DNA of 64,000 nucleotides from an uncultured Gammaproteobacteria bacterium (GTDB lineage Bacteria > Patescibacteriota > Patescibacteriia > UBA2591 > UBA6264). Positions within the stretch are counted from its first letter, which is position 1, and each line of letters opens with the position of its first letter. Below are positions 1 through 64,000 of the stretch, one piece after another. The position numbers and the translations under genes are program-made. The notes below the pieces were generated by a model, which saw only the letters and a list, made by a program, of their open reading frames with translations, was not told the origin of the DNA and ran no database searches. The stretch spans positions 3,066 to 67,065 of the forward strand of contig CAZOLB010000001.1 of the NCBI GenBank assembly GCA_964580825.1, read 5' to 3'.

Positions 1-228
1 GAAAGGGGGGGAGATAAAAAATACAGCCAAAAAGCTTTTGAACGGGCACTGGAACTCCTTGATTTAACCATTGAAGATATAAAAAATAAATCAAAATTAA
101 AAGAAATCGTCAGATTGCGCGAAGTTTTAGTTGATTATTTTTTCGGCGACAACCAATACGGTTCTTCCAACCAACTTTGGCATAATTATTTTTACGCTTT
201 TAACTTCGCCGCCAGAAAAAACCGCTAA
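1..228 (+). CDS. C-terminal fragment (75 aa) of an unidentified protein; gene starts upstream of the window
   Basis: Frame 1 is open from nt 1 to a TAA at 226-228 (…KAFERALELLDLTIEDIKNKSKLKEIVRLREVLVDYFFGDNQYGSSNQLWHNYFYAFNFAARKNR*). It is convergent with recA and shares a hairpin terminator. No recognisable family. Confidence 0.3.
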   Translation, partial: ERGGDKKYSQKAFERALELLDLTIEDIKNKSKLKEIVRLREVLVDYFFGDNQYGSSNQLWHNYFYAFNFAARKNR

Positions 229-283
229 AAACTAATTTGCTTCAACAGCGGGCTTACCAATAAAAAAACCAATTTATTAAAAT

Positions 284-316
284 AAAAAAATCCCCTTTAA
301 AAGAGGGTTTTTTTAT
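284..316. terminator. Bidirectional Rho-independent terminator between the 5' partial CDS and recA
   Basis: aaaaaaa-TCCCCTTTaaaAGAGGG-ttttttt: short GC stem flanked by an A-run and a T-run, sitting between two convergent stop codons. Confidence 0.5.
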
Positions 317-335
317 TTAGCTCTATGATTTATCG

Positions 336-1391
336 TTATACTTTATTCTCCGTTTCTTCGGCCATTTTTAAAATATCCCTTTTTAAATCTCGCGCCACTT
401 TTTCATTATCTGTTAAAAATTTCTTGGCGTTTTCCCAACCGACTCCCAATTTATTTTCTCCATAATTCAGGGTATTGCCCGCTTTTTTAATCAAACCATA
501 TTTAGCCCCAAGACTTAATAAATCGCCAGCCCAAGATATCCCTTCATCGTACATGATCTCAAACTCGCAAACCCTGAACGGCGGCGCCACTTTATTTTTA
601 ACCACTTTAGCTTTGACTCTATTTCCGACTATTTGCTCCCCTTTTTTAATTTGAGCCGAACGCCTAAGCTCGACCCTGACCGAAGAATAAAATTTCAACG
701 CCAATCCTCCGGTTGTCGTTTCCGGATTGCCGAAAAAAACGCCAATTTTCATCCGAACCTGATTAATAAATATAACCGCAGTTTTAGTTTTACTGATAAT
801 ACCAGTCAGTTTCCGCAGAGCTTGCGACATCAAGCGCGCTTGAAGACCCATTTGCGAATCCCCCATTTCTCCCTCAATTTCCTTCTGCGGCGTTAAGGCG
901 GCAACTGAATCGACTACAATCACGTCCACGCCATTGGAACGAACCAAGGTTTCCACTATCTCCAACGCTTCTTCTCCACAAGAAGGTTGAGAAATCAATA
1001 AATCATCAATTTTTACGCCAATTTTCTTGGCATATTCGGGATCCAAAGCGTGTTCCGCGTCAATATAAGCCGCCGTACCGCCTTTTTTCTGGGTTTGAGC
1101 AATAATATGAAGAGCCAAAGTCGACTTTCCCGTCATTTCCTGTCCAAAAATTTCGATAATCCTGCCCCGCGGCACACCCCCGACGCCTAAAGCTAAATCT
1201 AAAGAAAAACAACCCGTAGGGATTACGTCCACAACCATTTTCTTCGCTTCTTTTAATTTCATAATACTCCCTTCCCCGAATCTTGACTTAATTTGCTCAA
1301 CAGCCATCTGAGCCGCCTTTTGACGACCATTTTTATTTTCGTCAACAGTAGATTTAGACGCTGAACCATTTTTCTCTTGTTTTTTAACCAT
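336..1391 (-). CDS. recA: Recombinase RecA
   Basis: 351 aa. Walker [10 protein letters not shown], the canonical RecA core (…[12 protein letters not shown]…VDSVAAL…) and L2 loop region give full-length RecA similarity. Confidence 0.95.
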
Positions 1392-1449
1392 ATAATTAAA
1401 AAATATTTATTATTTTGATTAATTTTATCTTTTCAAAAACTTTTATTTT

Positions 1450-2136
1450 TTATTCTGAATTTCCTTCCCTGTTTTCCGTCATGACTACCCGCCTATAAAT
1501 AACCCTTTCTTTTGAATATTTTTTTTTACCTGAAATTTCAATAATATTCAGTCCGGACAGAAGTTCAATTTTCTCTTTAAAATGACCGTTTATTTGGTCC
1601 ACGAGCTGCTTATTAATATAAATGTCTATTCCCTCTTCGGTCATACCCTCAACCACCAAGGACGAATCATTAGTTACCAAGTCGTCTAAAGGACTAATTA
1701 TCTCAATCTCCGGAACGGACAAAACCCTCATTATATTAAACCCCAAATAAGATAAAATCAAGAAAGTAATCGCCGCTAAAGGAATCGCTTTAGCGCTGAA
1801 TTTTTGAATAAAACGGGGTTTTAAATTTTTTTTAGAAGATTGATGAATTGCGGTAAAACGACTCGGGGCTAAAACTTGAGCGAATTCCCGTTCGAAACGG
1901 CTGGCAATCTCCCGGGAATCAAGACCTAAAAAATCCGCATAAAGAAGAAGCGAGCCGCGAATATGAACCGGGCTCGAAAACTTATGAAAATCATCAGCTT
2001 CTAAAAACTCCAAACATTTGACGGAAATATCCGTTTTTTTTTCAACGTCTTTTAATTTCAAACCTCGGTTGAGACGAGTTTGTTTTAAAATATCGCCAAG
2101 AGTATTACTTTTGATTGCGCGACGGGTAAAGGGCAT
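1450..2136 (-). CDS. RodZ-like membrane protein (N-terminal XRE-type HTH, single TM helix, C-terminal domain)
   Basis: The N-terminus LGDILKQTRLNRGLKLKDVEKKTDISVKCLEFLE is an HTH. It is followed by a juxtamembrane region and a hydrophobic helix (AIPLAAITFLILSYLGF), then a periplasmic-type C-terminal domain. This is the architecture of cytoskeletal protein RodZ. Confidence 0.55.
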   Translation of the reverse strand: MPFTRRAIKSNTLGDILKQTRLNRGLKLKDVEKKTDISVKCLEFLEADDFHKFSSPVHIRGSLLLYADFLGLDSREIASRFEREFAQVLAPSRFTAIHQSSKKNLKPRFIQKFSAKAIPLAAITFLILSYLGFNIMRVLSVPEIEIISPLDDLVTNDSSLVVEGMTEEGIDIYINKQLVDQINGHFKEKIELLSGLNIIEISGKKKYSKERVIYRRVVMTENREGNSE

Positions 2137-2299
2137 AATTAAAAATCAAAAATAAAATATAAAAAATAAAAAACACAAATAAAAAACTATAAAATATTTT
2201 TTATTGAGATGATTACCTTCTCGCTGCCTTCCCATTTCATAAAGTTCTTACGTTTTTACGTCCGTATTTTTTGTTTTTTGTTTTTTATATTTTATATTA

Positions 2300-4444
2300 T
2301 CAATATTCTTCGTCAGAAGAAGATTGAGTATATACTTCTCTTGGCTTGGCGCCGTCCGCCGGACCAATCGTCCCCTCTTCCTCTAATAAATCCAATAAGC
2401 GAGCGGCTCGAGCATAGCCAATCCGCAATCTCCGCTGAAGCAACGAAGCTGACGCTTTGCCAATTTGAAGAATCACCTCGCGAGCCTGAGGCAGCATTTC
2501 ATCCTCTTTTAACTCCCCCTTGGATCCCATAATCATCGACGACTGAGGCTCGATAATTTCTTGATTAAAATTGTATTCCGCCCCTTGAGCTAAATACTCT
2601 GTTAATCTCCCGACTTCTTCGTCGGAAACATAAGCGCCTTGGAGCCTTCTCGGTTTGGAAATTTCCGGCGAAATGAAAAGCATATCTCCCCTCCCCAAGA
2701 GTTTCTCTGCGCCGGCAAAATCCAGAATAGTTCTCGAATCAACCGCCGAAGCCACGGAAAAAGCCACCCTCGAAGTAATATTGGCCTTAATCAGTCCGGT
2801 AATAATATCCACTGACGGCCTTTGAGTCGCCATTACCAAGTGGATGCCCGTCGCTCTGGCCATTTGAGTTAACCTGATAATACAACCCTCGACCTCATGA
2901 GGCGCGGTCATCATTAAATCAGCCAATTCATCGACAATAATGACAATATAAGACAATTTTTTATCGGGATTCGCTTGGTTATAAGCGCTGATATCTCTTT
3001 TTTTGGCTTCGGACATAATCTCAAAACGACGCTCCATTTCGGTAATAGCCCATTTTAAAGCATTGATTGTTTTATCCACCTCAGTAATCACCGGAGTCAA
3101 TAAATGCGCCAAATTATTATAAAGAGTCAATTCGACTTTTTTGGGGTCGACAAGAATAAAACGCAATTCGTCGGCGAAATTTTGATAAACCAAACTGATA
3201 ATGACCGAATTTAAAAATATAGTTTTTCCCGAACCTGTAGCCCCGGCCACCAATAAATGAGGCATTTTCCCTAAATCAGCCAACCAAATATTACCCGAGA
3301 CATCCCGTCCCAAAGCGAGAGTTAGATTCGACTTTCTTTTCTTAAAAACCTCGCTATCCAAAATTTCCCTTAATCTGATAATCGCCACTTTTTGATTGGG
3401 AACTTCAATACCCACAAGAGATTGTCCCGGAATAGGAGCCTCAATACGAATAGGATGAGCAGCTAAAGCCATAGCCAAATCATTGTGAAGGGCGGTAATC
3501 TGAGATAATTTTATCCCCTCGGCCGGCTTTAACGTATATTGAGTAACCGTTGGACCCACTTTAACCTCCCCCATTTCTACCGGAATAGAAAAACTCTCCA
3601 AAGTTTTTTTTATTATCTCTTTATTTTCTCTAATGTCGCCGGCGTTAGGCTTGGTTGAGGTTTGTTCCAAAAGATTAAAAGGAAGATTAACTCTCTGATA
3701 AACTTTGGGAGGGGCGGTTAAAAATTCCTTTTCTTCGCCTTTCTTTTCTTTTTTAATCTTAATTCTAGTGAAAATAGATTCCGATTCTCTTGTTTTTTCG
3801 GCCGTTTCAATCACCTCCGACTGAATAACCATTTTCTTCTTTTTTTTGAAAATTAACAAAATCCTTTTTAGGATTCGGCGGAACGAATTTTCTTCGGTTA
3901 ATACTTCTTCATCGCTTTTACCCTGCCGCGCTTTGATTAAATCGCCAAAAACAATGACCATTAAAACAGCGAAAATGCCGGCAAAAACCACCCAACTAGC
4001 CCAAAACCCGAATGTTCCAACTACAATATAACTTAAACCATACCCAATATATCCGCCGCCTTGAAAATTTTGCAAAGCCGATTTATCATCAACAAAATAA
4101 ATATGCAATACGCCCGCTAAAACCGCCACTAACAAAACCAGCCCTAAAAACCTGCTTCTAAATCTAATTCTTAAATCCCCTTCTTTAAACTTATAATAAT
4201 TAAGACTTAGCAAGCCGGCAATCAACAAAACAATGGGAACAAACCATTTAGCAGCGCCAAAAAGAATCTCCAATCCCAAAACTAAAAATTCGCCGATAAT
4301 ACCCGCTAAATTAAAAAGCCCCAAAATCAGAACAATAGCGGCCGTAATAAAGATAATGGCGAATATCTGTTGTTGGAGTGGTGAAAAACTAAAAAAAATA
4401 GACCTCTTTTTCCTCTCATTTTTATGAGATTTCACTTTGGACAT
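2300..4444 (-). CDS. ftsK: DNA translocase FtsK/SpoIIIE
   Basis: 714 aa. Four or five N-terminal TM helices precede a linker and the FtsK motor domain (LLVAGATGSGKTIFLNSVI Walker A; VDELADLMM Walker B). The C-terminal gamma winged-helix is present (GYARAARLLDLLEEEG). Confidence 0.9.
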   Translation of the reverse strand: MSKVKSHKNERKKRSIFFSFSPLQQQIFAIIFITAAIVLILGLFNLAGIIGEFLVLGLEILFGAAKWFVPIVLLIAGLLSLNYYKFKEGDLRIRFRSRFLGLVLLVAVLAGVLHIYFVDDKSALQNFQGGGYIGYGLSYIVVGTFGFWASWVVFAGIFAVLMVIVFGDLIKARQGKSDEEVLTEENSFRRILKRILLIFKKKKKMVIQSEVIETAEKTRESESIFTRIKIKKEKKGEEKEFLTAPPKVYQRVNLPFNLLEQTSTKPNAGDIRENKEIIKKTLESFSIPVEMGEVKVGPTVTQYTLKPAEGIKLSQITALHNDLAMALAAHPIRIEAPIPGQSLVGIEVPNQKVAIIRLREILDSEVFKKRKSNLTLALGRDVSGNIWLADLGKMPHLLVAGATGSGKTIFLNSVIISLVYQNFADELRFILVDPKKVELTLYNNLAHLLTPVITEVDKTINALKWAITEMERRFEIMSEAKKRDISAYNQANPDKKLSYIVIIVDELADLMMTAPHEVEGCIIRLTQMARATGIHLVMATQRPSVDIITGLIKANITSRVAFSVASAVDSRTILDFAGAEKLLGRGDMLFISPEISKPRRLQGAYVSDEEVGRLTEYLAQGAEYNFNQEIIEPQSSMIMGSKGELKEDEMLPQAREVILQIGKASASLLQRRLRIGYARAARLLDLLEEEGTIGPADGAKPREVYTQSSSDEEY

Positions 4445-4538
4445 AATAATATTTCACCTCAAAATCCAAATAACGAACCATAAAAACGAATTTCAAAAAA
4501 ACGCATTCTTCAACTGTTTAAATCTCAATTATATTTGT

Positions 4539-7500
4539 TTATTGGGATTTTCGCGGTAAAACTGTGGCATACCCCGTTCCCGCCGGAATAAGACGACCAA
4601 CAATAACATTCTCTTTTAATCCCCGCAAATGATCCGCTCTACCGCTGACTGCCGTATTAACCAATATTCTTGAAGTTTCCTGAAATGAAGCCGCTGACAA
4701 CCAACTATCAATCGAAAGGGAAACCCTAGTCACGCCCAGCAATAATTCTTTAGCTTCAGCCGATTTTTTACCCCTTTTTTCGGCCAGTTTATTAACTTCC
4801 AATAAATATGATCTAGGAATCACCTCTCCGGGTAAGAGGTCGGTATCACCGGCGTCTTCGACCAAATATCGCGAAAACATCTGCCGAATGACCACTTCCA
4901 CATGCTTATCATTCAATCTCTGCCCTTGAGAGGAATAAATATATTGAATCTCTTTAAGAATATATTTCTCCACTTCTCTTCTGCCTCTTAGTTCATAAAG
5001 CTCATGTAAATCCAAACTTCCATCTGTTAAGCGTTGTCCTTTAACTACTTTTTCTCCATCCTTGACCCAAACGGAATAACCCGTTATATCATATTCTTCT
5101 TCATTCCCGGAGTCAATCTTTTTGGAAGTACGAGCAGTCTTTTTAAAGGAGGCGGGATTACGATTATTACGACTATATTTGACTATCAATTTCTGTTGGC
5201 CCGGTTCCCGAATAATTTTAATCACTCCGTCATCCAACGCCAAAACGGCTTTTCTTTTAATGGGGCGAACTTCAAAAAGCTCTTGAACCCTAGGCAAACC
5301 CTGAGTAATATCATGGCCGGCCACACCGCCGGTATGGAACGTTCTTAAAGTAAGCTGCGTCCCCGGTTCGCCAATGCTTTGAGCGGCGATAATTCCAACC
5401 GGAGCGCCGACTTTTACCGGTTGATTATATCCCAAATCGTAACCATAACACTGCGAACACACTCCCCTTACCGACTGACAAGTCAAAACCGAACGAATAA
5501 AAACTTCCTCTGGGTCGGCCGCCTCTATTTCTTTAGCTTTTCCCTGGCTAATAATTTCATCGGCTTTAACAATAATTTTTTTTGTTTTAGGGTTTCTAAT
5601 CGGTTGGGCGGCCACTCGACCAAACAATCTTTTTCGCCAACCCTCTCCTATTTCCCGATTATCTTCGCGCGTTACTTTGATGCCCTGAGTATCATGACAA
5701 TCCTTTTCAGTGATAATCACATCCTGACAAACATCGACTATTCTTCTAGTTAAATATCCCGCGCTCGCCGTTCTTAAGGCCGTGTCGGAAACGCCTTTTC
5801 GAGAACCGTGGGTGGAAATAAAAAATTCCAAAACGTTAAATCCTTCTTTAAACGAAGATTTAATGGGCAATTCAATTAAACGCCCGGTCGGCGAAGAAAC
5901 AATTCCTCTCATTCCGAACATCTGGGTAAGTTGCATCCATGAACCTCTAGCCCCCGATTCAACCATAGAAAAAACCGAATTGGAAGCCGGTTGATTTTTT
6001 TTGACCATTTCCGTAATTTTATCCTTGGCCGCGATCCAAACCTCGATACTCTTTAAATAGCGTTCTTGTTCGGACAATAAACCCATCTCGTATTGGGAAC
6101 GAATTTGGTCAATATCTTTCTCCGCTTGCTGAAGAATTTGACTTTTTTCCGGTAAACTCGGCAGGTCGTCCATTCCCCAGGAAAGCCCGGAATGAGTCAA
6201 ATACGAAAGAGTGGTTTCTTTTAAAAGGTCCAAAGATTCGACCGCTTTATCCGTCCCATATTTCTCTATAATATTGACGATAATCTCGTTTAATTTGCTT
6301 TTATTGACTATAGTATCCAAAGAATAAATATCCGGGGGCAAAATCGAGTTAAAAATAACCCTACCGACACTTACTTGCTTAACCTCGCCATTTATTCTGA
6401 CTTTAATTCGTTTTTGCAGACTTATTTTCCCAAGCTGGTAAGCTAAAATCGATTCGCCGACGCTCCCGAAAGTCAACATTTTCGACTTATTATCGGTCTC
6501 GTCTTCAATTGAAGTCATATAATAAGCGCCCCAAATCATATCCTTAGTCGGCGTTACGATCGGTTCGCCAGTGGCCGGTTTTAAAAGATTTTTTGTGGAA
6601 AGGATAATTTCTTTTGCTTCTTGTTGCGCCTTCGCAGTGATCGGCAAATGAACCGCCATTTGGTCGCCGTCAAAATCCGCATTAAAAGCGGCACAAACCA
6701 AAGGATGAATCTGAATTGCCTTACCTTCTATTAAGACTGGCTGGAACGCTTGAACGCCTAAACGATGAAGTGTTGGGGCGCGGTTAAGCAAAACATAAGT
6801 ATTTTTAGTGATTTCTTCCAAAATAGCCCAAACATCATCCGTCCCACTTTCAATCAATCGATTGGCGCTTTTAATATTATGAGTAAAGCCTCTTTCAATA
6901 AGTTTAGCGGCAATAAACGGCTTAAATAATTCAAGAGCCATAATTTTGGGCAAGCCGCACTGATGAAGTTTAAGGCGGGGGCCAACCACGATTACTGAAC
7001 GACCAGAATAATCGACTCTTTTACCAAGTAAATTTTGACGAAAACGACCCTGTTTTCCTTTTAAAATATCGGCTAAAGACTTTAACGAGCGACGCTGACC
7101 AGTGGAAGCAATGGTAGTTTTTCCCGATCTCATTTCGTTGTCTAATAAAGCGTCGACCGCTTCCTGAAGCATCCTTTTTTCATTGCGCAAAATCACCTCC
7201 GGCGCATGTAATTCATAAAGGCGTTTTAAACGATTATTGCGATTAATCACGCGGCGGTATAAATCATTTAAATCCGATGAAGCAAACCGTCCGCCGTCTA
7301 AAGGAACTAAAGGACGAAGATCTGGCGGGATAACCGGTACTATCTTTAAAATCATGTATTCGGGCTTAATTTTATTAACCATAAAATTACGAACATATTT
7401 TAATCTCTGAACTATCTTTTTTTTCTTCATCGGGTTGTCCGTCTCATTTTTTTCTTTTTCCAAATCTCGAGTCAATTCAACTAGATTGATATTTTGAAGG

Positions 7501-8261
7501 AGTTTTAGAACTGCTTCGGCTCCGATATCAGCTTCAAAAATATGACCATATTTCAAAGAAAGATCCCGATATTGCAATTCCGTCAAAAGCTTTTTCGGCT
7601 TCAAATCCATAATTTCCTGCCGCACTTTATGATAATTTTCCATCAATTCTTGACTTTTTAAATCGCCTTCTTTTGAAGTGCTTTCCTTATTTTTTTCTAA
7701 CTCTTTATCAGCTCCCTTAACTGAAAAATTATGACGGATTTGTTTAAGCTCTTTCTCCAAATTTTGGAGCGCCTCTTTTTTAAATTCCTCATTAACTTCG
7801 GTAATAATAAAATTGGCGAAATAAACCACTTTTTCCAAAGATTGAACAGATAAATCTAAAAGTAAACCGACTTTTGAGGGTACGCTTCGCAAAAACCAAA
7901 TATGAGCCACCGGCGCAGCCAAAGTAATATGCCCCATTCTCTCGCGTCTCACTAAACTTCTTGTCACCTCCACGCCGCAACGATCGCAAGTAATTCCTCG
8001 ATAGCGAAGTTTTTTATATTTACCGCAAGCGCATTGCCAATCTCTAACCGGACCAAAAATCTTTTCGCAAAATAACCCATCTCTTTCCGGCTTCCGACTT
8101 CGGTAATTAATCGTTTCCGGCTTGGTTACTTCTCCATGCGACCATTTCAATATCTCCTCCGGCGGCGCCAAACGTAATTTAATAGTGTCGAAATCCAAAG
8201 ACCGACGACGTTTTTCGCCGCTAGGCAAAGTCAAAGTAAAAATTGTCGATGGCGTAGGCAT
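4539..8261 (-). CDS. rpoC: DNA-directed RNA polymerase subunit beta'
   Basis: 1240 aa. Zn-binding CxxC…CxxC near the N-terminus and the catalytic NADFDGDQM motif are present, with full-length similarity. Confidence 0.97.
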   Translation of the reverse strand: MPTPSTIFTLTLPSGEKRRRSLDFDTIKLRLAPPEEILKWSHGEVTKPETINYRSRKPERDGLFCEKIFGPVRDWQCACGKYKKLRYRGITCDRCGVEVTRSLVRRERMGHITLAAPVAHIWFLRSVPSKVGLLLDLSVQSLEKVVYFANFIITEVNEEFKKEALQNLEKELKQIRHNFSVKGADKELEKNKESTSKEGDLKSQELMENYHKVRQEIMDLKPKKLLTELQYRDLSLKYGHIFEADIGAEAVLKLLQNINLVELTRDLEKEKNETDNPMKKKKIVQRLKYVRNFMVNKIKPEYMILKIVPVIPPDLRPLVPLDGGRFASSDLNDLYRRVINRNNRLKRLYELHAPEVILRNEKRMLQEAVDALLDNEMRSGKTTIASTGQRRSLKSLADILKGKQGRFRQNLLGKRVDYSGRSVIVVGPRLKLHQCGLPKIMALELFKPFIAAKLIERGFTHNIKSANRLIESGTDDVWAILEEITKNTYVLLNRAPTLHRLGVQAFQPVLIEGKAIQIHPLVCAAFNADFDGDQMAVHLPITAKAQQEAKEIILSTKNLLKPATGEPIVTPTKDMIWGAYYMTSIEDETDNKSKMLTFGSVGESILAYQLGKISLQKRIKVRINGEVKQVSVGRVIFNSILPPDIYSLDTIVNKSKLNEIIVNIIEKYGTDKAVESLDLLKETTLSYLTHSGLSWGMDDLPSLPEKSQILQQAEKDIDQIRSQYEMGLLSEQERYLKSIEVWIAAKDKITEMVKKNQPASNSVFSMVESGARGSWMQLTQMFGMRGIVSSPTGRLIELPIKSSFKEGFNVLEFFISTHGSRKGVSDTALRTASAGYLTRRIVDVCQDVIITEKDCHDTQGIKVTREDNREIGEGWRKRLFGRVAAQPIRNPKTKKIIVKADEIISQGKAKEIEAADPEEVFIRSVLTCQSVRGVCSQCYGYDLGYNQPVKVGAPVGIIAAQSIGEPGTQLTLRTFHTGGVAGHDITQGLPRVQELFEVRPIKRKAVLALDDGVIKIIREPGQQKLIVKYSRNNRNPASFKKTARTSKKIDSGNEEEYDITGYSVWVKDGEKVVKGQRLTDGSLDLHELYELRGRREVEKYILKEIQYIYSSQGQRLNDKHVEVVIRQMFSRYLVEDAGDTDLLPGEVIPRSYLLEVNKLAEKRGKKSAEAKELLLGVTRVSLSIDSWLSAASFQETSRILVNTAVSGRADHLRGLKENVIVGRLIPAGTGYATVLPRKSQ

Positions 8262-8268
8262 AATCTTT

Positions 8269-11200
8269 TTATAATTCCACTTTCTTCCCCTCCTTTGTCA
8301 TTTCAACATTTAAACACAAACCTTTAAGTTCGCGAACTAAAACGCTAAACGATTCAGGAATATTAATCTCTTTAACCGCTTCCCCTTTAATTATCGACTC
8401 ATACGCCTTACTTCGCCCAATAACGTCATCTGATTTAATCGTCAGCATTTCCTGTAGCGTGTAAGCGGCGCCATATCCTTCCAGTGCCCACACTTCCATC
8501 TCGCCAAATCTCTGACCGCCAAACTGGGCCTTGCCACCCAATGGTTGTTGAGTAATTAGAGAATACGGGCCAATGGAACGCTGATGGATTTTATCTTCAA
8601 CTAAATGATTAAGTTTAATCACATAAATATAACCGACAGTAACGGGCTCGATGAATGGCTCGCTACTCCGTCCGTCGTAAAGAGCAACCTTACCGGTTGA
8701 AGAAAAACCCGCTCTAACTAATTCTTGTTTGATTTTTTCTTCGTTTATTCCATTTAAAACCGGCGTTGCCACTTTATAGCCCAACTTCTTAGCCGCTAAA
8801 CCCAAATGTGTTTCCAAAATCTGTCCCAAATTCATTCTTGAAACGACTCCCAAAGGATTGAGAATAATATCAACCGGTGTCCCATCCTCCAAATACGGCA
8901 TATCTTCTTGGGGGATTATCATGGAAATAACTCCTTTATTTCCATGCCGGCCGGCTACTTTATCGCCTACCTGAATTTTCCGCATATCCGCAACCAAAAC
9001 ATGAATTGATTTAATAACGCCTGGCGGCAATTTATCTCCTTTCTCTCGAGAAAATACTTTTATACCAATCACCTTGCCATGCTCCCCATGTTCAAGATAA
9101 AGAGAAGAATCCCGCACATCGCGGGCCTTTTCCCCAAAAATCGCCCGTAAAAGTTTTTCCTCAGCGGTCAATTCAGCTTCGCCTCGAGGAGTAATTTTCC
9201 CCACTAAAATATCGCCTGACTTAACCTCGGCGCCGATTCTAATTATTCCCTCTTCATCCAAATTTCTCAATTTCTCTTCACTGACATTAGGTATATCGCA
9301 AGTGGTCATTTCCGGTCCGAATTTTGTTTCCCGAATATCAACCGCGTGTTCATCTATATGAATAGAAGTAAATTCATCATTTTGAACCACTCGCGATGAA
9401 ATCAAAATCGCGTCTTCATAATTTCCCCCCTCCCAGGCCATAAAAGCCACTAAAATATTCTGTCCCAAAGCCAATTCTCCATCTTCAATTGAAGAATCCT
9501 GGGCTAGAATATCACCGGCTCTGAATTTCTGATTTTTAGCTATCGCCGGACGTTGATTAAAACAAGTATCAAAATTTGAACGCTGATACTTATTAAGATA
9601 GTAAATTTCTGTTTTGCCCGAATTAAAAACAACGGAAACATGACTGGCATCAACCTCTTTAACCCGGCCACTTTCGGGAGCGATAATCAAATGACCGCTA
9701 TCCCACGCCACCCTGCTTTCAACGCCAGTACCAACAATTGGCGAGTGAGGTTTAATTAAAGGAACGGCCTGTCTCTGCATATTAGTTCCCATCAAAGCCC
9801 TAACTCCGTCATCATGCTCTAAAAACGGTATCAGAGAAGTGGCGATACTGACGATTTGATTGGCCGCTACGTCGATAAATTCCACTTCCTCCGCCCGACA
9901 AAATCCCGGCCGACCATAAATCCTCGCCTCTACCTTGTTTTCTAAAATTTTTCCCTTTTTGTCAATTTGAACGGAAAAGGGAGCTAAAATATGCTGATCC
10001 TCTTCATAAGCGGTCAAATAAACAATTTTTCCGGTTAATTTTTTATTTTTTATTTCTCTATAAGGAGTTTCAATAAACCCATATTCATTAAGGCGGGCGT
10101 AACAAGAAAGATGTCCAACCAGCCCAACATTTGGACCTTCTGGCGTGGCAATCGGACAAATTTTTCCATAAAAAGTCCGATGGACATCGCGAACTTCAAA
10201 ACCAGCCCTTTCGCGCGTCAAACCTCCCGGACCAACCACGGTCAATCTTCTTTTATGTTCCAACTCTGAGAGCAAATTTGTCTGATCCATAAACTGCGAC
10301 AACGGAGAGGACATAAAAAATTCTTTAACCACGCCGGCAATCGGCCGAATATTAATCAATTGGCCAGGAGATAAAATCTTGTTTTCCACAACACTCATCC
10401 TGTCCTTGATAATGCGTTGAAGTCGAAGCATCCCTACTCGCATTCTATTTTGAACTAATTCGCCTACAGCTTTAATTCTCCTATTAGACAAATGGTCTAT
10501 GTCATCCGGAGAAGATTGTTCAGTATTGAGTCGAACCAATTCATTAATAATGGCGACTAAATCCTCGCGACGAATTACTTTATCGTCTATTTTTTGACTA
10601 AAACCCAAACGTTGATTCATTTTATACCGTCCCACCCCGCTTAAGCTATAACGATTAGAACGGAAAAACATGGCGTAAATTAACGACTTAGCATTATCAA
10701 CCGTGGCTAAATCGCCCGGTCTAATTTTTCTGTAAACTTCAATTAATCCTTCTTCTTCAGAAGAGGAAGGATCTTTTTCCAAAGTCGCCTTGATATAATC
10801 GAGGATCGGGGGTTCTTTTTTGTCAGTGGCAATTTTCGACGCCGACGCGGACATCTCGGTTTTAGACGAAAAAACTTTCAAAATTTCTTTATCGGATCCT
10901 AAGCCGAAAACTCGCAAAAGAGCCGTCACTGCCGTTTTTCTTTGGCGATCAATTCTCGCCCAAATAACATTATGGGCGTCGGTTTCAAATTCAAGCCAAG
11001 CGCCTCTATCGGGAATAATTTTGGCGCTGTAAAAAAGTCGCCCCTTGATCGACTCAGCTGAAAAAAATACGCCGGGCGACCTAATAAGTTGCTGGATAAC
11101 AACTCTTTCAATCCCATTAATAATAAAAGTTCCTCTTTCGGTCATTAGAGGAATATCGCCAAAATAAACATCTTGATCGACTTTTTTACCAGTCCGTTTA

Positions 11201-11469
11201 TTAATTAAACGCACCTTTATATTTAAAGGTGCTTCAAATGTTAAATTCCTATTTCGGCTGGTAATCTCGTCAAATTTGGGCGTGCCCAGATAACAGTTCA
11301 AAAAATGCAGCTCAAAATTCCGACCAACCAAATCCTCGACGGGAGAAAACTCTTTTATCAACTCTTTTAATCCTCTTTTTAAAAACCAAGCATACGAAGA
11401 TTTTTGAATCTCCGTTAAATCGGGCAAGGGTAGATTAAAGGACGTATCCGAGAAAAATATGCGCTCCAT
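8269..11469 (-). CDS. rpoB: DNA-directed RNA polymerase subunit beta
   Basis: 1066 aa with conserved RpoB blocks (…GFEVRDVH…, …NMQRQAVPL…, C-terminal …GGQRFGEMEVWALE…). It lies immediately upstream of rpoC in the same orientation. Confidence 0.97.
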   Translation of the reverse strand: MERIFFSDTSFNLPLPDLTEIQKSSYAWFLKRGLKELIKEFSPVEDLVGRNFELHFLNCYLGTPKFDEITSRNRNLTFEAPLNIKVRLINKRTGKKVDQDVYFGDIPLMTERGTFIINGIERVVIQQLIRSPGVFFSAESIKGRLFYSAKIIPDRGAWLEFETDAHNVIWARIDRQRKTAVTALLRVFGLGSDKEILKVFSSKTEMSASASKIATDKKEPPILDYIKATLEKDPSSSEEEGLIEVYRKIRPGDLATVDNAKSLIYAMFFRSNRYSLSGVGRYKMNQRLGFSQKIDDKVIRREDLVAIINELVRLNTEQSSPDDIDHLSNRRIKAVGELVQNRMRVGMLRLQRIIKDRMSVVENKILSPGQLINIRPIAGVVKEFFMSSPLSQFMDQTNLLSELEHKRRLTVVGPGGLTRERAGFEVRDVHRTFYGKICPIATPEGPNVGLVGHLSCYARLNEYGFIETPYREIKNKKLTGKIVYLTAYEEDQHILAPFSVQIDKKGKILENKVEARIYGRPGFCRAEEVEFIDVAANQIVSIATSLIPFLEHDDGVRALMGTNMQRQAVPLIKPHSPIVGTGVESRVAWDSGHLIIAPESGRVKEVDASHVSVVFNSGKTEIYYLNKYQRSNFDTCFNQRPAIAKNQKFRAGDILAQDSSIEDGELALGQNILVAFMAWEGGNYEDAILISSRVVQNDEFTSIHIDEHAVDIRETKFGPEMTTCDIPNVSEEKLRNLDEEGIIRIGAEVKSGDILVGKITPRGEAELTAEEKLLRAIFGEKARDVRDSSLYLEHGEHGKVIGIKVFSREKGDKLPPGVIKSIHVLVADMRKIQVGDKVAGRHGNKGVISMIIPQEDMPYLEDGTPVDIILNPLGVVSRMNLGQILETHLGLAAKKLGYKVATPVLNGINEEKIKQELVRAGFSSTGKVALYDGRSSEPFIEPVTVGYIYVIKLNHLVEDKIHQRSIGPYSLITQQPLGGKAQFGGQRFGEMEVWALEGYGAAYTLQEMLTIKSDDVIGRSKAYESIIKGEAVKEINIPESFSVLVRELKGLCLNVEMTKEGKKVEL

Positions 11470-11745
11470 AAGTGATATTGCCTTTAAAAAACTTAAGTCC
11501 CAATCATTCTACTCGGCCGGATTAAACGTTTTAAATCAGAATAAAGAAATTAGCGCAAATTTACACTGATTTAGAACCTAAAATCGGATCTTTGGGCAAA
11601 ACTGGCCGAGTATACGCAAAATCCCCCTTCAGAAAAAAAATTCCTAGAGGGATAAGATTTAGCAATTTTATTTATTTTACGCCTCTATACAAGTTAATTG
11701 GGATTAAAATAGTAGAGATTAAAATTGTTGTAATAACCGTATTTT

Positions 11746-11773
11746 ATAATAGCAAATATTCTCTAAATGTCAA
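11746..11773 (-). promoter_or_regulatory. Candidate sigma-70-type promoter (TTGACA, 16 nt, TATTAT) about 270 nt upstream of rpoB
   Basis: On the minus strand the region reads TTGACATTTAGAGAATATTTGCTATTAT. The long leader before rpoB would be consistent with an rpoB 5' UTR. No experimental support. Confidence 0.3.
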
Positions 11774-11835
11774 GTTTTATTTTTTGGCTCTATAAAGCCA
11801 AAAAATAGGTTTTCCACATTCTATCCACAGCTAAA

Positions 11836-13209
11836 TTACACAAAATTTTTTAACTCTTTCCTTGCCGCCTCTCTGTCATCCCAAAAAACTCTTTTTCCGC
11901 CCGCAATCATAATACACTGTTCAGCTCCTTTCCCCGTGATTATAACCGCGTCTCCCGCTTTAGCCAAACTTAAAGCCTTTTTAATAGCCTGTCCGCGGTC
12001 AACGATTTTAAAAAGTCGTTTTTGAAAAATCATCTCCGAATTATCCTCTATACCCGTGATTACTTGATCAATAATCTCTTCAGGGTTTTCGTCATAAGGA
12101 TCCTCATTGGTAATAATGACATAATCTCCATACTTCATAGCGATTTTTCCAAGAACAGGCCTTTTCCACTTATCTCTTCCCCCACCAGTGGCTCCTAAAA
12201 CACAAATCAATTTAGATTCGCTAAATTTTTTTAAAGTTTGATAAACTTTCTCCAAATGGTCCGGCGTGTGAGCATAATCAACAATCACCATAAAAGGATT
12301 CTTTACCACTATCTCCATGCGTCCGGGCATTTCCCCAACCCGAGACAAAGCGTCTCGACAAACATTCAAGTCCACTCCTTGAGACGACGCAACGCCAATA
12401 GCCGCTAAAGCGTTGGCAACATTAAATTCTCCCAAAAGGTTTATTTTAAATTTTATCCCTTTAACCGTAAAATCCGAACCGTTCGGACCTAATTGTATAT
12501 TATCCGCTTTAACAAATTTAATTTTAAAATCTTTGTCTTGTTTTAATTCTCCTTTTGCCTGCCGGCAAACAGAAAATTCGGATTCCAAATTTTTTATTGT
12601 ATAGCCATATTTTTTATCAACTCTAAAATCCAAAAAATAACTACTATTTTCGTCATCTGCGTTAACGATTATTACTTTATCAATAATTCTACCCTCGATC
12701 TTCTTTCTCCCACTTCCGCTTAAATGTTGAAAAAGCTTTTGTTTCGCTTCCCGATACTTTTCAAACCCTCCATGAGCTTCGAGATGTTCAAAGCTTAACC
12801 CCGTAAAAACGCCCACATCGTAATTAATACCTAAATGCCGCGACTGAACTATACCCTGAGAACTTGTTTCTATTACCGCATATCGGCAACCGGACAAAAA
12901 CATTTTTTTCAATAACTTCTGCAGGGCAAAACGGCCGAGCATAGTCATTCTTGTTTTGTTGACTGTTTCTTGCCCGGCAATTCTAAAATTAAAAGTGGTG
13001 GCGATTCCCACTTTAAAACCCGCTTGTTCTAAAACTTTTCCAATCAAATTTACTACAGTCGATTTGCCTGAAGTGCCGGTCACGCCAATCACAATCATTT
13101 TTTTACTCGGCCAACCATAAATAAAACCGGCCAAATATGCCAGGAACCAGTGATAAATCAAAAAAACCGGCTTAGGAATTATTTTTTCAAAAATTTTTTT
13201 AACAATCAT
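11836..13209 (-). CDS. Mur ligase family protein (MurE-like UDP-N-acetylmuramoyl-tripeptide ligase type)
   Basis: It has an N-terminal hydrophobic segment, then the P-loop VIGVTGTSGKSTV, a central Mur ligase domain and C-terminal Mur_ligase_C (…DYAHTPD…). The ATG at 13209 (MIVKK…) is more plausible than the TTG at 13227 used by the ORF track. Confidence 0.7.
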   Translation of the reverse strand: MIVKKIFEKIIPKPVFLIYHWFLAYLAGFIYGWPSKKMIVIGVTGTSGKSTVVNLIGKVLEQAGFKVGIATTFNFRIAGQETVNKTRMTMLGRFALQKLLKKMFLSGCRYAVIETSSQGIVQSRHLGINYDVGVFTGLSFEHLEAHGGFEKYREAKQKLFQHLSGSGRKKIEGRIIDKVIIVNADDENSSYFLDFRVDKKYGYTIKNLESEFSVCRQAKGELKQDKDFKIKFVKADNIQLGPNGSDFTVKGIKFKINLLGEFNVANALAAIGVASSQGVDLNVCRDALSRVGEMPGRMEIVVKNPFMVIVDYAHTPDHLEKVYQTLKKFSESKLICVLGATGGGRDKWKRPVLGKIAMKYGDYVIITNEDPYDENPEEIIDQVITGIEDNSEMIFQKRLFKIVDRGQAIKKALSLAKAGDAVIITGKGAEQCIMIAGGKRVFWDDREAARKELKNFV

Positions 13210-13224
13210 ACAATCATAAATATG

Positions 13225-14045
13225 CAACTAATGCAACGTTAAACGTTGCACCTTTATTGCACCTTGCTACTCTAATATATATTTGGTAATATCCTCAAAA
13301 TCATCTTTAAACCATTTATCAATAAAATCTTCATAACCCTCAAAACCATTTTTATCAAATTCTACCTCGAATAATTCTGAAACTGTCTGATAATCAATTA
13401 AAAGTGAATGACGCTTACCCATATAGTCCAAATGAGCTGACCATTTATATGAATCAGTAAACTGTCTTATCTTAACACGATCCTGGAGACGATGTTCTTT
13501 CCAGTTTGGTTCGACCAACTTCGCATGGTTCAAATTAATATACCTTAACAAAACCATCGCATATTTAATATCTTTAACACCAATAGACTGGTAAGAATTT
13601 TGAAATAAACGACCACGTCTTTCATGTCGAGCATTAAAATATTTAGTATAAGCATTAGCAATCCTATTCATATATTTCGAGATTCCACCATCTATTAAAG
13701 AAATTAAGATGAAATGGAAATGATTTGGAAGGAGATTCCAAGTAATAAAAGTAGTTAAAGGAGATGATTCTCTGTTGTAAAAACTTTCAGGCGGCTCTTC
13801 GCTGGTTAATATTGCTTCAGCTGCTTGTATGGTTTCCTTTTGGGTCATATTCCTCTTGGGACTCCCTATTCTGTATACCCACATTAGAAATATAAAACGG
13901 CAATACTCGGCATAATCGTTGAAAATCTTACGTTCCTCCGTTCCGTGGTTAAATATATGAAACGGAATTTCTGCTTTTGTAAAATATTGACGCATAAATA
14001 AAATTGAATATTTATTATTCAATGCAACGTTTAACGTTGCATTAT
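13225..14045 (-). mobile_element. IS200/IS605-like (RAYT-like) insertion: HUH tyrosine-transposase gene bounded by two palindromic hairpins
   Basis: The left end carries TGCAACGTTaAACGTTGCA (13232-13250). The right end carries AATGCAACGTTtAACGTTGCATT (14021-14043). They are near-identical perfect palindromes and bracket a Y1-transposase ORF. The element sits between a housekeeping gene and a tRNA gene. Confidence 0.6.
13267..13995 (-). CDS. tnpA: IS200/IS605-family HUH (Y1) transposase, REP-associated tyrosine transposase-like
   Basis: It carries the HUH motif (NHFHFILI) and a catalytic-Tyr motif (FQNSYQSIG, compare the WQxSYY of IS200 TnpA). There are about 100 aa of C-terminal extension. 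The start is assigned to the ATG at 13995 (MRQYF…), because the ORF-track start at 14088 would run through the right-end hairpin. Confidence 0.65.
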   Translation of the reverse strand: MRQYFTKAEIPFHIFNHGTEERKIFNDYAEYCRFIFLMWVYRIGSPKRNMTQKETIQAAEAILTSEEPPESFYNRESSPLTTFITWNLLPNHFHFILISLIDGGISKYMNRIANAYTKYFNARHERRGRLFQNSYQSIGVKDIKYAMVLLRYINLNHAKLVEPNWKEHRLQDRVKIRQFTDSYKWSAHLDYMGKRHSLLIDYQTVSELFEVEFDKNGFEGYEDFIDKWFKDDFEDITKYILE

Positions 14046-14093
14046 TTTCTGGCACGCCAAATGCTCGCGAGAAAACTTTCACCCCCACACCAA

Positions 14094-14165
14094 TCCCCTC
14101 GACAGGAATCGAACCTGTATCCTAAGCTCCGGAAGCTTATATTCTATCCATTGAACTACGAGGGG
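14094..14165 (-). tRNA. tRNA-Arg (anticodon CCG)
   Basis: It folds as a 72-nt cloverleaf: acceptor CCCCTCG/CGAGGGG, D-arm GTTC…GAAT, anticodon stem TAAGC/GCTTA with loop TTCCGGA, and T-arm ACAGG-TTCGATT-CCTGT. CCA is not encoded. Confidence 0.8.
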
Positions 14166-14171
14166 AAAAAT

Positions 14172-14239
14172 TGGAGTGGGCAAAACCTCTATCCCGGACT
14201 CAGAAAAACTGTATTTTATCACCTCAACTACGAGGGCCC
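14172..14239 (-). pseudogene. Degenerate tRNA-like sequence (decayed partial copy of the adjacent tRNA-Arg)
   Basis: Its 5' half (GGCCCTCGTAGTTGAGGTGATAAAATA) is collinear with the acceptor and D-arm of tRNA-Arg (CCCCTCGTAGTTCAATGGATAGAATA). The 3' half retains GGATAGAGGTT but has no intact anticodon stem, T-loop (TTCGA) or acceptor complement. It cannot be folded into a cloverleaf. Confidence 0.35.
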
Positions 14240-14285
14240 AGACCATAACCAACAAATACATCGCCTGATTTTTAAGCGACTTCCA

Positions 14286-14873
14286 TTATTCGGTTAAAGA
14301 CAACAAAGGAATGTCTCGATTTAATTCCTTATAATCAGGCAATTCTTGCAAAGAATTAATGCCTAAATGGCGAATAAAATCCAGACTAACGCTATAAATT
14401 TCCTCCTTTATTTCAGGCCCCATTGATTCTTTCCCGCCATCCTCAACCTGGGCAGCATTATCCGAGGCGGAAAGCGATTGTTCGACTATTAAACCTTTAA
14501 TTAAAAGATTGCGTAAAATAATACTGCAATTAACGCCTCTAATTTGTTCTAAGTCGCTTTTGGTAATCGGCCCTCGATAAGCGATAATTGACAATGTTTC
14601 CAGCGAAGCCGGCGTCAATTCTTTATTAACCTCTTGTTTTAAAAATTCCTGAATGAATGGCGCGCTCTGGGCGTCGGTAACCATTTGAAATTCTTCGCCG
14701 TTGTTGATAATTTTAATTCCTCCTTGTTTTTTGTTATATTCCTCGACTAATTCCAATAAAACCCGTTCTATTTCTCCTTTTGTCCGGCCCGAGATTTTAC
14801 TCACTTCTTCTTTTGTCAAAGGCCTATTGGCGATAAAAAGCAAGCTTTCAACTATTGATTTTGGCGTTGTCAT
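14286..14873 (-). CDS. scpB: Segregation and condensation protein B
   Basis: 195 aa. The N-terminus SIVESLLFIANRPLTKEEVSKISG… and tandem winged-helix layout are typical of ScpB. It lies directly downstream of scpA. Confidence 0.85.
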   Translation of the reverse strand: MTTPKSIVESLLFIANRPLTKEEVSKISGRTKGEIERVLLELVEEYNKKQGGIKIINNGEEFQMVTDAQSAPFIQEFLKQEVNKELTPASLETLSIIAYRGPITKSDLEQIRGVNCSIILRNLLIKGLIVEQSLSASDNAAQVEDGGKESMGPEIKEEIYSVSLDFIRHLGINSLQELPDYKELNRDIPLLSLTE

Positions 14874-14891
14874 AAATTCATGATTTAAAAC

Positions 14892-15587
14892 CTACATTAA
14901 TTTTTTAATTACAATCTCTTTAAATAAACCCTCCTGGCTAACCGCTATCCGCCTTTCTTTCATTAATTCCAAAACTGCCAAAAATGCCACCCCTTGTTCC
15001 ACTTTGCTTTTCTGGCTGATAATATGGTTAAAAACAATTTCTCGATGTTTCTTAATTAAATTAAGCAACTCGGCTATTTTTTCTTTTAAAGAAACAATTT
15101 TCCTTCTGATAATTTTTTGAGATAGTTTTGTCTGATTTGTAACAGCAGAAATGATATTTTTAAAAACCCTTTTCAGCAGATTCGGACTTATTTCTATATT
15201 CAAAGAAAGTTCCGGAATATTTTTTAAAGAAATTTTATTTTTGGCAAATGCGTAATCGGAATTAACGAATATTCGATTGATCTTTTTGGCGGCCAGAGCG
15301 TAGTGGCGGTAAACTTTCAACTGATCGATTAAGGTTTCCTCTTCTTCCTCCGATTCCGCTCCGGGAATTAAAAGTTTCGATTTAAGCAAAACCAACCTGG
15401 CGGCAATATCCAAAAAATCGGCTAATTCATCAGGGTGAGATTGCTCAATATCGCCGAGATATTTAAGAAACTCATCAGTTACCTTTGATAAGGAAATTTC
15501 GGTAATATCCAATTTTTCTTTTTCAACTAACTGAAGTAATAAATCAAACGGTCCGCTAAATTGTCCTGTTTCCACTTGATAAGCCAT
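14892..15587 (-). CDS. scpA: Segregation and condensation protein A (kleisin)
   Basis: 231 aa. The N-terminus FSGPFDLLLQLVEKEKLDITEISLSKVTDEFLKYL is the ScpA family signature. The scpA-scpB pair is conserved. Confidence 0.85.
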   Translation of the reverse strand: MAYQVETGQFSGPFDLLLQLVEKEKLDITEISLSKVTDEFLKYLGDIEQSHPDELADFLDIAARLVLLKSKLLIPGAESEEEEETLIDQLKVYRHYALAAKKINRIFVNSDYAFAKNKISLKNIPELSLNIEISPNLLKRVFKNIISAVTNQTKLSQKIIRRKIVSLKEKIAELLNLIKKHREIVFNHIISQKSKVEQGVAFLAVLELMKERRIAVSQEGLFKEIVIKKLM

Positions 15588-15711
15588 AAACTCACTGCGC
15601 TTAAAATTCCAAGTTATAAAATCCTTTTAAATCTTAATTTGTCAATAGAAATTCTTAATTATTCTTAATCCTAATTTTATCTCTTAAATTTTGGCTGGTC
15701 ATTTTACATTT

Positions 15712-17538
15712 TTAGTTTCTTAAACTTATCACCGCTTTTATTCTCCTTACCCCGGCGCCGCTAGCTTCTTCTTTAATTATTTTAAATTTGCCGATTTCCT
15801 TAGTATTTTTGACATGAGGACCGGCGCAAATCTCTTTGGAAAAATCGCCAACCGAATAAACCCTGACCACTTTAGGATATTTTTCTTTAAAAAAAGCTAA
15901 AGCGCCCGATTCTATCGCTTGTTCATAAGACATTTCCTCCATTTTGACTTCCAAATTTCGACTTATCGCTAGATTTACCGCTTCTTCCACTCTTTTTAAT
16001 TCTTCTTTGGTTAACTTTTGCGGGTGAGTAAAATCAAATCTCAATCTTTCTGGAGTTAAGTCAGAACCTGCTTGCTGGACATGATTGCCCAAAATCCGAC
16101 GCAAGGCCTGATGCAAAAGATGGGTGGCGGTATGATGAGGCGCGACTTGATTTCCCCATTCACCCACGCCGCCAAATTTTTTCTTAACCCCGGCCCGAGA
16201 AACATCTTGATGATGACTAAATTCTTCTTTAAAATCTTCTTCCACCACTTTCAGATTCTTCTCTGCGGCTAATTCCTGCGTTAGTTCAAAAGGAAATCCA
16301 TAAGTATCATATAAATGAAAAACTGTTCTTTTGTCTATAATTTCAGATTCCGACTGCAAAGTTCTGTCCGTCGCTTTTTTAAATTCTTTTAATCCTTCAT
16401 TTAGAGTTTTGCTAAATTTCTCTTCTTCTTTTTGAATAATAGTTAAAATATCACTTTGTTTTTTTATAAGTTCCGGATAAATATTTTGGTAAATGCCAAT
16501 TACTTCGTCGGCAATTGGACTTAAAATATTTTTAACCTGACTGTCGGCCATAATTCGAGAATGACGAATAGCGCGTCTTAAAATACGGCGCAAAACATAA
16601 CCGCGATCTTCTTTGCTGGGAAGTATCCCGTCGGCGATTAAAAAAACCGCAGCTCTGAGATGATCGGCGATAATTCGACAACTCTTGGAGTTTTGCGTAT
16701 TTTCGCGGCTATTGCAATAAAATAACTTCTCAATCTTTTTAATTATCGGCGAGAATAATTCCGTTTCATAATCAGATTCTTTATTTTGTAAAACGCAGGT
16801 CAATCTCTCTAATCCCGCACCGGTATCGACATTTTGTGCCGGCAACTTTCTGTATTCTCCCTTTTCTGTTTTGTCATATTCCATAAAAACCAAATTCCAA
16901 ATTTCCACAAAGCGGCCGCAACCACAATTAGGCCCGCAACCCGGCAAAGTGCATTTTTTTTTCTGAAACTCTTTTCCTCGGTCGTAATGTATTTCCGAGC
17001 AAGGACCACAAGGACCACAAGAGCCGACCGGACCCCAAAAATTACATTCCGAACCAAATTCTTTGATTCTTTCCTTAGGAATGCCATTTTCTTGCCAAAA
17101 TTTCTTTGCCTCGCTGTCCGAAGGAATATTTCCCTCTCCTTTAAAAACCGTGACCCATAACCTGTCTTTTCTTAAATGATATTGATCGACTAATAATTCC
17201 AAGGCCATGGCGATCGCCTCTTTTTTAAAATAATCGCCAAAAGACCAGTTCCCCAACATCTCAAAAAAAGTGTGATGAAACTCATCTCCTACTTCATCAA
17301 TATCAGAAGTACGAAAACATTTCTGAACCGAACAAGCTCGACGATATGGCGGTTCAACCTTGCCACTTAAATAAGGAATGAACTGCTGCATTCCGGCTGA
17401 AGTAAAAAGAACGGTCGGATCGGCCGGAACCAAAGAAGAAGACGAAACCAATTGATGCTTCTTACTTTTAAAAAAATCTAAAAAAATCTCTCTGACGCGA
17501 CTAGATTCGAATTCGTATTTTTTATTTTCATCTAACAT
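15712..17538 (-). CDS. alaS: Alanine--tRNA ligase, short form (catalytic and editing domains, no C-terminal C-Ala/oligomerisation region)
   Basis: The class II AlaRS N-terminus is present (…LVPADPTVLFTSAGMQQF…, FRTSDIDEVGD, HHTFFEMLGNWSFGDYFK). The editing-domain motif HTATHLLHQALRRILG is also present. Total length is only 608 aa. Confidence 0.9.
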   Translation of the reverse strand: MLDENKKYEFESSRVREIFLDFFKSKKHQLVSSSSLVPADPTVLFTSAGMQQFIPYLSGKVEPPYRRACSVQKCFRTSDIDEVGDEFHHTFFEMLGNWSFGDYFKKEAIAMALELLVDQYHLRKDRLWVTVFKGEGNIPSDSEAKKFWQENGIPKERIKEFGSECNFWGPVGSCGPCGPCSEIHYDRGKEFQKKKCTLPGCGPNCGCGRFVEIWNLVFMEYDKTEKGEYRKLPAQNVDTGAGLERLTCVLQNKESDYETELFSPIIKKIEKLFYCNSRENTQNSKSCRIIADHLRAAVFLIADGILPSKEDRGYVLRRILRRAIRHSRIMADSQVKNILSPIADEVIGIYQNIYPELIKKQSDILTIIQKEEEKFSKTLNEGLKEFKKATDRTLQSESEIIDKRTVFHLYDTYGFPFELTQELAAEKNLKVVEEDFKEEFSHHQDVSRAGVKKKFGGVGEWGNQVAPHHTATHLLHQALRRILGNHVQQAGSDLTPERLRFDFTHPQKLTKEELKRVEEAVNLAISRNLEVKMEEMSYEQAIESGALAFFKEKYPKVVRVYSVGDFSKEICAGPHVKNTKEIGKFKIIKEEASGAGVRRIKAVISLRN

Positions 17539-17550
17539 AATTTGTTTGCG

Positions 17551-18567
17551 CTATTTACAAGCCGGTTCGCTATGATTTTTCCCGTTTATCTTATTGAATA
17601 AATGGCCCCCGAGATAATAAAATAATATTAAAATACCCAAAATGACAAAACTAAAATCAATTAATCTCGTCAATAAACTAAAACTCAACCCCGTTTCGGC
17701 GGTAGAATGAAACCACTGAAAAACCAAAGTGTTCGTACCTTCAAGAACTCCTAAGTTGGCCGGAAGAGGAACAAATCCGGCAACCACCATCAAAATTCTC
17801 ATTACCATTCCGCTGAATAATGAACAAGATTCTCTTAAAAAACTTAAAAAAAGCATCACTTGACAAACGCTGGCAAAAAAACTTAAAGCGGTAAATACCA
17901 TAATCGGACCGAGTTGCGAAAGAGGCCTCTCAAAGAAAACCGTAACGCTATGGCCGATACCTCGTAAATTTTCTCCGTTCCTTCTCACATATTCCAATTT
18001 TTCCAGACGGAAAATTTTGATTAAAAAATTTAGTATTCTCTCCAATCCGGGAAATTTAAAAATAAAAAAAAGTAAAAAAACAGGCAAAGACACTAAAATA
18101 GCCAAAAACAAAACAGCATTCAAATTTCTTTCCAAAAAGAAAATAATAATCCCGATAAAAATAAAAAGGCAAAAACCGATAATATCAAACAATCTGTCGA
18201 GGATAATCGAGACGACTCCTTTAGACAGGGATATATTAAAAAATTTCTTTAAAACAAAAATCCTAACGCCTTCGCCGCCCCAATAAATACCGGGGGTAAG
18301 ATAGCTGACAGCAAACTCTCCCAATCTGGCCGCGGCTAATTTTCTAAAAGGCAAATTTCCAAAACCCATCGTCCTTAATACTATTCGCCAACGAATTATC
18401 CAAAAAATAATTTTAAAAAAAGTCAGAATAAAAAGCGCCGCCATCTGCCACAAAAGCAAATCGCTAAATCTTAACAAAACACCTTTAAGACCGATGTGTT
18501 GATAAATCCAGACGGTTAAAAACACACCCACTATCAACGAAACGCTAAACAAAATAATTTTTCTCAT
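17551..18567 (-). CDS. Integral membrane protein, lysylphosphatidylglycerol-synthase-TM / UPF0104 (flippase-like) family
   Basis: 338 aa with about 8 predicted TM helices. The N-terminal R/K-rich loops and overall pattern (…WRIVLRTMGFGNLPFRKLAAARLGEFAVSYLTPG…) resemble LPG_synthase_TM-type proteins. The call rests on similarity only. Confidence 0.5.
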   Translation of the reverse strand: MRKIILFSVSLIVGVFLTVWIYQHIGLKGVLLRFSDLLLWQMAALFILTFFKIIFWIIRWRIVLRTMGFGNLPFRKLAAARLGEFAVSYLTPGIYWGGEGVRIFVLKKFFNISLSKGVVSIILDRLFDIIGFCLFIFIGIIIFFLERNLNAVLFLAILVSLPVFLLFFIFKFPGLERILNFLIKIFRLEKLEYVRRNGENLRGIGHSVTVFFERPLSQLGPIMVFTALSFFASVCQVMLFLSFLRESCSLFSGMVMRILMVVAGFVPLPANLGVLEGTNTLVFQWFHSTAETGLSFSLLTRLIDFSFVILGILILFYYLGGHLFNKINGKNHSEPACK

Positions 18568-18602
18568 ACCTGAATTTGCAATATAATTTCTTTATTACTC
18601 TA

Positions 18603-20099
18603 TTACTCTTGCTTATCTTTAAATGACTTTAAGCATTGCCGACAATAAACGGGCCTGATTCCATCGGGAATAAAGGGAACATAAATTTCTAGGCCGCATT
18701 TATCGCACTTCGACTTATATTTATTTGTTTCAATTTCCCTAATCTCTCCTTGCTTTTTCCCCTCCTTCCTCTTCTCTTTGGAGATCCCGAGCCAACGGCC
18801 TATTTTCTGCTCAACCAACCCCTGCGGTTCTGTATAACGTTCTCGCGAAATTTTTATTATCTTATCTTTATTTTCTTCCGGCTTCAGAGAAGACTCCGAT
18901 ATTCTGGCAAAAATAGGGTCGGAAATAGCGCCATTAACCGCCATTTTAACAAACAATTCATATCTCTTTAAATTAGCCAATTTATTTTTATTGAAACGTC
19001 GGCGCGCAACTTCCTTAGACAAAGATAAAGCGTCTTCGGCGTTCACTTTATAAGCGAGAATCGTTCCAATGTTATTAAAAATTGCATCTTTAATTCTCAA
19101 ATTCCGCTTTGTTTCGCTCAATTGCCCAAGATACTGATGCGCCAGGATTAAATTTACATAATGTTTATTTTCTTGAGAAATCATCTCTTTAAAAGAATCG
19201 GTAATCAGATCGGAGAACTCATCAATATATAAATAAAAATCGCGACGTTGATTTTCGGAAACACTAAGCCGCTCTATGGCAATCATCTGAATTTTTGTCA
19301 CCAACATCGCCCCGAAAAATGCGGCTATTTCTTCCCCAACTATCGCTTTTGACAAATTTACTATTAAAATTTTCTCTTTATTGATAACTTCATCGATGTC
19401 AACTTTCGAGCTAACTTGTCCGGCAATATTTCTCACTAAAGGAATAGAGAAAAAAGCGCCAATTTTCTCTTGTATGGGGATTATAACTTCAGTTCGTAAA
19501 CGCTCATCATATCGCGGATATTCCTTCTCCCAAAACGCTTTTACTCCCTCGTCGCTTACTCTCTCTACCACCTTCCGCCTATATTCTTCGTCGAGCAACA
19601 TTCTTTTAACACCTAAAAGTGTTGGGGACTGATATTCCAATAAAGCTAAAATAATATTGCGCAACACATGGATCACACGAGGATTAGGCAATTCACTTTT
19701 AATTTTCTCCAAAGCCGCAACAAGATTCGAAACAACCAAAAAATGCTGATAATTTCCCCCGACTCCCTTTAAAATATTAAAAGAAAAAGGATTTTTTACG
19801 TCCGCAAGATTAAGATAAATCGTATCATTAACGCGAGAAGAAGGAATAAAATCCACTACCCTTTTAGCCAAACCGCCATAAAAATCAATTAAAGCGACGC
19901 CATGGCCGGATAAAATGTCCTGACAAATCATTTTTTCCATCGTCCTTGACTTGCCGCTTCCCGCTACACCAATCAAATACATATGCCGCCGGCGGTCTTC
20001 CCTTTTAAGGCCCAGTTCGCGCCGAGGACCGTCGCCCTCCGTTTTGGCAAAAAAAACTATATCTTTTACTTCTTCTCCCTCTTTTTCGACTTCTACCAT
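18603..20099 (-). CDS. FtsK/HerA-superfamily P-loop ATPase (type IV coupling-protein/DUF87-like) with C-terminal Cys4 zinc ribbon; paralog 1 of 3
   Basis: Walker A is present (HMYLIGVAGSGKSRTM), as is Walker B (FYLYIDEFSDLI) and a downstream AHQYLGQL motif. The C-terminus is CDKCGLEIYVPFIPDGIRPVYCRQC. It has no TM helix. It is clearly paralogous to the ORFs at 48562 and 50296. The start is moved to the ATG at 20099 to avoid overlap with the upstream gene. Confidence 0.7.
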   Translation of the reverse strand: MVEVEKEGEEVKDIVFFAKTEGDGPRRELGLKREDRRRHMYLIGVAGSGKSRTMEKMICQDILSGHGVALIDFYGGLAKRVVDFIPSSRVNDTIYLNLADVKNPFSFNILKGVGGNYQHFLVVSNLVAALEKIKSELPNPRVIHVLRNIILALLEYQSPTLLGVKRMLLDEEYRRKVVERVSDEGVKAFWEKEYPRYDERLRTEVIIPIQEKIGAFFSIPLVRNIAGQVSSKVDIDEVINKEKILIVNLSKAIVGEEIAAFFGAMLVTKIQMIAIERLSVSENQRRDFYLYIDEFSDLITDSFKEMISQENKHYVNLILAHQYLGQLSETKRNLRIKDAIFNNIGTILAYKVNAEDALSLSKEVARRRFNKNKLANLKRYELFVKMAVNGAISDPIFARISESSLKPEENKDKIIKISRERYTEPQGLVEQKIGRWLGISKEKRKEGKKQGEIREIETNKYKSKCDKCGLEIYVPFIPDGIRPVYCRQCLKSFKDKQE

Positions 20100-20121
20100 A
20101 GTGGTTATTATACCATTTTCT

Positions 20122-21243
20122 TTATTTTTTTTCAACCGTCTTTTTAAAACCAAACTGCCGAAAGGAAAAGAAAACAATTAAACAGCTAGCTAAGGCAATT
20201 AAAAAAAACAAAGCAATCACTTTGCCCGTAGTCCTGGCAAATAAGGAAATAAATCCAAAAAAAACCGCAACTAACCAATAAAAGATAGCTGTCCCGCGAT
20301 GTGAAAATCCAATGTTTAATAAGCGGAAATGGAGATGTTTCTGATCACCTGAAAACGGCGAACGATGTTCAATAAAAATTCTTTGAATAACCACGCTAAT
20401 AAGATCGATGATTGCCAAGCCGAGAATTAAAAAAGTGGTTGCCAATTTGCCGCCTGAAATTATTGCCAAAATTCCCAATATAAAACCGGCAAAAAGACTC
20501 CCTCCTTCGCCTAAAAAAATCTTTGCCGGATGGAAATTAAAAACCAAAAATCCTAAACCAGCGCCGGCTAAAATCAAGGCCATTATTCCAATGTCAGGCT
20601 GATAAAACCTGGTTAAAAAACAAAGTCCGGCAATAGTTAAAGATCCGATAACCGTCATTCCCGAGACCAAGCCATCCAGTCCGTCGAGCAATTTGGTGGC
20701 ATACATTAAAACCATTAACCAAATAAAAGTTATAATATCAGCAAGAGGCGTAAAATAATATGGAATTCCGTTTAGACGGATTATCTCAATTTTTACCTTG
20801 TCAAAATATAAATAACCTTCTCTTAAAGGATTATTAATAAACTCAATGCCGATGCCGCTGGCAATAACCGCCAAACAAGCCAAAATCGGCCAAATAATCT
20901 GTTTCTGCGGTTTTACATTGTATTTATCATCTAAAAACCCCCCGACCATTAAAAACAAGCCGGCAATAAATATGCCCGCTAAATGTTTAATTGGGATTTT
21001 CCTGATAAATCCGCCTAATTCCGGAATTAAATTCCAGGGGTTAAAATAAATAATAAACAAAACAATAAAGAAAACGATGAAAATAGCCGTCCCGCCTAAA
21101 AGAGGCGTCGCTTCACGATGAATTTTACGCTCTATCACTCCCGCATAATCAAGAATTCGCCATTTTATAGCCAAACGGCGAATCAAAAAAGTAAAAACAA
21201 CCGAAAGAATAAAACCAATTAAAAATAAAATTAAGAACAACAT
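20122..21243 (-). CDS. Polyprenyl-phosphate N-acetylhexosamine-1-phosphate transferase (MraY/WecA, glycosyltransferase family 4)
   Basis: 373 aa with about 10 TM helices and the cytoplasmic loop motif GGFLDDKYN. This is family-level similarity; MraY versus WecA/TagO is not resolved. Confidence 0.65.
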   Translation of the reverse strand: MLFLILFLIGFILSVVFTFLIRRLAIKWRILDYAGVIERKIHREATPLLGGTAIFIVFFIVLFIIYFNPWNLIPELGGFIRKIPIKHLAGIFIAGLFLMVGGFLDDKYNVKPQKQIIWPILACLAVIASGIGIEFINNPLREGYLYFDKVKIEIIRLNGIPYYFTPLADIITFIWLMVLMYATKLLDGLDGLVSGMTVIGSLTIAGLCFLTRFYQPDIGIMALILAGAGLGFLVFNFHPAKIFLGEGGSLFAGFILGILAIISGGKLATTFLILGLAIIDLISVVIQRIFIEHRSPFSGDQKHLHFRLLNIGFSHRGTAIFYWLVAVFFGFISLFARTTGKVIALFFLIALASCLIVFFSFRQFGFKKTVEKK

Positions 21244-21253
21244 AATTAAGCAA

Positions 21254-21709
21254 TTAAGGATTAGAAATTAAATTATCCAACCTGTCGAGATAATCCTGTA
21301 AAATAATTGTTGCGGCGATAGCATGTTCATTTTTATCTTCGCCCGACAATCTCTTTGCTTCCTGGCTGGTCAATCGCTCGTCGAAACCAATAACTGGAAC
21401 ATTTATCTCCCTTTTCAGCGTCTCAATAAATCTGTCAATAACTTTTGTCTGCTCCGTAACCATCCCCGATAAACCTAATGGCCGACCGATAACAATTTTT
21501 TCTATTTTTTCTTTTCCAATGATTTCTTTTAAGGTCTTTAACAAAATAGAATTATTTTTGTTGGTTAAAATTTTGTACGGCATGGCGATTGGCGGACAGC
21601 TATTAAAACCTTTGTTCTCAATCAACGAACCAAAAGCAATGGCCACGCCTACCCATTTTTTTCCATAATCAACAGCTAAAATCATAATAATATTATAACA
21701 AAAGGACAA
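21254..21709 (-). CDS. ruvX: Putative pre-16S rRNA nuclease / Holliday junction resolvase-like YqgF
   Basis: It shows an RNase H-like fold signature (ILAVDYGKKWVGVAIAF… with D at position 4 of the motif, …IGRPLGLSGMVTEQT…). The true start may be the internal Met at about 21685. Confidence 0.8.
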   Translation of the reverse strand: MSFCYNIIMILAVDYGKKWVGVAIAFGSLIENKGFNSCPPIAMPYKILTNKNNSILLKTLKEIIGKEKIEKIVIGRPLGLSGMVTEQTKVIDRFIETLKREINVPVIGFDERLTSQEAKRLSGEDKNEHAIAATIILQDYLDRLDNLISNP

Positions 21710-21754
21710 AAGAACAAAAGAACCTCTGTTTCATATCTATTAATAATAATCGAA

Positions 21755-22008
21755 AAAATAAAAGACCGCTGGCAGTATCGTATCGCAGCGGTCATCTATC
21801 ACGACCCCATCGGGGATTACATACGGGACCAAGGGGAGTTTTCTTCGCCTTTTCTCAAGAGTTACTTGCTTCTTCACTCCTTAGAAACGTTCCCCCCTTT
21901 TAGCGGGTTGAGATCTCTTATGCGAAACCCTCACCCAACCCTCACCCCATGAAAACTCTCTCTTGTCCCGGGACAAGAGCTTTGATTTCATCCCTCGGTC
22001 CCTCTCAC
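21755..22008 (-). ncRNA. Structured small RNA of unassigned class with its own promoter and intrinsic terminator
   Basis: A 370-nt gap in an otherwise compact region. A minus-strand promoter (TTGTTT, 16 nt, TATACT) lies at 22017-22044. The 5' GGGACCGAGGG pairs with 3' CCCUUGGUCCC as a terminal helix, about 170 nt apart. There is an internal perfect hairpin CUCUUGUCC-CG-GGACAAGAG. A terminator (GACCGCUG…CAGCGGUC followed by UUUUAUUUUUU) sits at about 21755-21795. No coding capacity. Confidence 0.45.
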
Positions 22009-22078
22009 TATTTAATAGTATAGCACCTTAAATAAAAAAAACAAGGAGTTACCTGTGGATAATTCTGAAAAAATAACT

Positions 22079-22840
22079 TTAAATTTTTGTTAAAATCTCT
22101 GATCCAGTTTTAGTGACTAATATTGTATGCTCAAAATGGGCGGACAAACTGCCGTCGCTGGTAACAATAGTCCAACCATCGTCCAAAATTTTCACTTTCC
22201 AATCGCCAATATTAACCATTGGCTCGACGGCTAAGACCATTCCCGCTTTTAAAATTGGGCCGGCTCCCTTTTTTCCATAATTTAAAATAGTCGGCTCTTC
22301 ATGAAGTTCTTTACCAATGCCGTGGCCGGAAAGATGGCGAACAACCGAAAACCCCCTTTTTTCCACACAAGACTGGATTGCCTGAGATAAATCGCCTAAA
22401 TAGGCGCCTGGTTTTATTTTTTTTACGGCCAGCGCTAATGATTTTTCGGTCACCTTAATCAATTTTCCAGCTTTTTTTGAAATTTGCCCTATCGGAACAG
22501 TTACTGCCATGTCGGCGTAATAACCTTGGTATTTCAAGCCGCAATCCAAACCAATAATATCGCCGACTTTAAGAATTTGATTCTCTTCAGGAATCGCATG
22601 GACTACCTGATTATTGACCGAAGCGCAGAGAACGGCAGGATAAACTCTTCCCCTATCCTTAAAGCCTTTAAAAGCCGGCTCGGCGCCAGCCTTTAAAATT
22701 AAATCTTCGGCTAGTTGGTCTAAAAAAAAAGTAGAAACGCCTTCTTCTGTCCGCGAAACCACTTCTTTCATCACTCCTGCCAAAAGACGACCGGCTCGAC
22801 GCATTATTTCAATTTCCTTTTCCGTTTTTATGGGAATCAT
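22079..22840 (-). CDS. map: Methionine aminopeptidase, type I
   Basis: 253 aa. The pita-bread fold metal ligands are conserved (…DIIGLDCG…, …HGIGKELHEEP…, …EPM…), with full-length similarity. Confidence 0.9.
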   Translation of the reverse strand: MIPIKTEKEIEIMRRAGRLLAGVMKEVVSRTEEGVSTFFLDQLAEDLILKAGAEPAFKGFKDRGRVYPAVLCASVNNQVVHAIPEENQILKVGDIIGLDCGLKYQGYYADMAVTVPIGQISKKAGKLIKVTEKSLALAVKKIKPGAYLGDLSQAIQSCVEKRGFSVVRHLSGHGIGKELHEEPTILNYGKKGAGPILKAGMVLAVEPMVNIGDWKVKILDDGWTIVTSDGSLSAHFEHTILVTKTGSEILTKI

Positions 22841-22918
22841 ATTCCCTCGTTTCGCTCAATTAAATTCAAAGGTAAAACGCATCCTTTTTGTCTTCCTAAC
22901 CATTCTAATATTTTACCT

Positions 22919-23584
22919 TCAAATTTTTAATTTTTTCAAAATATCTTTAAAAACCTTTTTTACCGGCTGTTCGCCGTTAACTTTAATCAACATATCTTTT
23001 TCCCGATAATACTCGATAGCCGGCATCACTTTTTCGTCAAACCAGCTCAACCTTTTTCTAATTGCCACCCCGTCAATATCGTAATCCCTAACCACTATCT
23101 CGCCGCTGCATTTGGGGCACTTTTTTTTATTTCGGCCGGCAAATACCGTTTTACACCGACTGCAAACCGAGCGATTTAAAAGACGCCTAAGCGACTCTTT
23201 ATTACCCACGTTAATCCAAATGGCGTAAATCTCTCCCTGAATCCTCGAGTTATTCATTAATTTATCCAGATCTCTGGCCTGACCAATCGTTCGAGGATAA
23301 CCGTCTACAAGAATGCCTCTTTTGGTTTTTATTTTTCTAAACGCCTCTTGAACTAAACCTAACATTATTTTATCGGGACAATGTCGCCCACTTTTATGTA
23401 TTTTATGCACTTTTTTCCCCAATTCAGAATTCTCTTTTGCTTTTTGCCTCACCAATTCTCCCGCTTCTATCTTTTGCAGATTATATTTCTTAATTAAAAA
23501 CTCGGCTTGAGTACCCTTACCCGACCCAGCCGGCCCTAAAAGAATAATATTTAAAATTTTCTTGGACATAGAATCGTATTTCAC
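22919..23584 (-). CDS. adk: Adenylate kinase (long form with Zn-binding lid)
   Basis: P-loop LLGPAGSGKGTQAEF. The lid carries CSRC…CPKC. The start may be the downstream Met (MSKKIL…). Confidence 0.9.
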   Translation of the reverse strand: MKYDSMSKKILNIILLGPAGSGKGTQAEFLIKKYNLQKIEAGELVRQKAKENSELGKKVHKIHKSGRHCPDKIMLGLVQEAFRKIKTKRGILVDGYPRTIGQARDLDKLMNNSRIQGEIYAIWINVGNKESLRRLLNRSVCSRCKTVFAGRNKKKCPKCSGEIVVRDYDIDGVAIRKRLSWFDEKVMPAIEYYREKDMLIKVNGEQPVKKVFKDILKKLKI

Positions 23585-23595
23585 TAATTAATATC

Positions 23596-24873
23596 TTATA
23601 GCCCTTCGTACTCATGCATTGAAATTTGGGCCTGAATTTGCTTAACCGTTTCCAAAACCACGCTAACGACAATCAAAATCGCCGCTCCCCCTACAACAAA
23701 AGCAGACATTTTAAAAAGATTCTGCGTAATAATCGGCAGAACGGCAATCAATCCCAACGACAGCGCTCCCGCCAGCATTATTCGGTTGCTAACATTGGAT
23801 AAATATTTCGCTGTCGGTTGTCCAGGCCTTAAACCAGGAACAAATCCTCCTTGTTTCTGTAAATTATCGGCAATTTGGATTGGGTGAAAAATAATACTGG
23901 TATAAAAATAAGTAAAAGCCACCACTAATATAAAATAAGTAATGCCGTAAATCAATTGATTTTGCGTAAAATTTGCCAGAATTCGACCAATTCCCGCCAC
24001 TAAACCCGAACCAGATCTTGTCATAAGCTGCCCGATTAAGCCGGGGAAAAGAACAATGGAAATCGCAAAAATAATAGGAATCATTCCAGCCTGATTAACC
24101 CTCAAGGGCAAATAAGTATCCATGCCTCCATACATGCGGTTGCCGCGAATTCGGCGGGCATAAGTAACCGGAATATTCCGCTGTGCCTCCGTTATAATTA
24201 CCACGCCGGCGACGGTAATCAAAGCTAAAAACAGCAAAACCGCCATATTTATTAACTGCTCCTTGGAAAAAGTGGCGATGACCTGCTGTAAAGAAACGGG
24301 CAATCTTTCAACTATACCGGCGAAAATTATCAAGGAAATACCATTGCCTATTTTCTTTTCAGTAATCAGTTCTCCTAACCACATTAGAAACATTGTTCCG
24401 GCCGACATTACCACCAGCATGCGGATTAAGTCAAATTTTGACGAAAAACTGACAATCGACTGCGACGATTGCCGGAAAATCATTATCATTCCGTACGATT
24501 GCAATAAAGCCAAAGGAACGGTTAATAAACGAGAATATTGGTTAATCTTCTGGTATCCGCTCGACCCTTCTTTACTTAATTCTTCCAATTTGGGAAAAAT
24601 CATGGTCAAAAGCTGCATAATAATGGAAGCGGTAATGTAGGGAGCAACGCCCATCGCCACAATGGAAAAATTAGCCATAGCACCCCCGGAAAGAATATTC
24701 AACATCCCCAGCATTTCATTGCGAGAAAATAAATCTTTAAGATTGGCAAGGTTGATGCCCGGCAACGGAATATGAGAAGCGATTCTGAAAATCACCAACA
24801 TGGCGATAACAAAAATCAAATTATTTCTCAAATCTTTAATTTGCCAAATTTGTCTTATTTTCTCAAAAATCAT
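23596..24873 (-). CDS. secY: Preprotein translocase subunit SecY
   Basis: 425 aa with 10 TM helices and conserved SecY blocks (…GMQQFIPY…-like, …PGLRPGQPTAKYL…). It sits at the canonical position after rplO. Confidence 0.95.
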   Translation of the reverse strand: MIFEKIRQIWQIKDLRNNLIFVIAMLVIFRIASHIPLPGINLANLKDLFSRNEMLGMLNILSGGAMANFSIVAMGVAPYITASIIMQLLTMIFPKLEELSKEGSSGYQKINQYSRLLTVPLALLQSYGMIMIFRQSSQSIVSFSSKFDLIRMLVVMSAGTMFLMWLGELITEKKIGNGISLIIFAGIVERLPVSLQQVIATFSKEQLINMAVLLFLALITVAGVVIITEAQRNIPVTYARRIRGNRMYGGMDTYLPLRVNQAGMIPIIFAISIVLFPGLIGQLMTRSGSGLVAGIGRILANFTQNQLIYGITYFILVVAFTYFYTSIIFHPIQIADNLQKQGGFVPGLRPGQPTAKYLSNVSNRIMLAGALSLGLIAVLPIITQNLFKMSAFVVGGAAILIVVSVVLETVKQIQAQISMHEYEGL

Positions 24874-24886
24874 AAATCCCTTATTT

Positions 24887-25348
24887 TTATTTATTGATGA
24901 TGATGACCCGGCTGCCGGCTTTTTCTATGGCTTCTTTGGCTTTTTTAGAAAAAGCATGGGCTTCAATCCTCGCTGGCAACGATATTTTTTTGTCAGACAA
25001 GGGGTTATATAAAATTTTAACTCTTTGACGGCTGTTTTTTATCAATTCGGCGGCGATCAACTCTTTTAAGCCGACAACTTCGGTATTTTTGAATTTTTTT
25101 TGGATACCCTCTAAAGAAATAATTTGGAATTTGGGGATTAAAGATTTAAAACCGCTAAATTTGGGAAAACTTTTAATATTTCGTTTTAAACCTTTTATTT
25201 TAAGGCCCCTTTTTCCTCCTGATCTTGAACGTTGGCCCTTTTGGCCGCGACCGCAATAAGCACCATGCCCCGAAGCATTGCCTCGACCTCGGCGTTTACG
25301 ACGATGTTTTGAATTCGATTTTACTTGTAAATTAGAAAGGTTAATCAT
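24887..25348 (-). CDS. rplO: 50S ribosomal protein L15
   Basis: Glycine/arginine-rich N-terminus (…RKRRGRGNASGHGAYCGRGQKGQRSRSGG…); typical L15. Confidence 0.9.
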   Translation of the reverse strand: MINLSNLQVKSNSKHRRKRRGRGNASGHGAYCGRGQKGQRSRSGGKRGLKIKGLKRNIKSFPKFSGFKSLIPKFQIISLEGIQKKFKNTEVVGLKELIAAELIKNSRQRVKILYNPLSDKKISLPARIEAHAFSKKAKEAIEKAGSRVIIINK

Positions 25349-25377
25349 AAATACTTTAACTAAAAATTATCTGTTGC

Positions 25378-25878
25378 TTATTTGGCCTTTTTGTCAATTC
25401 TCGGCTTTAAAGCGCTTAAAGCATTAATAGCGGCGCGAACGTTATTAATTTTGTTCTTTGACCCTAATATTTTAGCCGTAACATTCTTCACTCCCGCCAA
25501 AGTTAAAATTGATCTTACTGCTCCGCCCGCGACGATTCCATGCCCTTTAGAGGCCGGTCTAAGCAAAATTCGAGCCGCTCCATATTTCATTTTAATCCAA
25601 TAAGGGATCGTGCCATTGATGAATTCGACATTTATTAAATTTTTATTGGCTTGACGCACTGCTTTTTCAATAGCCATTGATACGTCGGCCCCCTTAGCCA
25701 CTCCTACGCCGACCTTACCCTTGCGGTCTCCTATGGCAATACAAGCTCGAAAACTCAAACGTTTTCCCCCTTTAACCACTCTGGTTACTCGCGCCAAATC
25801 GATTAACCGCTGTTCAAACTCCGGTTTAGTGCCAACCTCGGGCAAAGATCTGCTTTTTACTCTCCTTTCTTTAACCAT
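25378..25878 (-). CDS. rpsE: 30S ribosomal protein S5
   Basis: …RVTRVVKGGKRLSFRACIAIGDRKGKVGVGVAKGADV… is the S5 dsRBD and C-terminal domain signature. Confidence 0.9.
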   Translation of the reverse strand: MVKERRVKSRSLPEVGTKPEFEQRLIDLARVTRVVKGGKRLSFRACIAIGDRKGKVGVGVAKGADVSMAIEKAVRQANKNLINVEFINGTIPYWIKMKYGAARILLRPASKGHGIVAGGAVRSILTLAGVKNVTAKILGSKNKINNVRAAINALSALKPRIDKKAK

Positions 25879-25949
25879 AATATTAAACTATCATCTTATA
25901 AAAATATATTTTAATTAAATCACCATAATCTCAATTCCAACGACTTTTT

Positions 25950-26321
25950 TTAAAATTCCAATCCGCCCGCCCTTGCCCCTTCGGCTACGGCCTTCACTCG
26001 GCCATGATATTTATATCCTCCTCTGTCAAAAACCGTTCGTCTTATCCCCCTTTCAAGCGCTTTCTGCGCCAAAAGTTTTCCTATCTCAAGAGCCACGGCT
26101 GTTTTGTTAATAGTCGCTTTTTCTTTTTTACCTTCGATTTTAGGCAGGACTTCCTGCACCCTAGCCGCCACCAACGTCTGTCCACGGCTGTCATCAATCA
26201 ACTGAGCATAAATATACCTATTGCTTCTAAAAACACAAAGTCTTGGCTTTTGAGTGGTGCCGTAAATCTTGCTGCGTCCCCGCCGATGCCGCATTTGCCT
26301 TTGATGATGTTTTATTAACAT
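25950..26321 (-). CDS. rplR: 50S ribosomal protein L18
   Basis: …[18 protein letters not shown]… is the L18 signature. Confidence 0.9.
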
Positions 26322-26348
26322 ATCTTTTTATTTAAATAAACCTGAACC

Positions 26349-26897
26349 TTATTTACTTGAAGCGACCGCTTTCTTTCCGGCTTTCCTTTTAATAAATTCG
26401 CCAAAATATTTAATCCCCTTGCCCTTGTAGGGTTCCGGTTTTTTTAAACGTCTAATCCGAGCGGCTGTTTCTCCCACCAACTGTTTATCAACGCCCCTAA
26501 TGATAATAATATTCTGTTCCACTTTTATTCCAATGCCTTGGGGAATCAAAAAATCAACTGAATGAGAAAAGCCGATATTAAGAGTCAATTTCCCATTACC
26601 GACCTGGGCTCGATAACCGACTCCAACCAATTCTAATTTCTTTTCAAATTCCTCATTCACTCCTTTAATCATATTTGAAATCAAACGAGCGAATGTCCCC
26701 CAAAGAGATCTTTGATTTTTTATTTCAGAATTTTCAACGGATAATTTTATTTGTTCGTCTTTTATTTCAATATTCAAAAAATCCGGCAATTTCTGTCTTA
26801 ATTCTCCTTTCGGACCTTTAACAAAAACCTCTTTTGCCTCCGCTTTTACTTCGACGGAGGAAGGGATAAAAATTACTTGTCTACCTACTCTCGACAT
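26349..26897 (-). CDS. rplF: 50S ribosomal protein L6
   Basis: MSRVGRQVIFIPSSVEVK… with the two-domain L6 layout. Confidence 0.9.
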   Translation of the reverse strand: MSRVGRQVIFIPSSVEVKAEAKEVFVKGPKGELRQKLPDFLNIEIKDEQIKLSVENSEIKNQRSLWGTFARLISNMIKGVNEEFEKKLELVGVGYRAQVGNGKLTLNIGFSHSVDFLIPQGIGIKVEQNIIIIRGVDKQLVGETAARIRRLKKPEPYKGKGIKYFGEFIKRKAGKKAVASSK

Positions 26898-26959
26898 ACA
26901 CTCTATAAAATAATTCCAATCTATATAAACACTTATATGAGATTATACTTTATCAAAAA

Positions 26960-27391
26960 CTAATATATCTCGCAAATTAATTCCCCTCCCAACCTGTTTT
27001 TGCGGGCCCTTTGACCGGTCATTAAACCTTGGGGAGTGGATAAAATAACCATTCCTAATCCGCTTAAAACAGACGGTATCTTATCTTTCTTTACATAAAT
27101 GCGTTGACCGGGGCGGCTAATCCTCTTTAAACTTTTAATCGCCGACTGTCCCTGTTTGTCATATTTCAGGGCGATTTTTATCTGCTTAAAAGACGTATTA
27201 TTAAAAATATCCTCTCCTGTCTCTCCTTCTCCCGCCGAAGAAAAAATTTCCGCCTTTTCAATCCAATGCTCTTCTTCCAGAATTTTAGCCAAGTCATACT
27301 TAATTCTGGAATAAGGCAAAATCACTTCCGTTTTTTTGACGGCGATAATATTACGCATTCTTGTTAACATGTCGGCTATTGGATCTGTCAT
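26960..27391 (-). CDS. rpsH: 30S ribosomal protein S8
   Basis: MTDPIADMLTRMRN… is the S8 N-terminal signature. Confidence 0.9.
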   Translation of the reverse strand: MTDPIADMLTRMRNIIAVKKTEVILPYSRIKYDLAKILEEEHWIEKAEIFSSAGEGETGEDIFNNTSFKQIKIALKYDKQGQSAIKSLKRISRPGQRIYVKKDKIPSVLSGLGMVILSTPQGLMTGQRARKNRLGGELICEIY

Positions 27392-27518
27392 AAGCGCATA
27401 CTAAAACTAAAAATAAAAAATATAAGAATATTTATTTGACAACTTTTTTAAATTAAGACTCCGATATTTTTTCATTTTTTTGGTATGTATTTTTTATATT
27501 TTATATTCTATTTAAAAA

Positions 27519-27704
27519 CTACCAACTACTCTTTCTAACTCCCGGGATAACTCCTTTTGAGGCTAGTTCTCTAAAACAAATGCGGCAAACGCCAAACTCT
27601 CTCAGATATCCACGTCTTCTCCCGCAACGCCAACAACGCCGGATAACCCGAGTAGAGTATTTCGGTTTTCTTTTAGCTCTAATTATTTGGGATTTTTTAG
27701 CCAT
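27519..27704 (-). CDS. rpsZ: 30S ribosomal protein S14, zinc-binding type Z
   Basis: 61 aa with [20 protein letters not shown]. Confidence 0.9.
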
Positions 27705-27812
27705 ATTAATAACTAATTTTCATGAATCAATGGCGAATTCCTGCGAATCACAAATTCATGATTAATGATGATTTGTTTTTCAAATTCGTGGTAATCCGTT
27801 ATATATTATTCC
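27705..27812. repeat. ACGAAT-box palindromic element, copy 1 (rpsZ-rplE spacer)
   Basis: This 108-nt spacer sits where most bacteria have fewer than 20 nt. It contains …cgaattcctGCGAATCACaAATTCaTGATTaatg… plus a downstream ttttcaaattcgtgg. The same ~80-nt pattern recurs at 28699-28801 and 29174-29234. Confidence 0.5.
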
Positions 27813-28364
27813 TTATCTGAATGGTATTCCAAATAACTTAAATAATTCTGTACCTTCTTCTTTATTTTTTGCCGTTGTCGATATCACCACCTGCAAACCG
27901 TGAACCTTTTCCATTTTCTCGGGATTTATCTCTGGGAAAACCGTTTGTTCTTTAAAGCCGATCGACAAATTTCCTCTTTCGTCCACGCTTTTTAGAGCAA
28001 TGCCGCGAAAATCTCTTATTCTTGGCAAGGCGATATTGATTAATTTTTCTAAAAAATCATACATTCTCGCCGACCTTAACACAACGCTCGCTCCCACGGT
28101 GCTTGAATCTCTTATTTTAAAACCGGCAATGGATTTCTTAGCTATGTTTAAAATCGGCCTTTGTCCGGTGATTCCCGATATTGTTTTCGCAACTATCTCG
28201 ACATACCGATGATCTTTTTCGGCCATATCCCGATTAATTCCAATATTAACGGTAATTTTTTGAATTTTAGGCACGGCCTGATTATTTTTATAACCAAAAC
28301 ATTTTTTCATTTCAGGGACAACTTCTTTCAAATATTTATGTTTAAAATTCATATTTATTAGCAA
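27813..28364 (-). CDS. rplE: 50S ribosomal protein L5
   Basis: …YKNNQAVPKIQKITVNIGI… and …FRGI… L5 motifs. Confidence 0.9.
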   Translation of the reverse strand: MLINMNFKHKYLKEVVPEMKKCFGYKNNQAVPKIQKITVNIGINRDMAEKDHRYVEIVAKTISGITGQRPILNIAKKSIAGFKIRDSSTVGASVVLRSARMYDFLEKLINIALPRIRDFRGIALKSVDERGNLSIGFKEQTVFPEINPEKMEKVHGLQVVISTTAKNKEEGTELFKLFGIPFR

Positions 28365-28389
28365 TAATAAACTTCACAAGTTATAACCG

Positions 28390-28698
28390 CTATATTATTT
28401 CTTTACATTTTCGACAAAACCTTTTTTTCGCGCCATCGGCTAGTATTTTATAACCCACCCTTATCGCCTTTTTACATCGAGGACAGACGAGCATAATATT
28501 TGAAGCCGCCAAAGGCATGGCCATTTTGATTTTTTGCCCCTTTTCCCCTTCTCTTTTAGGCCGAATATGTTTAGTGACTAAATTCATCCCTTCCACTACC
28601 ATTCTCCCCTCTTTACTCAAAACCTTAAGCACCCGCCCTTTCTGGCCGCGGTCTTTACCTGTCAAAATCTCGACTATATCGTCTTTTTTAATACGCAT
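28390..28698 (-). CDS. rplX: 50S ribosomal protein L24 (KOW), C-terminus carrying four Cys in a zinc-ribbon arrangement
   Basis: The KOW motif is present (KKDDIVEILTGKDRGQKGRVLKV). The C-terminus NIMLVCPRCKKAIRVGYKILADGAKKRFCRKCKEII aligns to the normal L24 tail but with CxxC…CxxC. Confidence 0.85.
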   Translation of the reverse strand: MRIKKDDIVEILTGKDRGQKGRVLKVLSKEGRMVVEGMNLVTKHIRPKREGEKGQKIKMAMPLAASNIMLVCPRCKKAIRVGYKILADGAKKRFCRKCKEII

Positions 28699-28801
28699 AT
28701 TAATAGCTAATTTTTACGAATCTATGACGAACTTCCACGAATCACGAATTCGCGATTCGTATTCTATTCGTTTCTAAATTTGTGACGATGTTGTGTATTA
28801 T
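28699..28801. repeat. ACGAAT-box palindromic element, copy 2 (rplX-rplN spacer)
   Basis: The core ACGAATCACGAATTCGCGATTCGT (28737-28760) is a 24-nt palindrome with 2 mismatches, centred on GAATTC. It is flanked by tattcgtttctaaatttgtg, as in copies 1 and 3. Confidence 0.55.
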
Positions 28802-29173
28802 TTATAATACCTCTGGGGCCATTGAAATAATTTTTAAATACCCCTTTTCGCGCAATTCCCTTGCCACCGCGCCAAAAAGACGCGTGCCTTTCGGTTCTTT
28901 GGTTTTAACATCAATAATCACCGCGGCGTTATCGTCGAATCTGATATAAGTCCCGTCGGGACGCCTTGTCTCCTTTTTTGTCCTGACTATTAGTGCTTGA
29001 ATGACTTCCCCTTTTTTAACCATAGTGTGAGGGACCGCCTTTTTAATGGTGGCGGTAATAATATCTCCTATCCCGGCGTAGCGCCTTTTATAACCGCCCC
29101 AGACGCGAATACACATTATCTCTTTGGCGCCTGTATTGTCGATTATTTTTATTCTTGATTGGGCTTGAATCAT
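28802..29173 (-). CDS. rplN: 50S ribosomal protein L14
   Basis: [24 protein letters not shown]… is the L14 signature. Confidence 0.9.
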
Positions 29174-29234
29174 ATAAACAACTAATCTCGAATTTAAAAC
29201 GAATTTTTAAGAATCACGAATCCGCGATTCTGTT
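29174..29234. repeat. ACGAAT-box palindromic element, copy 3 (rplN-rpsQ spacer)
   Basis: tcgaatttaaaacgaatttttaaGAATCACGAATCCGCGATTCtgttttattcgtttttcaaatccgcgg. It shares the core and the flanking ttattcgttt(t/c)t(c/a)aaat with copy 2. Confidence 0.5.
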
Positions 29235-29486
29235 TTATTCGTTTTTCAAATCCGCGGTAATTCGTTTAATTAATTTCCATTTTTTATCCCTTGATAAAGG
29301 CCGGCATTCCTCAAAAATAACTTTATCACCCACTTTGGCCTGATTATTCTCATCGTGAACTTTAAATTTTTTTCCGACGCGATATCTTTTTTTATATAAG
29401 GGATGTACTTTTATTCTTGTCACTCTAACAACAATAGTCTTTTTCATTTTGTCACTAATGACTTCGCCTTGAAACTTTTTTTTCAT
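29235..29486 (-). CDS. rpsQ: 30S ribosomal protein S17
   Basis: …GEVISDKMKKTIVVRVTR…HPLYKK… is the S17 OB-fold signature. Confidence 0.9.
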   Translation of the reverse strand: MKKKFQGEVISDKMKKTIVVRVTRIKVHPLYKKRYRVGKKFKVHDENNQAKVGDKVIFEECRPLSRDKKWKLIKRITADLKNE

Positions 29487-29522
29487 AGAAATTTACTTTT
29501 TATCGCGAATTAAAAACTGCAT

Positions 29523-29762
29523 TTATTCACTCTTGGATGGCACCCGTCTTGACATTTCTATTTGCGTTGATGAATAGTCTTTTGTATTCCGTAATACAGT
29601 GGCTATTTGGGCAATCGCCTTTTTTGCTTTTCTTATCTCGCGAACGTTCTTAAATTGTTTCAACTGAACGTCAAAACGCAATGTCCTTAATTTCTCTCGG
29701 CCTTCTCTTAGCATTCTTTCCAGTTCTTGTTTAGTTTTTTGTTTAATATCTTTTACTTGCAT
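29523..29762 (-). CDS. rpmC: 50S ribosomal protein L29 (with about 15-aa C-terminal extension)
   Basis: …ELERMLREGREKLRTLRFDVQLKQFKNVREIRKAKKAIAQIATVLR… is an L29 coiled coil. Confidence 0.85.
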   Translation of the reverse strand: MQVKDIKQKTKQELERMLREGREKLRTLRFDVQLKQFKNVREIRKAKKAIAQIATVLRNTKDYSSTQIEMSRRVPSKSE

Positions 29763-29775
29763 ATTTCAGAATAAA

Positions 29776-30189
29776 TTACGCTTTTTCGACGATTTTAGTT
29801 TTTATTGGCAACTTATGCGAAACAAGAATCAAGGCTCTGCGGGCAATAATTTTGTCCACGCCGGTAATTTCAAAAAGAATATTCCCCGCCTTGACTGGAG
29901 CCACATAATGATCGACTGCTCCTTTCCCCTTGCCCATTGGCATTTCCGCCCCTTTGAAAGTAACCGGTTTAGATGGAAATATCCTTATCCACATTTTACC
30001 TCCCTTTTTGAAGAAACGGGCAATAGTACGACGCGCTGCTTCAATTTGCCGAGCCGTAATCCATCTTGATTCCAAGGCCTTTAAGCCAAAATTTCCAAAG
30101 CTCAGTATATTTCCCCTACTCGCTTGTCCTTCCATTCTCCGCCTGCCTTTTTGGGACTTTCGATATTTTGTTCTTTTGGGCATCAACAT
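29776..30189 (-). CDS. rplP: 50S ribosomal protein L16
   Basis: [11 protein letters not shown]…GR… is the L16 signature. Confidence 0.9.
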
Positions 30190-30252
30190 AAGCGCTCCTC
30201 TAAATTAAAATCTAAAAATGAAAAATATAAAACATTAAAATTTAAATTACTT

Positions 30253-30921
30253 TTAAATATCGCTTTTATTTTTTTTACTTTTATTTTCAAATCGTTCCCC
30301 CCGGTAAATCCATACCTTAACCCCGACGCTTCCATAGATCGTCGCCGCCTTTCCTCGGGAATAATCTATGTCGGCTCGAAGGGTATGAAGAGGGAGCTGT
30401 CCCCAGATCAGCTTCTCCGGCCTGGCTATTTCCGAACCATCCAAACGCCCTTTGACGACTATTTTACAACCTTTAGCCCCGCCGGCCTTCACTTGCTTAA
30501 TAACCTTTTTCATCACTCGACGATAAGGGAGCCTTTTTTCTAAATCAATAATTGCGCCTTCTAAAACAACCGCGGCTGAAAGCATTGGAAATTTTTCTTC
30601 TATCACGTTTATTTCCAAAACAAAATTGTCAGATAAAAATCTTTTTTTAATTTCTTTTTTTATATCCTCAACGTCAAGTCCTCCGCGTCCGATAATCAAA
30701 CCCGGTTTAGCCGTGTGAATTATAATCCGCATCACATTGGCTAATATTTCAATATTGACGATTGAGATGCCACAATTTTTAAGCTTTCCTGACAAAAATT
30801 TCCTAATCTTCGTGTCTTGTTCCAAAAAATACCTAAACTTGCGTTCTGAGGCAAACCATTTTGATTCCCATTCTCTAATCATCGGGATGCGGAAAATTTT
30901 CGGATTTACTTTACGACCCAT
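30253..30921 (-). CDS. rpsC: 30S ribosomal protein S3
   Basis: MGRKVNPKIFRIPMIREWESKWFA… with KH and S3_C domains. Confidence 0.9.
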   Translation of the reverse strand: MGRKVNPKIFRIPMIREWESKWFASERKFRYFLEQDTKIRKFLSGKLKNCGISIVNIEILANVMRIIIHTAKPGLIIGRGGLDVEDIKKEIKKRFLSDNFVLEINVIEEKFPMLSAAVVLEGAIIDLEKRLPYRRVMKKVIKQVKAGGAKGCKIVVKGRLDGSEIARPEKLIWGQLPLHTLRADIDYSRGKAATIYGSVGVKVWIYRGERFENKSKKNKSDI

Positions 30922-31016
30922 AACAATAAACTCCTAATCCTACGAATATTATCGCTAATTATTGCTAATAAATATTTACGGTTATTCGCGATAAAATTAA
31001 TACGATTGACAACTTT

Positions 31017-31622
31017 TTAAATGCTTTTTCTTCTAAATATTTTTTTTAATCCTCCCCCTGTTTCTTTTTTTCTTACTTTATCAAGATGTTGTTTCGCGCG
31101 TCGTTTACTCCGGCGTCGGACGTCAAAAATTTCTCTATCCTCGTTTATTCTTTCTTTTAATTCGGCGGGTTGTCTGGATAAAGGCGCTTTTTTATCGGAA
31201 ACCATGACTTCTCCTGACGGTTTCATCTCAACCAGCGGAGATAATTTCTTCTGCGTCGTTATTTTTTTCAATCTCGATTTATCGCTTAATATTTTTCCCT
31301 CCAAAATAATTGACAAATGCGTCGTCCTTTTGCGAATTCGACCAGCTCGACCAAAAGCTCTCGCCCGCCATCTTTTAAGCATTGGACCGGGATTAACAAG
31401 GATTTCCTTAATAAAAAGATTTTCTTTTTTTAAATTAAAATCATGCTCGGCATTGGCGACGGCCGACGTTAAAACTTTCAAAATCAAATCTGACGCCTTT
31501 TTGGGAATAAATTTCAAATGATTAAGAGCGGCTACCGCGTTTTCACCCTTAATAAGGTCGGCCACCAGTTTTAATTTTTTAGGAGATATTTTAAGATATT
31601 TACTTGTCGCTCTTATTTGCAT
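31017..31622 (-). CDS. rplV: 50S ribosomal protein L22 with about 90-aa basic C-terminal extension
   Basis: The L22 core (…KISPKKLKLVADLIKG…ALNHLKF…) ends near residue 110 (…THLSIILEGK). The remaining 90 aa are K/R/E-rich. Confidence 0.9.
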   Translation of the reverse strand: MQIRATSKYLKISPKKLKLVADLIKGENAVAALNHLKFIPKKASDLILKVLTSAVANAEHDFNLKKENLFIKEILVNPGPMLKRWRARAFGRAGRIRKRTTHLSIILEGKILSDKSRLKKITTQKKLSPLVEMKPSGEVMVSDKKAPLSRQPAELKERINEDREIFDVRRRSKRRAKQHLDKVRKKETGGGLKKIFRRKSI

Positions 31623-31643
31623 AAATATTTCAATAAACTAAAA

Positions 31644-31937
31644 TTATTTTTTCTCTTCGGCCGCCTCTAATCCTCTTTGCATTTTACCGCCATGTCTGAC
31701 AAATTTTCTAGTCGGTGAAAACTCGCCCAATTTATAACCAACCATATTTTCCACGATAAGTACGGGAATATGAATTTTCCCATTGTGCACTCCGAGAGTA
31801 AAACCAACCATTTCCGGCGTAATTACAGAATCTCTTGACCAGGTTTTTATAACCGTTTTATCTCCCGGTTTTAATCGGGAAATCTTTTTTAGTAATTTTA
31901 GATCAACCCATGGACCTTTTTTTAGGGATCGAGACAT
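31644..31937 (-). CDS. rpsS: 30S ribosomal protein S19
   Basis: [19 protein letters not shown]…GHNGK… is the S19 signature. Confidence 0.9.
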
Positions 31938-31975
31938 AAATTATAAACTAATTTAATAAATTAGAAGCAAATTTT

Positions 31976-32824
31976 TTATTTCTTTTTTAATTTTTTCATC
32001 CGTCTTTTTATTATTAACTTATTGGTCCATTTCTTTCTTTTTCTTGTTTTAACGCCTCTGGCCGGCTTCCCCCATAAAGTTTTGGGGTGTTTTAAGCCGA
32101 TTGGAGAGACTCCTTCTCCTCCTCCGTGGGGATGTGAAACAGGATTCATCGCCTTTCCTCGAACTGTAGGTCTAATACCTCGATGACGCATTCGACCAGC
32201 TCTTCCCCAACGAATAAAACGCCTTTCCGGATTACTTACCTGTCCTAAACTAGCTAAACAAGAACTGGGTATTAAACGTATTTCACTAGAAGGCAATTTT
32301 ATTTGAGCAAATTTACCGTCCTCTGTAAAGCCCATCAAAACCGCAGAACTGCCAGCTGAACGGACAATCTTTCCTCCTTGACCGGGATTTAATTCAACAT
32401 TATGGACGGCCATACCTAAATTAATATATTTCAAAGGCATACGATTGCCAACCTTTGCTTCTATTTTATTTTTTGAATTCAAAAAATTGTCGCCAGCTTT
32501 TATTCCCCGCGGAGCAATAATATATCTTTTCTCGCCATCGAGATAATTTATCAAAGCAATCCAACAAGAACGATTCGGGTCATACTCGATACTTTTTACT
32601 TGTCCTGAAATGTCAAATTTATCCTGCCTAAAATCAATTTTTCTATAAAATCTCTTTTCCTGTCCCCCTTGATGCCTAACCACAATACAGCCCTTACTTC
32701 GACCCGCTTTGCGTTTTTTAATAATTATTAATTTTCTATAAGGCCTGCCTTTATTTATTTCTTCGGCGCGGACAACACTTGTCTTTCTCCGAGACGGAGT
32801 TGTTGGTTTATATATCTTTAACAT
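31976..32824 (-). CDS. rplB: 50S ribosomal protein L2
   Basis: 282 aa. …RNRSCWIALI…, …GRGG…, …HPHGGGEG… are L2 motifs. Confidence 0.95.
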   Translation of the reverse strand: MLKIYKPTTPSRRKTSVVRAEEINKGRPYRKLIIIKKRKAGRSKGCIVVRHQGGQEKRFYRKIDFRQDKFDISGQVKSIEYDPNRSCWIALINYLDGEKRYIIAPRGIKAGDNFLNSKNKIEAKVGNRMPLKYINLGMAVHNVELNPGQGGKIVRSAGSSAVLMGFTEDGKFAQIKLPSSEIRLIPSSCLASLGQVSNPERRFIRWGRAGRMRHRGIRPTVRGKAMNPVSHPHGGGEGVSPIGLKHPKTLWGKPARGVKTRKRKKWTNKLIIKRRMKKLKKK

Positions 32825-32826
32825 AT

Positions 32827-33150
32827 TTATTTCTTAACAAATTGTATTTTCTCTCCTTTTTTTAAAAAAACTACGGCCTTTTTTCTATCTTTTGTCCGAC
32901 CGATAAAACGGCCGTACCTGACTATTTTCCCTTTTTCTCGAATTATATTTATCTTGACTGGTTTTACGCCATAAATCTCTTCCACGGCTTCTTTCACTGA
33001 AATCTTATTTGCTTTCGGAAAAATTTCAAAAACGTAAGAATTAACTGTTTCGCCCGAAACAGCCTTTTCAGTGATTATTGGCCTTATTAAAACGCCCGGG
33101 GCGATATTAACCTTCCGCCTCAATAAATCATGTTTTGGCTTACTTTCCAT
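32827..33150 (-). CDS. rplW: 50S ribosomal protein L23
   Basis: The L23 core is …IRPIITEKAVSGETVNSYVFEIFPKANKISVKEAVEEIYGVKPVKINI…. The start is assigned to the ATG at 33150 (MESKPKH…). The 213-nt upstream extension in the ORF track overlaps the rplD C-terminus inside a lysine-codon-rich stretch, where several frames stay open. Confidence 0.85.
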   Translation of the reverse strand: MESKPKHDLLRRKVNIAPGVLIRPIITEKAVSGETVNSYVFEIFPKANKISVKEAVEEIYGVKPVKINIIREKGKIVRYGRFIGRTKDRKKAVVFLKKGEKIQFVKK

Positions 33151-33152
33151 TT

Positions 33153-34019
33153 TTACTTGTCCGCCGTTCTCTTTGCTCTCTTCGCCGATGACTCCTTGTT
33201 TTCCGGCTTCTTGGGGCCTGTTTTTTCCATTCCTCCCGCCTTTTTCTTTTCCGACTTCGGTTTCGATTTCTCGGTCTTTTTTGTCTTTGGCGATTTTTTT
33301 GTTGCCTTCGCCGGCTCTTTTTTTATCTGCCGACTTATTGTCTTTTCTTTTAAAGAAAAACATAATTTGCCAAAATATTCTTGTATTTTATCGACTCCTT
33401 CGACCGTGGTTAATAAATAATCCGCTCTCAAAAGGTCAAGAATGTTTAATCCAGTGACAGGAAGCATTTTAACTCCTTTTATATTCCGACCGGATTTGAT
33501 GACATTTTCATCTTTATTTGAGAGACTAATTAAAACATTTTGGGATTTATCACTATTTATCAAACTGGTGATAATTAAATTGATTCTTTTCGTCTTAATT
33601 TCCGGCATCACCAATTTATCCAAAATATACATCTTTTTTTCTTTTACTTTATCCGAAAGACACATTAATAAAACCTTTTTTTTGCTTTTCTTATTAAGTT
33701 TCTGGTCGTAAACTCTTTCTTTTCTCGGGCCAAAAATGATGCCGCCGCCGCGCCAAAGAGGGGAACGAATAGAGCCGGCTCTGGCTCGTCCCGTGCCTTT
33801 CTGGCGCCAGGGCTTTATGCCGCCGCCGCGAATTTCTCCCTTTACTTTTGTTTGCGCCCAAGGATGACGTTGATTGGCCAAAAGTCCGACCACTGCCTGA
33901 CGAATCAATTCTGATTTTGGTTCAACGCCAAAAATCTCAGGATTTAACTCTTTTTCTCCCACCACCTTCCCTTCTTGATTGTAGATATCAACCTTAATCA
34001 TATTTGACAATTCATTCAT
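33153..34019 (-). CDS. rplD: 50S ribosomal protein L4 with about 70-aa lysine-rich C-terminal tail
   Basis: The L4 core (…GGGIKPWRQKGTGRARAGSIRSPLWRGGG…) ends …YLLTTVEGVDKIQEYF. It is followed by a K/E/P-rich low-complexity tail. Confidence 0.9.
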   Translation of the reverse strand: MNELSNMIKVDIYNQEGKVVGEKELNPEIFGVEPKSELIRQAVVGLLANQRHPWAQTKVKGEIRGGGIKPWRQKGTGRARAGSIRSPLWRGGGIIFGPRKERVYDQKLNKKSKKKVLLMCLSDKVKEKKMYILDKLVMPEIKTKRINLIITSLINSDKSQNVLISLSNKDENVIKSGRNIKGVKMLPVTGLNILDLLRADYLLTTVEGVDKIQEYFGKLCFSLKEKTISRQIKKEPAKATKKSPKTKKTEKSKPKSEKKKAGGMEKTGPKKPENKESSAKRAKRTADK

Positions 34020-34088
34020 TTATTCGTAATTCGTAATTCGCGCCATTCACATGGTATTCGCCTGCCTACACCGGCAGGTAGTTCCGCA

Positions 34089-34703
34089 TTAGGCCGTAAC
34101 AATTTCCAACAAACCGCTTCTACTTCCGGGCACGGCGCCGCGAACCAATAATAAATTTTTTTCCGGTTTAACGTCTATGATTTCCAAATTTTTTACGGTT
34201 ATTCTTTTATAACCCATTCTCCCAGGCATCCTTTGCCCTTTAAGGACTTTAGCTGGACCGCCGGCGCCGATTGAACCGGGCATTCTTAATTGATCTTTAT
34301 GTCCATGAGTAGCCGGCGAACCATGAAAATGATGCCTTTTTACCACTCCTTGAAAACCTCTGCCTTTGGAAAAGCCGGCAATCTTGACTTTATCTCCGGG
34401 TTGGAAAATATCAACTTTAATCAAGTCCCCAATTTTTAGATCTGAACCGCTTGTCCTGAACTCTTTTAAATATCTGCTGATTTTTGCGTTTTTGTCTCCG
34501 ATTTTCTTAAAACGGCCGCGTTCGGCTTGGTTAGATTTATTTTTTTGATCAAAACCGACTTGGACGCTTTCATATCCGTCTTTGCCATTTGTTTTTATCT
34601 GCGTGACTAAACACGGACCAGCCTGAATTTCAGTTACCGGAAAAACCTTGTCATCTTTGAAAATCTGACTCATCTGTAATTTTTTTCCTATAATAAACTT
34701 CAT
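34089..34703 (-). CDS. rplC: 50S ribosomal protein L3
   Basis: MKFIIGKKLQMSQIF… and …GKGFQGV…-type L3 motifs (FSKGRGFQGVVKRHHF). Confidence 0.9.
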   Translation of the reverse strand: MKFIIGKKLQMSQIFKDDKVFPVTEIQAGPCLVTQIKTNGKDGYESVQVGFDQKNKSNQAERGRFKKIGDKNAKISRYLKEFRTSGSDLKIGDLIKVDIFQPGDKVKIAGFSKGRGFQGVVKRHHFHGSPATHGHKDQLRMPGSIGAGGPAKVLKGQRMPGRMGYKRITVKNLEIIDVKPEKNLLLVRGAVPGSRSGLLEIVTA

Positions 34704-34709
34704 ATTTAT

Positions 34710-34766
34710 AATAATATAAAAGCCGGGTCGCCGCCAAACTTCTTATATCCGGTCCAACCCCCGGCT
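34710..34766 (-). promoter_or_regulatory. GC-rich hairpin plus T-run (terminator/attenuator-like) immediately upstream of rplC, inside an atypical 227-nt rpsJ-rplC spacer
   Basis: The minus strand reads AGCCGGGGGUUGGACCGGAUAUAAGAAGUUUGGCGGCGACCCGGCU, followed by UUUUAUAUUAUUAU, then the rplC ATG. It is the only strongly GC-rich non-coding segment in the operon. Confidence 0.4.
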
Positions 34767-34930
34767 CTAATCAAATCTGGCTAAGTTGTTTCGCTTGCTT
34801 AGAATTTAACCTCTATAACGAAAAGGTACAACTGGTCGGACGATAATCGTCATAAATTCACTCTCGACCCGATATACTTTCATTAATTTATTAATGGCGA
34901 TTCGTGGCAAAAATTGGATAATCAAATTGA

Positions 34931-35296
34931 TTACATTTTTATCTCCACGTCCACGCCCGCGGGCAAATTCAAACTGGTCAAAGTTTCCAACGTCTGCTGA
35001 TTAAAATTAACTATATCAATCAGGCGTTTATGAACTCTTTTTTCAAATTGATCTTGAGAATCCTTATGGACGAAAGTTGACCGCAGAATAGTGTATTTTT
35101 TTTTCTCTGTGGGAAGAAAAATCGGTCCAATAATTTTTGCCCCCGAACGCTTCAAAGATTCAATAATATTCTTCAAGGCCTCATCAATAACCCGATGGTC
35201 ATAAGCCTTGATTTTAATGCGAATCCTGGGCCGATATTCGACTTCCTCATTCTTTTTTGCGTTCGCCACCCTTTTTTTATCTCTTTCTTCTGACAT
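34931..35296 (-). CDS. rpsJ: 30S ribosomal protein S10
   Basis: …[40 protein letters not shown]… is the S10 signature, with a short N-terminal extension. Confidence 0.9.
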
Positions 35297-35341
35297 TGCT
35301 AAAGAACTAAATTCATTTAAACATCAACTAAACGTCTTAAT

Positions 35342-36547
35342 TTATTTAATTATCTTAACTACCACTCCGGCTCCCACGGTTTTTCCGCCCTCTCTAAGAG
35401 CGAATCTCTGTTGTTCTTCTAAAGCAATCGGTTTATATAATTTTACCTTCAAATTCAAAGTATCTCCCGGCATGGCCATTTCCGTTCCTTCCGGCAATGT
35501 CACCTCACCGGTTACGTCGGTAGTCCGAATATAAAACTGAGGTTTGTAACCGCTAAAAAACGGGGTGTGGCGGCCGCCTTCTTCTTTGGAAAGAATATAA
35601 ACTTGACCTTCAAATTCGGTATGCGGCGTTACTGTTCCCGGTTTCACAATAACCTGACCTCTCTCAATATCGGTCTTCTTGGTTCCGCGTAAAAGAATAC
35701 CGGCATTATCGCCGGCCATTCCCTCGTCTAGGGATTTTCTAAACATCTCAATTCCGGTAACAACGGTTTTTTGGGTCGGCTTTAAGCCGACTATTTCCAC
35801 TTCTTCGTTTAATTTAATTACCCCTCTTTCTATTTTTCCCGTAACCACCGTTCCCCTGCCTTCAATTGAAAAAATATCTTCAATCGGCATTAAAAACGGC
35901 TTATCAATATCTCTTTTGGGCTCGGGAATGTAGCTGTCCAAAGTTTCCATAAGCTTCAATATCGGCCCGCAATGAGGGCAATCGACTTTACCGCAACCGC
36001 AACCCAAGGCCTTTAAAGCCGAACCTTCAATAATGGGAATTTCATCGCCGGGGAATTCGTATTTCTTAAGCAAATCCTTAACTTCTTCTTTAACCAAGTC
36101 GATTAATTCTTTATCCTCCACCATGTCGGTTTTATTTAGAAAAACAATCATCGTCGGAACTCCTACCTGATGAGCTAAAAGAATGTGTTCTCTGGTTTGG
36201 GGCATCGGCCCGTCAGCGGCGGAAATGACTAAAATAGCGCCATCCATTTGAGCGGCGCCAGTAATCATATTTTTAATATAGTCGGCATGTCCGGGACAAT
36301 CAATGTGAGCGTAATGCCGTTTGTCCGTTTCATACTCAACATGGGCCAAAGCAATAGTAATTCCCCTTTCCCTCTCTTCCGGAGCATTATCAATTTGGTC
36401 CACGCCTTTATCGTCGGCCCTTTTGCCGGACGCCCTTAGACATTTTAAAATTGCCGCCGTCAAGGTGGTTTTTCCATGATCAACATGTCCAATCGTCCCC
36501 ACGTTAACATGCGATTTACCTCTAACAAATTTTTCTTTTTCTGCCAT
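35342..36547 (-). CDS. tuf: Elongation factor Tu
   Basis: 401 aa. G1 motif GHVDHGKTT, with DCPGHADY and NKTD. An insertion carries [12 protein letters not shown]. Confidence 0.97.
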
Positions 36548-36690
36548 ATTAATTGCCTCATCTTCGCAAACTGACTATTCAAATATAATAAACAGTCGCG
36601 AATCGCTTAATTTAAATTACTTAATTAAAAAGTGTGGCTATTATAACACAAACAATTTTATTTAGCAACTATTTTTTCCACACCATAATA

Positions 36691-37161
36691 CTAATCGGAA
36701 TTCAAATCCTCCGGAGCGTAAACGGCGGGAAAATCTATTTTCTGATAATCAAAAATTTCATCTTGATTAAAAAACCTCCAAATTTCCTTATCCGCGCTTT
36801 CTTTCGAATCAGAGGCATGAACGATATTATATTGTCGACTCATAGAAAAATCGCCCCTAATACTGCCCGAATCCGCCTTTCTCCCGACTGTCGGCCCGCA
36901 AATCAAACGCACCGCCTCAATCGCCTCGACCCCCTCTAGGGCCAAAGCAATGATGGGCGAGCTTTCCATAAATTTGACCAAATCTTTGAAAAAAGGTTTA
37001 TTCTTATGATGAAAATAATGCTCTTTTAAAAGAGTGTCATTAAGCTTCATCATTTTTAAGCCGATTATTTTCAATCCCTTTTTTTCAAAACGAGAAATTA
37101 TCTCTCCTAAAAGATTTCTTTGCAAGGCATCCGGCTTTAATAAAACCAATGTTTTTTCCAT
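36691..37161 (-). CDS. ndk: Nucleoside diphosphate kinase
   Basis: …TLVLLKPDALQRNLLGEIISRFEKKGLKIIGLK… and the active-site NIVHASDS (His). Confidence 0.9.
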   Translation of the reverse strand: MEKTLVLLKPDALQRNLLGEIISRFEKKGLKIIGLKMMKLNDTLLKEHYFHHKNKPFFKDLVKFMESSPIIALALEGVEAIEAVRLICGPTVGRKADSGSIRGDFSMSRQYNIVHASDSKESADKEIWRFFNQDEIFDYQKIDFPAVYAPEDLNSD

Positions 37162-37194
37162 GTTTCTAAAAAATTCTCCTAATTATTAATTAAT

Positions 37195-37227
37195 AATAAT
37201 TAATAACAAATTATTCTTTAAATGTCA
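37195..37227 (-). promoter_or_regulatory. Candidate sigma-70-type promoter for ndk(-tuf-rpsJ…) (TTGACA, 17 nt, TATTAA)
   Basis: The minus strand reads TTGACATTTAAAGAATAATTTGTTATTAA. It is followed by a good SD (AGGAGAA) 9 nt before the ndk ATG. Confidence 0.35.
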
Positions 37228-37383
37228 AGATAAAAAATAAAATCCGTCGAATTAAATAAAACCTGACGGAAACCGCAGATTAATTTTAAAACCCGCATCT
37301 GCAATTCTCTCCACAGACACAAATCTTTAAAGCATTTCTATTTTTAGATTATTTTAAAAAATTAATTATTTCCCATATTAGGT

Positions 37384-38301
37384 TTATTTATATATTTTAT
37401 TGGTCAATTTTATTTTTTCTCCATCGCCGAGAAAAATAATATCACCTAATTCGTCTGTCCTTAGAATTTCCGCGCCCACTTCTTTTAAATTGTTCAAAAC
37501 CCTTAAACTGGGATGGCCGAAAGCGTTCTCACCCACGGAAATGACGCCGTATTGCGGCTCAACCAATTTTAAAAATTCAAGACCGGAAGAATATTTTGAC
37601 CCATGATGCCCGACTTTTAAAACATCTGCTTTCAAATTAACGCCCGATTTTATTATTTCTTCTTCCGCTTCGGTTATAGCGTCGCCGGTAAAAAGCAAAC
37701 TATTATTCTTATAAGTCAATTTTAAAACAAGGGAAGTAAAATTATCGTCTCCCTTTAACCTTTTAATTTGATTTTGAATCGGCCAAAAAAAATCCATTTT
37801 TATTTCTCCGTCTCCATCCTCCAAAACAATCCTCTGGGTAGCGTCGATTGCCTGCTGGGGGATATTTTTCTGCTCAATTATCTTCTTCCATTCCAAGGCG
37901 GCGAAAGTGTTATCTTTTAAACCGTTGCTCACCACTCGTTTAACGGGATAACGCTCCAAAACTTCGACTAAGCCGGTCAAGTGATCAAGTCCGAAGTGGG
38001 TTAAAATCATCAAGTCGATTCTCCGATTATTTATCGGGATATATTTGTCCAATTTATGAATAATATTCTTTTCCGGACCGCCATCAATCAAAATATTATA
38101 CCCTTTGGGGGTTTGGATTAAAGCCGCGTCCCCTTGCCCGATGTCAAAAAAAACAACCCTCAAACTATTTTTTGGCGGGAAAGAGACAAAAGAAAAATAA
38201 CCTAAAACCACCAAATTAATGAACAAGAGTAGGCCGACAAACAAAATCAACCACTTAAACAAAATTTTTCTTTTTATTTTATTTTTTATATTTTTTGTCA
38301 T
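37384..38301 (-). CDS. comEC: ComEC/Rec2 C-terminal part: metallo-beta-lactamase domain with an N-terminal TM anchor
   Basis: …VVFFDIGQGDAALIQTPKGYNILIDGG… and …LILTHFGLDHLTGL…HHGS… are the MBL metal-binding motifs typical of the ComEC C-terminal domain. It lies 15 nt downstream of the N-terminal ComEC ORF. Confidence 0.75.
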   Translation of the reverse strand: MTKNIKNKIKRKILFKWLILFVGLLLFINLVVLGYFSFVSFPPKNSLRVVFFDIGQGDAALIQTPKGYNILIDGGPEKNIIHKLDKYIPINNRRIDLMILTHFGLDHLTGLVEVLERYPVKRVVSNGLKDNTFAALEWKKIIEQKNIPQQAIDATQRIVLEDGDGEIKMDFFWPIQNQIKRLKGDDNFTSLVLKLTYKNNSLLFTGDAITEAEEEIIKSGVNLKADVLKVGHHGSKYSSGLEFLKLVEPQYGVISVGENAFGHPSLRVLNNLKEVGAEILRTDELGDIIFLGDGEKIKLTNKIYK

Positions 38302-38316
38302 AACGATCCCTAAAAA

Positions 38317-39807
38317 TTATTTTTTATCTGTCTGTTCGACTCTTTTTTGCCTTTGCAGAATTTGAACGACAAAAAATGCGATCAAAACGTACAGAATAAT
38401 AGCAATGATAAAATGAACTTTGCCGAAAGTAAAAGAAAGTCCGGGAATAGCGGATAAAAACTTCACTAAAAGAATAGTATACGTAAGAATTAGCCAACTG
38501 GGCCAAATTAAAATTTTAGCCAAGCCGACAACTCCGCCTAAAAAGAAAATAAAACCGAAAGCCATGCCAATCGGCAAAACCGGCAAAATCAAAATATTTG
38601 CCAAAACAGCGATTAAAGATAAATTTCCGAAATAATATAAAATCAAAGGAAAAACAAAAAGTTGAGCCGATAAACTCGCGCTTAAATAATGGCGTAGAGG
38701 GAAATAATGAAAATTAGGAATTTTTTGAAAAAGAGAATTAAAATAACTCCCCATTAAAGACATGCCTAAAACGGACATGAAAGACAGCTGGAAACCCACG
38801 TCTGATTTCAAAAGTTTGGGATTGAATAAAAGCATTAAAAAACCAGAAAAAACCAGTATTCTAAAAAAATCTTTGGGTCGGCCAATTTTCATCGCGTAAG
38901 CCGTTGCCAAACCCATAATAACCGCCCGTATCGCTGAAGGCGGCGCGCCGACTAAAACAACAAAAACAAAAATAATCGCAAAAATCAAATAAAACGCTTT
39001 TGAACGACGAAGATGCAGCGTTGTTACGAAAAAATACGAAAGCAAGGCGCAAAGCACACTGATATGCAAGCCGGAAACGGCCAAAATATGAGATACTCCC
39101 GCCCGGCTAAATTCGGCGCGTAAATCTTGAGGAATTTCACGCTGCCGGCCAAGCAATAAAGCCGATAAAATCGACCCCTGGGGTTCGGAAAAATTCAAAT
39201 CAATCAAACGCTCAAATTTATTTTTAACCACCAAAATCTTTGAATAAACATCCGAAACTTCGGATTTCTTTAAAATTTTGATTTCCGGCCAATAGCAAGT
39301 CGAATAAACGTCATAACGGGCCAGATACTCATAATAATTAAAATTTGCGAAAACTCCCGGTTCGTTTAATTGGCAATTTATTTCCACCAGATCCCCATAC
39401 TGGTAATCGGAATAAAGAGGAATATCAACCAACACCCTTCCTTGAAGCGGCAGATTTCCTAAAATTATATCGCCGATTGTAATTTTAATTTCATCAACCC
39501 TTTGATCGGGCTCTTTAATTACTTTTCCCCGAAAAACGACCCGAGAACCGTTATAATAAGAAATATGAGATTGGTCTATTTTAGGAAAACTTATTTGATA
39601 ACGAAATACGCCAAAAATGAAAAATAAAATTAAAAAAATTGCCGGCGAGATTCTCTTAGTGGGCAAAATCACCAGCCAAACAATCAAAAATAACAAAAAT
39701 AAAGGAATATAGACAAAAAACGGAAGAGATAAAAAAGAAGAAACGCCGACGCCAAGAATAAAAAAAATCAAGGACCAAGTAATGATTTTTGAAGTAAGGA
39801 TATTCAT
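38317..39807 (-). CDS. comEC: ComEC/Rec2 N-terminal part: DUF4131 (OB-fold) plus polytopic competence channel domain
   Basis: 496 aa. There are two N-terminal TM helices and a soluble OB-like segment. About 8 TM helices follow, with the competence-domain pattern (…RAGVSHILAVSGLHISVL…). Confidence 0.75.
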   Translation of the reverse strand: MNILTSKIITWSLIFFILGVGVSSFLSLPFFVYIPLFLLFLIVWLVILPTKRISPAIFLILFFIFGVFRYQISFPKIDQSHISYYNGSRVVFRGKVIKEPDQRVDEIKITIGDIILGNLPLQGRVLVDIPLYSDYQYGDLVEINCQLNEPGVFANFNYYEYLARYDVYSTCYWPEIKILKKSEVSDVYSKILVVKNKFERLIDLNFSEPQGSILSALLLGRQREIPQDLRAEFSRAGVSHILAVSGLHISVLCALLSYFFVTTLHLRRSKAFYLIFAIIFVFVVLVGAPPSAIRAVIMGLATAYAMKIGRPKDFFRILVFSGFLMLLFNPKLLKSDVGFQLSFMSVLGMSLMGSYFNSLFQKIPNFHYFPLRHYLSASLSAQLFVFPLILYYFGNLSLIAVLANILILPVLPIGMAFGFIFFLGGVVGLAKILIWPSWLILTYTILLVKFLSAIPGLSFTFGKVHFIIAIILYVLIAFFVVQILQRQKRVEQTDKK

Positions 39808-39877
39808 TATATTTCAAATTAACCCATTTCCGCAAAAGAGACAAGATAACTGTACAAGATAAATATATCAATAACGC

Positions 39878-39920
39878 CCCCTTGCAAAAAGAGTTTGGAG
39901 ACCGAGCCACCAAACTCTTT
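39878..39920 (-). terminator. Rho-independent terminator downstream of prfB
   Basis: AAAGAGTTTGG-(11 nt)-CCAAACTCTTT gives a perfect 11-bp stem. It is followed on the minus strand by UUUUUGC. Confidence 0.5.
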
Positions 39921-39929
39921 TAAATATGC

Positions 39930-41023
39930 TTATTCTTTTTTATTACGCAAATAACTTTCAATGATTTGTTCTAAGTCGCCGTCCAAAATTTTATCCACTT
40001 CGTTCGTCTCATAACCTGTCCTTAAATCCTTAACCAAATGATAGGGCTGGAGAACATAAGAGCGAATTTGATTACCCCAAGAAACCGATTTAAATTCTCC
40101 CCGCAGCTTCGCCTTTTCTTCCTCTTGCGCCGCCTGCGCGTATTGATAAAGCTTTGACTTCAATATCCTCAAGGCCCTTTCCTTGTTTTGGACTTGCGAT
40201 CTTTCCGCCTGGCAACTAACCGCAATTTTACTAGGCAAATGGGTAATCCTGATGGCGGTTTCATTTTTCTGGACATTTTGCCCGCCGTGGCCGGAAGCCA
40301 AAAAAGTGTCTATTTTTAAATCGTCCGGATTAATATCTACTTCTTCAATCTCATCCAACTCCGGTAAAACCTCTACTAAAGCAAAGGAGGTATGGCGCAT
40401 CTGTTCGGCGTCAAACGGCGAAATCCGAACTAGGCGATGAACTCCGGCTTCACTCTTTAAAAAACCGTAAGCGTACTCGCCTTCAACTTCAAAGACGACG
40501 CTTTTTATCCCCGCCTCAAGTCCTTTAGAGCGATCGATTATCTGTGTTCGCCAACCTCTTTTTTCCGCAAATCTCAAATACATTCTTAAAAGCATTTCCG
40601 CCCAATCCTGGGCGTCCACCCCGCCGGCGCCAGCGAAAATTGAAACCAAGGCGTTCCCTTGATCGTATTCTCCGTTTAAAAAAATCAGTTTCTCAAAATC
40701 ATTAAGCTGTTTTTCTATTTTAGAAAACTGCTTTTCTATTCCCTTATGCAAACTCGCTGTCTGATCTCGCTCGTCGAACCGGGCGATTTCCAAACAATCG
40801 TTAATGGACTTTCCAATGCCTTCCCATTGCTCGACTTTTTCTTTTAACCCGCTCAATTCTCTTGATATTTTTTCCGCCCTAATTCGGTTCTGCCAAAATT
40901 CCGGCCGAGCTATTTCCTCTTCTATTTGCTTTATTTTCTCCCTCTTTTCCGCCAAGTCAAAGATAGTCTCCGACTTTGCGGAGCCTCTTTTTAAAACCTT
41001 CTAATTGAATAATTAATTCCTGC
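39930..41023 (-). CDS. prfB: Peptide chain release factor 2, expressed through the conserved programmed +1 ribosomal frameshift
   Basis: The main ORF carries the SPF motif (RISPFDA) and GGQ (SGHGGQNVQKNETA). Upstream ORF0 is ATG(about 41023)-MQELIIQLEGFKKRLRKVGDYL and ends CTT TGA C. The +1 frame then continues LAEKREKIKQ… An SD-like GGAG lies just upstream of ORF0. Confidence 0.9.
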
Positions 41024-41027
41024 ATTT

Positions 41028-42386
41028 TTACTCCTTGTATTCTTCCAAAACGACCTTTACTGTTTTTTCCTCTCCTTGATGATAAATTTTCAAATTCAAT
41101 TCTTCTCCGGGTTTGTATTTCTGAATTTCTTTAACCAACGGTTTTTCTTCGGTAATTTTTTGCCCATTCATTTCCAAAATAATGTCATTCTCGACCAGGC
41201 CGGCCTTATTGGCCGGAGAACCGGGAATCACCGCCAATTCAGTCACGCTATCTCCTCTAACAATTAAAACTCCGTAATCATAAGGGAGCTTATTGTCCTT
41301 GGCAATTTGTTCGTTAATCAAAAGATACCTTACGCCTAAAAACGGCCTGACAATGCGACCATATTCTCTAACGCTCTCTACAACCTGCCTAATTTGATTA
41401 ACAGGAATGGCAAATCCTATTAATTTACCCTCATTATTAATGGCGGTATTTATCCCGATTACTTCTCCTTGTAAATTAATCAATGGGCCGCCGGAATTGC
41501 CGAAGTTAATAGCGGCGTCGGTCTGAATGACGTCTTCCAAAACCTCTGAATTGCCCATGGCGTCACCGGCTACCACCCGCCGACTAATTCCACTGATTAC
41601 ACCGCTGGTAACTGTATTACGATATTCTCCCAAGGCGTTACCAATGGCAATTACTGTTTGGCCTATTTTAAGATCATCCGAATTGCCCAGCTTAACCTCG
41701 GGTAAACTTTCAACCTCAACTTTTAAAACCGCTACATCATTAAAAGGGTCTCTGGCTAAAACTTTGGCCTCATATTTTTCTCCGTCATTAGTGACGACTG
41801 TATATTCCGCTTCTTCATCACTTACCACGTGTTTATTGGTCAAAATCAAGCCGTCTTTAGATGAGATAACAAAGCCCGTTCCTCCGCCGATTTCTTGTTT
41901 TTCTTTTTTCTGCTTATCCGGTAAAATATTCTGTCCCGACCCAAAGTCAAAAGGAAAATTAAAAAAGGGATTATCAAAAAAATCATTAGGAAATTGGTCT
42001 CCCCAAGGACTATAATAACGAGAAACATATTTACTGACGACAATGCTGACTACCGAGGGATTTATATTTTCAACGGCCCTAATAACCATCCCTTCCTGAC
42101 TGGTATCCTGATCAATTGTCCGAGGAATTTCTGAAGAACGGAGATTAACGACATTGGACAAAAAATAAGGAGTAAAATTGCTAAAAATATAACTCGAAGT
42201 AAAGATTCCTGCCACCGCGCCGGCTCCAATACCAATCAACAAACTGATAATTGCCACCATAATAATCGGCTTTTTAACAAAAAATCGGGCTGATTTCTTT
42301 TCTGAATGTAAATCCGCTTCCGTTTTTACTCCCTCCTGTCCGAGTCCGAAAATCATATCAATTTCTTTTTTTGTATCTTTATTCAT
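41028..42386 (-). CDS. htrA: HtrA/DegP-family serine protease with PDZ domain, membrane-anchored
   Basis: It has an N-terminal TM helix and a trypsin-like domain (GTGFVISSKDGLILTNKHVV; catalytic GNSGGPL). A C-terminal PDZ is present (…GVLIVRGDSVTELAVIPGSPANKAGL…). Confidence 0.85.
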   Translation of the reverse strand: MNKDTKKEIDMIFGLGQEGVKTEADLHSEKKSARFFVKKPIIMVAIISLLIGIGAGAVAGIFTSSYIFSNFTPYFLSNVVNLRSSEIPRTIDQDTSQEGMVIRAVENINPSVVSIVVSKYVSRYYSPWGDQFPNDFFDNPFFNFPFDFGSGQNILPDKQKKEKQEIGGGTGFVISSKDGLILTNKHVVSDEEAEYTVVTNDGEKYEAKVLARDPFNDVAVLKVEVESLPEVKLGNSDDLKIGQTVIAIGNALGEYRNTVTSGVISGISRRVVAGDAMGNSEVLEDVIQTDAAINFGNSGGPLINLQGEVIGINTAINNEGKLIGFAIPVNQIRQVVESVREYGRIVRPFLGVRYLLINEQIAKDNKLPYDYGVLIVRGDSVTELAVIPGSPANKAGLVENDIILEMNGQKITEEKPLVKEIQKYKPGEELNLKIYHQGEEKTVKVVLEEYKE

Positions 42387-42428
42387 ATGATTTTAACATT
42401 ATTATTCAAGTTATCAACGACTGATATT

Positions 42429-43253
42429 TTATATCCTTATTTTTACATTGTCAAGTTTAAACAAATTCTTGATTTTCCGAACCGTTTTTTTAAACCATTC
42501 CGGAGAATATGGTTCCTTTGCCGCCATTTTCTTTTCAATCATATTGTTATTTGATCGAAACTGCTGCAAATAATATACTTTAGCGCCTTTTAAACTCCGA
42601 GCAATGGATAAAATATCGCCTTGATTCAATAACCCGGGAACGACCGTTGTCCGAAATTCATAGTCAATCATCGGGTTATCAATAATAATTTTGATACTCT
42701 TTTTAATATTTGACAAATCAGTTTCTACTCCCGCCAATCTCCTGTATTTTTCCGATCTAAGCGGAGCTTTGATATCCATCGCCACATAATTAACCAAATT
42801 ATTCTTTATCAGATATTCAATTGCTTTAGGATTGGCGCCATTTGTTTCAATTCCCACCCCCAACCCAATTTCTTTTATTTTTTTTATAAACTCAACTAAC
42901 GCGCTTTGAGTCTCCTTTGTCTCACCAACGGACCTGTTTTTTATATTCAATTTTTTATTTTTTATATCTAATTTTTGGTCTTTCAACGGTTCTCCGCCGG
43001 TAATCATTAAGCCGTCTAACAGATTTCGATTTCTTTTAAGAAAATTTAAAATATTCCCCTCGTCAATATCGGGCAATTTTTGCGGGTTTAAAACTAAATC
43101 CGTGTTATAGCAAAAAGGGCATCTAAAATTGCATCCTGGTAAAAAAACGACGGTGCAAATTTTGCCCGGCCATTCGATTAAGGACTCTTTTTGCCAACCC
43201 TTAAATTTCATAAAAAAACCGTTAAGGCGATAACAAAAAAAATCAAAAAACAA
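42429..43253 (-). CDS. nrdG: Anaerobic ribonucleoside-triphosphate reductase activating protein (radical SAM)
   Basis: Cluster motif CNFRCPFCYN. It lies immediately downstream of nrdD. It carries a lysine-rich insertion (…KDQKLDIKNKKLNIKNRSVGETKETQ…). Confidence 0.8.
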   Translation of the reverse strand: MFFDFFCYRLNGFFMKFKGWQKESLIEWPGKICTVVFLPGCNFRCPFCYNTDLVLNPQKLPDIDEGNILNFLKRNRNLLDGLMITGGEPLKDQKLDIKNKKLNIKNRSVGETKETQSALVEFIKKIKEIGLGVGIETNGANPKAIEYLIKNNLVNYVAMDIKAPLRSEKYRRLAGVETDLSNIKKSIKIIIDNPMIDYEFRTTVVPGLLNQGDILSIARSLKGAKVYYLQQFRSNNNMIEKKMAAKEPYSPEWFKKTVRKIKNLFKLDNVKIRI

Positions 43254-43287
43254 AAGAATTAAAAATCAAAAAGCAAAAGCGATTCTC

Positions 43288-45375
43288 CTACTCTTTCACT
43301 ATCTCATATACTTTTCTTTGTTTGAATTCTTCTTGTTTGCCCAAATTAAACTGCTGGACCGGACGAAGATAACCGACGATTCTCGAATAAACCTCTGTTT
43401 TTGCTTGGCATTGGGAACAAGTATATTGCTCTCCTTTTAGATATCCGTGTTCCGGGCAAATACTGAAAGTCGGAGTAAAAGTAAAATAAGGCAAGCGGAA
43501 TTTTTCAAATATCTTCTTAATTAATATTCTAACCGTCGCGTTATCACTGACCATTTCCCCTAAAAATGCGTGGAAAACCGTACCCCCGCTATATTTCACT
43601 TGCAAATCATCCTGAGAATCCAAATCCTCAAAAAGTCCCCGACTGGAATCGACCGGAAGTTGGGTGGAGTTGGTATAATACGGTTCATTGTGCCCAGCCG
43701 TGATTATCCGCGGATAAATCTTTTTATCCATTTTTGCCAAACGATAACTCGTGCCTTCCGCCGGCGTCGCTTCTAAATTATAAATATTGCCGGTCTGCTT
43801 TTGGTAAAAAAGCAAACGGCGGCGCATAAAATCTAAAATCTTTAAGGTGAAATTTCTTCCTTTCTCGCAAAGAATATTTTCGCCCATAAAATTCAATAAA
43901 GCTTCATTCATTCCTACCAAACCAATGGTTGAAAAATGATTTGCCCAATAGCGCCCGCGCATCTTTTTTATATTGCGCAAGTAAAACTTAGAGTAAGGAT
44001 AAAGACCCTTCTCAATAAAATTTTCCAACATTTTTCTTTTTATCTCCAAACTCTCTTCGGCTAAATCCATTAAATATTTCAATCTATCCAAAAAATTTCT
44101 CTCATTCTTGGCTAAATAACCGATTCTAGGGAGATTTATAGTCACTACCCCCAAACTGCCGGTTAAAGGAGCGCTGCCAAAAAGACCGCCTCCTCGATGA
44201 TATAATTCCTTGCTATTCAATCTCAGTCGGCAACACATTGAACGGATATCTTCGGGATTCATATCCGAATTAATAAAATTGGCAAAATAATTGGTGCCGT
44301 ATTTCGCCGTAGCCTCCCACATCGGCTCATAAGCCGGGTTGTCCCAATCGAATTTTTTGGTGATATTGATGGTCGGAATAGGAAAAGTAAAAACTCTTTG
44401 TCTGGCGTCGCCGAGAGCCATAACTTCGTAAAAAGCCCGATTAAACATATCCATTTCTTTTTGAAACTCCCCATAAGTTTTTTTCTGGGATTTACCTCCG
44501 ATAATAACCGGCATCTTGGAAAGGGTTGACGGCGGTTTAAGATCAAGAGTGACGTTTTCAAATGGCGTTTGAAAACCAACTCTGGTCGGCACATTGCAAT
44601 TGAATAAAAATTCCTGCATTGCCTGCTTAACTTGCTGATAATTCAGCTTATCGTAATAAATAAACGGCGCCAAATATGTGTCAAATGATGAAAAAGCGAT
44701 AGCGCCAGCCGCTTCTCCCTGAAGGGTATATAAAAAATTAACCACCTGTCCCAGAGCTGTTCGGAAGTGTTTTGCCGGCGTCGACTGTATTTTGCCCGCG
44801 ACCCCGGTAAACCCCTGGGATAGCAAGTCATAAAGATCCCATCCGACGCAATAAGGAGCTAAACTGCCAAGATCGTGAATATGAAAATCTCCTGATTCGG
44901 CCGCCTGCCTAATTTCCGGCGGATAAATTCTGTTCAGCCAGTATTTTTTAGTAACGGCATTGTCGACATAATTATTCAAACCCTGCAGAGAATAAGTCAT
45001 ATTGGCGTTTTCTTTGATTTCCCAATCGCTCTCGGCTAAATATTTTTCAATCATTCCTAATCCGTCTTTCATAACTCGAGCTTCTTCTCTAATTCGACGA
45101 TGCTGGTCGCGATAAATAATATAAGATCGGGCGATATCGGCTAAATCGGACTGAATTAAAACTTCTTCGATAATATCTTGCACTTCTTCCACTTCCGGCA
45201 CCCTGCCTTTGAAACGGCGATTAAGGATTTTTACCACTTTATCGGCTAAATCATCCGCCAAATTGCCATCTTTATCCGAAGAAGCAGTTATGGCTTTAAA
45301 AATGGCCTGGGTAATTTTATTCTTATTGAACTTTACTACCCGGCCATCTCTTTTCGCAATTTTACTTATTCCCAT
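43288..45375 (-). CDS. nrdD: Anaerobic ribonucleoside-triphosphate reductase (class III), with N-terminal ATP-cone
   Basis: ATP-cone (…RDGRVVKFNKNKITQAIFKA…). There is a C-terminal Zn site CPEHG…CSQC and a glycyl-radical motif RIVGYLRP. Confidence 0.9.
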   Translation of the reverse strand: MGISKIAKRDGRVVKFNKNKITQAIFKAITASSDKDGNLADDLADKVVKILNRRFKGRVPEVEEVQDIIEEVLIQSDLADIARSYIIYRDQHRRIREEARVMKDGLGMIEKYLAESDWEIKENANMTYSLQGLNNYVDNAVTKKYWLNRIYPPEIRQAAESGDFHIHDLGSLAPYCVGWDLYDLLSQGFTGVAGKIQSTPAKHFRTALGQVVNFLYTLQGEAAGAIAFSSFDTYLAPFIYYDKLNYQQVKQAMQEFLFNCNVPTRVGFQTPFENVTLDLKPPSTLSKMPVIIGGKSQKKTYGEFQKEMDMFNRAFYEVMALGDARQRVFTFPIPTINITKKFDWDNPAYEPMWEATAKYGTNYFANFINSDMNPEDIRSMCCRLRLNSKELYHRGGGLFGSAPLTGSLGVVTINLPRIGYLAKNERNFLDRLKYLMDLAEESLEIKRKMLENFIEKGLYPYSKFYLRNIKKMRGRYWANHFSTIGLVGMNEALLNFMGENILCEKGRNFTLKILDFMRRRLLFYQKQTGNIYNLEATPAEGTSYRLAKMDKKIYPRIITAGHNEPYYTNSTQLPVDSSRGLFEDLDSQDDLQVKYSGGTVFHAFLGEMVSDNATVRILIKKIFEKFRLPYFTFTPTFSICPEHGYLKGEQYTCSQCQAKTEVYSRIVGYLRPVQQFNLGKQEEFKQRKVYEIVKE

Positions 45376-45453
45376 ATTGAATCTATAAAAATTTATTTAA
45401 AAAAATAAAAAATTTAAACAAGTCCGCTGACTGACGATAATTTTTACCCCGAC

Positions 45454-45963
45454 TTATATCAATGATTGAATTTGTTTGATCGCCTCGGGAATGAAGGGTA
45501 ATAAGATTTTGCCGGCGCCGGTCAAAAATGGAACCACGACAGAAGTGTCCAAAAGGTTCGTCCAGCCAAAACCCAAAGGCAATTTGGCGGAAAAATACAA
45601 AATTAACCCCATAAACAGAATCCCTTCAATAAAGCCAAAAACGGCTCCGGCAAGACAATTTAATGTTTTTAAAATTGGAAAACTGAAAATCTTATTAATT
45701 ACCTTAAGTAAAGAAATAATAACAAACTGGGCAACGGCAAAAATAATAATGAAAGCCAAAATGCGGGCTAATCCCAAGTTGTCGCCCAAAAAACTCAAAA
45801 TTTTCAAAGATAAAGATTCGTACCAACGGCTGGAAATAAAAACAGATAAAACAACGCCGACAATTCCGCCGAGCGTTCTTATCAACCCGTTCCAAAAACC
45901 GAACCAAACAAAACCGAATAAAATTAAAAGAAGAATGACGTCAAAAAATGTCATAAGCGCCAA
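45454..45963 (-). CDS. cvpA: CvpA-family membrane protein
   Basis: 169 aa with 4 TM helices; the N-terminus …FDVILLLILFGFVWFGFWNGLIRTL… matches the CvpA family pattern. Confidence 0.65.
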   Translation of the reverse strand: MALMTFFDVILLLILFGFVWFGFWNGLIRTLGGIVGVVLSVFISSRWYESLSLKILSFLGDNLGLARILAFIIIFAVAQFVIISLLKVINKIFSFPILKTLNCLAGAVFGFIEGILFMGLILYFSAKLPLGFGWTNLLDTSVVVPFLTGAGKILLPFIPEAIKQIQSLI

Positions 45964-46009
45964 AATTAAGTTTAAAAAACGAAATTGCCATTTTATTTAT
46001 CAAATCGTC

Positions 46010-47518
46010 TTATAGTCTGGGGAAAAGTGCTTTTCCTTGTTTAACGTTAGTAAATTTTACCTTTCCCCATTTTTGTCCTTGTTCTAAAGATTTTATTTTT
46101 TCTTTTCCCAAAAGCCCCAGAGATTCAAAAATTAGATCGCTTTTCGAAGGCATAAACGGCAACAGCATCCACCCTAAATGCCTTAAAACTTCCAATAAAT
46201 TATAAATTGTTTTTTGATATTCGGGCTGATTATTTTTAAACAGTTCCCATGGCTTTTTCGCGTCTACATAACGGTCGCAAAAGGCGACTAAGTCGGAAAT
46301 ATTATCCAGGGTGGTTTCGAATTTAAAATCCTCAAGAGCCGCCTCATATCCCTGCCAAATTTTGGCAATCTTATTTTTAAAGTCGGCATTCGAAGATTTA
46401 TCCGGGAAAAAACTATTTTTTTTATTTTTCGCGGCTAAAACCAGGACTCGCCTCACTAAATTACCCAACCCATTGGACAAATCGCTGTTATATTTATCGT
46501 AAAGCCGAGATTGGGAAATATCCCCGTCCGAACCAAAAGAAAAAGAGGAAACAATTAACCAACGAAAGGCATCCGAACCGAAAACCAATGCTAGTTCTTC
46601 CGCGTCAATCGCATTGCCCAACGACTTGCTCATTTTTTGTCCATTAACGGTAAAGTATCCGTGAACATATAATTTTTTAAAAAGAGGAGCGCCTAAACTT
46701 AAAAGTATGGCTGGCCAGAGAACAGCATGAAATCTCAAAATATCCTTGCCGATTAATTGCACTTCCGGTGGCCAAAATAAAGGCCATTTTTGCCCCGGCC
46801 CTTTCCAGCCGATTCCAGACAAATAATTCAGAAGGGCGTCAACCCAAACGTAAACGCTCTGCGACTTATCCCAAGGAATGGGAACGCCCCATTCTACTTT
46901 CTCCCGGGAAATAGCCAAGTCCTCCAATTTTTCCGACGTTAAAAATCCTAAAATTTCATTTTTTCTTGACTCAGGTTCAATAATCAACGCCTTTGTTTTA
47001 ATAAGATTCAATAATTGTCTTTGAAAACTTGACAACTTCAAAAAATAACAATCTTCGGCCAAAGTAATCGGCTCTTGCTGATGGATCGGGCACTTGCCGT
47101 CAGACAACTCCTTATTGGTATAATACCTTTCGCAACCAACACAGTAAAGACCCTTGTAAACTCCCGAATAAATCAACTTTTTTTTATTCAGCTCGTTTAA
47201 AACCTTAGATACTAATTTCTCGTGGTCCGCTTCCGTCGTTCTAATAAACCTATCGTAAGAAATATCTAAAATATCAAAAACCTTGCTAAATCGAGACGAA
47301 TTCTGGTCGCATATTTCCCGGGGCGTGATATTTTTTTCCCTTGCCGATTTAGCCACTTTTTCTCCGTGCTCATCCGTCCCGGTCAAGAAAAAAACTCTTT
47401 CTCCCTTCATCCGATGCCAACGAGCTAAAATATCAGCCGCAATTGTCGTATAAGCATGACCGAGGTGCGGCTTATCATTAACATAATAAATTGGTGTAGT
47501 GATGTAAAATTTTTTCAT
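46010..47518 (-). CDS. metG: Methionine--tRNA ligase (short form)
   Basis: HIGH motif (PHLGHAY). A Zn knuckle carries CVGCERY…CPIHQ, and KMSKS is present (KMSKSLGN). At 502 aa it lacks the C-terminal tRNA-binding extension. Confidence 0.9.
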   Translation of the reverse strand: MKKFYITTPIYYVNDKPHLGHAYTTIAADILARWHRMKGERVFFLTGTDEHGEKVAKSAREKNITPREICDQNSSRFSKVFDILDISYDRFIRTTEADHEKLVSKVLNELNKKKLIYSGVYKGLYCVGCERYYTNKELSDGKCPIHQQEPITLAEDCYFLKLSSFQRQLLNLIKTKALIIEPESRKNEILGFLTSEKLEDLAISREKVEWGVPIPWDKSQSVYVWVDALLNYLSGIGWKGPGQKWPLFWPPEVQLIGKDILRFHAVLWPAILLSLGAPLFKKLYVHGYFTVNGQKMSKSLGNAIDAEELALVFGSDAFRWLIVSSFSFGSDGDISQSRLYDKYNSDLSNGLGNLVRRVLVLAAKNKKNSFFPDKSSNADFKNKIAKIWQGYEAALEDFKFETTLDNISDLVAFCDRYVDAKKPWELFKNNQPEYQKTIYNLLEVLRHLGWMLLPFMPSKSDLIFESLGLLGKEKIKSLEQGQKWGKVKFTNVKQGKALFPRL

Positions 47519-47821
47519 ACTAATTTATTCGTCTTACTTTTTGAAACCTTATTATATTAACTTAATATTAATATTTGTCAAAATCCGACTATTGAAAATT
47601 TTTAAAAAAAATCTATCTATCACCATACCTCTTCTAATTTCTTCCTTTTACATCGTCAGTCTAAAATACAAATTTTTTATTTCTAAAATTGGTTTAATCC
47701 AAAATATCTTTGTATTGTCCTTTAGTTAAACCGTTGATTTAAAAATAATAATTTTTATTTCATAAATTCTCCCTCGGGATAAACCCTAAATTATAAAATT
47801 CTGTTCTTTTTGAACGCCAAA

Positions 47822-48490
47822 TTATTTTGGCGCGACAACCACGACAAACTCACCCTTCAGATTTCCTTGTTCCATTTTTTCTAAAACCTCTTCTATTTTT
47901 CCCCGATAAACAGTTTCAAATTTTTTAGTTAATTCGCGACAAACAACCATCCGTTTATTTAATTCTAATTCTTTTAATCTCTTTAAGGTTTTAACGATTC
48001 GATAAGAAGATTCGTAAAAAACCGCGGTTATTTTACTCTCAATCATCTCCTCCAATATTTTTTCTTTCCCTTTTTTATGAGGAATGAAGCCGTAGAAAAT
48101 AAATTTATCCGTCGGAAAACCGGAGATACTCAAAGCGGCAATAGCGGCGCAAGGCCCGGGCACTGGTATAACTGCTAAATCTTTAAAACGTTTAACCGCT
48201 AAATCTATCAACTGGTTTCCGGGGTCGGCAATACCCGGCGTGCCGGCATCGGAAACAAGAGCGAGTTCTTTATTTTGCGAAAGCAAATCCAAGATATAAT
48301 CCATTTTTCCCAACCTTGAATGTTGATGATAACTGATTACTGGCGTTGCTATTTTGTAATAATCCAAAAGGAGCTTTGTCCGACGAGTATCCTCGCATAA
48401 AATAAAATCGACACTCTCGAGCGTTTTAACAGCTCTTTTGGCAAAATCTTCAAGATTGCCAATAGGAGTGGCAATAATATATAACTTCAT
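47822..48490 (-). CDS. rsmI: 16S rRNA (cytidine1402-2'-O)-methyltransferase
   Basis: MKLYIIATPIGNLEDFAKRAVKTLESVDFILCEDTRRTKLLL… is the tetrapyrrole-methylase fold of the RsmI family. Confidence 0.85.
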   Translation of the reverse strand: MKLYIIATPIGNLEDFAKRAVKTLESVDFILCEDTRRTKLLLDYYKIATPVISYHQHSRLGKMDYILDLLSQNKELALVSDAGTPGIADPGNQLIDLAVKRFKDLAVIPVPGPCAAIAALSISGFPTDKFIFYGFIPHKKGKEKILEEMIESKITAVFYESSYRIVKTLKRLKELELNKRMVVCRELTKKFETVYRGKIEEVLEKMEQGNLKGEFVVVVAPK

Positions 48491-48561
48491 CTATGTTTGC
48501 TTTATTTATTTTTTGACTGTCGATAGACTCGCCAATTCTTATTTAAAACAACAAAAAAATA

Positions 48562-50154
48562 CTAACGACGAGGGCGTGGAGGATTATCTTTTTTAAATTC
48601 TATACCTAATTCCGAGAGTTCAGCAACGCCGCTTGTATTTCTATAAGATGTTCTCATTTGGGGGTTTTTGATTATTGGTTTGACTTCGCCACTTTTTATT
48701 TTTTCCAAACAATCATGACAATAGACCGGTCGGCGTGAGTCTGGCTTAAAAGGCACTTTAGTTTCCTTTTTGCAAGCCGAACATTCGGCCAAATAAAGCC
48801 CTGAAGCCGTAGTGCTTATCCCACTACTCCACTCCCTAATTTCATCTTCAATCTCCTGTCGAGGCCGGGTATAAAGACGGCGAGACGTCTCAATCAACTT
48901 CTGAGGATCCACTACTCTATCTTCTTTTAATTCAAAAGGGGGCATAGTCTTAGCTGAAAAAGGACGGCTAGTAACGCTGTTAACCATTAATTTAATATAA
49001 ATGCGATAGTTGGGTAAATTAACGATATCTTGGGCGGTAAACTCCGGACTAAATTCTTTTTCTAAAAACTCGGCATCGGCTGCGCCAACCCGAAAAGAAA
49101 TCATCGTGCCAACGTTGCCAAAAACCGAATCGCGAACTGTCGAAGACGATTCCGTGCTTAACTGTCCGATATATTGATGAACAATAGTCAAGTTGAGATA
49201 ATATTTTCGCGCTTCAGAAAGAATGCCGGCAAACGACTCAGTCACAAAATTTTGAAATTCGTCAACATACAAATAAAAATCTTTGCGTTCTTTTTCGGGA
49301 ATACGCACTCGCTCCATGGCGGAAAGCTGAATTTTAGTAATCAACATCGCTCCCAACAAAGCCGAATTATCTTCACCGATTCTCCCCTTGGAAACGTTAA
49401 CTAAAAATATCTTTCCTTTATTCATAATGTCGAAAAGGTCGATAGTGCTTTCTTTTTGTCCGACCACATTACGCACTAGAGAGGTGGAAAGAAACTGTCC
49501 GACTTTATTTTGAATCGGCGCGATCGCTTCACTCCTAAAACTGTCTTTCCATTCTTCATATTCATTAATCCAAAACGCTTTAACTACAGGGTCTTTAAGA
49601 TTTTTAACAATCATTTGTCTATATTCTTTATCAACTAATAACCTCGGTATTCCCAAGAGGGTCGTATTCGGCGTATCCAAAAGGGCCAAAATGGCATTAT
49701 TAAGAATATATTCCATTCTCGCTGACCAAACATTAGCCCAAAGTTTAGTAAAAATCCCCATTAAGCCAGAGGCGACTAAATGTTTATATTTTGGGTCGGG
49801 TAGGGCTAAAATATTGAAGCCAGCATGATAATCTGTATCGGCGGGATTAAAATAAATAACGTCTTTTTCTCTTTTTGTGGGTATTTTTTTTAAAATCGAC
49901 TCGACTAATTCGCCATGAGGATCAATGACACAAACCCCCTCGCCATTCATAATATCCTGCAAAATCATATTATGGATAAAAACCGATTTACCAGTACCGG
50001 TTTTACCGACCACGTACATATGTTGGCGCCTATCTTTTCTTTTAATGCCAAAAATTCTTTCGGTGTTGCGAAAGTCCGTTTTGGCTAAATAAATAATATC
50101 TTTATTTTCCTCTCCGGCCCCGAGAGAATTGCTATTTTTATTTTCTTCTGCCAT
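48562..50154 (-). CDS. FtsK/HerA-superfamily P-loop ATPase (coupling-protein/DUF87-like) with C-terminal Cys4 zinc ribbon; paralog 2 of 3
   Basis: Walker A RQHMYVVGKTGTGKSV, then VIDPHGELV. Walker B is FYLYVDEFQNFV, followed by TIVHQYIGQLS. The C-terminus is CSACKKETKVPFKPDSRRPVYCHDCL. It has no TM helix. Confidence 0.7.
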   Translation of the reverse strand: MAEENKNSNSLGAGEENKDIIYLAKTDFRNTERIFGIKRKDRRQHMYVVGKTGTGKSVFIHNMILQDIMNGEGVCVIDPHGELVESILKKIPTKREKDVIYFNPADTDYHAGFNILALPDPKYKHLVASGLMGIFTKLWANVWSARMEYILNNAILALLDTPNTTLLGIPRLLVDKEYRQMIVKNLKDPVVKAFWINEYEEWKDSFRSEAIAPIQNKVGQFLSTSLVRNVVGQKESTIDLFDIMNKGKIFLVNVSKGRIGEDNSALLGAMLITKIQLSAMERVRIPEKERKDFYLYVDEFQNFVTESFAGILSEARKYYLNLTIVHQYIGQLSTESSSTVRDSVFGNVGTMISFRVGAADAEFLEKEFSPEFTAQDIVNLPNYRIYIKLMVNSVTSRPFSAKTMPPFELKEDRVVDPQKLIETSRRLYTRPRQEIEDEIREWSSGISTTASGLYLAECSACKKETKVPFKPDSRRPVYCHDCLEKIKSGEVKPIIKNPQMRTSYRNTSGVAELSELGIEFKKDNPPRPRR

Positions 50155-50295
50155 AGCTAATATTATAACCTCTTTATTTTATTAAGACAACTATTTTATC
50201 GCTTTTAAAAAATAAAAAGGGATTAAACTCCCAAAAAACCGATAACAATATCCGCCAAGTATCATAACAAAATGACATTAAAATTAAAACGATTA

Positions 50296-51759
50296 CTAAA
50301 TGAGAGGTCGGGGATTGTCAGTATCTTTCTTATCTTCTTTACCGCTTTCGCTTGAGCCTTCTTTTTTTTCTTTAATCGCCGCTTTTTCTTGAGCGCTTCG
50401 CAAAATTTGCGCTTCTTCTTCCTCAATTAATTTTTTTGCCGCATCGGCAGAAATACTATACTTGCGTCGAGAAGATTCGATAATTTCCTCTTTATACGAT
50501 GGGTGATTAGGGGACAAGACGCTTAAAGTTTGGGCGGAAAAGGGATCATAGGACTCGCCATTAATCATCAATTTAATATAAAATTCCCTTTTACCCAAAT
50601 TAATCATATCTTTGGCTTTAAAAATCGGGGCCATATCCGATTCCAGCGCTCCCGCATCGTCGCCGCCGACTCGAAAAATAATAATCGTAGCCACATTGCC
50701 CAAAACCGAAGCCTGTACTCGCGGCAAAAGTTGACTCAAATATTGGTGGGCGACTGTCAAACAAATGCCATACTTTCTTGACTCCGACAATAAATTCTCA
50801 AACGTCTCGGTTACCAAATTATGAAACTCATCAACATATAAATATAATGGCTTTCTCTCTTTTTCCGGAATATTCGCCCTTCCCATGCCGGCTTGTTTGA
50901 TTTTAGTGACAAATATCGAGCCAAAGAAACTGGAATTCTCCTCTCCCAACCTACCCTTGGAAAGATTAATAAAAATTATTTTTTCTTGATTCATTAATTT
51001 TTCTAAATCTACCTTATTCTCTTTTTGTCCAAAAATATTCCTCAACATCGGGTCGGCTAAAAATTGTCCGAGTTTATTGACTAAAGGAATAATAGCGTCG
51101 GTATCGAATTTTTCCGACCAATCGGCAAACTCAATCGCCCAAAAACGTTTAACCATATCGTCGGTTATATACTCGACCACTTTCTGGCGATAATTACGGT
51201 CAGTAAGCAGAGAAATCATCCCCCTCATCGTCGCATAAGGATAATCCAGAAGAGCCAAACAGGTAAAACGGAAAACGTGTTCCAGGCGCGGTGTCCAATT
51301 AGCGCCAAATTGTTTTTTTATCACTTCGATTAAACCTTGGGTTAATTGAAATTTGAAGCCTGGATCGACGTTAGATAAAGGATTAAAAGAAACGGGGTGC
51401 TCATTGTCGGAAGGGTCAATTAATACCACGTCGTCAATCCTTTCCTTGGGAATAAAGTCCAAAAGAAGCTCAATAACGTCACCGTGGGGGTCGATAAAAC
51501 AAACTCCCTTGCCATAAGCAATATCCTGACGAACAAGAAGTTCCAAAAGTTTTGATTTTCCCACACCGCTCTTGCCAATAATATAAATATGGCGATCTCG
51601 ATCTTCGCGTTTTATTCCAAAAACAAACAGTTTCTCTTCAAGGGCGGCCACATAATTTGTCCGCCCGATAAAAGAAACGTCTTTTGGATCAACGTTCCCC
51701 AATACCGGCAACTCCGGCGGCGGCGGAGCGTAACGAATAATCTGAATTTTTTCAGCCAT
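50296..51759 (-). CDS. FtsK/HerA-superfamily P-loop ATPase (coupling-protein/DUF87-like); paralog 3 of 3, without zinc ribbon
   Basis: Walker A RHIYIIGKSGVGKSKL, then FIDPHGDVI. Walker B is LYLYVDEFHNLV, followed by TVAHQYLSQL. The C-terminal tail is acidic and K-rich instead of Cys4. It is collinear with paralogs 1 and 2 over about 400 aa. Confidence 0.7.
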   Translation of the reverse strand: MAEKIQIIRYAPPPPELPVLGNVDPKDVSFIGRTNYVAALEEKLFVFGIKREDRDRHIYIIGKSGVGKSKLLELLVRQDIAYGKGVCFIDPHGDVIELLLDFIPKERIDDVVLIDPSDNEHPVSFNPLSNVDPGFKFQLTQGLIEVIKKQFGANWTPRLEHVFRFTCLALLDYPYATMRGMISLLTDRNYRQKVVEYITDDMVKRFWAIEFADWSEKFDTDAIIPLVNKLGQFLADPMLRNIFGQKENKVDLEKLMNQEKIIFINLSKGRLGEENSSFFGSIFVTKIKQAGMGRANIPEKERKPLYLYVDEFHNLVTETFENLLSESRKYGICLTVAHQYLSQLLPRVQASVLGNVATIIIFRVGGDDAGALESDMAPIFKAKDMINLGKREFYIKLMINGESYDPFSAQTLSVLSPNHPSYKEEIIESSRRKYSISADAAKKLIEEEEAQILRSAQEKAAIKEKKEGSSESGKEDKKDTDNPRPLI

Positions 51760-51874
51760 AAGTGCTTTACTAATATGAAAAACTAAAAAATCTTTCTTTC
51801 CATGGTCATAACTTTTATCTCATCTTTTTGTTCTATAAAATTTTTATGTTTTTAAGTATGTGTTTTTTTATTTT

Positions 51875-52531
51875 TTATTTTTCTGGCAAAGCACCCAATT
51901 CTTTTAAAAAATTCTCGAAGGCCATTACCGCTATTTTTGCTTCCGTCTCGCTAACTGCGGAGCCAGAAACATGAACCAAACCATTCCGAAGAATATGGGC
52001 GTCCCAAACGCCATTCAAACTTTTCACGTCAGAAATAACATGCGATAGGCGTTCGGCCATATAATCGCCGGCATATCCCGCTTTTTTTAGAAAATTATCC
52101 ACTAAAGCATCTGCTTCAATAATCGCCAATTTCAAATTGGACGGAGTCGGCAAAGATAATTTATTTTTTACTTTTTGCCATTGGCTTACAAATTTTTTGT
52201 CCACGTAAACAACTTTTTCCCTCTCTTCTTTTAACCAATGGAAAAGTTTAATTTTATGTCTTAATGGCCAAACTTTGGTAAAAACATATAATATGCAAAA
52301 AATCAATAAAATGTCCAAAATAATTATACAAGGACGAGCCGTATATCGCCAAAAAACCAAGAAATTCTGAAACCATTCATATTTTCCCAGGGGAAAATTC
52401 AAAATAGAAGCAATATCGGTCATGAATACCGCGCCAATCGCGATAAAAAACACAATAAATAAAAATATGACATACCACATAAAAATCCGATTAAATAATA
52501 AACCAATAAGATTCTGTTTCTCTCTCCTCAA
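51875..52531 (-). CDS. Hypothetical membrane protein (2-3 N-terminal TM helices plus about 110-aa cytoplasmic domain)
   Basis: Hydrophobic segments IFMWYVIFLFIVFFIAIGAVFM and IIILDILLIFCILYVFTKVW. No recognisable family. It is co-directional with, and 12 nt from, the upstream 442-aa gene, and 115 nt upstream of the ATPase pair. Confidence 0.4.
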   Translation of the reverse strand: MRREKQNLIGLLFNRIFMWYVIFLFIVFFIAIGAVFMTDIASILNFPLGKYEWFQNFLVFWRYTARPCIIILDILLIFCILYVFTKVWPLRHKIKLFHWLKEEREKVVYVDKKFVSQWQKVKNKLSLPTPSNLKLAIIEADALVDNFLKKAGYAGDYMAERLSHVISDVKSLNGVWDAHILRNGLVHVSGSAVSETEAKIAVMAFENFLKELGALPEK

Positions 52532-52542
52532 ATTAAATTCTT

Positions 52543-53871
52543 TTATTGCCCAAATTTTTCTAAGGCTTTTTCTTCGCCAAAAATTGGCAATCCGACTTCC
52601 GGCGCCACTTTACGCCCTTCCAACCTTTGAATATAAGGAGTGACCATTACAGCGCTTGTTGGCGGATGAAAGAGAGTGGCAACCGCCCTTACTGTCAATT
52701 TAACAACTCTTGAATGAAAATTCCAATTTAAAAAATGAGAAGTTAAAATTCGACCCATAAACGTTTCTTCGGGCATTTCTCGTCTCCGATAAAATGATAG
52801 AATCCGCTCTTTACGCAATTTATTGCGGGACTTTGGAAAGATATACGGACTTACCCAAATTTTCGTTCTCGTGCTCATTCTGTGATTCTGCCGAAAAGAA
52901 TTTAAATTAGGCGCAGCATATTGATTAAAAGCTCCAATCAATCCTCGACGGGCATAACTATCAAAAAAAATTGTCTGGGGAGAAATATAAACAAAACGAA
53001 TTAAAGTATCAAAGGCTTGACTGGAAAGATTTTCATCTATTGATTTAATGGCAGCAACCTCCCCCGGGGTGCTTGGTATTTTTTCAATTTTCGATTCTCC
53101 GTCTTTTGTCGTTCCCGTTTTAATTTCTTTTGGTTTTTGCAAATCCCTAATAAACTTTTCCCATCGTTTATTCCAATTGGGTTCAGCCGGCGCGATATTT
53201 ATCTGAATGCCGACCATTTCTCCGTCTCTTACTTCGCCCAAAACTTCCAAAAATGAAGAAATTGGATCAGCCGCTTCTTTTTCTTTCCCCTCAAATTCAT
53301 TATACATTTTAATGGGATAAGCCTCCGGCCGGGCAAGAACTATTTCGCTTCCCCATAAACCAAGGCCTTTTTTTTCTAAATCATTTACATCTTTAGGCAA
53401 AGAAGAAATATAATCTTCCACCTCCACTATCTCTATTTCCGTATAATATGAAAGAAAGGCGGCTTTAACTAAATCCTTTTGTCTTTTTTCCGTTCTAATG
53501 TAGAAATGAATTTTACCGGCAAGACTAACCATTTCAAGGGTAAACCACTTGGTTATTTCTCCTTTCCAATATCTCTCGCTAACATCTTCAGGCCAATTTC
53601 GCAACCCCCAAATCGCCTTTAAAGCTTGCTCCATACTCGCGGGACTCCTTGAAATCTCTCTGGGAATTAATATTTCCATAAGCACGTACTCCCTGCTTCT
53701 TTTATAAAGAGTCTGCCGCCAAAAAAGCCAAATTGAATGATTAATCGGCAATAAAATAATAAAAAGCAAAAACCACCAGGTTTCGCTTAAAAATAAATAA
53801 ATAAAACGCCAGATATCCGTCGGTATGTTTAAAAAAACATCGAATAATTGTTGATGTATTGCCTCGTTCAT
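52543..53871 (-). CDS. Hypothetical membrane-anchored protein (N-terminal TM hairpin plus about 380-aa soluble domain)
   Basis: The TM region is IWRFIYLFLSETWWFLLFIILLPINHSIWLFW. The large soluble region has no motif I can assign. It is the first gene of the co-directional block 53871 to 48562. Confidence 0.4.
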   Translation of the reverse strand: MNEAIHQQLFDVFLNIPTDIWRFIYLFLSETWWFLLFIILLPINHSIWLFWRQTLYKRSREYVLMEILIPREISRSPASMEQALKAIWGLRNWPEDVSERYWKGEITKWFTLEMVSLAGKIHFYIRTEKRQKDLVKAAFLSYYTEIEIVEVEDYISSLPKDVNDLEKKGLGLWGSEIVLARPEAYPIKMYNEFEGKEKEAADPISSFLEVLGEVRDGEMVGIQINIAPAEPNWNKRWEKFIRDLQKPKEIKTGTTKDGESKIEKIPSTPGEVAAIKSIDENLSSQAFDTLIRFVYISPQTIFFDSYARRGLIGAFNQYAAPNLNSFRQNHRMSTRTKIWVSPYIFPKSRNKLRKERILSFYRRREMPEETFMGRILTSHFLNWNFHSRVVKLTVRAVATLFHPPTSAVMVTPYIQRLEGRKVAPEVGLPIFGEEKALEKFGQ

Positions 53872-53991
53872 CTTCGTATTAGGTGCTAAAAATTAAACAC
53901 TTACGACGTAAACTTCGAATCATCAATTATTCTATCACATTTTCCATTTAAAAACCAGAATTAACCCTTATTCTCAATCCTTTTAAAATCA

Positions 53992-55146
53992 TCACAAACC
54001 CTCTTGATTTAATCCTTCCAGCAATTCTTTTTGTTTTTTGGTTATCTTTTTGGGAATTTTAATTTTAATAATAACTATCTGGTCGCCCCGTCCGCGGCTT
54101 AATCCTCTTAAAGATAAATACGGAACTCCTTTTCCTTTTAAACGGATTTCTTGGCCTGAAGATGTGCCAGCGGGAATTTTTAATTCCACTAGCCCATCAA
54201 CTGTTTCTACTTCAACTCTGCCGCCCAAAATGGCTTGAGAAATAGAGATTTCCTTTTCATAAAAAATATCGTTTCCACGACGCTCAAATCTCGGATGAGG
54301 ACGAATTAAAATAGTAACGTATAAATCCCCTCTCGTTCCCCCCTTTTCTCCAACATGGCCCTGTCCGGAAAGCCGAATAGACTGACCCTGATCGATTCCC
54401 GCCGGAATTTTTATTTTTATCTCCGACGATTTGATTTCTTTGCCCGCTCCGCGACACCGACGGCATTCTTTTTCCGGCACTTGGCCTCGCCCTCCGCACC
54501 GAGAACAAACGGTACTGCTCCTAAAACTCCCAAGAAAAGTCGACTGAGTATGGACAATTTGCCCTTTGCCATTACAATTTTTGCAAACGACTAAATTAAC
54601 CCCTTCTTCATAGCCAACCCCTTTACAAACATCACATAACGCGTATTTTTCCAATCTAATATCTTTTTCCACGCCGAAAATCGCCTGCTGAAATTCTATA
54701 TTTAATTTTATCTCTATGTCTTGTCCTCGGCGGGGACGACTTGTTTTTGAAGAACGACCAAAACTTCCATCAAAAAAAGATTCGCCACCGGAAAAAAAAT
54801 CCGCAAAAATATCGCCAAGATTGCCAAATCCAAAATTAAGATCTCTCCCCCCTTCCTCTCTCATCGCCTCAGCCCAATTAGCCCAATCGCCAAAATTATC
54901 AAATCCGCTAAATCCTCCTTGTGCTTGAGCTTGTTCAAAAGCGCTGCCGTACTGATCGTACATTTTTCTTTTTTCCGGGTTGGAAAGAATTTGGTAAGCT
55001 TGATTAATTTCTCTGAATTTTTCCGCATCGCCGCCGCTTTTATCGGGGTGGTATTTCTGGGCTAATTTTCGAAATGCAGTTTTAATCTCGTCAGGAGAAG
55101 CGCTTTTATCAACGCCTAAAACCTGATAATAATCTTTTTCAGCCAT
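53992..55146 (-). CDS. dnaJ: Chaperone DnaJ
   Basis: J-domain (DYYQVLGVDKSASPDEIKTAFRKLAQKYHPDK). A G/F-rich linker and four CxxCxGxG repeats follow. A C-terminal substrate-binding domain is present. Confidence 0.9.
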   Translation of the reverse strand: MAEKDYYQVLGVDKSASPDEIKTAFRKLAQKYHPDKSGGDAEKFREINQAYQILSNPEKRKMYDQYGSAFEQAQAQGGFSGFDNFGDWANWAEAMREEGGRDLNFGFGNLGDIFADFFSGGESFFDGSFGRSSKTSRPRRGQDIEIKLNIEFQQAIFGVEKDIRLEKYALCDVCKGVGYEEGVNLVVCKNCNGKGQIVHTQSTFLGSFRSSTVCSRCGGRGQVPEKECRRCRGAGKEIKSSEIKIKIPAGIDQGQSIRLSGQGHVGEKGGTRGDLYVTILIRPHPRFERRGNDIFYEKEISISQAILGGRVEVETVDGLVELKIPAGTSSGQEIRLKGKGVPYLSLRGLSRGRGDQIVIIKIKIPKKITKKQKELLEGLNQEGL

Positions 55147-55190
55147 AACCGCTAATTGTAATTATAAAATTAATCTAAAAACGAAAGAAG

Positions 55191-55261
55191 CGGGGGCACA
55201 GGGAATCGAACCCCGGACTAAAATTTTGGAGATTCTCGTGATACCACTTCACCATACCCCC
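55191..55261 (-). tRNA. tRNA-Trp (anticodon CCA)
   Basis: Cloverleaf: acceptor GGGGGTA/TGCCCCC, D-arm GTGA…TCAC, anticodon stem AGAAT/ATTTT with loop CTCCAAA, and T-arm CGGGG-TTCGATT-CCCTG. CCA is not encoded. Confidence 0.8.
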
Positions 55262-55268
55262 AATTTTC

Positions 55269-55424
55269 TTATTTCGTTTCTTTATGAAGAGTATGTCTTT
55301 TGCACCAACGGCAATATTTTTTCAACTCCAAGCGATTTTTAATATTCTTTTTATTTTTCCGGGAATAATAATTTATCCGATGGCATTCCGGACACTCAAA
55401 TTTGATTAAATTGTCTTGACTCAT
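55269..55424 (-). CDS. rpmG: 50S ribosomal protein L33 (51 aa; below the ORF-track length cutoff)
   Basis: Manual translation of the minus strand gives [51 protein letters not shown]. This has the L33 Zn-ribbon and the RLELKKYC…HTLHKE signature. It sits between tRNA-Thr and tRNA-Trp. Confidence 0.8.
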
Positions 55425-55534
55425 AATAGTTAAATTACTTAAATTTCTTATTTCTAAAAAATTAATAAACCTAAAATTTTAATCTTAGAATCTCTAATTT
55501 TAGAGATTAGGACTCCCGCGCTAGCGTGGCTATA

Positions 55535-55610
55535 TGGAGCCGAGGGCGAGAGTCGAACTCGCGACCCACTGTTTACAAAACAGTTGCTCTGGCCACTGAG
55601 CTACCTCGGC
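55535..55610 (-). tRNA. tRNA-Thr (anticodon TGT), CCA encoded
   Basis: Acceptor GCCGAGG/CCTCGGC, D-arm GCTC-AGTGGCCA-GAGC, anticodon stem ACTGT/ACAGT with loop TTTGTAA, and T-arm GCGAG-TTCGACT-CTCGC. The 3' end is TCCA. Confidence 0.85.
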
Positions 55611-55615
55611 CCGCT

Positions 55616-55644
55616 TTTATAACTTAATAACGAATTTTTCTCAA
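55616..55644 (-). promoter_or_regulatory. Candidate sigma-70-type promoter for the tRNA-Thr–rpmG–tRNA-Trp(–dnaJ?) unit
   Basis: The minus strand reads TTGAGA-(17 nt)-TATAAA, ending 6 nt before the tRNA-Thr 5' end. Confidence 0.45.
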
Positions 55645-55905
55645 GTTATCCTCTGTGTATTTCAGTTATTAACTTCCGATACCTTCTCTGAAAAGTCGGG
55701 CTCCGACCGCAATATCGGAAAACTGCCTCGGCGCTAAATATAGTAAGCGGATTCCTCTTTTTAAAATTCCTTAGGCCCTCTGCTCTTATTGCTTAATATT
55801 TTAAACAAAAAATATAAATTCCGCAAGATACTTGACCGACGCAATAAAAAAATGCTATGACTAATAACGGCTGCCCTAAAAAAATAATCTTTTAAAAAAG
55901 ATTTT

Positions 55906-56400
55906 ATGAAATTAGCCATTTTCTCTGATTCCCACGACAATATTCCCAACCTGAAAAAAGCTTTAATTTACTGCCAAAATGAGAACATCGGCGTTATTCT
56001 TCATTGCGGAGACCTTTGCAAAATAGAATCTCTGATTGAATCTTGGCCTAAGAGCTCGGGAATTAAAATGCATTTGGCAGTCGGCAACGCCGATATTCTG
56101 AAAAAATCCGATTATGAATCTTTTTTTCCGTTAAAAATCCATGGTCCGGTCGGAGAATTTACTTTTGAAAACAAAAAAATCGCCTTTACTCATTTTCCAG
56201 ACAAGGCGAAAGAACTCGCTAAACAGCAAAAACACGATTATATTTTCTACGGACACACCCATAAACCCTGGGAAGAAACAGTTGAAAAAACAAAATTGGT
56301 TAATCCCGGAGAGATTGGCGGAATGCCCTATCAGTCAACGTTCGCCGTTCTGGATCTTGAAAAAAATAAATTATCGCTTAAAATATTAGGAGAAATATAA
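55906..56400 (+). CDS. Metallophosphoesterase, YfcE/MJ0936-family
   Basis: DSHDN motif (IFSDSHDNIP), with GD (HCGDL), GNAD and GHTH motifs, arranged as in calcineurin-like phosphoesterases. Confidence 0.75.
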   Translation: MKLAIFSDSHDNIPNLKKALIYCQNENIGVILHCGDLCKIESLIESWPKSSGIKMHLAVGNADILKKSDYESFFPLKIHGPVGEFTFENKKIAFTHFPDKAKELAKQQKHDYIFYGHTHKPWEETVEKTKLVNPGEIGGMPYQSTFAVLDLEKNKLSLKILGEI

Positions 56401-56404
56401 GTAA

Positions 56405-56490
56405 GCCGGGGTGGTGAAACGGTAGACACGCAAGACTTAAAATCTTGTGGACGCAAGTCCATGCGGGTTCGATTCCCGCCCCCGGCACCA
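56405..56490 (+). tRNA. tRNA-Leu (anticodon TAA), long variable arm, CCA encoded
   Basis: Acceptor GCCGGGG/CCCCGGC, anticodon stem CAAGA/TCTTG with loop CTTAAAA, and variable arm TGGACGCAAGTCCAT. The T-arm is GCGGG-TTCGATT-CCCGC and the 3' end is ACCA. Confidence 0.85.
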
Positions 56491-56641
56491 GTATTAAACT
56501 TTCCGATTTTTCGCCAACCGAATTGGCCACGCGAAGCGCGCCATCAGTTCCATTCAAAAAAGGTTCGGATTTCGTCAAACAAACGCACTCTAAAACTAAA
56601 ATTTCAATTTATATAATCGTTCATTTAAAAAAGGAGGAAAA

Positions 56642-57319
56642 ATGTACAAAATTCTTTATGCTTTAATCTACTGGGTCTTCCGACCGCAAACGGCAATGAG
56701 CAAGATCGAAGGGTTGGAAAATTTGCCGAAGAAAGAAGGTTTTATTCTGGCAGCCAATCATCAAAATTCTCATGACCCCTTAATTATGATTGTGGCTTTG
56801 AAAAAATTCTTTTTTAGTTATGTCTGGGCAAAAAAGAAAAAAATGTATTTTATCGGCTCGCTTGATTTAAAAAGACAATGGCTTAGATACAGTTTTATAT
56901 CTTTAATCTTCGGTCTTTTTGAGGAAAGGGTTGGATACTTAACGGCTGATAAAAAGGGTTTAAAAAAAGCGCTCGCCAAGCTTCAAAAAGAAAACATCGT
57001 GGTAATTTTTCCCGAAGGCAGACGAAATATCACTTCAATCTTGAAGCCGGGCAAAAAAGGAGCAGCGGTTTTAGCCCTTCTGTCCGGGAAAAAAATTATT
57101 CCCGTCGGCTGTTTCGGCCCCGCTATCTTCTGGCTCGGACAAATTACCGGATTTTTCAAAAAAAAATGGATAAAATTCGGCAAACCTTTCTGTTTCCCAA
57201 AAGCCGACCAAAAAAAAATCGACCAAGAACCGGAAATTTTAAAACAGGCAACCGCTGAAGTTATGGGAAAAATCTCTCTTGTCTGCGGTAAAAGTCGATA
57301 TGAATCCACAAATCTCTAG
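56642..57319 (+). CDS. plsC: 1-acyl-sn-glycerol-3-phosphate acyltransferase
   Basis: HX4D motif (NHQNSHD) and FPEGRR motif. There is an N-terminal hydrophobic anchor. Confidence 0.8.
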   Translation: MYKILYALIYWVFRPQTAMSKIEGLENLPKKEGFILAANHQNSHDPLIMIVALKKFFFSYVWAKKKKMYFIGSLDLKRQWLRYSFISLIFGLFEERVGYLTADKKGLKKALAKLQKENIVVIFPEGRRNITSILKPGKKGAAVLALLSGKKIIPVGCFGPAIFWLGQITGFFKKKWIKFGKPFCFPKADQKKIDQEPEILKQATAEVMGKISLVCGKSRYESTNL

Positions 57320-57354
57320 GCTCCTATGACCTCGTCAATAGGAGCCATTTTTTC
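57319..57354 (+). terminator. Rho-independent terminator after plsC
   Basis: GGCTCCTAT-(10 nt)-ATAGGAGCC gives a 9-bp stem. It is followed by ATTTTTTCTT. Confidence 0.55.
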
Positions 57355-57383
57355 TTGCCTGAAAAGATCTTAAATGTTAAAAT
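57355..57383 (+). promoter_or_regulatory. Candidate promoter for tRNA-Leu(TAG)
   Basis: TTGCCT-(17 nt)-TAAAAT, with the TSS about 8 nt before the tRNA 5' end. Confidence 0.4.
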
Positions 57384-57391
57384 AAAAACGG

Positions 57392-57474
57392 GCTGGAGTG
57401 GCGGAATTTGGCAGACGCGCATGGTTTAGGACCATGTGGGGAAACCCATGGGAGTTCGATTCTCCCCTCCAGCA
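57392..57474 (+). tRNA. tRNA-Leu (anticodon TAG), long variable arm
   Basis: Acceptor GCTGGAG/CTCCAGC, anticodon stem CATGG/CCATG with loop TTTAGGA, and variable arm TGGGGAAACCCAT. The T-arm is GGGAG-TTCGATT-CTCCC, with discriminator A. CCA is not encoded. Confidence 0.85.
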
Positions 57475-57517
57475 CTCTCGAAAATAAAATAATAATAAAA
57501 ATTACTAAATTAAAAAA

Positions 57518-58483
57518 ATGATTAAAAAGGGTGTTATAAATTCGGAATTGATTGTCGCCGGCGACGGAAGCGTATATCATCTCAATTTGAAAAAAAGCGA
57601 TAATCTGCCAAAAGACATTTTTTTAGTCGGCGACCCGCAAAGAGCTTACCAATTAGCCGGATATTTTGATAATAAAAAAATTATTTTTGAAAGAAAAAAT
57701 CGGGAATTTGTCACTTTAGTCGGTTTTTATAAAAAAATTCCGATAACAGTTATCGGCACTGGTATCGGGCCGGGCAACGCGGAAATCGTCGGAACTGAAT
57801 TGCACATTTTAAATGAATACGACCATAAAAGAAAAATTTGGGAAAAAAACTTTTCTCCCTTAAATATTATCCGTCTGGGTACGGCCGGATCGGCGCAAAA
57901 AAATATCGCCGTCGGCAGTCTGGCCATCTCCCAATACGCCATTGGTTTGGACAATATCGGCATTTTTTATCCTCATACTTCAACGGATCCGATTATTAAA
58001 GCCGTACAAAAAAAACTTAACCGCACTAAAATAGCAAAAGTCCATCCATACGTGACGGCCGGTTCGCCTGAAATAATCAAAGCCCTAATTCAAAGCTGTC
58101 AAAATATCGGATTAAAACAAAACAAAAAACGGGGTTTTTATTGCGGTCTGACTTGTTCAGCGCCGGGATTCTACGGACCGCAAGGCAGAAAAATCGGCCG
58201 AATCGGCAAAATTCTGATCCCTGATCTGCAAAAAATTTTAGAAACTCTTAATGTCAATAATTTAAAAGTAATCAATAACGAGATGGAAACGAGCGCCATT
58301 TTTAGAATCTTGGGAGAAATCCTTAATTATAAAACCGGTTCGATTTGCGCCGTTATCGCCAATCGAAATAAAAAAGAAGTCGTTTCGCCTCAAGAATACG
58401 AAAAAGCCGTCAATCGCTGTCTTAAAGTTGGTTTAGAGGCGATGAAAATATTAAACTCCGCCGCAAAAACTTTAATGAAATAA
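57518..58483 (+). CDS. Nucleoside phosphorylase, PNP/UDP family 1 (uridine/purine nucleoside phosphorylase-like)
   Basis: 321 aa. The glycine-rich phosphate-binding region is TVIGTGIGPGNAEI. The NEMETSAIF motif is characteristic of PNP_UDP_1 enzymes. Substrate specificity cannot be assigned from sequence. Confidence 0.65.
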   Translation: MIKKGVINSELIVAGDGSVYHLNLKKSDNLPKDIFLVGDPQRAYQLAGYFDNKKIIFERKNREFVTLVGFYKKIPITVIGTGIGPGNAEIVGTELHILNEYDHKRKIWEKNFSPLNIIRLGTAGSAQKNIAVGSLAISQYAIGLDNIGIFYPHTSTDPIIKAVQKKLNRTKIAKVHPYVTAGSPEIIKALIQSCQNIGLKQNKKRGFYCGLTCSAPGFYGPQGRKIGRIGKILIPDLQKILETLNVNNLKVINNEMETSAIFRILGEILNYKTGSICAVIANRNKKEVVSPQEYEKAVNRCLKVGLEAMKILNSAAKTLMK

Positions 58484-58505
58484 ATTAATAGAAATAAATA
58501 AAAAA

Positions 58506-58545
58506 ATGGCCTAACAATAACAGTAGGTCATTTTTTTATTTTGGG
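58506..58545. terminator. Bidirectional terminator between the convergent nucleoside phosphorylase and mnmA genes
   Basis: aaaaaaATGGCCTA-(10 nt)-TAGGTCATttttttt. The stem has one G·U pair and is flanked by an A-run and a T-run. Confidence 0.45.
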
Positions 58546-58563
58546 GAAATTTTAAACTTTGAT

Positions 58564-59676
58564 TTACTCGACTATTATTCCGCCGCCTAAAACCTCTTCG
58601 CCAGCGTAAAAAACCGCTGATTGGCCGGGGGTAACGGCGCGCTGGGCTCTTTTAAATTCCGCCTTTAATTCTTTGGCGGACAAAATCCGTTCAGAAAATT
58701 TTACCAAAACGCCCGGATGTTGATATCTTATTTTAACCGTTATTTTTCCGTCTTTTTTTATTTTTTCTCTATTAAGCCAATTTATATCTTTAATTGAAAA
58801 ATATTTTTTGTATAAGTCTTTTTCCCGTCCCACAATTAACGCATTGTTTTTTTTATCTATCTTAATTACATAAAAGGGCCTGTTTAAACCGCTTAACAAG
58901 CCTTTTCTCTGGCCGACAGTATAAAAAGGCAAACCCCGATGTTCGCCTAAAATACAACTCTGTAAATCCTTAATTGGCCCGTTCTTAATGCCGCAAAAAT
59001 CGCACAGCCGTGAATCTTTGACAGCGGATTTTTTAAAGAATTTTCTAAGAAAATTTCGATAGTCGTTGTCGGGAATAAAACAAATTTCCCGCGATTCTTT
59101 TTGCCCCTTGATTGCCAAATTATTTTTCGCGGCAATCCTTTTAACTTCATTCTTAGTCAAGTCGCCCAAAGGAAAAATGATTCTTTTTAACTGATTTTGT
59201 TTTAAGCGATACAAAAAATACGACTGATCCCGAGTTTCATCTTTAGCTTTTTTTAAAACAAATTTTGAAAATTGAGAATTAGGAATTGAAAATTCACGCG
59301 TTACACGCGCGTAGTGTCCGGTTGCCAGATAATCAGCGCCTAATTTTCTCGCCCGTTTTAATAATAAACCGAATTTTATTTTTTCATTACACCAAACGCA
59401 GGGATTGGGAGTTTTTCCATTCAGATATTCGCGGCAAAACGGCTGAATAATTCTCTTTTTAAACTCATTTTTTAAATTAACCGTATAATGAGGGATTCTC
59501 AATCTTCTACAAATAATTTTTGCGTCTCTAACCGCTTGTCTTTCAAAGTCGCCCAATAACATTGTCAGGCCAAAAACTTGATATTTTTTCAATAATAAAA
59601 AGGCGGCGACCGACGAGTCGACACCGCCCGACATCGCCACGGCCACAATACTGCTTTCCTTATTCTTTCTGGCCAT
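58564..59676 (-). CDS. mnmA: tRNA-specific 2-thiouridylase
   Basis: PP-loop (VAVAMSGGVDSSVAAFLL) and catalytic cysteines (…PNPCVWCN…, …EICFIP…), with full-length MnmA similarity. Confidence 0.9.
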   Translation of the reverse strand: MARKNKESSIVAVAMSGGVDSSVAAFLLLKKYQVFGLTMLLGDFERQAVRDAKIICRRLRIPHYTVNLKNEFKKRIIQPFCREYLNGKTPNPCVWCNEKIKFGLLLKRARKLGADYLATGHYARVTREFSIPNSQFSKFVLKKAKDETRDQSYFLYRLKQNQLKRIIFPLGDLTKNEVKRIAAKNNLAIKGQKESREICFIPDNDYRNFLRKFFKKSAVKDSRLCDFCGIKNGPIKDLQSCILGEHRGLPFYTVGQRKGLLSGLNRPFYVIKIDKKNNALIVGREKDLYKKYFSIKDINWLNREKIKKDGKITVKIRYQHPGVLVKFSERILSAKELKAEFKRAQRAVTPGQSAVFYAGEEVLGGGIIVE

Positions 59677-60073
59677 TTTTCTTTTGATAATCCTCTATCG
59701 CCGCTTTAAGTGCTTGCTCGGCCAAAACCGTGCAATGATATTTATGAGTGGGCATCTCTCCCAGAACCTCTTTAATCTTCTTATTCGATATTACCAACGC
59801 CTCGGTAATAGTTTTTCCTTTAACCAATTCGGTTAAAACCGAAGTCGAAGCAATTGCGGCAGCGCAACCGTAAGTTAAAAACTTGGCGTCAGTTATTTTA
59901 CCGTCCTTCACTTTAATATAAAAATCCATAATATCTCCGCATGTCGGATTGCCGACATGGCCGACGGCGTCAGCGTCGTCAATTTTGCCCACGTTCCGCG
60001 GATGGAGAAAATGATCCATTATTTGGCTATTTTCATCAAAACAACCCATATATTTATAAATTCTAAAATCCAA
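59660..60073 (-). CDS. iscU: Fe-S cluster assembly scaffold, IscU/SufU/NifU-N-like
   Basis: Three conserved Cys (NPTCGD, …TYGCAAAIAS…, …HCTVLA…). It lies immediately downstream of the cysteine desulfurase gene. Confidence 0.8.
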   Translation of the reverse strand: MDFRIYKYMGCFDENSQIMDHFLHPRNVGKIDDADAVGHVGNPTCGDIMDFYIKVKDGKITDAKFLTYGCAAAIASTSVLTELVKGKTITEALVISNKKIKEVLGEMPTHKYHCTVLAEQALKAAIEDYQKKNGQKE

Positions 60074-60132
60074 ATTCCAAATCCTAAAAAATTTGAAATT
60101 ATTTATAACCTTTTAACGTTTATTTTAAATTT

Positions 60133-61329
60133 TTAATTTTTTATTTTCAAAGGGGAAATATTTCTTAATCTTTCAACCACAAAAATTAATTTTTGAACCG
60201 TATAATCCAAATCTCTTTTTTGAGTCCAACGGCCAAGCGTAAAACGCAAAGAAGAATGAGCCAACTCGGGTCCCAGTCCTATGGCCATTAAAACGTGGGA
60301 CGGCTCCAAGGTGGCTGAAGAACAAGCCGATCCAGTAGAACAAGCGATACCAAAACGATCCAGGTCAATCAACATCGATTCCCCTTCGATGCCCTTGATA
60401 CTCACATTGACATTATTGGCCAACCTTGTTTTCGGCTGGCCGTTTAAACGGCTTTCTTTAACGCTTTTTAAAATTTTTTCAATTAAATAATCTCTTAATC
60501 CGCTCAGCCGTTTTATTTCTTTATCCATTTCTTTGTCCGCCAGTTCTACCGCCTTGGCAAATCCGACAATACCGGGAATATTTTCTGTGGAAGCGCGACG
60601 GCCTCGTTCATGCTCTCCACCATGGACCAAAGATTCGATTTTAATTCCTTTTTTTAGAAAAAGTAAGCCGACTCCTTTAGGCCCATAAAGCTTGTGCGCC
60701 GAAGCTGAAAGCATGTCAACAGACAAATCATTAACGTCAATCGGTATATGTCCAAAAGTCTGAACCGCATCGGTATGAAAATAAATAGGAAAATTGATTC
60801 CTTCTTTTTTCCTTCTTTCTCTTTCTCTCCGGACAATTTCACCGATTTCTTTAATTGGCTGAATAGTCCCTATTTCATTATTGGCGTGCATGACGGAAAT
60901 CAAAACCGTTTCATTTTTTATTTCTTTTTCCAATCTCGACAAATCAATCAACCCATGTTCATCAACCGGCGAATAAAAAATTTCCGCGCCTTGTTTTTCT
61001 AAAAATTTGCAGGTCTCCAAAACGGCATGATGTTCTATTCTTGAAACGATAAAATGCGAACGAGAAATTTTTAAAGAATAAAAAAGCCCTTTTAAAACTA
61101 AATTATCCGATTCGGTGCCACCGGAAGTAAAAATAATTTCCTCCGGTTCGGCTTTAATAAAACTAGCGATTTCTTCTCTTGCTTTATTCATCGCCTTTCT
61201 GGCCATTTGGCCAACCTCGTGTAAACTTGAAGCATTACCGTAAATTTTTAAAAAATATGGCTTCATCGCCTTGAGCACCCGCGGATCAGTTGGCGTCGTC
61301 GCCGCGTAGTCAAGATATATTCTTCTCAT
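60133..61329 (-). CDS. iscS: Cysteine desulfurase (class V aminotransferase, NifS/IscS type)
   Basis: PLP-lysine (SASAHKLYGPKG) and active-site Cys loop (GSACSS), with full-length similarity. Confidence 0.9.
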   Translation of the reverse strand: MRRIYLDYAATTPTDPRVLKAMKPYFLKIYGNASSLHEVGQMARKAMNKAREEIASFIKAEPEEIIFTSGGTESDNLVLKGLFYSLKISRSHFIVSRIEHHAVLETCKFLEKQGAEIFYSPVDEHGLIDLSRLEKEIKNETVLISVMHANNEIGTIQPIKEIGEIVRRERERRKKEGINFPIYFHTDAVQTFGHIPIDVNDLSVDMLSASAHKLYGPKGVGLLFLKKGIKIESLVHGGEHERGRRASTENIPGIVGFAKAVELADKEMDKEIKRLSGLRDYLIEKILKSVKESRLNGQPKTRLANNVNVSIKGIEGESMLIDLDRFGIACSTGSACSSATLEPSHVLMAIGLGPELAHSSLRFTLGRWTQKRDLDYTVQKLIFVVERLRNISPLKIKN

Positions 61330-61466
61330 AATTCTAGTATAATATTATTATCCGAACGCTACAAATAATAATATAAATCCATATCATTATTATATTATTA
61401 CATCAATCATTATATTATAAACTTACAAATCCTGTCAATCTCCGTTTAAAAATCCCTTTTTAAAAG

Positions 61467-61495
61467 TTTGGGAACTTAGTTCCCAAACTTTCTTA
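61467..61495 (-). terminator. Rho-independent terminator after the EndoQ-like gene
   Basis: AAAGTTTGGGAAC-TTA-GTTCCCAAACTTT gives a 13-bp perfect stem. It is followed on the minus strand by UUUUAAAAAG. Confidence 0.5.
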
Positions 61496-61501
61496 TTGGA
61501 A

Positions 61502-62791
61502 TTAAAACAAACTTTTCTGATTGCGCGGCGTCTTCTTTTTTCTGACTATTTCTCTTTTTATCTCAGGCTTTCCAAAAATGCCGATTTCCCCATAAACGCC
61601 GTCATATCCCGGTTTAATAAACAATTCTTCTCGCCTAACCCGATCTATCCCTTGTATAATTCTCTCGTCAATCCCCTTGGATTTCATTTCCGCCAAAGGA
61701 CAATCTATTAGGATAAAAAGTTCATTACCCAAAATTTTAACCATCTTAAAATAAGCATCCATCACCGTCCGCGATTCGCGCGTTTTAATCTCAAAAGACT
61801 GAGCGATAATTTTATCCAATTCAATTAATCTTTTGTATCTCGGTTTATTCTTGGGCGTATATCCCAACTCACGATCGGCCAACTCCTCCACCCGATAACT
61901 AACCCCTGCCGTCAAAGGTTTTTTACATTTTGGACAAATACCTTTATATTTAACCGTCTGTTTTGGCTCTAAAGAAACGCCGCAATCCCGATGGCCGTCA
62001 AAATGATACCGCCCTTCTTCGGGAAAAAATTCAATAGTGTATAAAAATTTGTTAATATCCTTTTGTTTTAAAATCCTAATCAACTCGTCATAAGAAAAAT
62101 CCGCTTCTTTAATTTCAAAAACATTCGCTTCCCGGCCGATATTCTTCAATGAATGGGAATCGGAATTAGAAACCAAAATATATGGATCAAGAGCCGAAAC
62201 CCGCCAATTCATCGGCGGATCGGAACTAATGCCGGTTTCCAAAGCGAAAATATACGGCGCCATATCTTCAAAACACTCTTTAATGCTATTGAAGCCGGAT
62301 TTTGAACCAAATAAAGAAAACCAAGGAGTCCAAATATGCGCCGGAATAATCTCTATTTTTTCATCAACGCTTTTTACCAATTCCAGAAAATTTCTATCAG
62401 ATAATCCCAAAATTGGCCGGCCATCCGATTTTAAATTAAAACCCCTATCTTGCAGGGTTTTATTTAATTTCTTGACCGCTTCAATAGAGGGCGCTAAAAC
62501 AATTTCATGAACTCTCCTGGTTTTTTCATTCTTTCGATAAATAAACGACAGTTCGGTGGTAAAAATAAAATAAACGCTTTTGACGCTGTTTTTAAGCCGA
62601 TAAAAGCCATTGCCGACCGCGGTCAATTGTTCTTCACACTCCTTAATCCAAGTCGGATGAGTAAAATCGGCTGTAGTCAACAAATTAACTCCCTTAATCT
62701 CGCCCCATTTTTCAAGATTAGGCAAAGTTAATTGAGGGGAACAAGCCCGAGAAAAACGAGAATGATTATGAATATCGGCTATAACGCGCAT
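61502..62791 (-). CDS. PHP-domain nuclease of the Endonuclease Q (EndoQ, TIGR00375-like) family with C-terminal zinc finger
   Basis: The N-terminus RVIADIHNHSRFSRACSP matches the EndoQ PHP metal-binding start (DLHIHSRYSRA). Further His/Asp ligands are spread along the protein. The zinc finger is CPKCKKPL. Confidence 0.65.
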   Translation of the reverse strand: MRVIADIHNHSRFSRACSPQLTLPNLEKWGEIKGVNLLTTADFTHPTWIKECEEQLTAVGNGFYRLKNSVKSVYFIFTTELSFIYRKNEKTRRVHEIVLAPSIEAVKKLNKTLQDRGFNLKSDGRPILGLSDRNFLELVKSVDEKIEIIPAHIWTPWFSLFGSKSGFNSIKECFEDMAPYIFALETGISSDPPMNWRVSALDPYILVSNSDSHSLKNIGREANVFEIKEADFSYDELIRILKQKDINKFLYTIEFFPEEGRYHFDGHRDCGVSLEPKQTVKYKGICPKCKKPLTAGVSYRVEELADRELGYTPKNKPRYKRLIELDKIIAQSFEIKTRESRTVMDAYFKMVKILGNELFILIDCPLAEMKSKGIDERIIQGIDRVRREELFIKPGYDGVYGEIGIFGKPEIKREIVRKKKTPRNQKSLF

Positions 62792-62931
62792 AGCGACAAT
62801 TTTAGTTAAAAAAACAAAATAAGTCCAGAGACAAATAAATCAAAAATAAAAATAGGCCTATTATTTTTCTCTTGTTTTCCGTTTTAAATGGACTGTTTTT
62901 AAAATTCGTATTCGACCTATTCCAGTGCAAA

Positions 62932-63044
62932 ATTCTCGGCATCGACCTACTCTCGCCCTTACAGACTACCATCGGCCCTAGAGAGCTTAACTTCTGTGTT
63001 CGAGATGGGAACAGGTGTAACCTCTCTGGTAAAGACACCGAGAA
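62932..63044 (-). rRNA. rrf: 5S ribosomal RNA
   Basis: The minus strand matches the 5S consensus (…ACCUGUUCCCAUCUCGAACACAGAAGUUAAGCUCUCUAGGGCCGAUGGUAGUCUGUAAGGGCGAGAGUAGGUCGAUGCCGAGAA). Helix I is formed by 5' UUCUCGGUGUC and 3' GAUGCCGAGAA. Confidence 0.85.
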
Positions 63045-63299
63045 TATTGCACTTAAATCGGCGATAAGACGAATAAAAAACAGAAATAAAATTCGAAAAT
63101 CAAAATATTATATGCCTATTTTTACTAATCCTAATTTTCAATCCTTCTCATTTCAATATAATCCGCTTAGGGACTAAAACCCTAAATTGCGGCATTGTGA
63201 GTTAAATGGTGAATTAGAAATTTGACCTATTAGGACTTCTCGGCTAAATTTGTTGCCAAACTTACACCTAAAGCCTATATACCCGGTAATCTTCCGGGG

Positions 63300-64000
<701 letters not shown>

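Follow-up and report, generated by a model that had tools for sequence, protein, structure and literature searches.

A diverged VirD4/TrwB-type ATPase with a zinc-finger tail in a Patescibacteria genome, and the split coupling-protein family to which it belongs

Gene A, its neighbors and its promoter

Three related ATPase genes, which we term A, B, and C, lie in a 64,000-nucleotide stretch of DNA from an uncultured member of the Patescibacteria; this whole stretch is referred to below as the window. The sequence-only reading had recognized a 498-aa open reading frame at the position of A, and that frame does exist, although it is encoded by the minus strand. A plus-strand reading of 18603-20099 is riddled with stop codons and was rejected. 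A longer frame starting with TTG at 20177 was also discarded, given that it overlaps the upstream gene, that the ATG at 20099 is where the N-termini of homologs align, and that the promoter is located upstream of that ATG. The features of this region, together with a distant ftsK gene of the same window, are as follows.

2300-4444: complete canonical FtsK with 4TM, alpha, motor, and gamma domains
17551..18567, minus strand: LPG_synthase_TM-family membrane protein (Pfam), downstream neighbor of A
18603..20099, minus strand: paralog A, 498 aa, ATG at 20099 and stop at 18603 (ORF scan and translation)
18624..18719, minus strand: CxxC-x17-CxxC zinc finger of A (PF23477 zf_Tbcl_2 / TIGR04272), residues 461-492 (Pfam and NCBIfam)
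19215..19238, minus strand: Walker B FYLYIDEF (residues 288-295), intact, Asp-Glu kept
19380..19772, minus strand: all-alpha domain within the nucleotide-binding domain (approximately residues 110-240; AF2 helices 117-240 and TrwB alignment)
19872..19892, minus strand: LIDFYGG, a degenerate form of the (V/I)DPHG motif of the family (P73F, H74Y; family comparison)
19947..19970, minus strand: Walker A GVAGSGKS (residues 44-51), intact
20107..20135, minus strand: promoter-like TTGAAA-17-TATAAT (11/12), -10 box stopping 7 nt short of the ATG at 20099
20122..21243, minus strand: Glycos_transf_4 (GT4; MraY/WecA-type) membrane transferase (Pfam), upstream neighbor of A

The neighbors and the envelope context described in the sequence-only reading are confirmed by Pfam and are conserved in orthologous loci. 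The LPG_synthase_TM gene starts 35 nt past the stop codon of A, and a terminator scan found no terminator between the two. A GT4 gene accompanies the A-type gene in loci L001-L005, L011, and L012. L001-L004 and L012 retain the order GT4 - A - LPG_synthase_TM, and L011, with an ORF after A that is matched by the LPG_synthase_TM as well as the AlaRS profile, probably does so too. The LPG_synthase_TM gene is absent at that position in L005, and in L003 and L004 it has 4 nt in common with the A-type gene. The position of A in the order GT4 - A - LPG-synthase-TM - AlaRS is conserved, and the tie of A to the GT4 gene is one of synteny. As AlaRS is found downstream of A-type genes and of DUF8128-linked genes alike, its placement is suggestive of inherited synteny. 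Genes for ScpA/ScpB and RuvX are also found near A.

The near-consensus promoter upstream of A has counterparts in loci L001, L003, L005, and L011, in each case as TTGACA, a spacer of 16-17 nt, TATAAT, TATAGT, or TATACT, and 6-9 nt to the ATG, an arrangement that precedes 18/349 other ORFs as background. Because the -10 box of A ends 7 nt from the start codon and no Shine-Dalgarno sequence is present before the ATG, a leaderless mRNA is predicted. Co-transcription of A with the MraY-like gene had been raised as a point to check; with a conserved promoter so close to the start codon of A, it is not the simplest reading.

The ATPase domain and its zinc-finger tail

Several lines of evidence relate A to the coupling proteins (T4CPs) of conjugation systems. 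The PF10412 (TrwB_AAD_bind) model matches residues 32-330 of A with 24.0 bits (cut-off 20.5) and reaches 45.5 bits for B and 42.0 for C, and matches to PF10412, PF02534, and PF12696 are spread across the three paralogs. None of the NCBIfam TraD/VirD4 equivalog models comes near its cut-off, and thus A is, by sequence, a distant member of the VirD4/TrwB-type family. A PDB search with the family profile returned TrwB (E 8e-8) and also matched DotL. When the AF2 monomer model of A (pLDDT 89) was compared with the PDB by Foldseek, TrwB chains occupied the first 20 ranks (E approximately 2e-12 to 2e-11), with TM-scores of approximately 0.5-0.6 over approximately 420 columns at approximately 13-15% identity; HerA, DotL, and Cag-beta structures ranked below. 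TrwB of R388 is the best PDB match in both sequence and fold, and a P-loop domain with an inserted all-alpha domain is common to A and to TrwB, VirD4, TraD, and TraG. By hydropathy there is no transmembrane helix in A and no N-terminal hydrophobic segment in A, B, or C. A is a cytoplasmic VirD4/TrwB-type coupling-protein-like ATPase in which an all-alpha domain interrupts a RecA-type nucleotide-binding domain, and it is devoid of a transmembrane segment. It differs from TrwB and VirD4 in that the same chain has no N-terminal transmembrane domain, that it sits among housekeeping genes, and that it is not linked to VirB4 or to a relaxase, no gene for either being found when the annotated ORFs of the window (64 kb) were examined. 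An assignment of A to the FtsK/SpoIIIE translocases was rejected (PF01580, 12.6 bits against a cut-off of 24), as was one to the HerA helicases (PF01935/DUF87, 15.5 bits against 23.2; HerA structures have lower TM-scores than TrwB).

The catalytic motifs of A are retained, yet the protein departs widely from its family at other conserved sites. In an alignment of 79 family sequences, Walker A residues G44, G49, and K50 and Walker B residue D293 are invariant and E294 is at least 90% conserved; A keeps all 40 invariant positions and the HQY..QL motif. At positions conserved in at least 90% of sequences, however, A departs 51 times, compared with 18 for B and a family median of 4. P73F and H74Y in the DPHG motif, whose degeneracy had been recognized earlier, are among these departures, as is the replacement of the Arg in the FRVG motif (R351K). 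Most of the family has DPHG, and IDPYG is found in P0002, the nearest ortholog of A. A-type genes form a monophyletic clade with long branches, tied to the GT4 context, in a neighbor-joining tree drawn without support values. Walker A sequences are drifting within this clade, and the Walker B DE has become DN or DG in P0003, P0020, P0027, and P0032. A is thus a fast-evolving copy of its family, and given P73F, H74Y, and R351K and the loss of the Walker B glutamate in close relatives, it may be a weak ATPase.

The C-terminus of A (CDKCGLEIYVPFIPDGIRPVYCRQC) has the cysteine spacing CDKC-x17-CRQC, with the four cysteines at 18633-18707, and B ends in a related module (CSACKKETKVPFKPDSRRPVYCHDC, 48709-48783). 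Both sequences agree with those of the sequence-only reading and represent a genuine domain common to the two proteins; C has no zinc finger, so that two of the three paralogs carry the module. In A, the module is matched by PF23477 (41.7 bits, cut-off 27; E 9.2e-11) and by the NCBIfam model TIGR04272 (42 bits, cut-off 36; E 5.4e-11). The AF2 model of A folds it as two beta-hairpins and a helix (pLDDT 91-95) preceded by a low-confidence linker (residues 445-457), and the linker between the ATPase and the finger is flexible and basic. The module had been considered unusual and specific to this subfamily, whereas it is a catalogued domain whose profile matches 6019 representative clusters and which occurs as a generic module on unrelated proteins. 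Among the best 150 of these 6019 matches, 148 are small basic proteins without the ATPase and 127 have two copies; such small proteins mostly have 2-5 copies, and the module repeats in tandem in RGG/GDR-rich basic proteins. The CxxC-x17-CxxC proteins of M. mazei, which match the same TIGR04272 model as A and B, are small and stand alone, whereas here one copy follows the ATPase. ICP-MS has shown that two M. mazei proteins of the TIGR04272 family bind zinc (PMC12704099). From its context, the zinc finger of A could bind nucleic acid, and a protein ligand is equally possible. Literature searches on DUF8128, PF26449, PF23477, and TIGR04272 found no papers.

Paralogs, family distribution and the DUF8128 partner gene

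The other two paralogs lie in tandem in the following cluster.

48562..50154, minus strand: paralog B, 530 aa, with zinc finger, the copy nearest to the family consensus
50296..51759, minus strand: paralog C, 487 aa, the same ATPase without zinc finger, in tandem upstream of B
51875..52531, minus strand: small protein with two transmembrane segments (hydropathy), between the DUF8128 gene and C
52543..53871, minus strand: DUF8128 (PF26449) protein, with an N-terminal membrane helix and an alpha/beta domain of VirB4-like fold

Pairwise BLASTP identities establish that A, B, and C are true paralogs (A-B 41%, E 2e-135; A-C 36%, E 5e-101; B-C 44%, E 3e-129). Their motifs are collinear, as the sequence-only reading had proposed, and the claim that they belong to one family also stands, since all three match TrwB_AAD_bind/VirD4-type models and none of them groups with another established family. 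In the neighbor-joining tree, C belongs with other copies that lack the finger, in a deep clade of their own whose members always lie upstream of a B-type gene. Three copies had been regarded as a notable investment for this genome, a view that is not borne out by a published census of 5,713 VirD4-type homologs in 2,918 Patescibacteria genomes (PMC12102498).

The ATPase has more than 3000 homologs. The best 120 of these all combine PF23477 with VirD4/TrwB-type T4CP domains (PF10412 in 118/120), and the organism names that accompany them all denote Patescibacteria lineages. At least 598 loci are present in species-representative genomes. Family members sit among housekeeping genes with conserved synteny, and searches of phages and plasmids returned no close mobile-element copy but only distant relatives (23-38% identity). 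The family is Patescibacteria-wide and part of the core genome. According to published work, the VirD4-like genes of Patescibacteria are orphan T4CPs, at approximately two per genome (PMC12102498).

The standard form of the family has a candidate membrane partner. A DUF8128 gene is located directly upstream on the same strand in 63/78 loci, in 47 of them at a distance of at most 30 nt. The identity of this protein rests on fold comparison and on precomputed PF26449 annotations, as sequence searches against a local Pfam copy, NCBIfam, and PADLOC gave no match and its profile gave only a chance match to PDB sequences. Its model (pLDDT 91) has a 58-residue N-terminal helix and resembles VirB4 outside the P-loop domain, with Foldseek TM-scores that are low (0.3) since the match spans only part of VirB4. 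From these models, the DUF8128 fold is most likely that of the VirB4 N-terminal domain. The small protein with two transmembrane segments has no family match in Pfam, NCBIfam, or PADLOC, and L072, L083, and L088 also have a gene at this position.

In actinobacteria, the two halves are joined. By precomputed Pfam annotations, 117/120 actinobacterial homologs carry PF26449 and PF10412 in one chain of approximately 800 aa. Based on this fusion, we conclude that the DUF8128 and ATPase gene pair of Patescibacteria is a split T4CP, which is a new point. In the Embleya/Streptomyces fusions, the ATPase part shares 31-34% identity with B, PF26449/DUF8128 makes up the N-terminal half, and the domain order is that of the Patescibacteria genes. 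A direct comparison of the Embleya N-terminus, as a single sequence, with the DUF8128 profile gave a weak hhalign match (probability 5%, E 0.007) and a HMMER score of 24.6 bits. The fusions differ from the Patescibacteria pair in being a single polypeptide instead of two genes, and no zinc finger is listed in any of them; one, from Embleya, lies in a plasmid T4SS-like cluster with PrgI/VirB3, an ATPase, a replication-relaxation protein, and NlpC/P60. These proteins are annotated as 'type IV secretory system conjugative DNA transfer family protein'.

Other systems offer partial parallels. TraJ of pIP501 is a T4CP without a membrane domain, for which a separate small protein with two transmembrane segments, TraI, has been proposed as anchor (PMC12857230). 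By description alone, this soluble coupling protein with a separately encoded anchor is similar to the arrangement found here, and the B/C operon also has a protein with two transmembrane segments; however, pIP501 is a plasmid conjugation system with a relaxase, and the anchor here is approximately 440 aa with a VirB4-like fold. TrsD homologs are abundant beside VirB4 in Patescibacteria, and CedB and CedD each hold part of the VirB4 N-terminal-domain fold. Like the VirB4-like DUF8128, these are modules resembling the VirB4 N-terminal domain that are apart from the ATPase, but DUF8128 is paired with a VirD4-type ATPase and not with VirB4. TraD has a functional tail after its ATPase, as do A and B, whereas the tail here is a zinc finger, which the fused actinobacterial relatives do not have.

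No DUF8128 gene adjoins A, whereas B and C share one. A is therefore an anchorless copy, and its docking at the membrane is an assumption that we make below.

Possible function of A

We lean, if only slightly, toward an explanation in which A is an anchorless member of this split-coupling-protein family and acts as a substrate motor with a zinc-finger recruiting tail. For oligomeric state, membrane docking, substrate, and direction of transport, we infer the following. The standard form, represented by B, is a split coupling protein whose membrane-anchored DUF8128 half is encoded immediately upstream. The ATPase would form a TrwB-like ring, alone or mixed with B and C, would dock at the membrane through DUF8128, and would spend ATP on handing over or pumping its substrate, a nucleic acid or a nucleoprotein. 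This substrate would be recruited by the zinc-finger tail, placed where conjugative T4CPs have their substrate-receptor tail, and the conserved promoter of A would give rise to a separate, leaderless mRNA. A bolder extension, which we regard as speculative and rather unlikely, is that DUF8128 and the soluble zinc-finger T4CP constitute a T4SS-independent core-genome nucleic-acid motor, either as the cytoplasmic ATPase for DNA uptake via ComEC in natural transformation (a functional analog of ComFA) or for DNA/RNA export to the host; A-like paralogs would then be separately transcribed versions with the same dock and other cargo or timing.

Alternatively, A may be a catalytically weakened regulatory or structural subunit that joins or modulates the rings of B and C as a hetero-oligomer instead of acting as an independent motor. 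Its 51 departures, including those in DPHG and FRVG, the Walker B changes and drifting Walker A of its clade, the long branches, and the absence of a DUF8128 gene of its own are what would be expected of such a subunit. We nevertheless consider this unlikely, given the intact Walker A GxxGxGKS, Walker B DE, and HQY..QL motifs, the full set of invariant positions, and the strong, independently conserved promoter. That A is a genuine coupling protein of a Patescibacteria T4SS, supplying protein or DNA to a VirB4 channel whose gene lies in another part of the genome, is quite improbable in our view, even though it is homologous in sequence and fold to TrwB, DotL, and Cag-beta, the Embleya fusion has PrgI/VirB3 and a relaxation protein beside it in a T4SS-like cluster, and t4cp genes are often encoded apart from virB4 (PMC12102498). 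Only 148 of 5,713 Patescibacteria T4CP homologs are near virB4, relaxases are rare (109 in 103 genomes), and in S. epibionticum the T4CP homolog is dispensable whereas the T4SS is essential (PMC12102498). The T4SS of S. epibionticum was described as having no recognizable coupling and relaxase proteins (Cell 2023 paper, in which the terms VirD4 and VirB4 are absent). The window, with its lack of VirB4 and relaxase genes, and the embedding of the family in syntenic housekeeping genes likewise argue against a T4SS role.

Two further proposals derive from the neighborhood of A and from its superfamily. The first, which builds on the envelope context recognized in the sequence-only reading, is that export of envelope glycolipids or lipids is a joint task of A and the proteins flanking it, the MraY/WecA-type transferase and the LPG-synthase-TM protein. 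The conserved gene order, the 4-nt overlap in L003/L004, and the missing terminator after A are consistent with this, but a separate promoter precedes A, the LPG_synthase_TM gene is missing at that position in L005, 63/78 family loci are linked to DUF8128 and not to envelope genes, and AlaRS downstream of both gene types suggests that the order is inherited. To our knowledge, no T4CP/FtsK-type ATPase acts on lipid-linked glycans, and we consider the proposal very improbable. A replacement of FtsK in chromosome segregation, or a HerA-type anti-phage defense system, could be suspected from the membership of the paralogs in the FtsK/HerA superfamily, from weak matches to HerA and PADLOC mad8/HerA models, and from the ScpA/ScpB and RuvX genes near A. 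The former was rejected on account of the complete FtsK at 2300-4444. The PADLOC matches reflect generic similarity of the ATPase domain and do not extend to DUF8128 or to the protein with two transmembrane segments, and the wide spread and stable synteny of the family in Patescibacteria are atypical of defense islands, so that these functions are highly improbable.

That a zinc-finger T4CP-like ATPase family is common in Patescibacteria was already apparent from databases, and for gene A itself the result is modest, that is, one more and unusually diverged member of a catalogued family. What is new is the split T4CP, the conserved position of the fast-evolving, anchorless A, and its own conserved promoter. 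The orphan VirD4-like genes thereby gain a defined architecture, in which the ATPase is one half and the tightly linked DUF8128 gene provides the membrane half, and a Pfam domain of unknown function is assigned a structural relationship. The ATPases of Patescibacteria have gained a zinc-finger tail that is missing in their fused actinobacterial relatives, a candidate module for cargo recognition, and candidate partners can now be named, namely DUF8128, the protein with two transmembrane segments, and the paralogs. These findings bear on whether reduced epibionts use a T4CP-type motor for DNA/RNA traffic outside classical conjugation.

Identity of the ATPase and its paralogs

Several lines of evidence identify the product of the gene under study, here A, as a soluble VirD4/TrwB-like ATPase. 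The sequence-only reading had described a 498-aa protein ending in CDKCGLEIYVPFIPDGIRPVYCRQC with two paralogs in the window, here B and C. The 498-codon ORF is real, though it lies on the minus strand, with its stop at 18603 and its ATG at 20099; a plus-strand reading of the same interval contains many stops and was dismissed. Paralogy is supported by pairwise BLASTP identities of 41% for A and B (E 2e-135), 36% for A and C (E 5e-101) and 44% for B and C (E 3e-129), and the three proteins align collinearly. The window has a G+C content of 38%, and its gene content, like every named homolog, indicates a Patescibacteria (CPR) genome. Its relevant features are:

2300-4444, minus strand: complete canonical FtsK (4TM, alpha, motor and gamma domains)
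13267-14088, minus strand: IS200-like Y1 transposase-domain ORF
18603-20099, minus strand: A
38317-39807: ComEC
48562-50154, minus strand: B
50296-51759, minus strand: C, the third paralog
51875-52531, minus strand: protein with two transmembrane helices (2-TM protein)
52543-53871, minus strand: DUF8128 (PF26449) protein

Given the complete FtsK besides A, B and C, the window encodes four FtsK/HerA-superfamily ATPases. The transposase-domain ORF, flanked by a Mur ligase gene and by scpB, may represent either a mobile element or a copy domesticated inside a housekeeping block.

In Pfam, TrwB_AAD_bind (PF10412) is above threshold in A, B and C, and the latter two additionally match T4SS-DNA_transf and TraG-D_C; NCBIfam gave solely sub-threshold TraD/VirD4/CedD matches. 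Against all PDB sequences, a 79-member family profile matched TrwB (E 8e-8) and DotL. In the AF2 model of A (pLDDT 89, pTM 0.83), a helical domain is inserted in a RecA-type core, residues 445-457 form a basic linker without order, and the zinc finger is a small unit. Foldseek ranked TrwB first (E 2e-12), followed by HerA, DotL, Cag-beta and DndH-C. No transmembrane helix is present in A, B or C. Thus, A has the fold and motifs of a type IV coupling protein (T4CP) and lacks both the membrane anchor and linkage to a type IV secretion system (T4SS) or relaxase. It retains intact Walker A (GVAGSGKS) and Walker B (YLYIDEF) motifs, and the IDPHG motif, previously noted as degenerate, indeed reads LIDFYGG.

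A search with A returned more than 3000 homologs. All of the best 120 combine the zinc-finger domain PF23477 with VirD4/TrwB-type T4CP domains (PF10412 in 118), carry the NCBI name 'type IV secretion system DNA-binding domain-containing protein' and, where the organism is named, come without exception from Patescibacteria lineages. At least 598 family loci occur in GTDB species representatives. The family is known but uncharacterised, and A is one of its diverged members. Three paralogs had seemed a notable investment; since 2,918 Patescibacteria genomes hold 5,713 VirD4-type homologs (PMC12102498), this number is just slightly above the norm. Bacillus plasmids (281 records) and the large Bacillus phages G and CP-51 carry distant relatives of this soluble ATPase, at 23-38% identity; the plasmids bearing such relatives are mostly non-mobilizable. 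A Sulfitobacter plasmid copy (L091; 37.5% identity, 395 aa) lacks both anchor and finger and lies among transposases.

A promiscuous zinc finger

The Cys4 module had been noted in A and B. It is present in both, B containing CSACKKETKVPFKPDSRRPVYCHDC as reported, but C has none, and a six-frame scan of the window detected no copy outside A and B. Both copies match PF23477 (zf_Tbcl_2)/TIGR04272, CxxC-x17-CxxC, above cut-off. A different pattern, CxxC-x19-CxxC (CPRCKKAIRVGYKILADGAKKRFCRKC), occurs at 28405-28485 (minus strand) in a ribosomal-protein region.

The proposal that this ribbon is specific to the ATPase subfamily is refuted. Of 1.84 billion representative proteins, 6019 matched a 36-column profile of the module at E <= 1e-3, and among the best 150 of these, 148 lack an ATPase; the module is therefore promiscuous rather than a signature of this ATPase. 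These 150 proteins have a median length of 211 aa, about 20% Lys or Arg, two finger copies in 127 cases (up to five in a few) and RGG/GDR-type motifs in 119. Methanosarcina mazei members of the domain bind zinc (PMC12704099). The kinds of protein that carry the finger suggest that it may bind nucleic acid. Proteins P0121-P0270 reveal a large uncharacterised class, small, basic and RGG/GDR-rich, with two to five tandem CxxC-x17-CxxC fingers; some family ATPases (P0126, P0214) carry two to three fingers within long low-complexity tails.

DUF8128 and a split coupling protein

The genes of the B/C locus run in the order DUF8128, 2-TM protein, C, B. Among 78 related genes with sufficient upstream sequence, 63 have a same-strand DUF8128 gene directly upstream, with a gap of 30 nt or less in 47. 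Among the plasmid-borne proteins most closely related to B is an 812-aa one from Embleya with the ATPase as its C-terminal half, and 117 of its 120 best homologs join PF26449 and PF10412 in a single chain. It follows from this fusion that a class of T4CPs has DUF8128 as its N-terminal half, which anchors it in the membrane, and that this half is a gene of its own in Patescibacteria. A zinc finger is listed in none of the fused proteins, and thus, within this comparison, the finger is a gain in the Patescibacteria branch. A soluble T4CP anchored in trans has a published precedent in pIP501 TraJ/TraI (PMC12857230), and known examples of stand-alone VirB4 N-terminal-domain modules are TrsD and those in CedB/CedD.

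The Embleya cluster (L092, T4SS-like; plasmid NZ_CP108778, 275390-288547) has the order PrgI/VirB3, ATPase, T4CP (the DUF8128 fusion), replication-relaxation protein, NlpC/P60, and the fused architecture is common on Streptomyces chromosomes and plasmids. The small 2-TM protein is likewise wedged between DUF8128 and ATPase genes at L072:306-869, L083:4117-4650 and L088:5255-5905; AHILRNGLVH in its soluble C-terminal domain is an Rx4H pattern resembling HEPN, and the protein has no match in Pfam, NCBIfam or PADLOC. No literature was found under the names DUF8128, PF26449, PF23477 or TIGR04272.

Divergence, transcription and role of A

In a neighbour-joining family tree, which carries no support values, the C-type copies, which lack the finger, branch off deeply as a clade of their own and are invariably upstream of a B-type gene, and B clusters with the copies found in these tandems. 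The clade that includes A is monophyletic and marked by the gene order RuvX, Glycos_transf_4, A, (LPG_synthase_TM), AlaRS (L001-L005, L011, L012). The window's single DUF8128 gene is not next to A. A near-consensus promoter (TTGAAA-17-TATAAT, 11/12) ends 7 nt before the ATG of A, no Shine-Dalgarno sequence precedes this ATG, and orthologous loci L001, L003, L005 and L011 show the same arrangement at 6-9 nt from the ATG, against a background of 18 in 349 other ORFs. A is therefore predicted to be transcribed alone as a leaderless mRNA; no terminator was found between it and the LPG_synthase_TM gene 35 nt downstream. Upstream of B, in the interval 50155-50295 (minus strand), lies a similar element (TTGTCT-17-TATAAT, 10/12, ending 7 nt before the ATG), and L056 and L088 have one as well. 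The C and DUF8128 genes have none, and both finger-bearing paralogs may be leaderless.

In the best-supported reading, A would be a ring ATPase of the TrwB kind, either functional or weakened, with a relationship to a coupling protein that is split and docked at the membrane, and the zinc-finger tail of A would stand in for the substrate-receptor tail. A rival is that A is a regulatory subunit of B/C rings. A deviates from the family at 51 positions that are at least 90% conserved (B at 18; family median 4), including P73F, H74Y and R351K, and in its clade relatives the Walker B DE becomes DN or DG. A partnership with the envelope neighbours is another rival. AlaRS, however, is likewise found downstream of about 11 DUF8128-linked genes, in many lineages, at a distance of up to about 5 kb and immediately adjacent in L015 and L022, a hint that this gene order is old and conserved; the position of A may thus be the ancestral one, its envelope neighbours reflecting history rather than function. 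Loci with this arrangement include L015, L022, L026, L027, L036, L041, L077, L081 and L089.

Published data on distribution and essentiality weaken the case for A as a genuine coupling protein of a T4SS: only 148 of the 5,713 homologs lie near virB4, and the S. epibionticum homolog is dispensable; exaptation to another role was left open (PMC12102498). Similarly weakened is a role as FtsK substitute or defence protein, given the complete FtsK in the window and purely generic PADLOC matches. A DNA uptake role alongside ComEC is speculative. For this family, our analysis adds a T4CP architecture split into DUF8128 and ATPase, a VirB4-like fold for DUF8128, and a predicted leaderless promoter that is conserved.

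Follow-up and report, generated by a model that had tools for sequence, protein, structure and literature searches.

An orphan candidate for a structured small RNA gene at the map-ruvX junction of a Patescibacteria genome

Described bacterial RNAs and the map-ruvX junction

The described systems closest to the element presented here are 6S RNA (SsrS, RF00013), bacterial SRP RNA in its 4.5S and long forms (RF00169, RF01854), the generic small RNA genes equipped with a sigma-70 promoter and a Rho-independent terminator, and the small RNAs that derive from the 3' ends of operons. GC islands in AT-rich genomes are, besides, a classic predictor of structural RNA genes, an approach reportedly taken by Klein, Misulovin and Eddy in 2002. 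For the Patescibacteria (CPR) neither a 6S RNA nor any other small RNA has been described in the searchable literature.

We have analysed a 64-kb stretch of DNA, called the window throughout, whose host belongs to the Patescibacteria: its methionine aminopeptidase is 66-73% identical to homologues in Patescibacteria MAGs, and the identity to Wildermuthbacteria is about 58%. On the minus strand the genes follow each other in the order rpsE - rplO - secY - adk - map - gap - ruvX - family-4 glycosyltransferase gene - gene of a ~500-aa protein, where map is the final gene of the rpsE-rplO-secY-adk-map block. The original prediction had placed an independently transcribed structured RNA, 6S-like or SRP-like, into a 370-nt non-coding gap between map and ruvX. 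Both neighbours were named correctly, as the Pfam families Peptidase_M24 and RuvX confirm. The gap (21710-22078) is 369 nt long, and with the true ruvX ATG at 21686, from which the N-terminus of RuvX aligns with its homologues, it is effectively 392 nt. Its non-coding character is supported, the one annotated reading frame (ORF1) having no relatives and atypical codons.

Our preferred reading, to which we assign a probability of about 0.5, is that a stand-alone gene, an orphan restricted to this species, occupies the gap and encodes a structured non-coding RNA of about 250 nt; it would have been inserted at a variable junction and would also supply the 3' end of the upstream operon. This reading would imply that the promoter and the terminator described below are functional, that the RNA accumulates and that its structure determines its action, for instance through protein binding. 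Within the broad kind of bacterial small RNA genes the element is best regarded, from its sequence features, as an unclassified candidate.

With 6S RNA the element shares a core of ~180 nt whose ends are sealed in a helix, its reading as a stand-alone RNA and a likely mode of action that would depend on structure and not on antisense pairing. It differs from 6S RNA by the lack of a covariance-model match, by a three-way junction in place of a rod, by the lack of conservation in relatives, and by a 3' extension of ~70 nt which carries its own terminator. As in bacterial SRP RNA the ends pair, and the element adjoins an operon containing secY; unlike SRP RNA it has no domain IV hairpin and no model match, and it is not conserved. 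It resembles generic small RNAs in being intergenic and lineage-restricted and in having its own predicted promoter and terminator, and judged from its sequence it possesses what characterizes a stand-alone small RNA gene in general (an own promoter and a Rho-independent terminator in an intergenic position). As in small RNAs derived from operon 3' ends, its sequence coincides in part with the 3' end of the transcript from the upstream operon. Compared with typical base-pairing small RNAs it is larger and far more structured, and it is purine-rich with its anti-Shine-Dalgarno-like segments sequestered. Finally, it has the signature of a GC island, 0.51 in a genome of 0.38, coincident with a stable and strand-specific fold, a signature which is a heuristic of detection and does not define a family.

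Transcription signals and predicted fold

The minus-strand promoter recognized in the original prediction (TTGTTT, 16 nt, TATACT) is present. Its T-rich spacer ends in TG-C (22025-22023), which had been overlooked and which makes it an extended -10 promoter (TGcTATACT). The region upstream is T-rich as well, and the -35 hexamer is weak (3/6). Transcription of the RNA would start at ~22010. The promoter shares 20 of 22 nt with the promoter which in a relative (L003) lies directly 3' of map and drives a leaderless ORF.

Two extended -10 sites were returned by the scan on the minus strand of the gap. The gene ruvX has an extended -10 promoter of its own, 6 nt before its ATG (21686-21684), and its mRNA is accordingly predicted to be leaderless. 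Perfect TGnTATAAT sites occur at 21697 and 20112, 6-7 nt before the ATGs of real genes, which indicates that the extended -10 type is in use in this genome; the same layout, TGGTATAAT followed by 7 nt and an ATG, precedes the next-but-one gene at 20099. Together with the match in L003, the sites ahead of ruvX and of the gene at 20099 suggest a promoter type that the lineage possesses natively and uses for leaderless mRNAs. The promoter of the RNA (22025-22017) has the same architecture as that of ruvX but no start codon at the position of the start site, so its transcript would begin with an untranslated 5' end.

An intrinsic terminator with an 8-bp GC-rich stem and a U-run closes the unit, as had been predicted. 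The stem contains 6 G-C and 2 A-U pairs, the hairpin energy is -13 kcal/mol and the pair probability 0.95. Its loop of 10-14 nt is unusually long and exceeds the 8-nt limit of the scanner, for which reason the consensus terminator scan missed the hairpin at 21793-21764. The same scan detected no terminator-like site between the map stop codon (22079) and 22044, and the terminator at 21793-21751 is the sole one between the map stop codon and ruvX, whereas relatives such as L003 and L151 have a simple terminator directly 3' of map. Since map lacks a terminator of its own, read-through from the ribosomal-protein/secY/adk/map operon must also end at 21793-21751.

A promoter, a junction fold of ~180 nt, a terminator and a gene on the same strand form a typical riboswitch layout, and it might be supposed that the element is a cis-acting leader, riboswitch- or attenuator-like, which governs read-through into ruvX and the glycosyltransferase gene, with the junction as sensor and the terminator as expression platform. 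The 5' strand of P1 (GGGACCG) could indeed pair alternatively with the 3' arm of the terminator (CGGUCUU); however, this candidate anti-terminator would bridge about 230 nt with 7 bp, two of which are G.U, and would have to compete with the local hairpin of -13 kcal/mol. Moreover, ruvX has its own leaderless-type extended -10 promoter and no Shine-Dalgarno sequence to serve a read-through transcript, relatives express ruvX directly after map without any leader, and no riboswitch or leader family matched the region even at E <= 10. A leader function is therefore considered improbable.

The features of the locus are collected in the table below. The long-range terminal helix of the original prediction is reproduced as P1, in which GGGACCGAGGG (22002-21992) pairs with CCCUUGGUCCC (21835-21825) through 10 Watson-Crick pairs and one G.U; the spacing had been estimated at about 170 nt, and it is 156 nt between the arms. 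In the window the 11-mer arm was found at just these two places. The perfect internal hairpin was likewise recovered as P2, a perfect 20-nt palindrome (CUCUUGUCCCGGGACAAGAG), with the correction that its realistic form is an 8-bp stem with a CCGG loop, not a CG loop. The linker J1/2 holds the AUG of ORF1. The 3' strand of P3 directly abuts that of P1, and the two helices can thus stack coaxially; in the MFE as well as in the centroid fold they meet with P2 in a three-way junction. Pairing in the interior is uncertain, with probabilities of 0.3-0.8. The G-rich repeat is one of only two G4-type motifs on both strands of the window, and it has the shorter loops of the two. Purines prevail in the RNA as a whole, and helices sequester those pyrimidine-rich segments that resemble an anti-Shine-Dalgarno sequence.

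Table. Annotated and predicted features of the map-ruvX junction, in the direction of minus-strand transcription (positions in the window)
Feature	Position	Strand	Basis
map, type I methionine aminopeptidase	22079..22840	-	Pfam Peptidase_M24; gene order
Predicted RNA promoter: -35-like TTGTTT (22044-22039), 16-nt spacer, -10 TATACT (22022-22017)	22017..22044	-	sequence; extended -10 scan
P1 5' strand GGGACCGAGGG, 11-bp terminal helix	21992..22002	-	pair probability 1.00
J1/2, 12-nt single-stranded linker AUGAAAUCAAAG	21980..21991	-	unpaired probability about 0.7-1.0
Putative ORF1, 36 aa (MKSKLLSRDKREFSWGEGWVRVSHKRSQPAKRGERF)	21881..21991	-	called by metagenome pipelines in L081-L085
P2 palindromic hairpin CUCUUGUC-CCGG-GACAAGAG	21960..21979	-	pair probability 0.97; blastn self-match
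P3 5' strand GAGUUUUC, partner GAAAACUC (21843-21836)	21951..21958	-	pair probability 0.88
G-rich tandem repeat, GGGUGAGGGUU twice; GGGG-UGA-GGG-UU-GGG-UGA-GGG	21928..21948	-	G-quadruplex-type motif scan
P4 arm GGGUUUC/GAGAUCU, less certain, overlaps the G-rich repeat	21930-21924 / 21917-21911	-	pair probability 0.72
P5 arm UUCU-AGGAGU ... ACUCUU-AGAA, 13-nt purine-rich loop	21852..21886	-	pair probability about 0.8
3' strands of P3 (21843-21836) and P1 (21835-21825): GAAAACUC-CCCUUGGUCCC	21825..21843	-	folding
Small hairpin CCCC-GAU-GGGG between core and terminator, uncertain	21805..21815	-	pair probability 0.46
Predicted intrinsic terminator: stem GACCGCUG/CAGCGGUC (21793-21786 / 21771-21764), then UUUUAUUUUUU	21751..21793	-	folding; sequence
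Predicted own extended -10 promoter of ruvX, TGTTATAAT (21700-21692)	21686..21700	-	extended -10 scan; sequence
ruvX (YqgF-family)	21254..21686	-	Pfam RuvX; gene order; family-4 glycosyltransferase gene next

The MFE of the 178-nt core is -64.9 kcal/mol against -50.5 +/- 3.8 kcal/mol for dinucleotide shuffles (z = -3.79), and only 1 of 200 shuffles folds equally well. When 710 segments of 180 nt from both strands of the window were scanned at coarse settings as a background, the minus-strand core reached z = -5.2, a value matched by only two of them (top 0.3%), and the plus strand of the same DNA gave z = -1.1. This asymmetry arises from G.U pairs and points to structure at the level of the RNA and not to a palindrome in the DNA; the favoured strand is the one on which the promoter and the terminator also lie. 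The GC content of the core, 0.51 against 0.38 for the window, belongs to the top 1.6% of segments and is the highest among those gaps of the window that hold no tRNA or rRNA. Some coding segments of the window exceed it.

The features named in the original prediction are all present at the stated coordinates and exceed chance expectation. The in silico data, that is the promoter, the strand-specific fold, the GC island, the terminator and the separate promoter of ruvX, thus lend support to the originally proposed independently transcribed structured unit. In the mechanism that we envisage, transcription would begin at ~22010 from the extended -10 promoter TGcTATACT, and after a short leader the first 178 nt would fold into a compact domain. 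In this domain the 11-bp P1 would stack on the 8-bp P3, with the 8-bp hairpin P2 branching off to give the three-way junction, and the interior would be occupied by two weaker arms and the G-rich tandem repeat. The intrinsic terminator at 21793-21751 would end transcription. The element would at the same time constitute the 3' end of the ribosomal-protein/secY/adk/map operon and insulate this operon from ruvX, which would restart from its own leaderless promoter. The whole unit would have been inserted at this junction, whose content differs from one relative to another.

Known RNA classes and the open reading frame ORF1

When the whole window was scanned with Rfam 15 at gathering thresholds, nothing was found in the gap. 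At E <= 10 with permissive filters, the isolated 481-nt region gave no match to 6S, SRP, RNase P, tmRNA or riboswitch families; the hits in the gap were chance-level ones to snoRNA, frnS and PreQ1, the last on the opposite strand with E = 1. Even at this threshold neither the RNaseP_bact_a/b models, which cover CR-I to CR-V, nor the Bacteria_small_SRP and Bacteria_large_SRP models matched, and ARAGORN reported 0 tRNA or tmRNA genes in 21500-22300. The SRP domain IV hairpin, with its GNRA/GGAA tetraloop and conserved symmetric and asymmetric loops, is not among the predicted hairpins, which are the perfect 8-bp stem of the CCGG hairpin and two further stems, one G.U-rich with a loop of 6 nt and the other with a loop of 13 nt. 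The features of tmRNA, RNase P and SRP domain IV that the original prediction had been unable to find were not detected here either.

The assignment to a 6S-like or SRP-like class could not be maintained. Besides the missing Rfam matches, the best unbranched rod closed by P1 has a predicted energy of -52.3 kcal/mol; this lies 12.6 kcal/mol above the MFE and at the mean of the shuffles. The largest loops of this forced rod are a 7x8-nt loop and a one-sided bulge of 18 nt, and there is no large two-sided central bubble. Given a branched fold and a rod that is costly and without a bubble, the supposed 6S architecture reduces to the pairing of the ends. It may still be asked whether the element is a highly divergent form of a universal RNA, 6S or less likely SRP, which the Rfam models fail to recognize in CPR bacteria. 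The paired 5' and 3' ends of the ~180-nt core are in favour of this, as is the absence of any described 6S RNA from the Patescibacteria literature that can be searched; 6S RNAs are poorly conserved in sequence, which counts in the same direction. Against it stand the searches at E <= 10 and with ARAGORN, the branched fold with its shuffle-level rod and the lack of a hairpin like SRP domain IV. A housekeeping RNA, furthermore, is expected to be conserved, whereas the closest relatives are empty at this locus and a covariance model of the core found nothing in about 70 CPR loci. We conclude that the element is neither a 6S or SRP RNA nor a tmRNA or RNase P RNA, and a divergent descendant of 6S or SRP RNA is highly improbable.

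Two other candidates were considered and rejected. A CsrA sponge is not indicated by the 5 GGA motifs of the core, a hand count to be set against about 6 expected from base composition, and for a DGR template no related repeat is present in the window.

The transcript could also be the mRNA of ORF1 (21991-21881), a basic peptide of 36 amino acids, with the GAGG about 9 nt before the AUG as ribosome-binding site. Gene callers annotated it in all five assemblies of the organism, the AUG is preceded by a GAGG-type motif, and frame 0 outscores frames 1 and 2. The peptide has no relative among 1.84 billion cluster representatives, where it found only itself, and it is the sole member of its 90% cluster; neither Pfam nor PHROGs gave a match. 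Its GC3 is 0.56 compared with 0.37 +/- 0.035 in real genes, and by codon score it ranks within the lowest 6% of segments from real genes. P1 (probability 1.0) contains the putative ribosome-binding site, the AUG directly abuts this helix, and the frame spans just 108 nt of a structured transcript of ~250 nt. ORF1 is probably spurious as a gene, and we hold it very unlikely that the transcript serves as its mRNA.

Related genomes and significance of the element

In the gap, the five independent assemblies of this organism (L081-L085) show 100% identity, which excludes an assembly artefact and at the same time offers no variation for covariation. No map protein in the protein collections lies between 73% and 100% identity, so that they offered no closer relative. 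For the nearest map homologues, about 10 in number, the syntenic loci lack the element, and the junction is variable. Here map and ruvX are directly adjacent (L001, L090, L150), separated by 81 nt (L148), by a PF02594-like and a CTP_transf_like gene (L086, L088), or by genes for a 137-aa protein and an AAA_14/DUF4143 ATPase (L089), or else other genes stand 3' of map (L002-L004, L151). Longer gaps after map occur in more distant loci; they are AT-rich and unrelated to the element.

When the element was compared by blastn and nhmmer with 90 related loci, nothing was retrieved except the 22-nt promoter match to L003. A single-sequence covariance model built from the core (R1) recovered in the window, with filters off, no sequence but its own, and gave no significant hit on the about 70 CPR loci. 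The search for protein families on all stop-free stretches in six frames (Pfam and PHROGs) gave no match, and the possibility of a decayed remnant of the genes that are inserted in relatives was rejected, tblastx and blastn having detected nothing. As no homologue was found in these searches, there is neither covariation support nor a sign of purifying selection. The original prediction had named missing conservation in related genomes as the observation that would speak against it, and the element is in fact found in none of the closest relatives. For a housekeeping RNA such as 6S or SRP this excludes the locus; with a lineage-specific RNA the absence from relatives is compatible.

The variability of the junction calls for the consideration of a neutral or recently acquired insert at an indel hot spot, which by chance would have supplied a terminator and a promoter and whose fold would have no function. 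Such an origin would agree with the differing content of the junction among relatives, where map and ruvX are adjacent, 81 nt apart or separated by other genes, with the singleton status of an element for which no homologue was found, and with a GC content (0.51 in a 0.38 genome) that could mark foreign DNA. What it does not account for is a fold that depends on G.U pairs and is specific for one strand (z -5.2 against -1.1), the same strand that carries the promoter and the terminator. Neither blastn against phage and plasmid sequences nor the viral comparison revealed a similarity; the pattern scans of viral contigs for the P1 pair, the G-rich tandem and the palindrome produced a single 21-nt low-complexity coincidence (L146). 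Moreover, no protein remnant is present in any frame, and the promoter looks like one of the lineage's own and not like a foreign one. A functionless insert is in our judgement rather unlikely.

A mobile origin in the strict sense, with the strands of P1 as the terminal inverted repeats of a MITE, is hardly credible. The 10/11 inverted repeat does flank a 156-nt non-coding core that is absent from relatives, an arrangement which is equally explained by an RNA helix. However, the 64-kb window contains no second copy of the element, no target-site duplication flanks the repeats, and the fold, being asymmetric between the strands, argues for structure in the RNA and not in the DNA. A scan of metagenomes for the pair of P1 arms returned 55 loci, all unrelated; the organism's own JGI contigs were not among them, and this negative is therefore a weak one. 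These loci were mostly inverted arrays of GGGAnnnA octamers between convergent genes on soil and peat contigs with 60-65% GC, and one (L097) is a long palindrome at the end of a contig.

Returning to the stand-alone RNA gene, which we prefer, its most likely mode of action, as far as we can infer it, is that of a protein-binding or otherwise structure-dependent RNA and not of an antisense regulator, since the terminal helix seals its ends, purines predominate, and the anti-Shine-Dalgarno-like segments lie buried. A more specific proposal, which we put forward as a speculation of low probability, is that a three-way-junction RNA with a short-loop G-quadruplex motif was invented in this lineage and has two sources, its own promoter and the ribosomal-protein/secY operon, of which it would form the 3' tail. 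It might bind a protein and titrate it in the manner of 6S or CsrB, to which it would be unrelated, and might thereby link the output of the ribosome operon to another process.

Almost nothing is known about the regulatory RNAs of the Patescibacteria/CPR. The present analysis corrects the view of this locus in two respects: the element is not a 6S or SRP RNA, and the 36-aa protein annotated by the pipelines is probably spurious. As an orphan of a single species, the element has its value as a lead for metatranscriptomics and not as a discovery. Should it prove real and abundant, this structured RNA, located where the main ribosomal-protein operon ends, would rank among the first candidates of its kind in the CPR.

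The map-ruvX junction and the short ORF

Among close relatives, gene-content variation has a hot spot at the map-ruvX junction. The two genes are directly adjacent in three of the relatives compared (L001, L090, L150) and stand 81 nt apart in a fourth (L148), a PF02594-like gene and a nucleotidyltransferase are inserted in L086 and L088, and L089 carries a 137-aa unknown protein together with an AAA_14/DUF4143 ATPase. Inside the structured element occupying this gap in the window a 36-aa protein, ORF1, has been annotated by automated pipelines (ENA, JGI, Logan, NCBI) in the independent assemblies of the same organism (L081-L085). The protein is an orphan, its codon usage is atypical, and the gene call is probably false.

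Inverted repeats returned by the terminal-helix query

The metagenome scan for the 11-mer arm pair of P1, the terminal helix of the element, returned 55 loci (L091-L145), most of which carry inverted arrays of 8-nt units on soil and peat contigs of 60-65% GC; four examples are tabulated below. One side of an array holds 2-9 copies of GGGAMYRA (GGGACCAA, GGGAACAA, GGGACCGA, GGGACTAA and similar units), the opposite side holds their complements (TTGTTCCC, TTGGTCCC), and the core of about 100 nt between them varies from locus to locus. The arrays usually lie between convergent genes and look like REP-like bidirectional terminator hairpins. As kin of the window element they were rejected as unrelated, the 11-mer used as query being all that the two have in common.

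In L097, at the extreme end of a 39% GC contig where no ORF above 125 aa was found, two arms of about 100 bp form a near-perfect inverted repeat with a fold energy of -140 kcal/mol; a eukaryotic origin or an artefact of assembly is the probable explanation.

Other folding segments and the 23S rRNA

Five further 180-nt segments of the window gave folding z-scores of -4 to -5.5 against shuffles in the coarse scan, and none of them had a match in Rfam. Since its z-score is low on both strands, the segment at 45181-45360 is suggested to be a palindrome at the DNA level.

In the Rfam alignment of the 3' part of the 23S rRNA, one region was shortened (223 nt vs 352 model positions) and 81 nt were inserted at a place that takes up 5 nt in the model. 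Departures of this sort in an rRNA are consistent with current knowledge of CPR bacteria.

Coordinates of the features discussed (window positions unless a locus is named)
Feature	Location	Strand	Remark
Extended -10	21686-21700	minus	ruvX ATG follows
Extended -10	20099-20120	minus	ATG of ~498-aa gene follows
Extended -10	L003 4816-4848		ATG of an L003 gene follows
ORF1	21881-21991	minus	
Octamer array	L093 4521-4713		
Octamer array	L117 1800-1984		
Octamer array	L126 2030-2238		
Octamer array	L111 3364-3569		
Inverted repeat	L097 1-228		
Low-z segment	2161-2340	plus	overlaps AT-rich intergenic gap 2137-2299
Low-z segment	11161-11340	plus	
Low-z segment	36181-36360	minus	
Low-z segment	45181-45360	both	
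Low-z segment	61381-61560	both	overlaps AT-rich intergenic gap 61330-61501
23S rRNA 3' part	63209-64000	minus	

Extended -10 promoters and translation starts

Perfect extended -10 elements (TGnTATAAT) precede the ATG of ruvX, of the gene of about 498 aa and of a gene in the relative L003, and in all three the distance to the ATG is exactly 6-7 nt, the implication being that the lineage of the window commonly makes leaderless mRNAs.

Follow-up and report, generated by a model that had tools for sequence, protein, structure and literature searches.

A diverged palindromic repeat, probably REPIN/MITE-like, in three ribosomal-protein spacers of a patescibacterial genome

Three paralogous elements in a ribosomal-protein operon

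The window, by which we mean the whole 64-kb stretch of DNA analysed, belongs to an uncultured Patescibacteria (CPR) bacterium. Its minus strand carries rpsQ, rplN, rplX, rplE and rpsZ, identities that were given in the original prediction and that agree with Pfam labels and ORFs. Few bacterial gene clusters match ribosomal-protein (r-protein) operons in compactness and conservation, and CPR/Patescibacteria genomes are streamlined. The spacers here have the predicted lengths of 108 nt (rpsZ/rplE), 103 nt (rplX/rplN) and 61 nt (rplN/rpsQ), and the pattern said to be common to them is confirmed by an alignment over ~100 nt. It corresponds to three paralogous elements on the minus (mRNA-sense) strand, each directly upstream of rpsZ, rplX or rplN (Table 1). 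The element is a non-coding inverted repeat over its whole length, ~80 nt, with arms made up of three to four ACGAAT-like units. The element sequences are identical across at least six independent assemblies (ENA, JGI, Logan), which rules out an assembly artefact. The available strains are at least 99.95% identical, and their few SNPs all lie outside the elements.

Table 1. Positions of the elements and of other features discussed in the text
Feature	Position	Strand	Description
Copy 1	27705-27812	-	rplE-rpsZ spacer; decayed; alignable with the other two copies across ~100 nt
Copy 2	28699-28801	-	rplN-rplX spacer; long imperfect hairpin with three helical segments
Copy 3	29174-29272	-	rpsQ end to rplN; best-preserved hairpin
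Core palindrome of copy 2, 20 nt	28739-28758	not assigned (.)	GAATCACGAATTCGCGATTC on the plus strand
Equivalent core, copy 3	29211-29230		
Equivalent core, copy 1	27745-27764		3 mismatches
A/U-rich tail, copy 2	28699-28716	-	AAAAUUAG(C/U)UAUUAAU, immediately 5' of the start codon
Same A/U-rich tail, copy 1	27705-27722		
Same A/U-rich tail, copy 3	29174-29189		
CGAAUUA x3 run	34020-34045	-	directly 5' of the rplD ATG; like one arm, without a partner arm
23S helix H98 expansion, 81 nt	63310-63390	-	hairpin containing GAUACGAAU...AUUCGUAUC
Y1_Tnp/RAYT-like ORF	about 13267-14010		Pfam PF01797, 29.6 bits (cutoff 23)
Palindromes TGCAACGTTWAACGTTGCA	13232-13250 and 14023-14041		perfect palindromes flanking the RAYT-like ORF

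The copies are ~32-34% diverged from one another, and blastn aligns copy 1 with copy 3 at 68% over 90 nt and copy 2 with copy 3 at 79% over 62 nt (E~1e-10 in both cases). The sequence ACGAATCACGAATTCGCGATTCGT is found at 28736-28759, as originally described. When the core is written as the degenerate 20-mer GAATCRCGRATYCGYGATTC, the window holds three matches, exactly the three copies, against 0.01 expected from shuffles; none of 100 shuffles gave three. The 20-nt core is far above chance, but the bare hexamer is not: ACGAAT occurs 26 times and ATTCGT 20 times in the window, compared with ~21 expected from base composition, and only their clustering is significant. A compositional artefact is thus ruled out for the three copies, although it does account for the hexamer. 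No further copy was found beyond these three in the 64 kb, nor in another 8.8 kb of the same genome.

The weaker copies proposed elsewhere in the operon are not supported by a search with a profile built from the three copies, supplemented by local alignments. The profile returned no match at 30922-31016 or 34893-34910 and E=9.1 at 34020-34045, upstream of rplD; copy 2, itself among the profile's sequences, scored E=1e-27. For the CGAATTA x3 run before rplD, local alignment gave z of 3.1-4.1, inflated by the repeated hexamer, and no significant fold was found there (z -1.2). The run is possibly a relic of the element.

Copy 3 is present in the 61-nt spacer as described, but it also extends beyond it: its 5' arm enters rpsQ (29235-29272) and supplies the stop codon there together with the ~9 codons before it (S17 tail ...RITADLKNE*). 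In the sister genomes L041, L042 and L043, S17 ends 4-8 residues earlier. For annotation, the elements mean both a protein tail encoded by a repeat and spurious antisense ORFs. The 'NFHES' peptides noted originally do exist, but only in such ORFs, on the plus strand and antisense to r-protein genes.

Predicted hairpins and the case for RNA-level selection

The predicted copy 2 hairpin consists of an apical helix, P3 (ACGAAUCGCG/CGUGAUUCGU), followed by ACGAAU/GUUCGU and then AAUUUA/UAGAUU; beyond it, an unpaired A/U-rich tail reaches the rplX ATG. It has ~25 bp with small internal loops and an MFE of -24.4 kcal/mol (z -3.3 and -4.1 in two runs). Copy 3, whose three segments give ~26 bp, again with small internal loops, and are extended by an outer 7-bp helix, folds at -30.0 kcal/mol (z -4.8 and -5.8). 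The whole fold of copy 1 is indistinguishable from shuffles (z 0.0 and -0.8): P3 remains as 7 bp, two of them G-U, and little is left of the lower helices. This decay fits a series of decaying copies.

Pairing in P3 is 96% across the three copies. In the mRNA sense, P3 shows a double change as well as three single changes compatible with wobble pairing, and the one-sided changes all stay paired as G-U wobbles. When 26 random substitutions were introduced into copy 3, the stability of copy 2 was reached in 0 of 500 runs; in the reverse simulation, starting from copy 2, the stability of copy 3 was reached in 2 of 500. The strong hairpins of copies 2 and 3 despite ~34% divergence, together with these simulations and the pairing of P3, point to some force that maintains pairing. 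With three sequences only, covariation was not significant, 162 of 500 shuffles reaching the observed value, and no depletion of differences in paired columns was found among the three copies.

The best-conserved part of the three copies is the A/U-rich tail (2/18, 3/15 and 4/15 differences); hairpin columns differ more, at about 30% when paired and 38-50% when unpaired. The tail is probably the translation-initiation region rather than a piece of the repeat proper. A UUAGUU-like motif 10-20 nt upstream of the AUG also precedes rpsS, rplV, rplO, rpsE, rpsH and rpsJ, and Shine-Dalgarno (SD)-like words were found before only 14 of 57 genes.

These features bring into consideration a tentative alternative, in which the elements are selected intercistronic RNA stem-loops that provide RNase III-type processing and/or 3'-end protection in the r-protein transcript. 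The cistrons would be split or insulated where SD sites are largely missing, as the low count of SD-like words suggests, and repeat-like spread would be only the route of acquisition. The maintained hairpins, the wobble-compatible changes of P3 and the 7.4 kcal/mol by which copy 3 folds better in the sense than in the antisense orientation agree with this account, as does the fact that the 15-20 nt 5' of each AUG in the window stay out of the main hairpin. The predicted stems of copies 2 and 3 also have the length expected of an RNase III site (at least 20 bp, or about two helical turns, mostly paired), and a processing or stabilizing role of this type is possible. However, a sense-strand excess of G-U pairs is missing overall: 34 spacer hairpins contain 126 in the sense and 126 in the antisense orientation (Wilcoxon p=0.71). 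The covariation result and the loss of most of copy 1's structure also count against selection on the RNA. A Pfam scan of 30 window proteins found no RNase III.

The proposed RNA hairpins stand as predicted folds of copies 2 and 3, but not as attenuators or terminators: no element has the GC-rich stem-loop and U run of an intrinsic terminator on the transcribed strand, the tails after the hairpins are A-rich, and no minus-strand terminator-like site was found in 26800-31200, where the four sites detected, against 3.8 expected, are all on the plus strand. An internal promoter is ruled out by the lack of conserved -35/-10 sequences at aligned positions, and a known RNA family by the lack of any Rfam match, either at the gathering threshold or at E<=5.

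Hairpin families in the spacers of sister genomes

We compared the operon with sister genomes that are 69-79% identical in L24, the closest, at 79%, being too distant for exact empty sites to be aligned. The S10-spc spacers are 80-300 nt long in the window and in L001, L020, L041, L042 and L048, whereas spacers at these positions measure 2-50 nt in ordinary bacteria and in L002, L043, L049 and L051. At rplN-rplX, for example, the spacer is 103 nt in the window, 105 in L041, 228 in L042, 171 in L048, 220 in L001 and 108 in L020, but 2-48 nt in L043, L044, L051, L002 and L049. Filled and short sites thus coexist among relatives, a presence/absence pattern of the kind associated with MITEs. Since spacers of 2-40 nt suffice in sister genomes, the hairpins are dispensable, which weakens the case for selected stem-loops. 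The relatives' spacers mostly hold unrelated hairpin families or no insert, so that the combination of same length and unrelated sequence, which had been named in advance as refuting the original prediction, is largely what we observe. Many distinct families are present, their arms often built of short tandem units.

Several of these families have been copied within a genome. L001 carries a block of 213 nt, with ...ATAA and ...TTTTAAG at its edges, of which the copies in the rpsQ-rplN and rplN-rplX spacers are 100% identical; with two copies, a target-site duplication would look the same as part of the element. In L020, 190 nt have been copied between spacers (96.8%), L042 has copied families of 110 nt (92.7%) and 107 nt (86.9%), and L048 has one hairpin family in both rplN-rplX and rplE-rpsZ. 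Copying also extends between genomes: one family occupies non-orthologous spacers of L001 and L042 with 84% identity over ~120 nt, and third-codon positions of these two genomes are saturated (0.2-0.5 identity). Insertions, foreign GC-rich palindromes among them, are nested in hairpin centres in L041 rplP-rpmC, L020 rplE-rpsZ and L048 rplN-rplX. Two small GIY-YIG nuclease ORFs with inverted repeats on their flanks lie in r-protein spacers of L042, and L020 has a miniature derivative with the termini of these elements. The modules of L020 are found in both orientations relative to transcription, a further point against the stem-loop account.

Among orthologous spacers, the only detectable likeness to copy 2 is at rplN-rplX of L041, and the only arms in common, with L041, L042 and L048, are those of the rplN-rplX element; the general lack of related sequence at orthologous positions also speaks against selected stem-loops. 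Local alignment (z 5.6) matches the 5' arm of copy 2 to the rplN-rplX element of L041 at ~79% identity, and the element at this site seems to have persisted in situ since a time that predates the split from L041/L042. Of the two arms, L002 retains just the 3' one, in which a stretch of 27 nt is identical at 27 of 27 positions between L041 and L002; the flanking codons are just 63-90% identical, and this identity is hard to explain by neutral drift. In the window, L041, L042 and L048, the same TT(C/T)GTAA units precede rplX.

The solitary arm and the shared units are what would be expected if the palindromes were home-grown rather than mobile. A conserved A/U-rich motif of the start region before rplX, (A/G)UU(C/U)GUAA x2, would have become a hairpin through inverted duplication (template switching). 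Local gene conversion would then have placed copies in neighbouring spacers, and slippage would have lengthened the tandem-unit arms. Copies in adjacent spacers of one operon (window, L001, L020, L042, L048), the short tandem units in the arms of many families, the lack of a target-site duplication and the lack of copies elsewhere in 73 kb also agree with such an origin. We nevertheless consider it improbable: it leaves unexplained the families at non-orthologous spacers of different genomes, the foreign palindromes nested in hairpin centres and the GIY-YIG-bearing versions, and L049, a genome close to L041 and L048, lacks the motif before its rplX.

The sister genomes also show an ordered layout that bears on an RNA-level role. 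Nearly every L020 spacer carries a single hairpin ahead of a constant AGCG(A/U)AGCGCUU-AUG module, and L001 and L042 have a stop-proximal GC hairpin, a long A/U hairpin and a start module, in that order. This regularity adds to the case for selected stem-loops, although the hairpin-AUG distance varies from ~3 to ~26 nt across loci. In a broader form of that idea, which we regard as unlikely, clade-wide hairpin cassettes would be an intercistronic RNA-processing and insulation system for r-protein mRNAs, offsetting the near absence of SD initiation by cutting or insulating each cistron, and would have become fixed as 23S expansion segments as well. Each cassette may combine a GC stem-loop near the stop codon with a long A/U-rich stem-loop and a start module that lacks an SD; the cassettes may have been recruited from selfish palindromic or GIY-YIG elements and copied from spacer to spacer, and their function may be analogous to that of phage T7 RNase III sites or plastid intercistronic elements.

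Relation to known repeats and to the 23S expansion

We think it probable that the three spacers contain old, diverged copies of a small non-coding palindromic repeat of REPIN/MITE type, a ~80-nt inverted repeat. Of the options raised originally, this one is best supported, by paralogy, by the predicted hairpin folds, by patchy presence and absence among relatives, by copying between spacers and between genomes, by nesting and by the lack of a strand bias in G-U pairs. The repeats look like hairpins that are tolerated in intercistronic gaps rather than a dedicated regulatory site. The element would be one member of a wider, lineage-specific population of hairpin repeats that has colonized the intercistronic gaps of the S10-spc operon in one Patescibacteria clade. 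Its members would be DNA-level entities that are copied between spacers, turned over between genomes and able to enter the centres of existing hairpins, and they would survive where the reading frame and the A/U-rich start region stay unbroken. Spread could have been by transposition, homing or gene conversion/template switching. The presence of only three copies, in neighbouring spacers of one operon, argues against a dispersed mobile family, which would be expected elsewhere too, and local gene conversion could produce the same three-copy pattern. The signs of maintained pairing in the three copies and the apparent long persistence of the rplN-rplX element likewise count against this reading. 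The copies are too diverged for the element ends or a target-site duplication to be fixed.

REPINs are REP doublets that form hairpins and are mobilized by RAYT Y1 transposases (Bertels & Rainey 2011, PMC3116915; Di Nocera et al. 2013, PMC3733652). Like them, the elements described here are short, non-coding, extragenic palindromes, of a kind often found between genes of one operon; copies 2 and 3 are inverted doublets predicted to fold into one stem-loop of ~80-100 nt; and several families occur per genome. The nesting seen in sister spacers matches REP dimers, which are sometimes inserted in larger palindromes (PMC3733652). Classical REPs, however, have a GTAG or CGTC tetranucleotide at one repeat end (PMC3733652), and the elements here lack this tag: GTAG is in none of the three copies, and CGTC is in copy 2 only, not at a shared terminal position. 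Other differences are that the arms are arrays of 6-11-nt tandem units instead of a single REP stem, that three copies are seen, in one operon, and that the host is a member of the Patescibacteria. Our literature search found no paper linking Patescibacteria/CPR to intergenic palindromic repeats, REPIN/RAYT or r-protein-operon stem-loops.

A palindrome-flanked RAYT-like gene in the window adds to the likeness. Its product scores 26 bits with the NCBIfam RayT model, below the cutoff of 80. A Y1 (IS200/RAYT-like) transposase is thus encoded, and hairpin-handling transposition machinery is present in the genome. However, the palindromes on its flanks are unrelated to ACGAAT and occur only at that gene, which rules it out as the cognate of the elements. 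No parent insertion sequence or autonomous element with the same termini was seen in the window. A phage origin is without support, as exact-match searches of IMG/VR with the ACGAAT core and with the end of the L001/L042 family returned nothing.

Correia repeat enclosed elements, MITEs of Neisseria, are also comparable (PMC2649163): they are non-coding inverted-repeat elements of ~100-150 bp, intergenic, variably present between related genomes and co-transcribed with their neighbours as hairpins. There, the hairpins can be bound or cut by RNase III, a precedent for the stem-loop account; for the elements here, such cleavage would be a possibility. Our elements showed no recognizable target-site duplication or IHF site, nor ends that would generate promoters. 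In organelles, families of hairpin repeats proliferate between the genes of small, compact genomes and lengthen the spacers, as do the repetitive hairpin-forming elements (RHE) of sponge mitochondria (PMC2800124) and the palindromic microsatellite-like repeats of Fusarium mitochondria (PMC7218506), the latter with repeat-built arms. These repeats are organellar rather than bacterial and have no sequence relationship to the elements here.

The operon is transcribed through the elements, so its mRNA must carry every copy as an intercistronic stem-loop of ~25 bp. Such a stem-loop would be long enough to serve as an RNase III substrate or a barrier to 3' exonucleases, and any effect of this kind, on expression too, would be a consequence rather than an established reason for the elements' existence. 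In phage T7, RNase III cleavage leaves the hairpin on the 3' end of the upstream message, and the sites are conserved, single-copy functional signals. The hairpins here, likewise imperfect stem-loops of ~25 bp between cistrons of a polycistronic mRNA, might work in an analogous way without being of the same family, but they are fast-turnover repeat families and are known as predicted folds. If they are processing sites, they would be a cellular counterpart of phage- or plastid-style intercistronic RNA processing.

The wider significance is that, in r-protein operons of one clade, hairpin repeats of 100-300 nt separate many of the cistrons, and in one genome almost every one. Selfish palindromic DNA can evidently invade core genes of the translation apparatus, and the same kind of hairpin is found on 23S helix tips. 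How r-proteins are expressed stoichiometrically, with few SD sites, from a transcript full of ~25-bp stem-loops becomes a question. In practice, the repeats bear on the assembly of MAGs across them and on phylogenies that take the r-protein block as their marker.

Binding sites were a further option in the original prediction. The elements might be operators for a dimeric DNA-binding regulator, or autoregulatory r-protein sites in the mRNA that mimic the ACGAAU-containing H98 expansion of the 23S rRNA. A near-palindromic core around GAATTC, ATTCG units spaced ~10-11 nt apart, the position of all three sites just 5' of r-protein start codons and the ACGAAU/AUUCGU words within H98 are in keeping with this, and structured RNA beside r-protein start codons is also a property of autogenous operators such as that of S8 at rplE in the spc operon of E. 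coli (PMC3616713). We consider specific binding sites very improbable, because the motif is not kept in relatives, most of those with long spacers carrying other hairpin families and the others having short spacers. Unlike the S8 operator, the elements are not conserved at orthologous positions, match no Rfam r-protein leader and form a simple extended helix without a recognizable rRNA mimic. The downstream genes, moreover, encode L14, L24 and S14, proteins of both subunits, which fits poorly with a single rRNA-mimic site.

The 23S hairpin that had been put forward as another copy is real, but its membership in the family is unsupported: its likeness to the spacer elements is at chance by profile (E=7.4) and marginal by local alignment (z 1.8-3.0), and only the ACGAAU/AUUCGU words are common to both. 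The expansion is the same kind of structure as the spacer elements, a long hairpin at a tolerated site. Palindromic repeats of the REPIN/MITE-like type are probably tolerated at 23S helix tips of this host as well. Its 23S rRNA is 4449 nt long, compared with 2925 nt for the model, and contains several long hairpin expansions. In H98, the Rfam LSU alignment places 81 nt where the model has 5, and the resulting hairpin is the strongest of the window (MFE -43.7, z -6.8).

Three related spacers in the ribosomal-protein operon

The S10–spc ribosomal-protein operon occupies the minus strand of the window, in a genome of 38% G+C. On identical contigs, Pfam labels bear out rpsQ, rplN, rplX, rplE, rpsH and the genes around them; rpsZ was not called by this labelling. 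rpsE leads directly to rplO with the L30 gene absent between the two. The host is a CPR bacterium, because the top L24 homologues carry Patescibacteria/Parcubacteria labels; the closest relative among the genomes compared has an L24 identity of only 79%.

The rplE–rpsZ (108 nt), rplN–rplX (103 nt) and rpsQ–rplN (61 nt) spacers have the lengths originally noted, the 24-nt near-palindrome lies at the position given for it, and the three spacers do share one pattern, which aligns in the mRNA sense over ∼100 nt and reaches the ATG of the downstream gene. The copies find one another by blastn at E∼1e-10, a degenerate 20-nt core has exactly three matches against 0.01 expected, and at least six independent assemblies agree on the element sequence. 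The end of rpsQ is part of copy 3: the final ∼9 residues of S17 and the stop codon are encoded by the element's 5′ arm; this S17 tail is 4–8 residues longer than in three relatives (L041, L042 and L043). The observation is a real feature, but only partly as described. ACGAAT/ATTCGT hexamers occur at chance level in the window and only their clusters stand out, the weaker copies proposed elsewhere gave E=7–9 or no match with a three-copy profile that found no further significant match, and the NFHES peptides are present but are spurious antisense ORFs.

The proposed RNA hairpins held for copies 2 and 3, each of which is predicted to fold as one long imperfect hairpin of three stacked segments (∼25–26 bp altogether; MFE −24.4 and −30.0 kcal/mol, respectively; z −3.3 to −5.8), but copy 1 retains the apical helix only. 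The 5′ arms are runs of ACGAAU-like units and the 3′ arms runs of AUUCGU-like units. Pairing in the alignment of the three copies reaches 96% in the apical helix and 71% in the lower helix; the apical changes comprise one double change (A-U, C-G, U-G) and three single changes that wobble pairing accommodates, and covariation between the copies is not significant with three sequences. Copies 1–3 contain no terminator and no conserved promoter, and an Rfam search of the elements matched no family. That they serve as sequence-specific operators or r-protein mimic sites is very unlikely.

The best conserved stretch of the copies is the 15–18 nt from the hairpin to the AUG (AAAAUUAGYUAUUAAU). This A/U-rich tail is probably the start region, outside the repeat proper, because many other r-protein genes of the genome are preceded by a similar, UUAGUU-type motif; the similarity between copies would for that reason end exactly at the ATG. 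An SD-like word precedes only 14 of the 57 genes in the window. A T occupies position −1 in 43 of the 57, and the UUAGUU-like motif lies 10–20 nt upstream of the AUG in many of the window's r-protein genes. A different fixed module, AGCG(A/U)AGCGCUU, stands immediately 5′ of many r-protein start codons in L020, L001, L041 and L042.

Hairpin families in relatives and hairpin expansions in 23S rRNA

Equivalent spacers measure 5–40 nt in ordinary bacteria and often 80–300 nt in the window's clade. The relatives alter the picture of a single motif family: the hairpins filling their lengthened spacers are long and belong to many different sequence families, and some sister genomes are compact (L002, L043, L049, L051 and, in part, L044). 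Arms are often built of short tandem units (CTACGAA/TTCGTAG, GTAGCTT/AAGCTAC, GTAAC/GTTAC, GAAATCC, AAAATAAA), some modules are present in both orientations, and GC-rich palindromes sit nested within the centres of A/U-rich hairpins. In L020, 15 gaps between rplW and rpsE were examined and only three lack a hairpin; ACGAA-type arrays occur in four spacers, none of them orthologous to the window's copies.

Four relatives carry within-genome families (see table), and one copy of the L001 family also provides a new S17 tail. L001 and L042 have one hairpin family in common, in different spacers, at 84% identity, although the two genomes have diverged to saturation at synonymous positions. The window's elements could also be home-grown, through inverted duplication and gene conversion, but this is improbable. 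The L020 rpsQ–rplN spacer has the same termini (CCGCCCTCTATGC...TAGAGGGCGG) as the GIY-YIG units of L042 without the ORF, and looks like a miniature derivative of them; the GIY-YIG association concerns only a family other than ACGAAT. The L042 rplO–secY spacer holds another repeat family of the same operon.

In the window's genome, the 23S rRNA runs to 4449 nt, compared with 2925 nt for the bacterial model, and carries several long hairpin expansions. The hairpin originally noted in its 3′ region proved to be one of these, an 81-nt expansion of helix H98. The ∼5 kb of DNA covered upstream of the 23S gene contains no 16S gene; a LAGLIDADG ORF lies within the rRNA region of a near-identical strain (L046).

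Locations of repeat elements and other features. L-numbers are relatives' contigs or genomes, except L045 (same genome as the window); (−), minus strand.
Feature	Location	Remarks
Copy 1	27705–27812 (−)	rplE–rpsZ
Copy 2	28699–28801 (−)	rplN–rplX
Copy 3	29174–29272 (−)	end of rpsQ to rplN
23S rRNA	63209–64000 and L045:5135–9583
H98 expansion	63310–63390 (−)	long, nearly perfect hairpin
Other 23S expansions	L045:5885–6005, 6697–6760, 7295–7345	long, nearly perfect hairpins
Within-genome family	two L001 spacers	213 nt, 100% identical
Within-genome family	L020	190 nt, 96.8% identical
Within-genome families	L042	110 nt at 92.7%; 107 nt at 86.9%
Within-genome family	L048 rplN–rplX, rplE–rpsZ	paralogous elements
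GIY-YIG nuclease ORFs	L042:4602–4896 (rpsS–rplV), L042:8964–9255 (rplE–rpsZ)	∼75/∼85 aa, 45% identical; each bracketed by inverted repeats
Tandem units	L042:12071–12246 (rplO–secY)	two, 88 nt each, with GC-rich hairpin (CTCCCGACTTCC...GGAAGTCGGGAG)
Y1 (IS200/RAYT-like) transposase ORF with palindromes	13232–14041 (−)	adjoins tRNA-Arg (14093–14166)
Flanking palindromes	13232–13250, 14023–14041	TGCAACGTTWAACGTTGCA, perfect, 19 nt
Long hairpin	2137–2299 (−)	163 nt, A-rich/U-rich, z −2.9; between ftsK and HTH_25 gene
rpsJ–rplC spacer	34704–34930 (−)	227 nt
map–ruvX spacer	21710–22078 (−)	369 nt
Region without ORF >67 aa	20178–21253 (−)	∼1.1 kb
rplD	33153–34019	L4, 288 aa
Longest L23 ORF	32827–33363	overlaps rplD 3′ end

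Maintenance of the hairpins and likeness to known repeats

Selection on the transcript only is expected to tolerate G-U pairs in the sense strand, which become A·C mismatches in the antisense. We folded 34 spacer hairpins in both senses and found 126 G-U pairs in each, with a mean energy difference of 0.16 kcal/mol (p=0.71), and hence no overall sense-strand bias; the exceptions, copy 3 and copy 1 in its apical helix, lean to sense. Because this bias is absent and the 23S rRNA has its own hairpin expansions, the hairpins are consistent with palindromic DNA elements persisting at any site that tolerates an additional hairpin. Stem-loops with an RNase III-type processing or stabilizing role would be a plausible if doubtful alternative. 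The balance of G-U pairs speaks against it, but copies 2 and 3 differ at about one-third of positions and yet both fold strongly, a stability that equal numbers of simulated random substitutions reached in 0 of 500 trials one way and in 2 of 500 the reverse way. The 5′ arm of copy 2 is recognizably like the rplN–rplX element of L041 (z 5.6), and L041 and L002 share 27 nt of the 3′ arm at 100% identity, against 63–90% in the flanking codons. Pairing and part of the sequence are maintained by some force, which could be selection acting on the RNA or on the ability to transpose, repair templated by the hairpin, or a recent transfer.

On balance we favour copies 1–3 being an old REPIN/MITE-like palindromic repeat family, decaying here and part of a clade-wide hairpin population. 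Such elements would colonize r-protein spacers and rRNA helix tips, and the mRNA would consequently have to carry ∼25-bp stem-loops between cistrons. They would work like REPINs and BIMEs, and like MITEs of which Correia elements are an example (PMC3116915, PMC3733652, PMC2649163); they also have a likeness to hairpin-forming repeats in organellar DNA (PMC2800124, PMC7218506). We do not file them with REPs or named MITE families because they lack the GTAG/CGTC tag, the repeat flanking the RAYT-like gene is not an ACGAAT element (both defining for REPs), and no target-site duplication or parent element could be made out. In the library of papers searched, such elements are not described for Patescibacteria. 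What deserves attention is the apparent clade-wide invasion of the r-protein operon and the RNA-processing question, above the ACGAAT box itself.

A link between the RAYT-like gene and the ACGAAT element was rejected, the palindromes flanking the gene being unrelated to the element and occurring nowhere else in the window. The ORF carries LPNHFHFIL, a motif of HUH type, and within RLFQNSYQS a tyrosine that is a candidate for the catalytic residue; it scores 29.6 bits with PF01797, above the cutoff, and 26 bits with NCBIfam RayT, below the cutoff of 80. With its palindromes it makes up a REPtron-like unit.

Other features of the window

The hairpin between ftsK and the HTH_25 gene matches several L020 r-protein spacers in their outer arms (82% over 56–60 nt), a low-complexity match of uncertain homology. 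In the rpsJ–rplC spacer, which has no match in Rfam, a GC-rich stem (AGCCGGG...CCCGGCU) and then a U-rich run stand at the end, immediately ahead of the rplC start; the 359-nt L042 spacer has a similar 3′ module. The window's spacer could be an attenuator or r-protein leader. The map–ruvX spacer (15 nt in L043) is apparently G+C-rich with a strong predicted fold (MFE −104 kcal/mol), has a perfect DnaA-box-like TTATCCACA close to the 5′ end, and has nothing in Rfam at E≤1. The region without a long ORF reads, by eye, like a frameshift-broken membrane glycosyl/phospho-sugar transferase gene, and may be a pseudogene or a sequencing/assembly frameshift. L4 is usually ∼205 aa, and the L23 gene is called as 107 aa in related contigs.
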